A DNA stretch of 64,000 bases, from the IMG/VR virus record IMGVR_UViG_3300021376_000007; one strand, 5' to 3'. The translations under genes and the position numbers were made by a program. The DNA comes from a virus. Under the pieces are notes generated by a model, which had not been told where the DNA came from, ran no database searches, and saw only the letters and a list, made by a program, of their open reading frames with translations. Shown in pieces: positions 1 through 64,000 of this stretch (position 1 is the first letter of the stretch; each line of letters begins with the position of its first letter).

Positions 1-100
1 TAAACCACTTTTTGTAAAGAGTGTTTGTGTATTTGGGAGAATCATCTGAAACAATTTCAATTGATTCTATAAAATCGTCAACTGTTTTTTCAATAGACAT
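1..100 (-). CDS. hypothetical protein, 5' part only (runs off window start)
   Basis: ATG at 100 after GAGGA RBS, directly downstream of the AAA gene; frame open to base 1 (MSIEKTVDDFIES...). Confidence 0.5.
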   Translation of the reverse strand, partial: MSIEKTVDDFIESIEIVSDDSPKYTNTLYKKWF

Positions 101-109
101 AATTCCTCG

Positions 110-1708
110 CTAAGCTTTGATTGTCCAATTAGAACTTTGGTTGGTTTTTGTTTTACCAAGTATATCAGATGACTCATCGTACTGAGCGGTAGAGGCCCAA
201 TCCCAATTGTTCATCGCATATGCATATAAATCTTTAATCATTTGACGGTCTTTGTTCCAAAGAATATTCTTGGTCAAAGGAACTTGAGCAAGAATATCTT
301 GAGTTGTTATAGGACGACGATATAAAGAAACAATATTAAAAGTAACTTCTTTAATCAAAGATTTAATTTCTGCACCAGTAAAATACTTGATAGAATGAGC
401 AATTTGTTCAAGATTAAAATCAAAGTTAGGAAGATATATTTTAAGAATATCAATTCTTTCAGCAAAAGAAGGAAGACCAACAAAGAAAATTTTGTCAAAA
501 CGCTCTGCGCGAAGCATTTCGGGCTTGAGATGGGTAAGCTGATTTGCTGCGCACATCAAGAATACGTTGTCAGGAAGTTCTTGAAGTCCTGTCAAAAATT
601 CGCCATGAACACGATCAGTAGTGCCACCGTCTACATGGCTGGAAGATTGACCGCCAGACATATCGCGACCGAACTCATCGATCCATACACAAAGAGGAGC
701 CATTGCTTTGATTTGACGAAAAACCATGCGCATGTTTGCTTCTGATTGGCCAATGAATGAATTCATGACTTGACTAACACCGGTGCGTGCAAGGTCAAGA
801 CCCAGAGCATTAGCGGTGGCTTCACAAATAGCTGATTTACCAGTGCCTGGAACGCCAACAGTAAGAATTCTGCGCAAAGGTTGTATGCCGTATTTCTGCG
901 CTTCTTGTGGGTTGTTCCAGAAATATAGGTTGTTGCTGATTATATTTTTGATATTGTCAAGTCCACCAATGCTATCAAAATCTATTTTAGGTTTGATGAT
1001 CTCAAGAATACCATTTTTCTTGATATCAGACATCTTGGATTTGTAAATATACTGAGCATCTACAGAACCGGTTTCAAGAATTGAAGTCAAACAAAGATTA
1101 ATGAACTTAGACTCAGAAAGACCAAGTCCCGAATTTGCGATATCTTTTGCCTTCGCTTTATCTACTATGTCGCTTCCAGTCGATTGATATATGTGATATA
1201 GAATATCATGCAATTCGTCAAAAGTGGGATAGAGATCTTCATGAAAATAAACCATATGAGCAATATCTTCTGGTGGATCAAATGGAGAAAGAACAATTAC
1301 TTGAATGGGAAGCAATGATATATCGTCGTTCATGAAAGAAGAACGATATTCATAACTAGAAGAAGCAATATATGAACCAAACATCATAGAGAATGCTTTA
1401 GGATCTCCATGTTGATGATGTATAAAAGTTTTTGTATGATCTTTAAAGTCAGGAGAATTTTTCATAAAATCAAATGCCACAGATACATCTGCAGTGGTAG
1501 TAACTATGGGATTTGACGGACTTTCTGAATTTGGAATTGTAATCAACAAAGGTTTCCATTTTCCAGATACAAAATGAGAAAACCCATTTTTGTTAATTGT
1601 AAAATAAGACCTTTTAGCAAAAGAGGTAATTAGATCCTCAATGCGATAAGGGTCTACTGTCTTAACCCATATCGCAGGAGTTCCTATTTGAATTTGTTGA
1701 AACAACAT
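110..1708 (-). CDS. AAA+ ATPase (Ycf46/CDC48-like single active AAA)
   Basis: Walker A GVPGTGKS, Walker B VWIDE, SRH-like PEMLRAERFD. Start moved to ATG 1708 (GGAGA RBS) because the ORF-track start at 1768 lies in a hairpin. Confidence 0.9.
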   Translation of the reverse strand: MLFQQIQIGTPAIWVKTVDPYRIEDLITSFAKRSYFTINKNGFSHFVSGKWKPLLITIPNSESPSNPIVTTTADVSVAFDFMKNSPDFKDHTKTFIHHQHGDPKAFSMMFGSYIASSSYEYRSSFMNDDISLLPIQVIVLSPFDPPEDIAHMVYFHEDLYPTFDELHDILYHIYQSTGSDIVDKAKAKDIANSGLGLSESKFINLCLTSILETGSVDAQYIYKSKMSDIKKNGILEIIKPKIDFDSIGGLDNIKNIISNNLYFWNNPQEAQKYGIQPLRRILTVGVPGTGKSAICEATANALGLDLARTGVSQVMNSFIGQSEANMRMVFRQIKAMAPLCVWIDEFGRDMSGGQSSSHVDGGTTDRVHGEFLTGLQELPDNVFLMCAANQLTHLKPEMLRAERFDKIFFVGLPSFAERIDILKIYLPNFDFNLEQIAHSIKYFTGAEIKSLIKEVTFNIVSLYRRPITTQDILAQVPLTKNILWNKDRQMIKDLYAYAMNNWDWASTAQYDESSDILGKTKTNQSSNWTIKA

Positions 1709-1749
1709 CAAGTCTCCAATATCAAAATTATAAATTAAAGCCTCTATAA

Positions 1750-1835
1750 AAAATTGGGGGGGGACCATTCATAATGAATTTAATAAATCAAATTCAAATT
1801 ATAAAATTTAATTTAATAGTCCCCCCCCAAAATTT
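1750..1835 (-). terminator. inverted repeat between Ubl and AAA genes (terminator/processing site)
   Basis: AATTGGGGGGGGGAC ... GTCCCCCCCCAAAATT arms around a very AT-rich loop. Confidence 0.5.
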
Positions 1836-1864
1836 GGAAAGACAAAAGTCTTTCGCGAAAATAA

Positions 1865-2116
1865 TCAGCCCTTTTCGCCTGCGCGACGATGGAACTCTAC
1901 GTTGTCACCAGGCTGAATAACATAGTTCTCGTCAAGCTTGTCCTTGCCCTTGTAGGCAATGGCGTCGGAAGCAATGCCCCAAAGCTTGGAAAACTGCTGA
2001 CGAACGTCAGATACAGTCTTACCGGAAACTGGAGCAGGCTGATTGTAAACACCATAACGGATGTTAGCAGGTGCGTTTTGATTGGAAATGTTGGTCTGAT
2101 TGGAATTGAGTTCCAT
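1865..2116 (-). CDS. prokaryotic ubiquitin-like (beta-grasp) protein
   Basis: 83 aa; GKTVSDVR...YVIQPGDNVEF pattern of ThiS/MoaD/Ub folds; ends RRAGEKG with terminal Gly; directly after E1 gene. Confidence 0.8.
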   Translation of the reverse strand: MELNSNQTNISNQNAPANIRYGVYNQPAPVSGKTVSDVRQQFSKLWGIASDAIAYKGKDKLDENYVIQPGDNVEFHRRAGEKG

Positions 2117-2144
2117 GATTTTCTCCTATTATTAATTGATGAAT

Positions 2145-2894
2145 TTAAACCAAAATTTGAGATGTTACCATGCGATTGTATGGCTGAGCCATACCCAAAG
2201 CCAAATCAAAGTATATCTCTGATTGTTCTGGACTTTGTTCAAACACTATGGTGTGTTGAATCCGACCAAGTATAATTGCAGCAACAGCCATGTTGGTAGC
2301 CAAAATTTGGGTACCACCGTCTATTTCTGCTCTTTCTTGACAGGACATTTCGCCTGGATTACGGTCTGGTGGGTTTTGATATTCTGGGTGTGTTTCCACT
2401 GGATGAGCAGTAATATCATGACCGTTGCGTCTTTGATAGTGGTAGACACTACCAAACAACGCATCGTCATTACCTCCAGTGAAAACATCTACGTTATTGA
2501 TTTTCGATGCAGCGTCAAACAATATTTTACGTGCAGCAAAATTGTCAACAACGGCGATTACAATGTCATTTTCTCTAATAAGATCGGAAGCCTTGATTTT
2601 GTTCGAATCATCGTCGGTTGGAGGATGCTGATCAGAAACAACCCATTTTGGAACGGGTATGATAATTGTATTATGAAACTTCTCAGTAAGCTCAAGAGCC
2701 TTCACAGAAGCCTTGTTGCCCATTTGAGTAAAAGATTGGCGTTCAAGATTCTTCTGCTCAAAATTGTCACCGTCGACAATTAGCATAGCCGAGTTGGGAT
2801 ATTTCCATTCAAGCAATCTGGCCAAACCTTCGGAAAGCCAAGTGCCGATGCCTCCTGCACCAACAAGGACAATTCGTTTTTGATTCTCTTGCAT
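2145..2894 (-). CDS. ThiF/E1-like adenylating enzyme
   Basis: GAGGIG, VDGD..E.KNLERQ, KA, VVDNFAAR motifs; SC candidate catalytic Cys; no CxxC zinc pairs (PRTRC-type). Confidence 0.92.
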   Translation of the reverse strand: MQENQKRIVLVGAGGIGTWLSEGLARLLEWKYPNSAMLIVDGDNFEQKNLERQSFTQMGNKASVKALELTEKFHNTIIIPVPKWVVSDQHPPTDDDSNKIKASDLIRENDIVIAVVDNFAARKILFDAASKINNVDVFTGGNDDALFGSVYHYQRRNGHDITAHPVETHPEYQNPPDRNPGEMSCQERAEIDGGTQILATNMAVAAIILGRIQHTIVFEQSPEQSEIYFDLALGMAQPYNRMVTSQILV

Positions 2895-2909
2895 TAAAAT
2901 TTAACCCTT

Positions 2910-4556
2910 TCAGTAAGATTCTTTTTCGAGGCTATTAACAGTCCAATGTACAAACAAAGAACATTCTTTTATTAATGTTTGAATTTTTGTTTTGTCTTTT
3001 GCGTGATCAAGAATGGATGTGAGATAAGGAACGCATTGTCTAGTGTAATAGTGTTCACAATTATGGCAACTGGCAGTTGGATCGTAAACATTATGAGGAT
3101 GATCATAATCATAATCCACAATATCATTGTAAGTTACAGGAACAGTGCACTTATCGCAAGGTGAGAGGTAAAGATCACTCAAAGGACGGTCGCAACAAAC
3201 AGTGTTTTCATAGTTAAAACCTTCATAATAATAAGCATCAAGATTATTTGGTTCAAGGAAAGAACTAGACATTGCATCATCTATTTCATTATCTGAATAT
3301 GAAACATTGTAAAAATCTTGTATTTTGAGCATCATTTGCTCTTGATCATCATCTTCGGCAACCCAAAGATAAACAGAAACGTTCTTAGATTTATTACGTC
3401 TTTCCAAGTATCTATCAACTGATTCAAGTATATCTTGATGAGAATCTTCACAAAGAGCAAATAACATATCGCAATTATTGCAAACAAATTCATGGCTGTA
3501 ACCATGAACAACCGAATTGCAAGAAGGACACTTAAGATTCAACAAATTTTTAGAAATGTCCACTTCGGCAACGACGATATATGGATTGGGATCTTTGGGG
3601 TCAGGATATACTTGGAGAAATGGATCGCCTTTAATACCAACTTGAATATAATCCCGCTGAGGAGGCTTGAACTCCTGAACTATAGGGCGAGTTGGCGGAG
3701 TTAGCGTAAGCGGACCCCCCTGGGGGGGTAGCACTTTTTTTACTTTAGAGGTCCATTCAATGACTTGAGGATCTGGTTCTTTATTAAAAGTTACGTCAGC
3801 AAAAACATCTTCTGGCTTTAGTGTCCAAACAGAACCACTCATTTGCATTTCAATATGATACTGAGTGGCACCATTGTTGACAGATTTTTGCCAACCATAA
3901 GTAATATGCAAACCATCAAAATCAGCTTGATCGTCGTGATCAACGCCAGAAGCGTAAGCTGCCATGTTGGGATGGCTGTGGACAGAACCAACAATCATAA
4001 CGTGATCTGGCTTTTGATTAACAACACTGTCGGGATCATATTTACAATGGACAGAAGTGTTAACTTGATCAGGAACAAGAATTCCCCAACCTTCAGAATT
4101 GTCAACAAAATTAGGATCAAATGTCAAAAGAACTATTGATTCTGTACCATGTTGAAAGTCAACAAGCCTAAAGAACTCATCAAGTCTAGATACAATTTCA
4201 CGGGGAATTGGAGGAAGAGAATATGTAGCGCCTTCTCGAACAGGCTGAAAATCATAAATGTCTTCATTCTTAACTTGAGTTACAGAACGACCAACAAAAT
4301 TGTTGACGACTTTTACTATAGAAGTAGAAAAGTCAGTCAAAATTGTGGTGTTGACTTTTTGAACACCCTTGTCCCATATTTTATTTTCTATTTTACGATC
4401 TTCAGCAATGTTGCAAATCAGATAATAGATAGTAAAACCAAGGTTTTCAATAATATCTTCTATGTTGTCGCGGTCAGCCATAAAACATGGTACGCCGGAT
4501 TTAGTCCAAAAATAATTTAGATCTTCCAATGTCAAAGGTTCTTGTTCTGTAGTCAT
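2910..4556 (-). CDS. JAB/MPN+ metallopeptidase with C-terminal Cys-rich zinc-binding region
   Basis: E...GSVHSHPNMAAYASGVD = JAMM ExnHSHx7Sx2D motif; later CPSC/CNNC/CDKC/CHNC. Confidence 0.85.
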   Translation of the reverse strand: MTTEQEPLTLEDLNYFWTKSGVPCFMADRDNIEDIIENLGFTIYYLICNIAEDRKIENKIWDKGVQKVNTTILTDFSTSIVKVVNNFVGRSVTQVKNEDIYDFQPVREGATYSLPPIPREIVSRLDEFFRLVDFQHGTESIVLLTFDPNFVDNSEGWGILVPDQVNTSVHCKYDPDSVVNQKPDHVMIVGSVHSHPNMAAYASGVDHDDQADFDGLHITYGWQKSVNNGATQYHIEMQMSGSVWTLKPEDVFADVTFNKEPDPQVIEWTSKVKKVLPPQGGPLTLTPPTRPIVQEFKPPQRDYIQVGIKGDPFLQVYPDPKDPNPYIVVAEVDISKNLLNLKCPSCNSVVHGYSHEFVCNNCDMLFALCEDSHQDILESVDRYLERRNKSKNVSVYLWVAEDDDQEQMMLKIQDFYNVSYSDNEIDDAMSSSFLEPNNLDAYYYEGFNYENTVCCDRPLSDLYLSPCDKCTVPVTYNDIVDYDYDHPHNVYDPTASCHNCEHYYTRQCVPYLTSILDHAKDKTKIQTLIKECSLFVHWTVNSLEKESY

Positions 4557-6469
4557 TATATCTCCGTAAATAAATTTATAGGTTTGTTATTTACAACATA
4601 AGGCAAATGCATTTGTTGATAAAGTTTGAAATTGATAACTTGATCAAAAACAGATTGAGAAATCGGCACATAATCTGCCGCAAGTTCTTGACTTCCGTCT
4701 TCCTGAACAACAAGATGAATGTTACCTATACAAGACATGCAGCATTGCTGAACAGTGTATAGATCACCAGAATCATCAGAAATAGTTGTTTGGTGAGGGA
4801 AAGCAGTGACATCTTCCTTTTGTTTGAGAAAACCACAAGGACACAAAACAAAATTAGGCAGACACGTGTGGCATATATAAGAATCTTGGACATTGAAAGA
4901 ATCAGGATTTCCTGCCGGGGTGTAGTTGCCTTCTTCGTCGAAGGTTCCCATCGGCGCAGAAGAAAGTGTAGAAACGTTCCAATTGGAAGTTTTGTAATGA
5001 TAATCAAAAGGTTGATAATCTTGATCGTTTATGAGTGGTTTGGAACAAAAATTACAATTTACAAGTTCGTCTGAATCCATTGGCAAAAACTGGTAGAAAC
5101 AAGATTCGCATATGACACCGTACTTGGAATTTGTATACATATGTTGGTTAAGTTTTTGTGAACTTTCAGGACTCACACCAGAAACACCATAAGCATCAGA
5201 ACAATTTTCACAAACAAAAACAGAATCATGAGTTATATGATAATAGCATTCTTGTTCTTGTGAGTAACATACAGAATCATCGTTTGTATCGTAATATTTG
5301 TTTGTAGACGCTATATAACAATAATTTTCTTGAGCACAAAGTTCACAAATCAATGTATTGTAGGCCGTTGGAATGGGTTCATGGTCAGAATAGGCTTCTT
5401 CACAGCAACTACAAACAAAAGAAGAATCAGATTCATTTTCATTGAATATAGGAAGCAGGACATCAGATCCGGTCTTTTGTCTACTTTCAATAGTAAACTG
5501 ATATGGATTGTCTCTGGTTTGATGTCTAGCAATAGAAGGAGACAAAGAAAAAGATCTTTTGAAAATGTCAGCAATTTGTGTGGATGAAAGTTCTAAGTCA
5601 GGACGAGAAACAACGTTGTAAAGCTTGGGGACGTTATTGTCGTTATAATACGCCCTATAATTACCAAGCATGGCCATGGCAAGAGTGAGATATTGGCCAT
5701 TTTCATGATGCCCTTGTTGGTCATCGATACCTTTAACTTGAACAGGAATCCAAAGTTGGTCGTCTAATGTCCACTCATAACCATGTCTTACAGACCTATC
5801 TTGCCATTCAGCAGGGTCCCATAGATATTCTAGCTTGTTGTAAGAAGCATAAAAACGAGGGCCATCTGTTTCAGACATGTTGTTGTCATTGTATGTTTCT
5901 ACTCCAGAGCAACGTTCAATAAAACGAAGAACTTTTTCATTGAAAGGCAGAGATGACCAATCATCATTTTGATAAAGACAAACCCATCCCACACCGTTTC
6001 CGCGGTATCCTTTGCAATTAACGTTGGGAAGATTCACATGATAAAGAATATTGTCTGGAGAAGTGATTGGATAAGGAGAATAAAACATTCTTGCGCCAAG
6101 AAGATTGCCACAATCAAAGTCTCCGATGACTACACGATAAGGCTGAGCAAGATAATACGTAGTAGCTTTTGAATCCCCTTCATAAGCACCCCAGTTTATG
6201 TGATAAAGACCAGGAGCATGTTGGGCAACAATCTGAGTGTGATTGCCAGCAGAACGAATGGCAAGAACACCTGTGCCAGTAAGGGGCAAAAGACCAGTAT
6301 CAAAAGAAGCATGCTGAGAAAATGTCTTGTAAAAAGAAACAATGTCTTTGTCGGTTACGTGATCAAGATCAAAAGATCTAACAACAGACCGAACGGCAAA
6401 AGCACCTTGTTCATTCTTTACAAGAGAATATGAAAATTTATCGTTAACTTCAGTCATTTTAATCACCAT
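4556..6469 (-). CDS. prokaryotic E2-like protein (Prok-E2_D/PRTRC-B-like) fused to multiple zinc fingers
   Basis: LYHVNLPNVN...GVGWVC resembles the LY.APF.NV..G.VC core of this family; about 7 CxxC pairs in the C-half; operon context. Confidence 0.65.
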   Translation of the reverse strand: MVIKMTEVNDKFSYSLVKNEQGAFAVRSVVRSFDLDHVTDKDIVSFYKTFSQHASFDTGLLPLTGTGVLAIRSAGNHTQIVAQHAPGLYHINWGAYEGDSKATTYYLAQPYRVVIGDFDCGNLLGARMFYSPYPITSPDNILYHVNLPNVNCKGYRGNGVGWVCLYQNDDWSSLPFNEKVLRFIERCSGVETYNDNNMSETDGPRFYASYNKLEYLWDPAEWQDRSVRHGYEWTLDDQLWIPVQVKGIDDQQGHHENGQYLTLAMAMLGNYRAYYNDNNVPKLYNVVSRPDLELSSTQIADIFKRSFSLSPSIARHQTRDNPYQFTIESRQKTGSDVLLPIFNENESDSSFVCSCCEEAYSDHEPIPTAYNTLICELCAQENYCYIASTNKYYDTNDDSVCYSQEQECYYHITHDSVFVCENCSDAYGVSGVSPESSQKLNQHMYTNSKYGVICESCFYQFLPMDSDELVNCNFCSKPLINDQDYQPFDYHYKTSNWNVSTLSSAPMGTFDEEGNYTPAGNPDSFNVQDSYICHTCLPNFVLCPCGFLKQKEDVTAFPHQTTISDDSGDLYTVQQCCMSCIGNIHLVVQEDGSQELAADYVPISQSVFDQVINFKLYQQMHLPYVVNNKPINLFTEI

Positions 6470-6851
6470 TCAATAATTCATCAAGATGTTTGTCAATGTC
6501 AGAAGAAAAATCACCAAAAGTATTGGCGAACCAATTTGGTTCTTTCTCTGCCATTTTAATAACTTGAAGTTTAGGAAGAAGCTGATTTCTAAGATCAATA
6601 AGATCTGCTATGCGGTCTACAGCTTTAGCCAATTTTTTAAGATCTTGTTTATTTTCAGTTATATTAATAATAAATTTGAGAACAGGAACATCTTCAATAG
6701 TTATATTGTCGATAATCTTATCTATTCTATCGTTAAGTTTTGAAATATGTGATTCAAGTTGTTGCTTAACTTCTTTGGAAGAATCCAAATTATAATGAAA
6801 GTTTTTAATAGGATTAAGAGAAGACGGAATTTTTTCAGGATAAGAACTCAC
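6459..6851 (-). CDS. hypothetical coiled-coil protein
   Basis: 130-aa ORF overlapping the E2-like gene start; GAGGAG RBS. Confidence 0.7.
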   Translation of the reverse strand: MSSYPEKIPSSLNPIKNFHYNLDSSKEVKQQLESHISKLNDRIDKIIDNITIEDVPVLKFIINITENKQDLKKLAKAVDRIADLIDLRNQLLPKLQVIKMAEKEPNWFANTFGDFSSDIDKHLDELLNGD

Positions 6852-6859
6852 AATACTCC

Positions 6860-7504
6860 TTATGAAAGATAGGTATTAAAACCTAAAGACTTTTTAATAG
6901 AATCAAAAGATTGTGCGATATGCATCGAAGAACTCAATGCAGTATAATCAAAATATGAATAATCCCTGTCAACAATTTGCTGAACAGGAGATCTGTTGAT
7001 TTGTACACAAAGTTTTTCGTAAATATCAATACTGCGATTAATTGCGTGGTTCATAATTTTGATCAACGATCCAAAATATATATTGATAAATTGTGGATTG
7101 ATATCCACTTTTAGATCATTGGCGATGACTCTGATATTTTCGGAATTTGTTTCATCAAGAATAGTTTCAAGAAACGATTTAATAGTGAACCGCTTGATAA
7201 GTGATTCTTCAAGAACATTGGCATACAATTCTCTTGCAAAAGTACCGTTTGTTTGAGCATTCAAATGATCAAAAATTGTGCGATTTAAAGAATCAGTTTG
7301 AAAAATAAAGCGTGCACAGGCTTCATACAAAGTTGTAGAAAGACTGGCACGAAACATGAAGTTTTTGGAACTAAGGTATGTTGAATCGCTATTCTCTTTT
7401 GTTCGATCTATAAAAGAATCAATATCGACATCTGCGGGTTTTGATTCAGTATCAAAAGACGAATCATGAAAAAGATCATCATCATTGTCATTCACATTGT
7501 ACAT
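6860..7504 (-). CDS. hypothetical protein
   Basis: 214-aa ORF with AAGGA RBS, first gene of the Ubl operon region. Confidence 0.7.
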   Translation of the reverse strand: MYNVNDNDDDLFHDSSFDTESKPADVDIDSFIDRTKENSDSTYLSSKNFMFRASLSTTLYEACARFIFQTDSLNRTIFDHLNAQTNGTFARELYANVLEESLIKRFTIKSFLETILDETNSENIRVIANDLKVDINPQFINIYFGSLIKIMNHAINRSIDIYEKLCVQINRSPVQQIVDRDYSYFDYTALSSSMHIAQSFDSIKKSLGFNTYLS

Positions 7505-7542
7505 ATAATTCCTTAATCAAAAGTCCAATATTTTGAATTGAG

Positions 7543-7619
7543 TGCGGGCGACGGGATTTGAACCCGCGTGCCACCAACTACCCTTTCTACACTTTATAAG
7601 AGTGAGGGGATACGCCCGC
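7543..7619 (-). tRNA. non-canonical tRNA-like gene, anticodon TAT (Ile), rearranged arms
   Basis: acceptor GCGGGCG/CGCCCGC+A; T arm GCGGG-TTCAAAT-CCCGT; CACT-CTTATAA-AGTG arm where the D arm is expected; D-loop-like TAGTTGG after it. Confidence 0.65.
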
Positions 7620-7669
7620 TTGAAATAGCGGTGATGTATCCAAACATATTCGAAAGGGCAATCGATGTA

Positions 7670-7966
7670 CTAATCGCATTCTGTGATCCTTAAATAACGC
7701 CTGACAGTCATCGGGACGATTTGTGATTCTTTGACATTTGAATGATAATCCAAATTAGTGAAATAGGAAGAATTGAAAGCAATAAACATTTGCGCATCAT
7801 ACAACGTCGGAAAACGATATGTAGAAGAAGAAGGCAATAGTTCTACACACCAGCATAAACCATCATAACCTTTCATTTCGGCATCGTAATACATGACGAC
7901 ATGTGGAACAGCAATTTCTTCCATGCTTATGTCCTCTTTTTCAAAATTAGATGTCGGTGGAGGCAA
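7670..7966 (-). CDS. hypothetical protein
   Basis: ORF on the coding strand between tRNA genes; true start may be MEEIAV. Confidence 0.5.
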   Translation of the reverse strand: MPPPTSNFEKEDISMEEIAVPHVVMYYDAEMKGYDGLCWCVELLPSSSTYRFPTLYDAQMFIAFNSSYFTNLDYHSNVKESQIVPMTVRRYLRITECD

Positions 7967-8232
7967 TGTCCAAGAACCTCCACCGACAAATCAGTTGACC
8001 AACAATGCATAATTGGTAAAATCTTACACAGAAAGTTTTAGATGAAACGTTCTGGTTTTGAATGATCACGTTCATGGATAGAGCAGTAATCAGCAAAATT
8101 ATATCTGGATAATATAGTTTTGCATTTTTTGTGTTGACATCTGCGAAGTTCGGTGGAACTAACAATTTTGGAAGGCTTTGGTTGATAGCCTTGAGCAGAA
8201 TACGATCTCATAGTAAACTTTCTTTCTCATTG

Positions 8233-8306
<74 letters not shown>

Positions 8307-8333
8307 CAAGTCATACGCAAGTGCCTAAATTAA

Positions 8334-8531
8334 TTATTCTTCTCGCCAAATTGGATTTTGCAGGATAATGGGTTTATTTTGAACAGGGACAGGTTCAGAA
8401 TTATTGGAAAATAAACAAGGTTCAGATTCCATCATCAGCTTAATTAAAAGAGCTGGTTGAACATTTGTACCTGCAAGCTCTTCAGCGAGTTCTTTCTCAT
8501 AAGCCTCTATATCGTGAGTGTCCCTGTTCAT
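8334..8531 (-). CDS. hypothetical protein
   Basis: 65-aa ORF overlapping the upstream gene by 4 nt. Confidence 0.55.
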   Translation of the reverse strand: MNRDTHDIEAYEKELAEELAGTNVQPALLIKLMMESEPCLFSNNSEPVPVQNKPIILQNPIWREE

Positions 8532-8725
8532 TTTGTGCTAGCCTTATCTGAATTTGAAATAATGCCATTCAAAGAAACTTGCCAAGCACTCTTTGCACGG
8601 GGTTTTGTTTGTTTTAAATATTCTTGCTCAGTAGCGGACATGCCATACAAGATTGCTCCTGTAAAGGCAATAAGAAAAATCACCGCTCCGAAGCAAAATA
8701 AAGTTGTTTCAGACACAATCACCAA
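8528..8725 (-). CDS. small membrane protein
   Basis: hydrophobic N-terminal helix LFCFGAVIFLIAFTGAILYG. Confidence 0.6.
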   Translation of the reverse strand: MVIVSETTLFCFGAVIFLIAFTGAILYGMSATEQEYLKQTKPRAKSAWQVSLNGIISNSDKASTK

Positions 8726-8910
8726 TCTCTATCTTTGAGTGCTATCATGAAAGAGCCAAGAGCAAGAATAGAAGGTACCCAAATACCAACATAAATGCCA
8801 TTGAGCTTGTCCATTTCAGTGTCTCCGCTGAAGAAAAGCGAAATACTCAAAATAAGACCAGCAAAAGCTGACAAAATAGTTGTGGACTTAAGAATTTTTA
8901 ATGGTTTCAT
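8719..8910 (-). CDS. small two-TM membrane protein
   Basis: two hydrophobic segments; GIYVGIWVPSIL. Confidence 0.65.
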   Translation of the reverse strand: MKPLKILKSTTILSAFAGLILSISLFFSGDTEMDKLNGIYVGIWVPSILALGSFMIALKDRDW

Positions 8911-9049
8911 TGTTTTGTCTTTCTATTATTGATTGATTATTATTATACAAACTTAACAGTTACTTTTACTTGGTCTGGGGGCAAGTAGGTTGGTAAAGCT
9001 TATGGGGACTGTTGGCTCCCAATCGTGGACGAAAATAATATGACAGTTA

Positions 9050-9244
9050 TCAATCGTCCTCGAAAGAAGTTTCATAATTTAGCCTAGCAAGACTGACAAC
9101 AGGACCGTATTGATCCCAAATATCATCGTCGCCAGTAGCTATTCCATAAGGAATTTTGTTTTCAGAATCAAGTTCTTCATAAGCTTCAAGAAGAAATTGA
9201 TAACGAAGTTCTTCTTCAAGATCATCAAAATCAGGATGATTCAT
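9050..9244 (-). CDS. hypothetical acidic protein
   Basis: ORF coupled to upstream gene. Confidence 0.6.
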   Translation of the reverse strand: MNHPDFDDLEEELRYQFLLEAYEELDSENKIPYGIATGDDDIWDQYGPVVSLARLNYETSFEDD

Positions 9245-9563
9245 TCAAACTCTCCTTATAGATGTTAAAATTATTCTTTATATCCGACCAAGCAGAATTA
9301 TATTTTTGTGCAAAGAAGGAAAATTCTTCCTCTATTTTTGATTGAAGACCCTTGTTGGAAAGTTCAATAAGCAGATCAAAAAAAAGAGTGTCAGAAGTAG
9401 AAAAATGGGGATCTTTTCCAGTAATAGGATTTCTAACGCGAACGTACTGGGCATCTTTCATTGGAATCATCAAAGTGTAAGATGAGTTCTTGGCAAAATC
9501 TATGGAAATTTCTTCGTCAGAACGAGTTTCTTTTTTTTGAGTTTTAGATTTAAAAGGAGGCAT
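9231..9563 (-). CDS. hypothetical protein
   Basis: 110-aa ORF in a tight gene run. Confidence 0.65.
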   Translation of the reverse strand: MPPFKSKTQKKETRSDEEISIDFAKNSSYTLMIPMKDAQYVRVRNPITGKDPHFSTSDTLFFDLLIELSNKGLQSKIEEEFSFFAQKYNSAWSDIKNNFNIYKESLNESS

Positions 9564-9564
9564 T

Positions 9565-9843
9565 TTATTCCTTTCCTCCTCTCTGGTAATAATGACTTAA
9601 AGCTTCAGGCAAAGTAAAACAATAATCGCCAGTTTCAGCAGACCAGCCTTCGGGGCGAGCAATTACATTCCATACTACGTATGGATGATACTCGCCCTCC
9701 TTGGCACAAATAGCAACCCATTGAGCAAAAGACTCACCAGGATCTCTATCCGCTACTTTGGTGCGAGCAATAACCATACGTTTGGTGTCGCCAACAATGT
9801 CGCCAAGCATCAATTGATTATTAAGATTTAATTCATTTGTCAT
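9565..9843 (-). CDS. hypothetical protein
   Basis: 92-aa ORF with AAGGA RBS. Confidence 0.7.
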   Translation of the reverse strand: MTNELNLNNQLMLGDIVGDTKRMVIARTKVADRDPGESFAQWVAICAKEGEYHPYVVWNVIARPEGWSAETGDYCFTLPEALSHYYQRGGKE

Positions 9844-9871
9844 AAAGAATCCTTAAGAAGTATTGAGTTTA

Positions 9872-9947
9872 TGGTGGGTCCTGTGGGGCTCGAACCCACG
9901 ACCAATAGATTAAAAGTCTACTGCTCTACCAACTGAGCTAAAGACCC
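9872..9947 (-). tRNA. tRNA-Lys(TTT)
   Basis: GGGTCTTTAGCTCAGTTGGTAGAGCAGTAGACTTTTAATCTA...GGTTCGAGCCC...GACCCACCA, encoded CCA. Confidence 0.95.
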
Positions 9948-10030
9948 AACGAATCATTTGTAAATACTGATAATAGCATACACTAGCAAAGATATTAAAA
10001 TCAAATTTCCTATAGGGTTAAAATAATTCA

Positions 10031-10249
10031 TTATTCTTGACCATAGTTTTCATAATGCTTGTGGGGATATGAAGAATAATTTTTATTTAAGGACCAGTCA
10101 TTCCTTGTTTTTTCCAAATACTCAATCGCCATACGAGTAGATTTAAAGTGTTCTTGCACTTTGCGATCAATGTGATCAAGATACTTTGAAGTGCCAAGAA
10201 GAAGTACAAAAGAGACGAGTAACATTGTTGCAATAACAAACCAAACCAT
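10031..10249 (-). CDS. small membrane-anchored protein
   Basis: N-terminal hydrophobic helix. Confidence 0.55.
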   Translation of the reverse strand: MVWFVIATMLLVSFVLLLGTSKYLDHIDRKVQEHFKSTRMAIEYLEKTRNDWSLNKNYSSYPHKHYENYGQE

Positions 10250-10279
10250 AATAATTACTTTCTAAAAAATGGAACTATA

Positions 10280-10582
10280 TTATTTATTATTAATTTTTCG
10301 CGTTCTTACTCTGAAACGAGGTGGATAATAACCATTAGAAAGTCTTTGATTTTCTGTTTCCGCTCCCCAAATTCCATATTCTCTATGTCTTCGAGCATAG
10401 TCTCGACATTCATGGATATTGGGACAGGAAAAGCATATGGTTTTAGCTTTACGTTCTCTAAGACGCTTTTCTTTAATATTTTCGTTTTGATTTCCAAAAA
10501 ACAAATCAGTCTTCCCTTTGCAGGGAGCAGATTCAAACCAATCAAGATTTTCAATCATGTAAAATTTTCCATTTATCAACAC
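10280..10582 (-). CDS. whiB: WhiB-family Fe-S transcription regulator
   Basis: W...APC...DLFF...AKTICFSCP...C..YA....YGIWG..TE..R; four conserved Cys plus G[IV]WG turn. Confidence 0.92.
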   Translation of the reverse strand: MLINGKFYMIENLDWFESAPCKGKTDLFFGNQNENIKEKRLRERKAKTICFSCPNIHECRDYARRHREYGIWGAETENQRLSNGYYPPRFRVRTRKINNK

Positions 10583-10766
10583 CCGGAATAAGACCTAACT
10601 TAGATCCATTATCCCAACTGACAAATACTGTACCAACATCATCTATATAATCTATTGTACCAAGATCACCATACTGAAGTTTGGTATATTCATCATCGGT
10701 GCTAATAAGTTGGATTCTTTTACCAAGCCAATGAAAAGATTCTTTTGCAATTTCAAATGCGTCCAT
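10551..10766 (-). CDS. DUF4314-like protein
   Basis: GKRIQL...DDEY..L..GDLGTI..IDD.GTVFVSWDNGS.LGL.PG.D pattern. Confidence 0.75.
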   Translation of the reverse strand: MDAFEIAKESFHWLGKRIQLISTDDEYTKLQYGDLGTIDYIDDVGTVFVSWDNGSKLGLIPGVDKWKILHD

Positions 10767-11073
10767 TGTTCATCCTTAAAAGTAACAGCTGTGACTTTTT
10801 TTTAGTATTTGCATTGACCGGATAATCGGTAAAATCTTGTGAGGTAAGTTTTCTGCCAATTCTTTTTTCTAAACAGATGATACAAAGCATTCCGTCGTAC
10901 GGACCAATACCGGTTTGAGACCACACATGGTTATGAACCATGTAATATTCACCTGATGTAACAGTGTTAATATTACAATCAAGACACATAACGTTAGGCA
11001 TTTCGTCATGCCAATGAAGTTCATTGAAATCGTGCATATTACCAAGCAAATACAAACAAATATGTGGTAACAA
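10753..11073 (-). CDS. small zinc-binding phage protein
   Basis: CLDC...EYYMV...VW...LCIICLEKRIGRKL. Confidence 0.65.
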   Translation of the reverse strand: MLPHICLYLLGNMHDFNELHWHDEMPNVMCLDCNINTVTSGEYYMVHNHVWSQTGIGPYDGMLCIICLEKRIGRKLTSQDFTDYPVNANTKKKSQLLLLRMNNGRI

Positions 11074-11275
11074 ATAAAATAATTAAAGTAAGAAGCTCTA
11101 GTCTGTACTGCATATACTTGCGTCCAGAATCAATACCTTTGCGGTATGTCTTTTGTGTTTTAGGATCAAACCATTTTGCTCCAGGCAATGAATTAAAATG
11201 GTAATCTTCAGTCCTAGAATAATTTTTTACAGCGTAATCAAAGCCAGTAAAAAACGCCCTAAATTTAAACAACAT
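11039..11275 (-). CDS. hypothetical membrane protein
   Basis: C-terminal hydrophobic helix. Confidence 0.55.
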   Translation of the reverse strand: MLFKFRAFFTGFDYAVKNYSRTEDYHFNSLPGAKWFDPKTQKTYRKGIDSGRKYMQYRLELLTLIILFVTTYLFVFAW

Positions 11276-11286
11276 AAATACCCATT

Positions 11287-11616
11287 CTACTCAAAAACAT
11301 CTGCTGTTGTTGCAGGCGCAACTGTCTTTGATGTTTTGCTTGGGTCATAATACATAACCTTAGCTTTAGCTATGTCGTACAAATTGAAAAGAGGATGATC
11401 AGAATGAGGAGACTCAATATCTTCTCCGTACTCTGCTCTATGTATGTACAAAATTCTTCCATCAGGAAAATGAAAATCTATACGATATCCATCTTCTGAC
11501 ATAAATGTTTCTAAGGCATCGTTTAAAGAAGGGTGTTGTTGAACACATCCATCATTTGAACGAGTGCCAAAAACAATATTTTGAAATAGATTGCTCATTA
11601 TCTTGGTCCTTATCAT
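11287..11616 (-). CDS. hypothetical protein
   Basis: ORF on the coding strand downstream of tRNA-Leu. Confidence 0.65.
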   Translation of the reverse strand: MIRTKIMSNLFQNIVFGTRSNDGCVQQHPSLNDALETFMSEDGYRIDFHFPDGRILYIHRAEYGEDIESPHSDHPLFNLYDIAKAKVMYYDPSKTSKTVAPATTADVFE

Positions 11617-11629
11617 AAATTTATTTGAG

Positions 11630-11715
11630 TACCCGAGGCCGGACTCGAACCGGCACGCCCGATTAAAGGCGAAAGATTTTAAGTCTCTTGCGTCTGCCTA
11701 TTCCGCCACTCGGGC
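11630..11715 (-). tRNA. tRNA-Leu(TAA)
   Basis: GCCCGAGTGGCGGAATAGGCAGACGCAAGAGACTTAAAATCTTT...long variable arm...GGTTCGAGTCC..CTCGGGTA. Confidence 0.95.
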
Positions 11716-11863
11716 AAGAGACATGAATTATTCTTTTGCGTCTTCAATCATTTTTGATTTCAGACAATCAATACAAAGAAGATTTCTAAATTTAAAAGAC
11801 ATTTCAACTTCTTTGGATTTGATCTTACAAATAGAACAAATTTTAGTGATCGAATTGTACCTT

Positions 11864-12115
11864 TTAAGAATTGGATTCTTGAATGTCACGAGACTCTGTT
11901 TCAGTTATGCCGGGATTGGTAAGAAAATTATACATTGTTTCGTAATAAGATTCAATTAGTTTAGCATCTTCTCTTGTTATAACTTTACCATTTGCTGCGT
12001 CAATCATAACATTTTCTTCAGCAAGAATTTGTAAAGTAAAAGAAATAACATTTCTTGTTATCTCAATGATATTGAGATCGTCAGATGATGAGGTAAGCAT
12101 CATTGCGGTAGTCAT
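11864..12115 (-). CDS. hypothetical protein
   Basis: AGGAG RBS, 83 aa. Confidence 0.6.
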   Translation of the reverse strand: MTTAMMLTSSSDDLNIIEITRNVISFTLQILAEENVMIDAANGKVITREDAKLIESYYETMYNFLTNPGITETESRDIQESNS

Positions 12116-12131
12116 TGGGATTTTCTCCTAA

Positions 12132-12452
12132 TTATAAATTTGCATGTACGTAGCAAATTCTTTCTAATATATTTGGATCTAATTTATTATCATTTGATAT
12201 CAGCAAAACTGGACCATACAAAACAGAATCTGGTTGATCATTTTTCAATGCACGATAAATTAAAGTTGCAGTGTGGTTTATTATGCTTTCATAAGAATAA
12301 TGTTCATATGAAAGAACAAAAGAGTAATCAGAAACAGACATAGTATAAACGTTCTGAGTTTGAAAAACATAATTCAAAATATTTTCATAAGTATCAGTAA
12401 GCACTGTTGGAAAAATATTTTTTTGATACGGAATATTTATACAAACTTTCAC
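12132..12452 (-). CDS. hypothetical protein
   Basis: 106-aa ORF on the coding strand. Confidence 0.55.
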   Translation of the reverse strand: MKVCINIPYQKNIFPTVLTDTYENILNYVFQTQNVYTMSVSDYSFVLSYEHYSYESIINHTATLIYRALKNDQPDSVLYGPVLLISNDNKLDPNILERICYVHANL

Positions 12453-12466
12453 AAAGAAATTTCTCT

Positions 12467-13990
12467 TTATTTTGCATTTTTTCTCTTATTTATATTAACA
12501 GAAAAAGGTCTGGGAGAATTTGGATTAACAGGAGTAGTATAAACTGATCTAGTAGAAACAATTTTCCCATTATAACCATGAGTATTCATCTTGCAATAAG
12601 AAATAAGAGATGGAGAAATCTTAATATTAAAAGAATTCCAACCATATCTTGATGTTCTTGGAACAACAAAATTATAATTGGCAGAATCGTTGCAAATTAT
12701 TGAATAATGAGAAATATTTGCATAACCTCTATAAGGATCTCTGTAATAAGCTTTAATAAAAGTTTTCCAAGAAGCATCTAGTTCATGAAGAACAGGCGCA
12801 AAAACAGCGCCATAAGAAGGTGGTCTAGGAATCGTGGTGGTGGTAGAAGTTGTAGAAGTAGAAGTGGTTGAAGTAGAAGTGGTGGAAGTGGTGGTGGTGG
12901 TCACAACTACAGGTAGTGTGGTTGTAGTTGTGGTAGAAGATGTAGTGGTTGTGGTGGAAGTTGTGGGAATGGGTATTACAGTATCGAACAAATGTGCAAA
13001 ATGAAGATATGGAATTTTGATACCAGTATAGGAATCGGTAGCGGTGCGAGTAGTCATCTTAAAATCAGAAACTACTCTGTCAACAGACTGAACTCCAAAT
13101 TTTGACCTGTAAACAGCAAAAGCTCCAGCAATATGGGGAGCTGCCATTGAAGTTCCAGATGAAGACCTATAAGAAGATTGTGTAGTGGAAGATGCAACAT
13201 TGTGACCAGGTGCAGCAAAAGTAGTAAATTTGCTGATATTTGAAAAATTGGCAACATTGGGAGAATTAACATACATAGCTGCAACAGAAACTGTGTGCGA
13301 AATACAAGCAGGCGAACTCATCCCGTGAGCATAGCTGTTGCCTGAAGAAACAACAGTTGCAATATTCAAATCTTTCAAGTTTTTAATTGCAGTTGTCAAT
13401 TCAGGAATGTAGTTATCGCAAGTAGTAGAAAAAACAGAAGAACTTCCCAAAGACATATTTACAGAAGCAATGTTGTACTGAGAAGAAATACTACTGACCC
13501 AATTGAGAGCACTAATAATATTGCTGTCATATGATGAGCCAGTTGAATCAAAGACATTAACAGCAATAATATTGGCCTGTGGAGCAATTCCTCTCATGGA
13601 AGAAGAACTGCCAGCAGCAATCCCGGCAACATGGGTACCATGCCAATGCACCGGAGCTGCTGCACCAGGGCCAATCATGGATGTTTGATTATTGGGACAT
13701 TTCAAAGAAAAGCACGCTTCTAAAACGACTCTGTCTTGAAAAAAGGGATGATCTTTCTGTACACCGCTGTCAATAATTACAATATGAGAATTTTGGCCTT
13801 TGTAACCTAAATCATAAGGAATGTTTGCAGCAACAAAAGGTATCGATTTCGTAAGATTAAAAGTAAAACGAACTGGAGAAGTAGCAGAAGCTACGTCAAC
13901 AATTCGTTTTTGGGCACTTGCTGGTGCCTTGACAAAAAAAGTAGAGAACAAAAATAATGTGAAAATAATTCTTTTAAGTTTGTAGGACAT
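12467..13990 (-). CDS. secreted S8 subtilisin-like serine protease with Thr-rich linker
   Basis: signal peptide; IIDSG, HGTHVAG, SSGN, GTSMAAPH catalytic motifs; poly-Thr/Ser tract about 12830-12965. Confidence 0.93.
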   Translation of the reverse strand: MSYKLKRIIFTLFLFSTFFVKAPASAQKRIVDVASATSPVRFTFNLTKSIPFVAANIPYDLGYKGQNSHIVIIDSGVQKDHPFFQDRVVLEACFSLKCPNNQTSMIGPGAAAPVHWHGTHVAGIAAGSSSSMRGIAPQANIIAVNVFDSTGSSYDSNIISALNWVSSISSQYNIASVNMSLGSSSVFSTTCDNYIPELTTAIKNLKDLNIATVVSSGNSYAHGMSSPACISHTVSVAAMYVNSPNVANFSNISKFTTFAAPGHNVASSTTQSSYRSSSGTSMAAPHIAGAFAVYRSKFGVQSVDRVVSDFKMTTRTATDSYTGIKIPYLHFAHLFDTVIPIPTTSTTTTTSSTTTTTTLPVVVTTTTTSTTSTSTTSTSTTSTTTTIPRPPSYGAVFAPVLHELDASWKTFIKAYYRDPYRGYANISHYSIICNDSANYNFVVPRTSRYGWNSFNIKISPSLISYCKMNTHGYNGKIVSTRSVYTTPVNPNSPRPFSVNINKRKNAK

Positions 13991-14441
13991 TGTATCTCCA
14001 TTGAATATCAGATATATAAAAAGATTCAGGATCAGAGTAGTCTGTTGTATAGACTACTCTGTAAATCCTGTTCTTTTGTATTTGCTGCATGCACCAAGAG
14101 CACGGACGCGCAATGGCAGTAGTGCCATCGAGCTTCAATCTGGCAACATACAAAGTGGAATCGGATGGATCAGAACAACCTTTCATGGCACCTATTTCAG
14201 CATGGGTACTGAAACGATTGGGCGGAGTTGTGGGATGTTTCTTTGTGACATTTATGTCAGTAGCAAGAACTGATCCAGCTCTGACGGCAATGCACGCCAT
14301 TTTGAACCTGTTGTCAGAAGTTTGAGCTAACTTGGCAGCAGCAGCAAGAAAGCTTTTGTCCCTAGTTGATACAGGAGTAGGATGATAGATGTAAGCATCA
14401 TAGGGATAAAAAACAAAACTTTGAGTTGATAAGAGTGTCAT
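13974..14441 (-). CDS. cytidine/dCMP deaminase-family protein
   Basis: HAE ... ARPCSWC zinc motif. Confidence 0.85.
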   Translation of the reverse strand: MTLLSTQSFVFYPYDAYIYHPTPVSTRDKSFLAAAAKLAQTSDNRFKMACIAVRAGSVLATDINVTKKHPTTPPNRFSTHAEIGAMKGCSDPSDSTLYVARLKLDGTTAIARPCSWCMQQIQKNRIYRVVYTTDYSDPESFYISDIQWRYNVLQT

Positions 14442-14450
14442 AAATTAAAA

Positions 14451-16136
14451 CTAAAATCTCTTTTTGTTATTATCAATTTTATTTTGAAGCCATTTGGGTT
14501 TCGGATTGTTTTCATAGTGACGAGATATGATTTGACTGGCCATACCCTTGGTCATATCAGCAGTGATGGGAACAGCAATTCTTCGAAGAAGTCTCTTCTG
14601 GGCATCTGTGGGAAGATCAGATCTCCAAGCAGATGAAGAATCAAGAAGCGCCACAGAAGCTGATCTGTTGGTCTGAACCCATTTGTCAGAACGGACAAAG
14701 GCTTCTCTCATTTCATCAACAACACCAAGAAGTCTCGTTGTTTTCTGATGATTGTCATGAAGAGTTATGTTCCATCTTCCAAGAGTGTCACATTTGATGC
14801 GCATTGATTCGTTGTTGTTCAAACCAAGATGAAATTCATCTTCTGCAATTTCGGCCCACACAAGTTTGGAATATTGTTGGACAACAACATTGGGCGGTGG
14901 TGGCATGAACAAATCGATGCGCTTGTAGGCGAGTTCGATGTCCTCAGGAGTGAGAACACGAACAGCTTCTCCGGGACAATAGTTCTCAAGTTCTTCAAAT
15001 TTTTCGGCAACATCAGTCAAAGACTGGCCCTGCAAATCGAAATCTGGAGGAAGACCGAGAAGAGTCGGAAGACCTATGGGCTTTTTTCCCTTGGTGGTAT
15101 CAGATATATCTATCACAATGCAATGCTTTTTGCCGTCGTGCAAACGAGTGCCTCGCCCGACAATCTGAGTGTAAAGAAGAGCACTGCGTGTGGGTTTGGC
15201 CAAGATGATTGCTTCAATGGATGGTTCATCATAACCTTCGGTCAGAACACCGACATTGATTATCACCTTGGTCAAACCTGAAGAAAAATTCTGAAAGATT
15301 TTTTCCCTTTGATCCTGGGGCGTCGTGCCCAAAATAACTTCTGCGTTTATGGACGCTTGGCTAAAGGATAAGGCCAAGTTTTGGGCGTGTCGTACGCCGG
15401 ATGCGAATACAAGGGCTTTCTTAGAAAAAGCCAGATTAGTATAGGCAGCGACGACAGTAGCGTTGCGGCCAGGATTATCCACGACACTTTCGAGTTTGTT
15501 TTGGGCATAATCGCCATTTTGCATCTCCACTTCTGATATATCTGTGTCAGTCTTAATTCTATATCCGACAAGAGGACAAAGCCACTTGTCTTTTATTAAA
15601 TCTTGTATTGTTTTATAATATACAATTTCGTCGAAAACATCAATTAATCTTGTTGAATCTGATCGCTGAGGAGTAGCTGTTACTCCCAGCAAAAAGTTAG
15701 TTTTAAAATTATCGATAATTCTACGATAAGAAGGAGCAGCTGCGTGGTGCGCTTCGTCTATGACTATAGATCTAAAATAGTCTTGCGGATAAGCCATAAT
15801 ACGAGGGGTGTTATTACGGCCCAAAGTGGCAACGGAAGCCACCACCACGTCGACATAACCTGCCTTACGCTCTGCTTGCTCTATTTCTACAGTAAGATTG
15901 GGATTAGAAGCCATAATTTTATTCCTGGCTTGATCCAACAACTCTGCTCTGTGTGCAAGAACGAGCATGGGTAAAAAGGAAGAATTGATCTTCGGAATAT
16001 GTGAAAATATGACTGTCTTACCTGCGCCTGTAGGCAATACAACCAATTGTTTTGTTATGCCTCGGTCATAGTGGCTGTTGATAGAATCAATAGCTTCTTG
16101 TTGATATGGACGCAAAATATAAGTCATATTCATCAA
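14451..16136 (-). CDS. SF2 DEAD/DEAH-box helicase
   Basis: LRPYQ, PTGAGKT, DEAHH, TAT, LTEGYD, QIVGRGTR. Confidence 0.95.
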   Translation of the reverse strand: MMNMTYILRPYQQEAIDSINSHYDRGITKQLVVLPTGAGKTVIFSHIPKINSSFLPMLVLAHRAELLDQARNKIMASNPNLTVEIEQAERKAGYVDVVVASVATLGRNNTPRIMAYPQDYFRSIVIDEAHHAAAPSYRRIIDNFKTNFLLGVTATPQRSDSTRLIDVFDEIVYYKTIQDLIKDKWLCPLVGYRIKTDTDISEVEMQNGDYAQNKLESVVDNPGRNATVVAAYTNLAFSKKALVFASGVRHAQNLALSFSQASINAEVILGTTPQDQREKIFQNFSSGLTKVIINVGVLTEGYDEPSIEAIILAKPTRSALLYTQIVGRGTRLHDGKKHCIVIDISDTTKGKKPIGLPTLLGLPPDFDLQGQSLTDVAEKFEELENYCPGEAVRVLTPEDIELAYKRIDLFMPPPPNVVVQQYSKLVWAEIAEDEFHLGLNNNESMRIKCDTLGRWNITLHDNHQKTTRLLGVVDEMREAFVRSDKWVQTNRSASVALLDSSSAWRSDLPTDAQKRLLRRIAVPITADMTKGMASQIISRHYENNPKPKWLQNKIDNNKKRF

Positions 16137-16336
16137 AACCCAAAAAGATCTATTTCTCCAAAGAATGGCTCAAAAGTACTTTTTTTATCAATATCTTCAT
16201 AATTAAAATATGTTATTTTACCACAAACTATGGTGTTTGACTCTTTAAAACAAAAAATAATATCACCATTATCGTCTTGTTGTAAGGGAATAAAATCATC
16301 GCTTTCTTGTTTCGGAGATTCCAAAATCGGATTCAT
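16133..16336 (-). CDS. hypothetical protein
   Basis: 67-aa ORF overlapping the helicase start. Confidence 0.55.
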   Translation of the reverse strand: MNPILESPKQESDDFIPLQQDDNGDIIFCFKESNTIVCGKITYFNYEDIDKKSTFEPFFGEIDLFGF

Positions 16337-16341
16337 ATAAA

Positions 16342-17004
16342 TTAGTCTTTCAATATTACTTTATTCTTAATTGTGTTTATATTTTCTTTATTGATAATTT
16401 CATACGTGACACCATTTTCGTCATAGTACGAAAGAAGTTCATCGATTGTAAATGGACCTGTGTTGTCAACATGAGAAAATATAAAGAACAATTCAATCAT
16501 GTCGCCAGAAGCTGATGAGTTTTCTTCATTGTTTTTGTCGACAGAAACAAGAACAGATTCATCATAAAGATAGGTCAAAGTATTGTCAGAATCATAGGTG
16601 TAAGGTAGAGTGTATATGTAGCAAAACTCAGAAGAAACAAAAGAGATGTTAACAGCATCGTTTGTTTTTTCTCCTGTTTGTGGATCTCTTATATTCGTGT
16701 CTGCGACAACAATATAAAGAGAAGAGTTGATTGCAATGGGAAAATAGAGAATTTCAGACAAAGCTTGATAAAGATCTTCTTTACCGTCAAAAGACCTAAC
16801 AGTAAAAATACCAACTATATCTTTTGCAGCGTTGAAAACAACACAAGTAGGAAGAAAACTATCGGGACCGTTTGATTTAATATAACCAGAAAAAAAATTG
16901 GTTATTTTAATTACTTCTGACCAGGCATCAGGAAGAATATCTTGTGTATTTTCATTAAAATTTTCAGGAGATTGAAATTCAAGTAAAAAAGATTTGTCAG
17001 ACAT
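16342..17004 (-). CDS. hypothetical protein
   Basis: 220-aa ORF with AAAGG RBS. Confidence 0.7.
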   Translation of the reverse strand: MSDKSFLLEFQSPENFNENTQDILPDAWSEVIKITNFFSGYIKSNGPDSFLPTCVVFNAAKDIVGIFTVRSFDGKEDLYQALSEILYFPIAINSSLYIVVADTNIRDPQTGEKTNDAVNISFVSSEFCYIYTLPYTYDSDNTLTYLYDESVLVSVDKNNEENSSASGDMIELFFIFSHVDNTGPFTIDELLSYYDENGVTYEIINKENINTIKNKVILKD

Positions 17005-17022
17005 AAATACCTTTAAATAGAG

Positions 17023-17064
17023 AGGCGGTGCCCAGAAAACAAATATTCTCTGGACACCGCCTTT
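17023..17064 (-). terminator. intrinsic terminator-like hairpin after the 853-aa polymerase gene
   Basis: AGGCGGTGCCCAGA...TCTGGACACCGCCT inverted repeat. Confidence 0.6.
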
Positions 17065-17090
17065 TGTACAAACGAAATCACAAATTAATA

Positions 17091-19652
17091 TTAAAATTCA
17101 TGATTAATGAGTTTGGTAACTTTTGGTTTCTCTTTGACATTTGTGAACACAATCGGAGAGTAGTTGGCATGAAATGCCTGATAGTCAACTCGATTGTCAA
17201 ACACATGAGTCTTACCGTCAGGATCAGTGTAGGTCCACTGATCATAACAGGTGGAAACAGGGGTGTACTTGCCGTTGGCAAAAGTCATGGCGACACGGTT
17301 GCCGATACCATAATGAATGAGAGCTTTTTCAAGGTACGGATAAACGACTCGGTTCATGACAATTTGATCGGAGTAACTGCCGTTTCCAGTGGGGATGAGT
17401 ATGCTTGCAGCATAAAGAGAAATCACAAAGTCGTGTTGATCTTCAATTCGCTCATAAGAAAGAATCTTTTCAACAATGTTGTTGTAAAGAGAATCCCACT
17501 TATCTCGCTTGATTGCACCAACAGAGTAAACAGAATCATCAGCGTTGGCATTGTAGATGCCCATGCGGAATTGGCGAAGAACCGGAATTGCATGGTAATA
17601 CAAACGTTCAGAAATCTGTCGTACAGAATCGGAGAGTTCAATGTCTTCTTGTGCATACTTGTTGACGCGTTGAACATAGGCGTTGAAGTAGGACACGCAA
17701 AGACTGTTGAGATGAGTCAGAGTTCCTTCGTAGGTTTCAACTTCGGGATACTTCTTGGCAAGTGATTGAAAACGACCAGTCCAAAGATCTCGATCAATAG
17801 CTTTACCGGAATCGAGAACTTCTTGAATGATGGATTCTGCTTCAGCGTCAATTGCTTCGCGATCACGCCCATCAGATGTTTGAGTGCAGCCGTCAATTGC
17901 TGACTCCATAGAACAAACTTGAACGGGACGATGCTTGCGAATAACAGAAGAATGAAGCATGGATGCGTTGACATAGCGACCGACGTTACCGCCGCCCATT
18001 GCAATGTCAACATCGTGCATCACATCTTCAACTGAATAGTTTTCACCAACTTGACGCGGAGGCTTTGGATCGTACTCGCTGGGAAGGCCGACATAACGAA
18101 CTTCGTTGAGACGAATAGCTTGAGAAAGACGCTTTGGCCATCCACGAGAATTGACAGAAGGAAAAGTTACCTTCGTACCGTCGGACTTCTTCCAAGTCGG
18201 ATACCATTGACCTTCAACATAATTGAAAATTGAATACTCGCCATAACCGTTTGGTGAACGAGCGACAATTACAACTTTCTTTCCGTCTTGATTTCCGCCT
18301 TCCATCTTGCGATAGAACAGCTTGAAAAAGTCGTCTTGGTCGTGACCGCCATGAGACTCGTACATCTCGAGCCAATCAAAGTCGTTCACGACATGAACGC
18401 CAAGATCGTTGATTCTGTGAATATCGCCTTCTTCAACCTGTATGTCGTATCCTGCCATCTTGGCAAGAGACTCTGGAATGACTTGCTCATAAACGCTGCA
18501 CGGAATCGGAATACGATTCTCAAGAGGCATTGCATGAGAAATAGCCAAAGTCTTGAAAAGCCAAGGAGAGTTAGTGATAGAAAGACCCATGCTCACCCAG
18601 CGGTGACCCACGTAGTTGAGTCGAGCTTGGGCTTCAAGGTCTTCTGTTTCACGATTTTCTCGAGAAAACTGACGAACGAAAATTGAACTCCAATTGGCAA
18701 GCAACTTGCCGTTGATTGCGTCCTGAAACATCTTTTCGTATTCTTCCTTGAGCCACATTTCCATGTCAGACTTGCGAAACAACTTGGGAAGGTTGATCAC
18801 AGTCTGATCGTCGGTGATGACACGAGACTTGGGACCTTGGGGCTCGGCAAGAAAACGATAACCATTGGAGTAGGTGATCTCTTTCTTGAGATTGGTACGG
18901 GAAGATACCACGTCAATATCAAGAGGAAGATTATCAGAAACAAAGACATTGCCCTTGAGAAGACCTTCAGAAGTAAACAATCGAGCATTGAAAACTTTAG
19001 AAGATGAAAGGTAACGAAGAAGCTTTTGACGAAATTCTGGATCGTAATATATATCACTGTTGTCCAAAGACTGACCCTCTTGATGATAAACAGGGAAATT
19101 GTCAAGTGCTTGTTGGATCAACCGAGAAGATATGACGAAACCACCGTCCAAAAGACGCTCAAGAGTGGAAGGGTCCTTGACCCAATCTGCCCATCCACCA
19201 TTGACAAAATCGTAACGAGTGTAGTCAGTGGGTTCAACCCACTTGATGTTGAGATGGTCAAAATGGGCATTGATCAAAGATGCGCGATGAAATGACTTTG
19301 CACGCTTGGAAGTCTTGCCTCCACCTTTGACCGTGTAACCAGCTTGATTGAGTGCAGACATCCAGCCAGTTTGTCCCTTGATGGTGCAAGCAACAACCTT
19401 GCGCTTGTCTACCAATGCATACTGGATGGAAGGATGAGTGATGATGTCGTAAAGCTTTTGACGGTCGTAAACATCCCCAGGAATGGGCATCATGGCAATT
19501 CGAAACTCATCGGAATCTTCGGAAAGATCCATGAGTTCGCGCATGACACCGATGTCGTAAAAGCCAATTTGATAACCCTCTCCGGAACGAAGAGGAGCAT
19601 TTTTGAAAGCTTTCATGCGGACTTTTGGTTGATATGTGTTGAAATAGTTCAT
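17091..19652 (-). CDS. single-chain two-barrel RNA polymerase (cellular RdRP/YonO-like), paralog B
   Basis: LLDGGFVIS, FNARL..GLLKG, HGGHDQDDFF, VARSPNGYGE, GNVGRYVN, MESAIDG: counterparts of RdRP-family motifs DG.G.IS, Q.R..G.KG, GG.D.DGD, NP, LG.I.N, S.AVD. Confidence 0.75.
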   Translation of the reverse strand: MNYFNTYQPKVRMKAFKNAPLRSGEGYQIGFYDIGVMRELMDLSEDSDEFRIAMMPIPGDVYDRQKLYDIITHPSIQYALVDKRKVVACTIKGQTGWMSALNQAGYTVKGGGKTSKRAKSFHRASLINAHFDHLNIKWVEPTDYTRYDFVNGGWADWVKDPSTLERLLDGGFVISSRLIQQALDNFPVYHQEGQSLDNSDIYYDPEFRQKLLRYLSSSKVFNARLFTSEGLLKGNVFVSDNLPLDIDVVSSRTNLKKEITYSNGYRFLAEPQGPKSRVITDDQTVINLPKLFRKSDMEMWLKEEYEKMFQDAINGKLLANWSSIFVRQFSRENRETEDLEAQARLNYVGHRWVSMGLSITNSPWLFKTLAISHAMPLENRIPIPCSVYEQVIPESLAKMAGYDIQVEEGDIHRINDLGVHVVNDFDWLEMYESHGGHDQDDFFKLFYRKMEGGNQDGKKVVIVARSPNGYGEYSIFNYVEGQWYPTWKKSDGTKVTFPSVNSRGWPKRLSQAIRLNEVRYVGLPSEYDPKPPRQVGENYSVEDVMHDVDIAMGGGNVGRYVNASMLHSSVIRKHRPVQVCSMESAIDGCTQTSDGRDREAIDAEAESIIQEVLDSGKAIDRDLWTGRFQSLAKKYPEVETYEGTLTHLNSLCVSYFNAYVQRVNKYAQEDIELSDSVRQISERLYYHAIPVLRQFRMGIYNANADDSVYSVGAIKRDKWDSLYNNIVEKILSYERIEDQHDFVISLYAASILIPTGNGSYSDQIVMNRVVYPYLEKALIHYGIGNRVAMTFANGKYTPVSTCYDQWTYTDPDGKTHVFDNRVDYQAFHANYSPIVFTNVKEKPKVTKLINHEF

Positions 19653-19751
19653 AATCCCTCCTTAAGAGATTTTATTGCCTTTCTTTTCTGAATATACTAT
19701 TGCCTTATCAAAAAACAAAGTTATTCATTTATTGTTTTGATATCGTGGTGA

Positions 19752-20198
19752 TTAACCAAAAAGAATTTCAAGAGATTCTTCTACAGTCCAAGAATCTTCT
19801 TTCGAAGCTTTGGACGATTTCTTTGAGCGAAGAGAATGCTTTTGGCCAATTGCAAATTTGATGTTTTTGTTGTATCGTACGATTGCAATTTCTTGAGTGT
19901 CACTGACATCTACTTCAAGAACTTGAAGAGCATCAGGAAGCTTGCCCTCAAAAAGAATTTTTGGGTTTGGAACACCAAGAATTGCAATTGCCCAGTGCGT
20001 TGTCTTTGCGGGAACAGCAATTCCAAACTTACTGGCTACTACGCCGTAGAAATCAAGAATGTTTCTGTCCTTGTCCTGAGCACGGACAATTGGTTTGCAG
20101 TATGTGACTTTCTTGTCGTAATTGAACAGCTCATCAGGAGCCGAGTACAAGACAAGGTAGCAGTTGCGCCATTCGGCAGGGTAACTGGGATATGTCAT
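19752..20198 (-). CDS. hypothetical protein
   Basis: 148-aa ORF between the IS110-like and polymerase genes. Confidence 0.7.
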   Translation of the reverse strand: MTYPSYPAEWRNCYLVLYSAPDELFNYDKKVTYCKPIVRAQDKDRNILDFYGVVASKFGIAVPAKTTHWAIAILGVPNPKILFEGKLPDALQVLEVDVSDTQEIAIVRYNKNIKFAIGQKHSLRSKKSSKASKEDSWTVEESLEILFG

Positions 20199-20233
20199 AA
20201 TAATATTCCTGTTATGATTGTGTGTTTACAGTC

Positions 20234-38531: not shown

Positions 38532-38759
38532 TCAGTTCTCTTCGTTGATCATTCCGATTTCACGCAGTTCTTCGCGTGAGTATGTGAACAGCATCCACTT
38601 GATTGCCTTTTTGACTGCTTTGTCCAAGGACATCCAATTGTGGCTGTTGATCTGGATTGATTGTGCATGAAAGAGGATTTTCTCTGCTCCAGTGAAGCCG
38701 TATTTGTGGTACAGCTTTTCCTTGATTTGAGTTTCCTTGTATTCACGTTTCAGTAACAC
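38532..38759 (-). CDS. cassette hypothetical protein
   Basis: AAGGAG RBS, GTG start. Confidence 0.65.
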   Translation of the reverse strand: MLLKREYKETQIKEKLYHKYGFTGAEKILFHAQSIQINSHNWMSLDKAVKKAIKWMLFTYSREELREIGMINEEN

Positions 38760-38857
38760 TATGTGCTCCTTGATTGTTTGTTGTTGGTTTTAGGCAGCCG
38801 TCAAGCTACCAATAAAGAGAGAACCCCTTTCGGGGCTCTCTCCATTGCTGCCTTTCT

Positions 38858-39277
38858 TCAGCTATTTGATGTCTTTCCTGTCACCCAGTCCTTGGCAATT
38901 TCAATCGCCTCCTCCTTGGTGTAGCCCCTGTTGTACAGCGTTCTGTGACTGCCCAACTGGACTCCGTACTGGACTTCTGCCGAGTTCTTCTGCTTGTAGA
39001 CAAGTGCCCACATGTTCGTGGGATCGGTCACTGCTCGAATTTCGGCTACGTATAACGCATCTTCGTCTATTCTGACGTTTATTGCGATTCCGTTGATCAC
39101 ATCAGTGGTCATGTTGACCAGATTCAGGAGCTGTTCAGCTTCTTCTATCTGATTTCCCATGTTCCTCAGCTTTTCTGTCAGTTCGGTGTGCAACTTTCGA
39201 TATGCTGCTAGCTCCTCTCTGACTTCAGCGTCGCGACCAAATAAGGTCACCACCTTGTGATTCCAGTGTATTGTCAT
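38858..39277 (-). CDS. cassette hypothetical coiled-coil protein
   Basis: start MTIHW after GGAGG; the ORF-track extension to 39487 crosses an array element. Confidence 0.7.
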   Translation of the reverse strand: MTIHWNHKVVTLFGRDAEVREELAAYRKLHTELTEKLRNMGNQIEEAEQLLNLVNMTTDVINGIAINVRIDEDALYVAEIRAVTDPTNMWALVYKQKNSAEVQYGVQLGSHRTLYNRGYTKEEAIEIAKDWVTGKTSNS

Positions 39278-39396
39278 GGTTTTTCCTCCATGTTCTGCCC
39301 ACATCACAGCGATGTAGGACTTGGCAGCCGTCAAGCTACCCATAAAGAGAAAACCCCATTTCTGGGGTCCTCTCTCCGTTTGCCTGACCACTATGG

Positions 39397-39810
39397 TTAC
39401 TTGTGGGTTTTCGGTGCCTTGGCAGGGTGTCCAGTGTGGCGGCCCATGCAGCCACCCTGTCCAGCCTTGCGGAAGCAGTACGAGCACCGACCGTCGACTT
39501 CTGCGTCGTTGATCCGTGCTTGCTTGTCCTGTTGAAGTTGGCGCAACTCCTGCACTTGCTGGTGCAACGCCTCCATCTCCTCAGCGATTACGTCAGCGTT
39601 GAGCTTCAGCATCTCTTGGAGAAAAGACTGCAGGTCTTCGAGGCCGTTGAGAGTCTGTTCCACATTCTGTGTGAACTCATCGTCTCGCGGGATCTCGTTG
39701 ACCCACTTGCCGAGCTTCTGTGTCGCCTTGGGGTCATACCCCAGAATCGTCATGAAGCCAATCAAAAAGGTGACCGCCGAAACGGCCTCCTCCATCTTCT
39801 TTTCCTTCAT
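39397..39810 (-). CDS. cassette hypothetical protein
   Basis: start MKEKK after GAAAGAGG; coiled coil plus CSYC. Confidence 0.65.
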   Translation of the reverse strand: MKEKKMEEAVSAVTFLIGFMTILGYDPKATQKLGKWVNEIPRDDEFTQNVEQTLNGLEDLQSFLQEMLKLNADVIAEEMEALHQQVQELRQLQQDKQARINDAEVDGRCSYCFRKAGQGGCMGRHTGHPAKAPKTHK

Positions 39811-39955
39811 TGTTATACCTCTTTCGTGGTAGTCGCAATCAGGCAAACTGGGAGGCTGTCAACCTACCCATAAAAGAAAAACCACACTGGCAGTGTGGTA
39901 TTCTTTATATAACTCATTGATAATAATCAACTACTTGAGCATGTCTGACTTGAGA

Positions 39956-40168
39956 CTACTGGTCCCAGGCCTTGGCTGCCTTCACGAGGGCTTTTTTGGC
40001 GTCCAGCTCCTGCCGCAGCAGGATCTTGTACTCCTCCATGTCCTCGGGAAAGCGACACCTGAGGAACTCTCCGCGCACCTTCAAGAGGGCCACACAGGCC
40101 TCCAGCAGGTTCTTGTCGATGTCCTCGGCGTGATCGTGATTGCTCATCTCGATCTCCCCTTTCTCCAC
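39956..40168 (-). CDS. cassette hypothetical protein
   Basis: single ORF between elements; start may be 40147. Confidence 0.6.
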   Translation of the reverse strand: MEKGEIEMSNHDHAEDIDKNLLEACVALLKVRGEFLRCRFPEDMEEYKILLRQELDAKKALVKAAKAWDQ

Positions 40169-40384
40169 AGAGTCACCTGTGGTGAGGTGCGCACACCGGG
40201 TTGGTGTACGTCTTGGTATTCAACAAGCTTCTGTGCTGGATGCACAGGGCTTGGTGTCTACCCATAAAGAGAAAACCGCACTAAAAAGCACGGTTTCTCA
40301 ATCACCAATTGTGTTTCTCAATCACCAAGTATTAAGATATGTATAGGATGGTGAATCCTTGGTTCGCCCTTGCCTAAGCAATGG

Positions 40385-40804
40385 CTACTTCGTGAACCCC
40401 TCGGTGACGTTGAAGATGTTGATCTCCATCTTGGTGATGTGCTCCTCGTTGTACATAACGACGATGTCATCACGCTGGATTTCTTTCTTCAGCCAAGCCT
40501 TAAGGCACTCAGTCACAACGTGATGAGTGATGTCCTTTGTCGGGCTCAGGAGATGAAACGGGTCGGTCTTCTCCAACTCGGAGTTATACTCACTGACTAC
40601 GGTAAACGCCCAGTTAAAGCCTTTTTCAAGACCAATCAACTCGACGTCAACCCAGCGAGGGCACTCAACAGGCATGCCGTCGACAAAATCGCGCACATGA
40701 GTGACGATCTCGTCATACAGCAGGTCAGCAGATGCCCACAGAAGCAGAGCTCCAATAGGGAGATTCATGAGAGCTTCGACAAGCCCCCAATCCTTCTCGT
40801 CCAT
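40385..40804 (-). CDS. cassette hypothetical protein
   Basis: start MDEKD after GAAAGGA. Confidence 0.7.
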   Translation of the reverse strand: MDEKDWGLVEALMNLPIGALLLWASADLLYDEIVTHVRDFVDGMPVECPRWVDVELIGLEKGFNWAFTVVSEYNSELEKTDPFHLLSPTKDITHHVVTECLKAWLKKEIQRDDIVVMYNEEHITKMEINIFNVTEGFTK

Positions 40805-40928
40805 GGTTTCCTTTCGGGTGGCCTCTACCAAGAGACTCTTAGTCTACCCATAAAGAAAGAACCCCTTTCGGGGCCCTTTCTTTGAACTGCCTTTTCAGTT
40901 CATTGCAGGAATGTTGCTTGTTCGCCCT

Positions 40929-41183
40929 TTACGGGTTGATTTTTCCGTTGGGGAACTGGACAATGTCACCAATCTCAACAGATCCGTACTTCATTGAAAT
41001 GTAGTACATTGCTGTCTCTAGGTCTCCCCAGCAATTGGTGATCACCCCATCCCACTTGGTCCAACCCTCCTGAACTGTCACGGTTGCACCGTTGCACCAG
41101 GATGTTTCCTGATGCTGGACGCATCCCTTGAATGTCCAGGAAAGGATCGCCACCAAGGTTATGGCGATGATTCCTTTCTTCAT
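40929..41183 (-). CDS. membrane-anchored protein with degenerate LysM-like domain
   Basis: N-terminal TM; VTVQEG.T.W.......GD.......I....G.V.IG..V.FP. Confidence 0.5.
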   Translation of the reverse strand: MKKGIIAITLVAILSWTFKGCVQHQETSWCNGATVTVQEGWTKWDGVITNCWGDLETAMYYISMKYGSVEIGDIVQFPNGKINP

Positions 41184-41298
41184 GGTAGTTTCCTTCCATG
41201 TTCTGCCCACATCACAGCGATGTAGGACTTGGCAGCCGTCAAGCTACCCATAAAGAGAAAACCCCTTTCGGGGTAATCTCTCCGATTTGCTCTAGTCC

Positions 41299-41868
41299 TT
41301 AAGCAGAAGAACTCGGCAGATTGATTGCCTTGTAACGGCTAAACAGGCTGGAAATCCACCTTTCCGGCGTGTACCTAAAGGACTGGTCCCATCCGACACA
41401 CACCGACGGGCTGAAAATCTCGTGGTGCAAGTCCATGTCGCCAAATGACTTGGCATGCTCTTCCTTAATCGTCTCCCAGAGCTCAACCCTGTTCAGCTCA
41501 TGCAGCCTTCCAATACGCCAACACCACTCGTGATACATGCAATCATCGTCGCTGTCGACAAACTCTCCATTTGCGTTCAACGGATACGAAAACTGTGTCC
41601 ACATAAGGGTGCCCTCGTCGACCGAAAGCAACAGAGAAACTGTCACCCAGTTGCCAAGCTGCTCGTCGCCAACCTGCTTAAAGAAGCTGCCAACAACACC
41701 CAGGCTGTCCTTCTTGTCCTTCACCAACATACGGTTGGTGACGACAATGCCATTGTCCTCGAGACGAAGGATCAACCCATCGATTCCCGGCATGTCGAGA
41801 ATCTTTTGGTAGTCAGGCCTGGCCTGACTTGAGATAGAGGGGCGGATAGGGGCAAAGAAGTCGCTCAT
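41299..41868 (-). CDS. cassette hypothetical protein
   Basis: start MSDFF after AAGGAG. Confidence 0.7.
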   Translation of the reverse strand: MSDFFAPIRPSISSQARPDYQKILDMPGIDGLILRLEDNGIVVTNRMLVKDKKDSLGVVGSFFKQVGDEQLGNWVTVSLLLSVDEGTLMWTQFSYPLNANGEFVDSDDDCMYHEWCWRIGRLHELNRVELWETIKEEHAKSFGDMDLHHEIFSPSVCVGWDQSFRYTPERWISSLFSRYKAINLPSSSA

Positions 41869-41988
41869 GGCGAACTCCTTTCTCCAGACTTTTTTGCGCA
41901 AGCCTGGTCGGGCGCAGGTAACCGAGTGGCTACCCATAAAGAAAAAACCTCTTTCGAGGTCTTCTCCTTTGAACAGCTTTTCTTCTGC

Positions 41989-42468
41989 TCATATATCGAA
42001 TGAACGTGCATTGTGCCAATCAATCAAGTCCTCCACGTGCTGAGGCATTGCTTCAATGATTGCCGAAAAGGTTTCGTTGTAATCATTAACGTTTTCCACC
42101 TTGTTATCAAAAGTTGTCCGCGTCGAGTCCATAGCCAAATAAACGTCGTATTCCTGATGATTCACATCAACATCAAATCGTGTTTCAATGAAATCGGTTC
42201 GAGTCGATGCCATCCACGTCAAATCAACACTAATTATAGCCTGCTCACCGTACGCAAGCTCCAACGTGACAAGAGCGCTATGAGTTGCACCAACGACATT
42301 GTCGATCACAACAACACAACCAATGACAGGAAGAATCACCTTGTTTACCACCACGGCCCTTTCAGAGATAGCGACATTGTGGTAGTCTTGAACACAATCA
42401 ACAAACTGTGTCCAAGTTGGAATTTCATAGAGGCTAGCGGGGTGGATGCGGCGAGGAGTAATGTTCAT
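41989..42468 (-). CDS. cassette hypothetical protein
   Basis: start MNITP after AAGGAG. Confidence 0.7.
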   Translation of the reverse strand: MNITPRRIHPASLYEIPTWTQFVDCVQDYHNVAISERAVVVNKVILPVIGCVVVIDNVVGATHSALVTLELAYGEQAIISVDLTWMASTRTDFIETRFDVDVNHQEYDVYLAMDSTRTTFDNKVENVNDYNETFSAIIEAMPQHVEDLIDWHNARSFDI

Positions 42469-42618
42469 GACATTCTCCTTTCTCCAGATTCTTGTACGCC
42501 AATCTGGTAGCGCAGATAGACAGTAGAGTCTACCCATAAAGAGAAAACCCCCCGAAGAGGGTAATCTCTAGTGTTTGTTCTGTTGCCAGGCGGTCACTAC
42601 GCCCCGAGTCTTATTCAG

Positions 42619-42789
42619 TTAGTCTGTCAACTCGACGTCGGCAAAACGAGCCAAGAGAGCCCATTCCTGGTGTCTCCAAGCATCGTCGTCCCAACGGACG
42701 AGTCTGAAGCACTCGCAACAGACATGACCGTCCCGCAGTTTGCGGAAATCGGTCAGTCCGTGCTCAGTGCACAGACCACGCTTGCCCAT
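42619..42789 (-). CDS. 56-aa zinc-ribbon protein not in the ORF track
   Basis: AAGGAGGT RBS; MGKRGLCTEHGLT...HVCCEC. Confidence 0.7.
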   Translation of the reverse strand: MGKRGLCTEHGLTDFRKLRDGHVCCECFRLVRWDDDAWRHQEWALLARFADVELTD

Positions 42790-42890
42790 ATTTACCTCCT
42801 TTCTGGATAGATGACCTACCTGGTCTGGGATCTACCCATAAAGAGAAAACCCCATTTCTGGGGTCCTCTCCTTTGAGCATCCTTTTTTGC

Positions 42891-43409
42891 TCAGTAGTCA
42901 GTGCCCTTCTGAAAGAGCCCTTCCACCAGGAACTCCAAGTTTTTCTCGAAGTCCTGGTCCACGATGTGGACCAGTGGCACGTTGGCGTGGAACCACATCG
43001 CACCCAGTTGCGGGTTGTACCCGATGCTGTTGTGGAGCTCCACGTACTGCCTGTAGTGCTCGGAAGGGACGAGGACGTATGCGACGAACGGGTAGCGATC
43101 ACCATACTTGTCGAATCGCCATGAAATGGTTAACTCGACGAAGTAGGAGACACCGGGATCGGGCTCGCCTCGGATCAACCGAGTAGAGTAGCCGACTGGT
43201 ACCATGTTGATGACGTACCTGCTGAGACGCTCCGTGGCGGATTGCGCCGCGTAGGAAACGCTGTCAGACTGGACGTTGAAGATGGCTTGGAGCAACAAGA
43301 TGAACTTGTACTCCTTCCCCGTCTTGGTTGACGAGAAGTAAAAGAACCTCTCGTCTGTCCAGTATGACAACTCCGAACGCAGGTCTTCGTCCTGCATCTG
43401 ACTGTCCAT
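42891..43409 (-). CDS. cassette hypothetical protein
   Basis: AAGGAG RBS, 172 aa. Confidence 0.7.
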   Translation of the reverse strand: MDSQMQDEDLRSELSYWTDERFFYFSSTKTGKEYKFILLLQAIFNVQSDSVSYAAQSATERLSRYVINMVPVGYSTRLIRGEPDPGVSYFVELTISWRFDKYGDRYPFVAYVLVPSEHYRQYVELHNSIGYNPQLGAMWFHANVPLVHIVDQDFEKNLEFLVEGLFQKGTDY

Positions 43410-43607
43410 TGGGATTTCTCCTTGATATGCGCACGGAGTTACCGTACGACTTGGCAGCTGTCAAACTACCCATAAAGAGAAAAGACCCATGCTGAAGGTG
43501 TGATAACGTGTATCAGAGCCTCCCTACATGGGTCTTTCTCTTTGATGGCTTCTGGTCCCAGGCTACCAATCAGGCCCGGCTTGACTTAACAGCTGTGTGC
43601 TACGTGA

Positions 43608-43781
43608 CTACTTCGGCCAGACACGGGTCACCGTGAAGAGTTCTGCGAGGTTGGCCTCGTAGTACCCACGGTTCCTGATCTGGACCCGGAGCCGTGCCTG
43701 GAGCGGGTTCTTGGCCAGCACCTTCACGGACCTCGGGTGTCCGGAGTGAGCGCACGTGTAGCGCACCTTCCAGAGGACCAT
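43608..43781 (-). CDS. 57-aa basic protein not in the ORF track
   Basis: AAGGAGG RBS; MVLWKVRYTCAHSGHPRSV...; high GC3. Confidence 0.65.
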   Translation of the reverse strand: MVLWKVRYTCAHSGHPRSVKVLAKNPLQARLRVQIRNRGYYEANLAELFTVTRVWPK

Positions 43782-43896
43782 ATGAGGACCTCCTTTCCCC
43801 CAGTTTTTAACGCAACTGAGTTGGCGTAGGAGCCCAAGTCAATGGGCTACCCATAAAGGAAAAACGGGCGAACTTACCACCCGTTATCCTTTTGGT

Positions 43897-44043
43897 TCAG
43901 TCCTGAAGAATCTTGGCGATCACCTCTTCAAGATCGGTCCACGAAAACCATTCTTGGTCTGCGATGTTCCTCTCTTGAATTGCTTCTGCCAAGTCCTTTT
44001 GCACCTGCTCAAGGCCAGTGCGGACCTTATCCGGTAATGCCAT
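43897..44043 (-). CDS. 48-aa protein not in the ORF track
   Basis: AAGGAG RBS; MALPDKVRTGLEQVQ... Confidence 0.6.
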   Translation of the reverse strand: MALPDKVRTGLEQVQKDLAEAIQERNIADQEWFSWTDLEEVIAKILQD

Positions 44044-44177
44044 CGGCATCTCCTTTGTATTGGGCCCAGACTTTCATGCCTGGGGACTACCCATAAAGAG
44101 AAAACCCCCCGAAGGGGGCTTCTCCCGTGATTGTGAGTAACAGAGGTTCACATAATCCTCCGGTCCATATTTGAGGA

Positions 44178-44378
44178 TCAGCCAAAGATCTCCGGGAGCA
44201 GCTCGATCAGCGAGTTGTCCAACTTGCGCTGGTCAACCGTGAACGCTGTGATTCCCTTCCTCTCGAGCTCGTGGATCCTGAAACGGATGTCTTCGACTTC
44301 CGTTGCCAGCTTCACACGCTCCTCGATGGACGCGTTGGTGGGGCCCATGTCACCTCCTTTCATGGATTGTAGAGACAT
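44178..44378 (-). CDS. cassette hypothetical protein
   Basis: single ORF between elements; alternative start at 44349. Confidence 0.65.
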   Translation of the reverse strand: MSLQSMKGGDMGPTNASIEERVKLATEVEDIRFRIHELERKGITAFTVDQRKLDNSLIELLPEIFG

Positions 44379-44479
44379 AAACTCTCCTCCTTTAGGCAGC
44401 CGTCAAGCTACCCATAAAGAGAAAACCCCATTTCTGGGGTCCTCTCTCCGAAGGTACCAGGCTACCTTCTACCTTTTAG

Positions 44480-44743
44480 TTAGGAGTTGAGCTTATCGTT
44501 GGCGTAGTTGATTACGCCGTCGAGACAGCTCTTCCTCTTCTCCAGTATTGCCACAGCCTCCTTCAATTGTGCTTGGCCGTAGTGGAGGAGCTCCATCAGA
44601 CCCCTCACGTGGGTCATGATGGCCTCGACATTGGCGTTTGCTTTGTCGTTGTCTGTGATTGTGAGAGCGATTTCGATCTCACGGATTTGGTTGCATTGCA
44701 GCATGATTCCTCCTGCTGTTGTGTTTTGTTTGTTTTGGGACAA
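44480..44743 (-). CDS. cassette hypothetical coiled-coil protein
   Basis: single ORF between elements; start probably MLQCN (44704). Confidence 0.65.
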   Translation of the reverse strand: MSQNKQNTTAGGIMLQCNQIREIEIALTITDNDKANANVEAIMTHVRGLMELLHYGQAQLKEAVAILEKRKSCLDGVINYANDKLNS

Positions 44744-44836
44744 AACACGTGCCTGGCCGTGTCCAGATAGTCGTCAGACTACCCATAAAGAGAAAACCCC
44801 TTTCGGGGTCTCCTCCTTTGAGCATCCTTTTTCTGC

Positions 44837-45154
44837 TCAGTTGCCTTCTGCTGATTTCATGTTGATCATGCGATCAATCCATGCTGTCGTGCAGTCTTCA
44901 CAATAGTGCGGCCAGCCATTCTTTTCCTGTGTAGAAAAACGTTCCAGAGCAATGCCTGTTCCGCACTTCACACATTTAAAAACAGTGCTGCACTTTGTGC
45001 AGGGACACTTGCTCATTGCCTCGATTTCCTCTTCGACACCCACTTTGATTGTGGGAAATCGCTCAGGATTCTTAGCAACGATCTCAACGATCTTGTGCCA
45101 GTGTTCCAGTCTGCATTTTGGTTGTGAATGTCTGTTGGGCCCTTGGGCCCCCAT
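44837..45154 (-). CDS. cassette zinc-binding protein
   Basis: CPCTKC, CVKC, CEDC. Confidence 0.65.
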   Translation of the reverse strand: MGAQGPNRHSQPKCRLEHWHKIVEIVAKNPERFPTIKVGVEEEIEAMSKCPCTKCSTVFKCVKCGTGIALERFSTQEKNGWPHYCEDCTTAWIDRMINMKSAEGN

Positions 45155-45341
45155 GACAATCTCCCTTCATGTTGGGTCTGGACTACCAAGTCCAGAGACT
45201 ACCCATAAAAGAAGAACGCCCGCATACGAGACGGGCCGCCCTTCAATACCCTTGATTGTTCAGCTTCTTTTTTTTCGCTTACTTAAACTTCTGGTGCCAG
45301 GCCAAGGATATGGCCCCGATCCAATTCAGTTGACGATCAAC

Positions 45342-45545
45342 TCACCTGTTGTTCCTGGTGAACCATCTGGATCCGAAGAACCCTATGGCCACAGCAACAC
45401 CAAGCCAGTTCACCAGGCCGAATATCGCTTGCACGATAGCTCCGGCCCAGCTCACCGCTGGAGTCAAAAGAAGAATGGCCACGAGGACCAACTCCCAGTG
45501 CTCCGCGAGGAACGCCTTGATTTGGTTCAATTCACCTCCTTTCAC
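45342..45545 (-). CDS. cassette membrane protein
   Basis: two hydrophobic helices. Confidence 0.65.
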   Translation of the reverse strand: MKGGELNQIKAFLAEHWELVLVAILLLTPAVSWAGAIVQAIFGLVNWLGVAVAIGFFGSRWFTRNNR

Positions 45546-45619
45546 AAAGGTAAATGAAGGAAGTCGTCAGACTACCCATAAAGAGAAAACCCCTTTCGGG
45601 GTCTTCTCTCCGATTTGCT

Positions 45620-45784
45620 CTAGTTCTTGTCCTTCTTGTCAGCTTCTTGGAGCCACTCTTCCTTGCACTCGACCGAGCAGTACCCCGATAGGTAGTAGTC
45701 GAAATGATTATAGTGTTGCCCACAATGGATGCACTGTGGACCGTTGTTGTTGTTAGGATGCTCATCCTGATTTAACCGCATCAT
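45620..45784 (-). CDS. 54-aa zinc-ribbon protein not in the ORF track (first cassette)
   Basis: MMRLNQ...QCIHCG...YCSVEC; fits between elements 45572 and 45837, unlike the ORF-track call 45532-45765. Confidence 0.65.
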   Translation of the reverse strand: MMRLNQDEHPNNNNGPQCIHCGQHYNHFDYYLSGYCSVECKEEWLQEADKKDKN

Positions 45785-46047
45785 ATTGTTTACCTTCTTT
45801 CTTTAGGCAGTTTGGTGTGCGTGAGTAACCGAGTGGCTACCCATAAAAAAAAGACAACAATAAGAGGGTATGGGGGGGTGGGCTCGTTAAAGTAAACCAT
45901 ACAAATACAACTTAACTATTACCCGCTCATAAATTTTCCTTATTTTTTTAACTCTTAAGATTTTTATACACCTTTATAGAGCTACGAAAATTTTTCCTAT
46001 AAATTTCCCACAACAAGTTGCCAAATCGAAAAACCTTGTGATAACGT

Positions 46048-46257
46048 ATGCTCACTTTGTCGGAAAAGCCGGCGAACATACAAACAGAAAGAATCACTGA
46101 AATGACAAACATTATTGATCCAGAAAATTTTAATTTGGAATCATACGAAGAGATAGATCAATACCTCGGTCAATACACAAAGACAGAATATGATATGTTC
46201 AGACCAGCCTACAATGACGTCGATTTTGACATGGACAACTACGGATACGACTACTGA
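46048..46257 (+). CDS. hypothetical acidic protein
   Basis: first plus-strand ORF after the strand switch; start may be 46102. Confidence 0.55.
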   Translation: MLTLSEKPANIQTERITEMTNIIDPENFNLESYEEIDQYLGQYTKTEYDMFRPAYNDVDFDMDNYGYDY

Positions 46258-46265
46258 TACCCATC

Positions 46266-46817
46266 ATGGCCACCATAAACACCATGCCAAACAACATATT
46301 GGTAGGATCAGAGAAATTGTTCAGATCCAAGAATCCTTGGAGAATAAATTCATCATTGATAGGACTACTGTCACCTGGTCATAACTTATTATTATTTAAT
46401 ACCAATAATAGAGATGACTTTGATAGAAAAAAGACGCAAAGATTGGCCACTGTACTGTATGACAATTGTCAGGTCTCACATGGTAATGTGATATTCATGG
46501 GATTGGAAAATGAATGTAGAATGGGTGTTGATTTACAGTTCAAGTATGGATATGATTTTGACTGCATGGTTCTTGTCAATAATCCCTATGATGAGGCAAT
46601 GTATGAAAATTTATCGGAGCGTACTTTATTGTATAATTTCTATACTAATTCAAATGGTTTTGATTTGGCCGGCGCTCACATCAATCAAAAGATTAAAACT
46701 GTACTTCCGGCACAAATGTCAAAAAGATTTGCTCTTGAGATGTATGGATGTTTGTTGTACGACACTTACGGCCAGAATTGCTTTGATGATGTGTACGGAC
46801 CTATAAAATATGTTTAA
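46266..46817 (+). CDS. hypothetical protein
   Basis: 183-aa ORF. Confidence 0.65.
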   Translation: MATINTMPNNILVGSEKLFRSKNPWRINSSLIGLLSPGHNLLLFNTNNRDDFDRKKTQRLATVLYDNCQVSHGNVIFMGLENECRMGVDLQFKYGYDFDCMVLVNNPYDEAMYENLSERTLLYNFYTNSNGFDLAGAHINQKIKTVLPAQMSKRFALEMYGCLLYDTYGQNCFDDVYGPIKYV

Positions 46818-47098
46818 TTAAAGTCATCGGGGTTTATGGTGAACACGTTTGGAATTTCCGTGGCCAATGATCTGACGACGGTTTCTTGATCATCACCATT
46901 TAGTGCACAGATGTCGTTGACCATATCCCATTGTTCCTTGGAGAAGACGGCTAGAGTGATCTGGCCGTCTTCTTCTGAGTATGCGGTCAAGACACTGTCT
47001 TGAATTTCTCCTTGAGAATCAAAATCAAATATTCCATTTTGGATGTCTATTCTGTCTGATTCCAAAATTTTTTTTATCAGATCGAGAAAAAAATTCAT
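46814..47098 (-). CDS. hypothetical protein
   Basis: 94-aa acidic ORF. Confidence 0.65.
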   Translation of the reverse strand: MNFFLDLIKKILESDRIDIQNGIFDFDSQGEIQDSVLTAYSEEDGQITLAVFSKEQWDMVNDICALNGDDQETVVRSLATEIPNVFTINPDDFN

Positions 47099-47219
47099 AT
47101 TATAAGTCCTTATTCCTCTGTTTAAAAAAAATAAAAACCGAAAAAAATTGCGCGCGTTTTGCGTTTGGCAAAAAGCTAGATCTTTTTCAGCTCAATTATT
47201 TTCATGTAGTTATAGTAAC

Positions 47220-47459
47220 TCAATCATCTGAATACAAATACAATTCATCTCTTAAATCATCTAAAGCTTCTTGAACTTTCAGCAATCTGTACTCCATCTT
47301 CTCAATAAACTCTTCTGATGGTTTAAGGTCAAAAGATACTCTTAGTTTTACCGGAATTGAATCGCTTTTTTCTTTTCTAGATTGAAAATTAAAGACGTTG
47401 TTTTTTTGTGTGTAATTTTCGTATTTTTTATAAAAGTTTTTTAGGTCTTCTTCATTCAT
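47220..47459 (-). CDS. hypothetical protein
   Basis: AGGAG RBS, 79 aa. Confidence 0.6.
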   Translation of the reverse strand: MNEEDLKNFYKKYENYTQKNNVFNFQSRKEKSDSIPVKLRVSFDLKPSEEFIEKMEYRLLKVQEALDDLRDELYLYSDD

Positions 47460-47596
47460 TTTCTAACTCCTCTATCCATTTATCTCCACATTCTCTACAA
47501 TCTATGTAAAGACATTTATTTCCATTTGATAAACCATTTCTAACTATATAATTAGTTGGAATTGGACAATCAGGGCATGGTTCAATTTTTTTGCTC

Positions 47597-48682
47597 TCAA
47601 CCATCATTGGCAAGCTTTTCTTTGATATCTCTAAACAAATCTTCGTTGTCCCTTATTTGTGATATTGCGTTTTCTCGTCCTTGAGAAAAGAGCTCACCTT
47701 GATAATAAATCCATGCACCTTTTTGTGTAAAGATTCCTTGATCCACTGCAACGTCAAAAACACATCCATACTCATCTATTCCTTTTCCGTAAAGTATATT
47801 AAACTCAGTTATTTTTAATGGCGGAGCCATCTTGTTCTTGATAATCTTAGCTTTTACTCTAATTCCTACTGATTCTCCAGATTTATCTTTCAAGTCTTCC
47901 TTCTTTCTTATGTCAATTCTTACTGACGCTGCATAGGGAAGAGCTTTCCCGCCCGGAGTAGTTTCAGGATTGCCAAACATAATACCTATCTTCATCCTTA
48001 TTTGATTGATAAAAATTATTAATGTTTTGTGCTGGTTAGCTAATCCGACAAGTTTGCGCATTGCCTTTGACATCATACGTGCTTGCGCACCCATTTGCAT
48101 GGATTCCATTTCACCTTCTAATTCAGCTTTAGGAATTAAAGACGCTACAGAATCTACAACTACTACTCCAAGCTCGCCTGTTCTAATTAGCTTGTCAACA
48201 ATTTCCAGACCCTGTTCACCATAATCAGGTTGAGCTAATAATAATTCATCTAAATTAATTCCTACATCTTGCATGTAGACCGGATCAAGCGCATGTTCGG
48301 CATCTACATAAGCGCACCTAATACCCTGCTTTTGGGCTTGGGCAATAACAGATAAAGCTAAAGTTGATTTGCCAGAAGATTCTGGGCCATATATTTCAAC
48401 CACTCTACCTTTCGGTAAGCCACCAATGCCAAGAATTCTATCGAGAGACAGAGCTCCAGTTGATATTGATGGCCAAGACGTAAATTTAGAAGAACCCAAT
48501 CTCATAACAGACCCTGCTCCAAATTGTCTTTCAATCTGAGCTATTGCTAGCTCCAGCTGCCTAGACTCATCTTTTTGTTTTTTTGTAGAATTTAAGGATA
48601 CTTCCTCAAAATCTTCTGATTCGTTCATTTGTGCGTTGATGTCTTTCTTTGGTGATATACTGACTGACGTAAATACTACCAC
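47597..48682 (-). CDS. recA: recombinase RecA
   Basis: IERQFGAGSVMRLG, GPESSGKST, DAEHALDP, QARMMSKAMRKL, INQIRMKIG, ETTPGGKAL; start may be 48628. Confidence 0.97.
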   Translation of the reverse strand: MVVFTSVSISPKKDINAQMNESEDFEEVSLNSTKKQKDESRQLELAIAQIERQFGAGSVMRLGSSKFTSWPSISTGALSLDRILGIGGLPKGRVVEIYGPESSGKSTLALSVIAQAQKQGIRCAYVDAEHALDPVYMQDVGINLDELLLAQPDYGEQGLEIVDKLIRTGELGVVVVDSVASLIPKAELEGEMESMQMGAQARMMSKAMRKLVGLANQHKTLIIFINQIRMKIGIMFGNPETTPGGKALPYAASVRIDIRKKEDLKDKSGESVGIRVKAKIIKNKMAPPLKITEFNILYGKGIDEYGCVFDVAVDQGIFTQKGAWIYYQGELFSQGRENAISQIRDNEDLFRDIKEKLANDG

Positions 48683-48859
48683 AACATAAGGCTAACAACA
48701 ACATGTTTAAGAACTCAAATTATAATCACGACTACATTAGAGCGATAAAAATTTTAAAATACAGAATAAATACTGTAGAAGATTTAATTAGGATTTGGGA
48801 TTTTTTTGGTCCATGTGTAGAAGATCACCCTAGCATAGAGGATATTTCGTAATTTTTAT

Positions 48860-48887
48860 TTGACACAGTGCCGTGATGCTGTATAAT
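48860..48887 (+). promoter_or_regulatory. sigma-A/70-type promoter
   Basis: TTGACA-N16-TATAAT upstream of the Clp ATPase gene. Confidence 0.7.
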
Positions 48888-49024
48888 CGTATCCAGAAGC
48901 CCTATAGGATCTGTGTGCTCTATCTCAATCTAGTGTAAGATTGATAATAATCTCTCTCAGATACGAAGGAAAATACAACAAACATTTTTTTCTGTTACTA
49001 TACTTTTAAGCAGAGGATGTTTGT

Positions 49025-50506
49025 ATGAAGCTTTACCAGATATATTTTCCCGAACTTGCAACGTATGTCAAGTTTAAGGTGCTGGATCCAGAAGGTGTGC
49101 AGAGTTTCTTATCTTCTCATGGAAATATTTCAAACCAAGCAGAGTTTATAAAATTTAAAAAAACTGTAATTGATTTTTTTGTTTTTAACCTTAAAAGCGA
49201 AATATCAGATTCTTTGCGTATGATGAGCAGAAAAGCTGCCGAAAAAATAGTCGATGCCCTGTACTCAGGGTGTGTAATGTTAAATCCCGGTTTAGACTTA
49301 GACGGATGGATCAACATTGCGTATGACGCACCCAAATCTACTGATCCATTTTTATTTGGTTCTGATGTTGATGATGATCTTGTGTCTAAATCATTTTTGG
49401 AGAAAATTAAAAAATTAGAAAAAAAACATACAAAATTAGATTCAACAGACTTTGCAAGCGAAGAAACTGAAAAACCAAATGCAAAAAAGACAAAGCCAAT
49501 TACAAAACAAAAATTTATGGGTCTCAATGCCTATTTGCAAGAAAACATAATAGGGCAGGACCAAGCAATTTCAATAATAGTCGATGCCCTTAGAAGATGT
49601 CAAGCAGGATTAAATGACGAAAATAGACCGTTGGGTGTTTTCTTGTTTGCGGGATCGTCTGGAGTAGGAAAAACTCATTTAGCCAATTGTCTGCACAAGT
49701 ACTTGTTTGGTTTAGAAAAATCAATGGTCAGAATAGACTGTGGAGAATTTCAGCACAAGCATGAAAATCAAAAGTTAATTGGATCACCCCCTGGCTACGT
49801 AGGCCATGAAGAAGGTGGTCAGTTAGTTAACATAGTTAAAAAACAACCAAACACAGTTGTTTTATTGGACGAAATAGAAAAGGCTCATCCAGATATTTGG
49901 AACACTTTTTTAAGAGTATTTGATGACGGAATTTTAACTGACGCAAAAGGAGAAATAGTGGACTTCAAAAATACCGTAATTATTATGACCACTAATCTTG
50001 GAAACGATAAAGTTAGCACAAGCTTACTTTCGGGAGGAGCCGGTTTTACTAATTCTGTTGGCTATAAAAATAACACAAAAGAAATACCATCAAGAGATGT
50101 TGTTGAAAGAAACGCAAACGACGCAATAAAAAAACATTTCAAACCAGAATTTTTAAATAGAATAGATAAAACAGTTATTTTCAATTATTTGTCTGAAGAA
50201 GACTGTAGGCGAATTGCACAAATAGAAATGTCTATAGTCGGAGAAAAATTAGGTAAAAAAGGCTATTCAATTAGATACACAGATAGTGTTTTAAGTTTTT
50301 TAATTAATAATGGAGTAGACTCAATTAAAGGAGCAAGAGGACTGGCTCAAATAAGAAGAGAAAAAATAGAAGACCCGCTAGCAAAATTTATAGTTGAAAA
50401 AGCTACTCCTAGAGGGTCTATATTTGATTTAGACTGCAAGGATAACTTAATTAAAACTACTATAATTAAACCAAACAAAAAAGATTCTTTAGCAGAAAAA
50501 ATTTAA
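49025..50506 (+). CDS. ClpA/ClpB-type ATPase, second AAA module only, with novel N-terminus
   Basis: IIGQDQA, GSSGVGKT, LIGSPPGYVGHEEGG, LLDEIEKAHP, FKPEFLNRID, GARGL. Confidence 0.92.
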   Translation: MKLYQIYFPELATYVKFKVLDPEGVQSFLSSHGNISNQAEFIKFKKTVIDFFVFNLKSEISDSLRMMSRKAAEKIVDALYSGCVMLNPGLDLDGWINIAYDAPKSTDPFLFGSDVDDDLVSKSFLEKIKKLEKKHTKLDSTDFASEETEKPNAKKTKPITKQKFMGLNAYLQENIIGQDQAISIIVDALRRCQAGLNDENRPLGVFLFAGSSGVGKTHLANCLHKYLFGLEKSMVRIDCGEFQHKHENQKLIGSPPGYVGHEEGGQLVNIVKKQPNTVVLLDEIEKAHPDIWNTFLRVFDDGILTDAKGEIVDFKNTVIIMTTNLGNDKVSTSLLSGGAGFTNSVGYKNNTKEIPSRDVVERNANDAIKKHFKPEFLNRIDKTVIFNYLSEEDCRRIAQIEMSIVGEKLGKKGYSIRYTDSVLSFLINNGVDSIKGARGLAQIRREKIEDPLAKFIVEKATPRGSIFDLDCKDNLIKTTIIKPNKKDSLAEKI

Positions 50507-50537
50507 TTACTATAACTGAAAAACCTCAGGAGGTTTT

Positions 50538-50756
50538 ATGCCGCTATCATCTGCAAGAAGAGCAGTTTCAAATTTTACTACAAATTTATCTGGTCAAGGT
50601 CTTCGTTCTGCTGTCAGAAGCAGCATTGGATCACATCCCTATAAGAAAGGCGCAGCAGCTGCAGCGGCAGTTGTGGGTGCCGGAGCAATCATGAGAAGAA
50701 GATCATCTGGGTTAGACAAAACAGTAGGAAGACCAACCGGAATTAGGATGTACTAA
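50538..50756 (+). CDS. small basic virion-region protein
   Basis: AGGAGG RBS; Ala/Gly hydrophobic stretch. Confidence 0.65.
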   Translation: MPLSSARRAVSNFTTNLSGQGLRSAVRSSIGSHPYKKGAAAAAAVVGAGAIMRRRSSGLDKTVGRPTGIRMY

Positions 50757-50757
50757 C

Positions 50758-51087
50758 ATGCCAGGGGTTTTTGGAAGAATAGGTGGAGCCATTGATAATG
50801 TCGCAGAGCCACTTGGTTATGGTATCAATAGATTATTGAAAGGTTCAATGAGGGCTGGTCATATGCCTTCTGGTACTTTTCCTGCTGGAAATAGAATGGG
50901 CAGCGCAATAGCATCGGCATACAGAACCTCTATGCAACCACAGAATATTAGAACAGGAAGAAAAGCCATAGGCGCAGGTGCAGCCTTAGGTGGAATTGGA
51001 TTTGCCAACAAAAGAAAAGATCACAGAGGTGGATATAATCCAAGAAGACCAATTGCACCAGTTCCACAAAATGGAAGGCCAATTTAA
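50758..51087 (+). CDS. Gly/Arg-rich virion-region protein
   Basis: tightly packed ORF. Confidence 0.65.
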   Translation: MPGVFGRIGGAIDNVAEPLGYGINRLLKGSMRAGHMPSGTFPAGNRMGSAIASAYRTSMQPQNIRTGRKAIGAGAALGGIGFANKRKDHRGGYNPRRPIAPVPQNGRPI

Positions 51088-51089
51088 TA

Positions 51090-51500
51090 ATGAGTAATTG
51101 GGAAAGTTTTATTAATGAATCAGGTGATTTTGAGCTACCTAATTTTTTATATAAAACAATAAATGATTTAATGAAACAGTGCTTGGATATGGGAACATTG
51201 CTGTCCAGTGATCAGCATAAGCTTAGAGCCTACAAAGAGCAGACAAAGAAGATGTTTAAAGCTAGATGGTATGAAATAGCAAAAGCTTTAGAATTTTTTA
51301 ACATAATAGATCCCTGCATATGTTCGCTGTCTGAAAAAGAAATATACTGCGATATTTGCAAAGGGGCAAGATTTATAATTAGTTCTACATTAACTCCAGA
51401 CAAAATGAAAGAAATTGGAGTTTTCACAAATGCAGCGAATAATATAGAAATAATGCAAAAGTTGCAGAAAAGTTTGAGTGAACTAATAACAGAGCAATAA
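51090..51500 (+). CDS. hypothetical protein with zinc motif
   Basis: CIC...CDICKG. Confidence 0.7.
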   Translation: MSNWESFINESGDFELPNFLYKTINDLMKQCLDMGTLLSSDQHKLRAYKEQTKKMFKARWYEIAKALEFFNIIDPCICSLSEKEIYCDICKGARFIISSTLTPDKMKEIGVFTNAANNIEIMQKLQKSLSELITEQ

Positions 51501-51625
51501 TGTGCAGTGTCCAAGGTGTTCAAAAACAATGCAAGAAATAGTAGAATATTTTGTTGAACAACCAGAATTTTTGTATTCAAAAGAGCGTTATTGCACGCAT
51601 TGCAGAAGTGCCGTTGTAGAGCATT

Positions 51626-52393
51626 TTGATGACAAAGGTTTTTACACAACAGAGTGGATTGATTTTAATGGGTAACATACAAAAACCAGAAGATAAAAAT
51701 TCTTTTATGAAAAATTTTGAATCTTTAAGACCAGATTTATTTTTTCCAGAATCATGGTCTGAAGAAGAGATAAAAAAAGCAAACGAATTAGTTAAGCCAC
51801 AAAAAACAAAGACAGCTATGTTTGCATCTATACCAATGAATTGTGAAGCTGAAAGATGTATTTTTTCAGAGACATGTCCATTGCTTAAAGAAAATGTTGC
51901 ACCGAGAAACAAACCATGTCCACTTGAAATGTCTATGGTTGTTCAGTTTACTCAAGAATACCTGCAGCAACTAGATGTAAATCCAAATAATTTAGTAGAA
52001 GTTTCTATGGTAAGAGACTTGGTTGACCAAGAGGTTCAGTACCTAAGAAAAACAAAATTATTAGCCAAAGAGCATTTTATACAAGAAAATGTTATTGGAA
52101 TTGACCAAGATGGACAACCAATAATGAAAAAAGAATTACACCTAGCAGTGGAGCTAGAAGATAAACTTCACAAAAGAAGAAAAGACTTGCGTAATCAACT
52201 TCTTGCAACAAGAGAAGCAAAAGCAAAAATTGGGCAAGTTCAACTGGATACCGCACAGGCTATATCAGATATTATTTCTAAAGTTCAAAATATTGAAATA
52301 CAAAGAGAAAAACTACTCAAACAAAAATTGGGAACATACGAATTGGACGAATACATCGAGGCCCAAACGATAGATACAAACCAGGAAGAATAA
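51626..52393 (+). CDS. Cys-cluster coiled-coil protein (possible packaging-associated)
   Basis: C...C....CP...PCPLE followed by a helical region; start probably MGNIQ. Confidence 0.65.
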   Translation: MMTKVFTQQSGLILMGNIQKPEDKNSFMKNFESLRPDLFFPESWSEEEIKKANELVKPQKTKTAMFASIPMNCEAERCIFSETCPLLKENVAPRNKPCPLEMSMVVQFTQEYLQQLDVNPNNLVEVSMVRDLVDQEVQYLRKTKLLAKEHFIQENVIGIDQDGQPIMKKELHLAVELEDKLHKRRKDLRNQLLATREAKAKIGQVQLDTAQAISDIISKVQNIEIQREKLLKQKLGTYELDEYIEAQTIDTNQEE

Positions 52394-52394
52394 C

Positions 52395-55300
52395 ATGTCA
52401 AAGTTTGACGATATTGTCGATATGTACGTAGAAGTTTTTGGTACTCAAAAATCAAGAGCAGAAATTGAAAGACTGGTAGAAAAAAATTTAAGATTACCAA
52501 GTGCAGCTCGAGTACCTAGAACTATTGACAACGCAGAAATTTTTGAAGGACTAGAAAATCTGCAAGTTGCTTATAGAGATGCAATAAGAGCAGAACTAGA
52601 AGGTGGTCTTTTTGGTTCTCAAAGAAAACGAATGCTAGAGCTAGCTTTGGATTCTCCAACAATGAATCTTTCCTTGATATCATCTCAAGCAGAAAGATCC
52701 AGATTAGATAGACAATTTCAAGATCTTGTATTTCAAAGTTATGAATCAAGTTATGGTCTTCCTTCTATACAGCTTCCATCAGGTAACCCAAGGAGAGCCA
52801 CTGTTTATGGAATGTCTCAACCAGGCGTGGATAATGCCCTAGACACTTTGCTTCAAGGAAGGGCAATTTCTGTTGATATAACCAAGCGAGGATTGGGAAG
52901 AAATGCAATGAGAGTATCCGCAACAGATATTCCAACCGCAGAATATTTAAGGCAGGGTTTAACGAGAAGAAATACCACTCAAATGTTAGATGATGCACTA
53001 ACTGAAGCAAGAAGAACGGGAGGAGCGACAGCAGGTATACGTTTAGCTGCTTTGGACGTTGAAACTGGAGGTGTTGGTCCATATGATCAAGTTAGGTCTT
53101 TATCTGTTGGTTTTTATGATCTAACAGGAGCAGATTCCACCGCTGCCTTGGGGGCTATGCCGGTAAGTCCAACAAGTAGATCAAACGTGCACATGATTGT
53201 TCCAGAAATGGAATCAGTAAGAGCTGGAAGACCAGGTCAGGCTGCAATAGGATTGGGAACAAGAACATATCGAATAGAGACAGGGTCAACTGGAGGAATT
53301 GTGCACAATTTGACGACTGCAGCTGGAAGATCTTCAGCAGCAGCAAACTATGAAGAACAAATCAGAAATCTTCTTGATCCAAATACGTTTATTGTTGGTA
53401 ACAAGGTTGGATCTTTTGACGTTCCAAAAATAATAAACAGCGCTGCCGCACTTGATGAATTTATGAACGTACCGGAAAGAGCAGCTCTTTTAACGGCTCT
53501 TCAACAAAAGTTAACTTCTGGAACAGGAGTAATAGACGTTACACAACTTGCAGGTGAGCATATCTTTGAAAAAATGGGACTATTACAACGAGCTGCAGAA
53601 GCAAGAGGTGAGACTTTAGAGTCCATGTTAGGTGAAGCGGTGAGTTCAATACTGTCTCCAGAAACAGCATTAAAAGCAGGAAGGTTTGGAGAATCTGTAA
53701 AACCTAGAGGTATTGAAAGTATTTTATTAACAACAGATCTGTTAGAAAGGTTAACTCAGACGCCAGAAGGTGAAGGCTTAGTTCGTAGACTAGCATCCGG
53801 CGCACACATATCTGATGTAGACTTGCAATTATCAGCTGCTATTATAAGAGGTGTTCAGACCGATCAAATGGAATTATTAACAGCAGGTAGCAGGGGAACC
53901 ATTGGAGGAGTAGCTATAGACCGCATGCTTGCTTCAGCAGTAGAACAAGCAAGAGTATCAATATCAAGAATTGGTGCAATGACTCCGACTACAAATCTAG
54001 CAAACATAGAAGAAATATCTGATCAGGTTTTTGGATTTTTGTCAACTACAACAGACCCTAGAATAATGCAGGGGATGAGAATTGAATATGCAGGAGGTTA
54101 TCAAGATTATAACCTTGCTACAGGTACTTATCAGCGAGTTATTGGAGGTACTGTAACAGATGTTCCAGAATTTCTTGCACACAGAGCAATTAAAAATACT
54201 TTAGATTTAGCTAAAGCAGCTACTCCTGGTCCATATGGAGAAGCTACAAGGGCAAGAGTTTTAAGTCTAGGAATATCTGCCAGTGAAGCTGGACAAATGG
54301 AAAGAACTCTGCAATACGCAGACACAGTTGCTGGAATTGGAGTTCCTGGTCCAGCTTCAATGATTGATTTATTAGATACCGAAGCTGGTCAGGAAGCTTT
54401 TGTTGATTCCATGTCTGCAACGAGAAGATTTGTAGGAATGCCACATCTTCAAGAAAGAAATCTTTTAATAGATAGAGTTATGGGAAGATCTATGAGAGAA
54501 AGACAGGCTGTTTTTAATGAAGCAAATGCACCTTCAATGATTCAAGCTTTACATTTTGGAAAAGCCGGAATGGAAATGATTGATCCAACTATTAGATCTA
54601 ATTTTGTTGCAGCTTCAGCAATTACTGCAGATGTTGCTTTTAGTACCACTCAAGGAAGAAGAGCAACTGCATTAAGAGTGGCAAGGCAACAATTTTTGAT
54701 GACAAACCCAGGTGCAACTCCAGATTTGGTTGAAGCACATTTGGCAACTTTGAGCTCAGAACAAATTGAAAGTCTAGCAACTAGAGCACAACAGATTGCT
54801 GGTGGCAGAAATCTTTTAGGTGAAATGGGAGTAATAACTTTTGAAGAAACTACTCCTTCAGTAATGAGAGCTGGTGGCTCTGGGGAGCTGGGAAGAATAA
54901 GGCTAACACAGCAAGCATTGAGTGACATAAGAGTTAAGTCTACTGCCACTGGACTATTTGATACACCATTATTGGAATCACCACTTTATGAATCTGCAGG
55001 ACTTGGAAAAATGCATATGTCAGAAGTTAACTTGAATAATGATCAAAAAATGATTAACTTCATAATGGGCGAAGGAAGAATGGGTAGACAAGAATCAAGA
55101 AGTTTATCTGAAGGACTTGTTGATATGTGGAGAAGAAAAATAATAGACGAAGGTTTATCTGATGACACCTTAATTGAAACTGGAATATTTAAATCTCAAC
55201 AAGAGATTGCAAATATTAGAGGAATACTTCAAAGAGGTTCTACCGCAATAGAAGATGAATTAATAGCTCCTATTGCTCGACAATTTAGTGAACATGGAGG

Positions 55301-56015
55301 ACCAATTAGAGGAACTGTTACCGGAGACGTTGCCGAAGGTCTTGCCTCACTTCAACACAGTATATCTCAAAGTGTTGGAAATGATCAGGTTGGTGTTAGT
55401 AGAGGTATGGTTTTTAGGGCTGCAGGATTTGATCAGGGAACAGCAGGAGCAGGAGGAGTAGCAGGAGAAAGGGGGCTACTGTACGCAGTTCCGGGAATGA
55501 CAAACGCCACAGAAGCTCACGCAGCATCACTTGGAATATCAATGCCCGATGCAGCGCAAATGCTGGAGGATAGAGACATAGTTTTAGCTAAAGCAGAATC
55601 TAACACTGGATTTAGAAACATGCTTCGAAGAGCTTTTTCTAGACATAGAGTAGACGAAGGAATAGGTGGAACGTCTATTAGACTCGGAAGAGATGCAAGA
55701 ATAAGAGAAGCAGTCCAAAGAGCCAAGCCAAGTGTTTATAGAGGGGGAATTGGTGTAGCAGCTCTCAGTGCTGGTTACTATTTAGCTAGAAGAGGCAGAG
55801 ACAAGCAGCTGCATGAACAGGTTATGCAAGAGCAACCAACTGAAAATCCGGGGTTGGTACAACAAGCAAACTACGACATGCAAGATGCCACAATGATTGA
55901 TTCCATTAGAAGAGATCCACTCGTCACTGCGGGAGTTGTTGGAAATTTAGATCGAAACAAAATAGGTCACACAATGATGGGGCCTAATAAATATAATTAT
56001 CTATTTGGAGAATAA
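52395..56015 (+). CDS. 1206-aa probable internal virion protein containing a DEDDh exonuclease-like domain
   Basis: AALDVETGG (ExoI), IVGNKVGSFD (ExoII), AHISDVD (ExoIII); C-terminal TM-like segment. Confidence 0.65.
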   Translation: MSKFDDIVDMYVEVFGTQKSRAEIERLVEKNLRLPSAARVPRTIDNAEIFEGLENLQVAYRDAIRAELEGGLFGSQRKRMLELALDSPTMNLSLISSQAERSRLDRQFQDLVFQSYESSYGLPSIQLPSGNPRRATVYGMSQPGVDNALDTLLQGRAISVDITKRGLGRNAMRVSATDIPTAEYLRQGLTRRNTTQMLDDALTEARRTGGATAGIRLAALDVETGGVGPYDQVRSLSVGFYDLTGADSTAALGAMPVSPTSRSNVHMIVPEMESVRAGRPGQAAIGLGTRTYRIETGSTGGIVHNLTTAAGRSSAAANYEEQIRNLLDPNTFIVGNKVGSFDVPKIINSAAALDEFMNVPERAALLTALQQKLTSGTGVIDVTQLAGEHIFEKMGLLQRAAEARGETLESMLGEAVSSILSPETALKAGRFGESVKPRGIESILLTTDLLERLTQTPEGEGLVRRLASGAHISDVDLQLSAAIIRGVQTDQMELLTAGSRGTIGGVAIDRMLASAVEQARVSISRIGAMTPTTNLANIEEISDQVFGFLSTTTDPRIMQGMRIEYAGGYQDYNLATGTYQRVIGGTVTDVPEFLAHRAIKNTLDLAKAATPGPYGEATRARVLSLGISASEAGQMERTLQYADTVAGIGVPGPASMIDLLDTEAGQEAFVDSMSATRRFVGMPHLQERNLLIDRVMGRSMRERQAVFNEANAPSMIQALHFGKAGMEMIDPTIRSNFVAASAITADVAFSTTQGRRATALRVARQQFLMTNPGATPDLVEAHLATLSSEQIESLATRAQQIAGGRNLLGEMGVITFEETTPSVMRAGGSGELGRIRLTQQALSDIRVKSTATGLFDTPLLESPLYESAGLGKMHMSEVNLNNDQKMINFIMGEGRMGRQESRSLSEGLVDMWRRKIIDEGLSDDTLIETGIFKSQQEIANIRGILQRGSTAIEDELIAPIARQFSEHGGPIRGTVTGDVAEGLASLQHSISQSVGNDQVGVSRGMVFRAAGFDQGTAGAGGVAGERGLLYAVPGMTNATEAHAASLGISMPDAAQMLEDRDIVLAKAESNTGFRNMLRRAFSRHRVDEGIGGTSIRLGRDARIREAVQRAKPSVYRGGIGVAALSAGYYLARRGRDKQLHEQVMQEQPTENPGLVQQANYDMQDATMIDSIRRDPLVTAGVVGNLDRNKIGHTMMGPNKYNYLFGE

Positions 56016-56017
56016 AA

Positions 56018-56914
56018 ATGCCTGTGTTATCAAATTTAGCCGCTAGGGGTAGATCTTTAGCCGCTAGTGGTAGAGCGATTGTGGGATCAAGCAGTCCTGC
56101 GTTATCAGAGATATCCGATATGGGTAGAGCAATTGTGGGACCAGGCGGTTCTACACGTCGAAAAGTGGCTGGAAGCGTTATTTTAGGAGGTTTATTCCTT
56201 GCTGGCCTGGGAAAGACCCTAGGAAGAGGAATGACTGATGCAGCGATGGATCTTGCTTTTGATGATCCAGATGCAGACCTGAAGATGCTAGGCACTAAAC
56301 TTACTCCAACAATGATGCTAGGAGTGCTATATCCCGATAAGGCAAATCCTGCAGCAGTGGGTGTTGGAGGATTTGGTGGTGGAGGTATTGGCGCAACAGC
56401 CGGAGCAATGCTTGGTAGAAGATTTGGTAGAGCAGGAATGCTAGCAGGCGGTACAATTGGCGGAATTGCTGGTCTTACTCTTGGAGCAACCACTGGATCT
56501 TTGGCTACTGGAGGAGTAGGATCTCTAGCAAGAGCGCAACATCCAACTAGGTTCCCTGCAGATACATTTGGGGATGCTGTGGATATAGGGTACACTACAA
56601 TGACGCTAGGAATGCTAACAGGCGGAATTGCTGGCGGTGCTATCGGAGCTAGGGGACCTAGATTTGGAGGGGGCAGAAGGGGACTAGCACTAGGAGCAAT
56701 TTCGGGAGTTGCATATGGAGGTCTTGCAGGTGCTGCAGCGGGAGGATTGTTTGTAGGTGGATCAATAGCAACAACAAATCAAGCTAGAAAAGCAAACATG
56801 CAAATAATTAATGAATCTCCATTTTACAACTCATCACTTTTAACTGCAGAAAGATTAAATGCAAGAGGAGACATAGTTTTTGGCGCTCACAATACAAGAA
56901 GGGGCGGATACTAA
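56018..56914 (+). CDS. Gly-rich membrane-type virion protein
   Basis: multiple glycine-zipper hydrophobic segments. Confidence 0.7.
   Translation: MPVLSNLAARGRSLAASGRAIVGSSSPALSEISDMGRAIVGPGGSTRRKVAGSVILGGLFLAGLGKTLGRGMTDAAMDLAFDDPDADLKMLGTKLTPTMMLGVLYPDKANPAAVGVGGFGGGGIGATAGAMLGRRFGRAGMLAGGTIGGIAGLTLGATTGSLATGGVGSLARAQHPTRFPADTFGDAVDIGYTTMTLGMLTGGIAGGAIGARGPRFGGGRRGLALGAISGVAYGGLAGAAAGGLFVGGSIATTNQARKANMQIINESPFYNSSLLTAERLNARGDIVFGAHNTRRGGY

Positions 56915-64000: not shown

Follow-up and report, generated by a model that had tools for sequence, protein, structure and literature searches.

Does a bacteriophage encode its own system for attaching and removing a ubiquitin-like (Ubl) tag, and does the AAA ATPase gene that lies beside the tagging genes take part in it? 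The window, i.e., the whole 64,000-nucleotide stretch that was analysed, encoded a terminase large subunit, RecA, a helicase, and tRNAs, indicating phage origin, and its relatives were IMG/VR genomes of 202–211 kb with direct terminal repeats. Together these belonged to a lake-water phage family with genomes of about 200 kb, in which the operon was conserved and the AAA ATPase gene always followed the tagging genes. Our favoured reading, to which we give a slightly better than even chance, is that the phage encodes a system that conjugates and deconjugates a Ubl and is transcribed together with a Cdc48/VAT-like unfoldase. The cassette had no published description in the literature searched, and no virus of bacteria has been described as combining a Ubl cassette with a protein-unfolding motor.

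Gene content and conservation of the cassette

Six tightly packed genes, all on the minus strand, occupied positions 110–6851 of the window:

6459..6851, minus strand: predicted coiled-coil protein, 130 aa, first gene of the block (ORF)
4556..6469, minus strand: E2-like protein, 637 aa (active-site motif, weak UBC-fold similarity, and a remote profile link that is also weak)
2910..4556, minus strand: JAMM/JAB metallopeptidase, 548 aa (complete JAMM motif and sub-threshold Prok-JAB)
2145..2894, minus strand: ThiF-type E1, 249 aa (Pfam ThiF)
1865..2116, minus strand: ubiquitin-like candidate, 83 aa, last residue Gly (invariant C-terminal Gly and position beside the E1 gene)
110..1768, minus strand: AAA ATPase, 552 aa, or 532 aa from 1708 (Pfam AAA)

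The five co-oriented, tightly packed genes of the original prediction matched ORFs on the minus strand. Gaps from the 637-aa gene down to the AAA gene were -1, 15, 28, and 96 to 156 nt, and the co-oriented 130-aa gene (6459–6851) shared 11 nt with the 637-aa gene. The six-gene set was present in 39 of 44 related IMG/VR loci, which included 34 distinct E1 DNA sequences; gene order and strand were identical in 39/39, and the remaining five loci were cut by contig ends. This arrangement is far beyond chance. The E1 and Ubl genes were the best conserved of the block. In 43 of 44 loci the 130-aa gene immediately preceded the E2-like gene; the exception, L037, begins inside the E2-like gene. Six residues of the 130-aa protein (F18, R42, P56, W107, F112, and D114) were invariant in 30 sequences, and Pfam and PHROG searches gave chance-level matches only.

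The operon had been called complete. All six genes were indeed kept in every one of the 39 untruncated loci, but complete relatives contained two more E2-like genes downstream, beyond the window's left edge. These paralogues had invariant cysteines of their own, in the motif pairs N149/C157 and N174/C182. Sub-threshold Prok-E2_D matches (13–17.6 bits, cut-off 25) were found in four of five complete genomes, on two other genes and not on the 637-aa gene.

Proteins of the proposed tagging reaction

The 249-aa E1 was minimal, comprising the adenylation domain only, with neither a rhodanese domain nor a zinc-binding tetracysteine. It belonged to Pfam ThiF (E 1.3e-13, 51.1 bits; cut-off 28.1), and its best NCBIfam match was PRTRC_ThiF (TIGR03736; E 3.1e-9, 36.5 bits; cut-off 144.75). 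In PADLOC it matched E1-E2 (Cap2-type) models, with a best E of 8e-7. Residues G12, G14, G15, G17, R52, D117, and the PGE-S-C185 motif were invariant in 29 sequences, and C185 was the sole invariant cysteine. With the ThiF profile match and all catalytic motifs present, the predicted E1 was confirmed.

The N-terminal region of the 548-aa JAB protein was long, and its C-terminal half was rich in cysteine. Its zinc site, E...HxHx7Sx2D, was complete as in JAMM/MPN+ peptidases: E139, H193, H195, S203, and D206 were invariant in 35 sequences, as were C343, C346, C359, and C362. The best NCBIfam match was PRTRC_A (TIGR03735; E 0.009, 15.5 bits; cut-off 101.8), and similarity to Rpn11 over the motif was weak (E 0.33). 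The invariant motif bears out the JAB call; the Prok-JAB profile stayed below its Pfam cut-off (E 0.007, 16.6 bits against 25), although the complete motif accompanied it.

The 83-aa protein ended in ...EFHRRAGEKG. Gly83 was invariant and formed the C-terminal end (...GEKG) in 26 of 28 orthologues, with two more residues after it in the other two, so that the conserved C-terminal Gly expected of a Ubl modifier was exposed or exposable throughout. Identity across loci was 65–83%, and five lysines (K33, K58, K60, K82, and others) were invariant or nearly so. No Prok_Ub, ThiS, or ThiS-like HMM matched the protein, and Prok_Ub (PF14454) was found in none of five genomes at E ≤10. The Prok_Ub profile thus did nothing for the predicted Ubl, whereas the invariant terminal Gly and the adjoining E1 speak for it, and at the level of sequence the protein is a supported Ubl candidate.

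The 637-aa protein consisted of a conserved N-domain (residues 1–340) and an array of CxxC zinc-finger-like modules (350–637); its database copy begins at Met5 (633 aa). It had no family in Pfam, PHROG, PADLOC, or NCBIfam, and with 222 clusters at 50% identity it defines a large family unnamed in any protein-family database. The putative active site was LPN149...GWxC164LY, in which N149, G161, W162, C164, and Y166 were invariant in 151/151 sequences and P148 was present in 143. Other cysteines were less well kept (C152 in 130 and C187 in 59 of the 151). An (H)PN-type Asn followed by an invariant Cys is the arrangement of the E2/UBC superfamily. In canonical E2s the Asn-to-Cys spacing is 8, as it was in both downstream paralogues, and it was 15 in the 637-aa protein. 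The family may represent divergent E2s whose active-site loop is an insertion.

The predicted N-domain topology was a helix, a beta-meander, a long motif-bearing loop, then helices. Structure models had a pLDDT of 79 for the whole protein, with low confidence in the active-site loop, and a pLDDT of 82 and pTM of 0.81 for the N-domain. In a full representative structure search, E2/UBC entries made up 15 of the best 50 rows (Z 3.0–3.8, at most 137 residues aligned); in a second structure comparison they made up 10 of 50 rows (at most 135 of 150–156 E2 residues aligned). These matches spanned model residues of about 50–240 and were all weak (Z 2.6–3.8, rmsd 3–6.5 Å), with none among the rows listed at the fold acceptance level of Z ≥5. 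Among them were 9eav_D (BubCD-BubB-BubA complex) and 8hsb_B (CdnG-E2 complex), both at Z 3.1. Foldseek gave no match at E ≤0.001.

Profile comparison by hhalign linked the 637-aa family to a downstream paralogue family (probability 58%, E 1e-4), and 28 of the 30 nearest named-cluster matches in the ESM Atlas were clusters with Prok-E2_D in 13–20% of members. Pfam searches including Prok-E2 at E ≤0.1–1 returned nothing for the protein and 136 relatives (0/47, 0/50, and 0/40), and a UQ_con search for E2s found none in five genomes. The E2-like call therefore survived in part: the motif, the weak fold matches, and the weak remote profile link favour it, while every direct HMM test, Prok-E2_D included, failed. 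Taken from sequence and models, the E2 identity is moderately supported. The zinc-finger tail contained 16 invariant cysteines, and residues 349–396 resembled FYVE/PHD/RING/ZZ fingers (Z 3.0–4.2). Tail length differed between relatives, with family proteins of 297–761 aa.

The AAA ATPase and the possible fate of tagged proteins

Orthologues of the AAA protein began at the internal Met at 1708, which is the likely start. The protein had one AAA domain (residues 301–431 of 552; Pfam AAA, E 1.9e-22) and a family-specific 240-residue N-domain. NCBIfam matches were CDC48 (E 3.8e-30), PAN (2.4e-29), and FtsH (4.6e-25), and a profile search of the PDB returned VAT (8.6e-68), Cdc48 (2e-66), and PAN (1e-34); the best PDB matches were VAT, Cdc48, and the D2 module of p97, and the domain was closest to Cdc48/VAT D2. 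The classic AAA module of the Cdc48/VAT family was intact: Walker A (GVPGTGKS), Walker B (WIDEFGRD), the aromatic pore loop (NSFIGQ), and the second region of homology (RAERFD) were invariant or nearly so in 32 sequences, and the arginine-finger region was also intact. In 31 of the 32, an aromatic residue was among the last five. A PADLOC similarity was of IetA type. The predicted AAA ATPase was borne out, and its PDB matches and motifs agree with a CDC48-like enzyme, but it is a single module that scored 104.9 bits on the CDC48 subfamily model against a cut-off of 802.65. Neither tandem D1 and D2 modules nor a CDC48-type N-domain was found (CDC48_N absent at E ≤0.1).

Under the favoured reading, the 83-aa protein would be made with a free C-terminal Gly83 or trimmed to it by the JAMM peptidase, a role suggested by the two orthologues with a two-residue extension. 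The E1, whose motifs are present, would adenylate Gly83 and load the tag onto C185. The tag would then move to Cys164 of the UBC-like N-domain, with Asn149 acting as the asparagine of the E2 "HPN" motif, and the variable zinc-finger array of the 637-aa protein would pick the target in place of an E3. The JAMM peptidase would also take the tag off. Finally, the AAA protein, with its pore loop intact, may bind tagged proteins through its N-domain and unfold or extract them; strict synteny is the basis for this coupling, the weakest step of the scheme.

What becomes of an unfolded protein bears on a more ambitious alternative, in which tagged proteins would be unfolded by the AAA protein and degraded in a BPH/HslV-like peptidase while the JAMM peptidase recycles the tag as Rpn11 does. 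Most complete relatives contained a proteasome-like (BPH/HslV-like Ntn) peptidase gene about 9 kb downstream of the cassette, outside the window and on the cassette strand (locus-equivalent position of about 24.5–26 kb). The ORF of 204–211 aa started MTTI..., with the Thr nucleophile right after the Met and no propeptide. Pfam Proteasome was exceeded (33.4 bits, cut-off 22.4), and matches included the archaeal proteasome beta subunit (E 5.7e-8) and, in the PDB, BPH (5ovs, E 2e-5). The gene was found in 5/5 terminal-repeat genomes and 6/10 further records, that is, in 9 of the 10 records at least 90% complete. The AAA protein, moreover, falls in the clade of proteasomal activators and has the near-terminal aromatic residue, and the vacancy for such a motor is on record: according to Fuchs, Alva, and Lupas (2021; PMC8665760), who treat the phage-associated proteasome homologues PPH and AAH, genomic context gives no functional hint and no co-occurring AAA+ partner is known.

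Several observations weigh against degradation. The peptidase gene is probably outside the cassette operon because SSB, UDG, KTSC, and MerR-like genes lie between, and one 92%-complete record and its subgroup kept the cassette while the peptidase was missing. A ClpB/ClpA-D2-like ATPase at window positions 49025–50506 could be the peptidase's partner instead. BPH/HslV-type rings are not known to include an alpha ring on which an HbYX motif could dock. We consider the full pathway unlikely. In the same way, it is a tentative picture, and an improbable one, that the phage has its own miniature ubiquitin-proteasome system, in which a Gly-terminated tag would be handled by an E1, by three E2-like enzymes, one of them fused to a zinc-finger array for target recognition, and by a JAMM peptidase of Rpn11-like type, and would be read by a Cdc48/VAT-like unfoldase working with a BPH/HslV-like proteolytic ring. 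If true, it would be the first tag-dependent degradation pathway from a virus of bacteria and would give BPH-type proteasome homologues their first AAA partner.

Equally doubtful is a dedicated reaction in which the E1 and JAB proteins do work on the 83-aa protein, but the 637-aa protein is itself the substrate or a scaffold instead of a general E2 and the tag is ligated to one fixed partner, much as the CD-NTase is the fixed ligation partner in type II CBASS. The weak E2 assignment, the restriction of E1 matches among defence models to the Cap2-type E1-E2, the constant overlap of the 130-aa partner gene with the 637-aa gene, and the (near-)invariant tag lysines, compatible with self-chains, would all suit it. 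However, a thioester carrier would require just such a pair of invariant residues, Asn149 and Cys164, within a UBC-like topology, the variable zinc-finger tail is as expected of target recognition, and the two further E2-like paralogues, each with an invariant Cys of its own, point to several acceptors.

Poorer still are the prospects of a cassette that mainly undoes or jams host Ubl immunity, for example by JAMM cleavage or a decoy tag. Host Bil systems tag phage tail proteins (PMC11601603) and type II CBASS uses Cap2/Cap3 (PMC10097602), so a deconjugating peptidase would benefit a phage; yet the deconjugase alone would be enough, and retention of the E1, Ubl, E2-like, and AAA genes in 39/39 untruncated loci argues for active conjugation, while PADLOC matches were limited to the E1 and the IetA-type AAA similarities. 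Least probable of all is sulfur transfer, with a ThiS/MoaD-like 83-aa protein adenylated and thiocarboxylated by the E1 for a cofactor or thio-nucleoside and the JAB protein serving maturation only: the E1 did match ThiF, MoeB, and SAMP-E1 in NCBIfam (E 1e-8 to 1e-6), and ThiS-family clusters were 11 of the 30 ESM Atlas neighbours of the 83-aa protein (a lead only), but the E1 lacks a rhodanese domain, a scan of the ORFs near the cassette, both in the window and in relatives, gave no ThiG, ThiH, MoaE, cysteine desulfurase, or thiouridylase, and strict linkage to an invariant-Cys E2-like protein, a JAMM peptidase, and an AAA ATPase has no role in sulfur transfer.

Demonstrations of bacterial Ubl conjugation have so far concerned host anti-phage defence (Bil, Bub, and CBASS), and here the kit is on the phage side. 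Its linkage to a proteasomal-clade unfoldase touches a question of the Bil and Bub papers, namely the effect of tagging in cells without a proteasome, and, since most of these genomes also encode a proteasome homologue, the unfoldase is a concrete candidate for the AAA partner that BPH-type homologues have been missing. In a large, abundant, uncultured freshwater phage lineage, the Ubl kit forms a module of the conserved core.

Comparison with known systems

PRTRC (ParB-Related, ThiF-Related Cassette; NCBIfam TIGR03735–03738; Pfam Prok-E2_D [PF14460], Prok-JAB, and Prok_Ub) is a type of E2/JAB/E1/Ubl operon, as yet uncharacterised, that plasmids and mobile elements carry. The present cassette resembles it in that its small E1, JAB, E2-like, and Ubl proteins are encoded separately on a mobile element, in the best NCBIfam matches of its E1 and JAB proteins, and in the weak Prok-E2_D scores of the paralogues. 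The PRTRC/Prok-E2_D assignment of the original prediction was nevertheless not upheld. Unlike in PRTRC, scores on PRTRC_ThiF, PRTRC_A, and Prok-JAB were all far under curated cut-offs, the cassette's own E2-like protein had no Prok-E2_D match and its Ubl no Prok_Ub match, and a scan of ORFs (at least about 80 aa) near the cassette, both in the window and in relatives L011 and L052, showed no ParB family. Because the E2-like protein fails all direct HMM tests, the cassette is not a demonstrable member; relative to PRTRC, it adds an AAA ATPase and a 130-aa partner, and its E2-like protein has gained a zinc-finger tail. In one cultured jumbo phage, Acinetobacter phage ME3, a PRTRC protein A and a ThiF are annotated in one block. 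Among the matches listed in the literature searched, PRTRC appeared in annotation contexts only.

As in Bil (type I/II), Bub, and type II CBASS Cap2/Cap3, the E1, E2-like, Ubl, and peptidase genes occur together. Bil (PMC11601603) and Bub (PMC11601596) carry out true protein conjugation by such co-encoded components, and Gong et al. consider bacterial Ubl tagging unlikely to be a degradation signal (PMC11601603). Those systems are host defence without an AAA unfoldase, whereas the present cassette is phage-borne and has one; Bub forms oxyesters through Ser, whereas the residues invariant here are Cys.

The AAA module is of the classic clade and has the pore loop and the arginine-finger region of archaeal VAT/Cdc48 and PAN, and, as in the archaeal SAMP/Rpn11 setting, a JAMM peptidase with weak Rpn11 similarity adjoins the candidate Ubl. 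It differs from VAT/Cdc48 in being a single module rather than D1 plus D2, and from VAT and PAN in its family-specific N-domain, in which no CDC48_N or PAN coiled-coil/OB domain was detected. In contrast to the archaeal system, the phages have no 20S proteasome, only the BPH/HslV-like homologue in most relatives. That homologue, like PPH and AAH, is a proteasome-like Ntn peptidase of tailed phages, the relatives' 209-aa protein being closest to BPH in the PDB. Fuchs et al. report neither a suggestive genomic context nor an AAA+ partner; here the gene is in one genome, and on one strand, with a Ubl cassette and an AAA ATPase of the proteasomal clade.

Cassette layout and conservation

Six co-oriented ORFs occupied positions 110-6851 on the minus strand of the window.

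ORF calls of the cassette, in gene order
6459-6851, minus strand: 130-aa ORF
4556-6469, minus strand: 637-aa E2-like ORF
2910-4556, minus strand: 548-aa JAMM/JAB ORF
2145-2894, minus strand: 249-aa ThiF-type E1 ORF
1865-2116, minus strand: 83-aa ubiquitin-like (Ubl) candidate ORF, C-terminus ...AGEKG
110-1768, minus strand: 552-aa AAA ATPase ORF

In gene order, the ORFs overlapped by 11 nt and 1 nt and were then separated by gaps of 15, 28 and 96-156 nt, the last gap being 156 nt if the AAA gene begins at Met 1708, the start position of its orthologues. Scanning window positions 1-8000 for promoters and terminators revealed just consensus-level sites, and a clear terminator within the block was not found.

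The window was phage DNA: it carried three tRNAs as well as genes for a terminase large subunit (58900-60405), RecA, a helicase and an S8 protease. The tRNA genes (Met-CAT, 8232-8306; Lys-TTT, 9872-9947; Leu-TAA, 11629-11715; all minus strand) were found among small ORFs immediately upstream of the cassette. A WhiB-family transcription factor gene (10280-10582, minus strand; Pfam E 1e-12) hints at an actinobacterial host; its neighbours included genes for a DUF4314 protein (10551-10766) and a dCMP/cytidine deaminase (13974-14441). The long minus-strand gene block of the cassette also contained a 507-aa subtilase (12467-13990, minus strand; Peptidase_S8 E 1.7e-32; phrog 'protease'). Between positions 26000 and 46000, G+C was ~50% over 20 kb vs ~35% elsewhere.

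An IMG/VR scan yielded 44 related loci, representing 34 distinct E1 DNA sequences. All six genes were present in 39 loci, and the other five loci ended at contig borders. The original prediction had placed E2-like, JAB, E1, Ubl and AAA genes in one operon; this observation was confirmed at the level of the ORFs and by gene order and strand, which were the same in 39 of 39 six-gene loci. The best-conserved genes across loci were the E1 (51-85% identity) and the 83-aa protein (43-83%); the least conserved were the JAB protein (37-62%) and the 637-aa protein (41-65%). Five IMG/VR relatives had genomes of 202-211 kb with direct terminal repeats. The cassette is widespread among uncultured freshwater phages; among 50,697 deposited phage records there were no matches to the cassette (blastn) or to the 637-aa protein (tblastn).

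The 637-aa protein

The 637-aa protein had 469 relatives at E <= 0.001 (90% clusters). Clustered at 50% identity, the proteins matched by a profile of its N-domain (residues 1-340) formed 222 clusters; 184 reached E <= 1e-30, and none of the 222 has a name or a Pfam domain. Direct HMM tests assigned the protein to no family, as did relaxed-threshold scans of 47, 50 and 40 of its relatives, and a UQ_con search of five complete relatives returned nothing. Searching the PDB with a profile of the whole family recovered just zinc-ribbon ribosomal proteins, at E of at least 0.1.

E2 enzymes carry the active-site motif (H)PN...G-x-I-C-L. The N-domain sequence LPN149-x14-C164-L-Y, with G-W-x-C-L, recalls this site. 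In an alignment of 151 sequences (the window protein and 150 representatives), N149, G161, W162, C164 and Y166 were present in all 151 and P148 in 143. Other N-domain cysteines were variable, with C152 in 130 and C187 in 59 of the 151 sequences. C152 was rejected as the catalytic cysteine because it was substituted in 21 of them.

The N-domain model (pLDDT 82, pTM 0.81) was ordered as a helix, a beta-meander, a long motif-bearing loop and further helices, preceded by a three-strand-plus-helix extension weakly like PUR-alpha/Whirly repeats. Foldseek searches of the PDB with both models of the 637-aa protein gave no row at E <= 0.001. In a fold search over 48,161 representatives, E2/UBC entries made up 15 of the best 50 rows, and no row reached Z 5; a second search placed them in 10 of 50 rows, covering at most 135 of 150-156 E2 residues. 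Among the matches were Ube2K (Z 3.8, 117 residues), UBE2R2 (3.6, 133), Pex4p (3.4, 137), together with chains from two bacterial complexes, BubCD-BubB-BubA and CdnG-E2, each single match being within noise by the fold tool's own notes. What carries weight is the repeated return of the UBC fold over the same residues of the predicted model (about 50-240), not single matches.

Remote homology was found through neighbouring genes. A Prok-E2_D search of five complete relatives gave hits under threshold in four of them, scoring 13.3-17.6 bits with per-genome E of 3e-4 to 6e-3, and these hits fell on two adjacent downstream paralogues, not on the 637-aa gene. By hhalign the N-domain aligned with the two paralogues in the same register, at probabilities of 58% (E 1e-4) and 15% (E 1.8e-3). 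The ESM Atlas placed the N-domain beside viral clusters with Prok-E2_D in 13-20% of members, and such clusters accounted for 28 of its 30 nearest named-cluster hits.

Motif, predicted topology, fold searches and remote homology thus point to a divergent UBC-like enzyme. We judge with good confidence that the N-domain is E2-like, its active-site loop lengthened by an insertion of seven residues; it could not be shown to belong to Prok-E2_D. The E2-like call of the original prediction was moderately supported by the motif, the topology, weak UBC rows and a weak remote profile link, but no direct HMM test recognised the protein and no fold match reached Z 5.

The tail (residues 350-637) contained 16 invariant cysteines, chiefly in CxxC pairs, and residues 349-396 were like FYVE, PHD, RING and ZZ fingers (Z 3.0-4.2 over 35-56 residues). 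Family members ranged from 297 to 761 aa, and the N-domain was kept in forms of ~350, ~455 and ~550 aa. A variable metal-binding array on an E2-like core would have the look of a built-in target selector.

Partner proteins and genes downstream of the cassette

Pfam placed the 249-aa E1 in the ThiF family as an adenylation domain (E 1.3e-13). Its best specific models were PRTRC_ThiF, ThiF, MoeB and SAMP-E1, all well under their cut-offs; Cap2-type E1-E2 models (PADLOC) also matched it, and phmmer found no PDB match at E <= 0.001. The nucleotide-binding glycines did not vary across 29 sequences, nor did R52, D117 or C185 (in PGE-x-S-C). C185 is the sole cysteine of the protein, which has neither a rhodanese domain nor a zinc tetracysteine. 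Deposited records with E1 matches comprised eight phages and five plasmids, all at <33% identity. The two neighbourhoods opened (a Butyrivibrio plasmid and Bacillus phage WH1) held other ThiF/JAB cassettes that lacked both this E2-like protein and the AAA.

The 548-aa protein scored under cut-off with both Prok-JAB and PRTRC_A and had a full JAMM site; E139, H193, H195, S203, D206 and two CxxC pairs were invariant in 35 sequences. The AAA gene product consisted of one classic AAA module, in which Walker A, Walker B, the NSFIGQ pore loop and the arginine-finger region were invariant or nearly so (32 sequences). Its closest solved structures were VAT, Cdc48 and p97 D2, with PAN next. The 240-residue N-domain of the AAA protein matched no family, and 31 of 32 orthologues had an aromatic residue among their final five positions.

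In the 83-aa protein the tail EFHR-x-x-GEKG was invariant. The predicted C-terminus fell exactly at Gly in 26 of 28 orthologues and two residues further in the other two, which is the pattern of modifiers with peptidase-trimmed precursors. Its size, its place beside the E1, the invariant tail and the stop at Gly argue for a ubiquitin-like tag. ThiS-family clusters provided 11 of its 30 ESM Atlas hits, a lead only as to kinship. A PDB search with the Ubl profile gave one hit (E 0.013), an unrelated hypothetical protein taken as chance. The gene identities originally proposed were borne out for the ThiF E1, the JAMM site and the AAA module, but the Ubl candidate matched no Prok_Ub, ThiS or ThiS-like model, and the same HMM searches of five complete relatives returned nothing.

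In complete relatives the co-directional block ran on past the AAA gene.

Genes downstream of the AAA gene in relatives (L011 and L052, IMG/VR loci)
After AAA, co-directional, complete relatives: two conserved small genes, then a variable stretch
L011:18727-21131 and L052:4060-7190, co-directional, 2.4-4.8 kb downstream of AAA: two E2-like paralogues of ~390-590 and 400-415 aa, sub-threshold Prok-E2_D
After the E2-like paralogues, co-directional, complete relatives: MerR-like gene, SSB, UDG-family gene, KTSC-domain gene
L052:10239-10868, same strand as cassette, ~9 kb downstream of AAA: proteasome homologue of 204-211 aa starting MTTI..., Pfam Proteasome

The two E2-like paralogues were mutually homologous (hhalign 98.5%), and in both an invariant Asn was followed by a Cys at a distance of eight residues (N149/C157; N174/C182). 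Each phage therefore probably encodes three E2-like enzymes. A tblastn search of the window for these downstream genes found none; the equivalent region would be left of position 1.

The proteasome homologue scored 33.4 bits with Pfam Proteasome (cut-off 22.4), and its closest PDB entry was the proteasome-like peptidase BPH (E 2e-5). It occupied the same relative position in five of five terminal-repeat genomes and six of ten further records. Among ten records at least 90% complete it was found in nine, the exception being 92% complete. ClpP was found in none of five complete relatives. Phage-borne proteasome homologues were described by Fuchs et al. (2021; PMC8665760), who report that they could find neither a co-occurring AAA+ interactor nor informative context. 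The window also contained a second phage-encoded unfoldase, a 493-aa single-module ClpB/ClpA-D2-like ATPase (49025-50506, plus strand; AAA_2 and ClpB_D2-small), which reached E 5.6e-95 with the ClpB equivalog yet was well under its cut-off; it is a possible alternative partner of the proteasome homologue. A full pathway in which proteins are tagged, unfolded and degraded through a BPH-like ring is considered unlikely.

Proposed cascade and comparison with known systems

A conjugation cascade is the best-supported reading of the cassette's sequences. The catalytic residues are present and conserved, and from them we infer each chemical step. The 83-aa tag would be trimmed to Gly83, adenylated by the E1 and held as a thioester on E1 C185, then moved to C164 of the E2-like protein, whose zinc-finger tail would pick the target. 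The JAMM peptidase would both mature the tag and take it off, and the AAA ATPase, linked by gene order alone, may act on tagged proteins.

A dedicated system for a single target, in which the 637-aa protein, here read as a UBC-like enzyme, would instead be substrate or scaffold, seems improbable. We consider it very unlikely that the cassette, with its E1 and candidate tag beside the JAMM protein, is purely a counter-defence deconjugase. A sulfur-carrier pathway is more doubtful still, as no sulfur-transfer partner was seen among scanned neighbours and the E2-like protein, JAMM peptidase and AAA would be of no use to it.

The original interpretation was partly supported, in its gene calls; tagging with extraction or counter-defence would be a putative function suggested by conserved synteny. 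Membership of the PRTRC/Prok-E2_D type could not be demonstrated: four of the five defining PRTRC models were tested, and the cassette reached none of them. The PRTRC cassette is nevertheless the nearest named system, and to our knowledge it is uncharacterised. In the cultured Acinetobacter jumbo phage vB_AbaM_ME3, one block (L057, record 135746-140985) contained a 294-aa hypothetical protein, 'PRTRC system protein A', ThiF and a 72-aa ORF. The 294-aa protein matched the N-domain model weakly (Foldseek/BFVD, E 7.9e-3), and hhalign of the two gave nothing. With its annotated PRTRC protein A near ThiF, ME3 indicates that phage kits of this general kind are already in databases, unremarked, and might serve as a laboratory model for them.

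A literature search, with subscription journals and supplements outside its scope, found no paper on this cassette or on any phage Ubl system with an AAA ATPase, and a jumbo-phage review (PMC7824862) nowhere mentions JAB, E1-like or Ubl proteins. With partial support, the cassette may be described as a Ubl conjugation operon that is carried by phages, coupled to an AAA ATPase and equipped with a putative divergent E2-like enzyme fused to zinc fingers. Bil, Bub and CBASS (PMC11601603; PMC11601596) are host systems without an unfoldase, whereas the cassette described here is phage-borne and AAA-linked.
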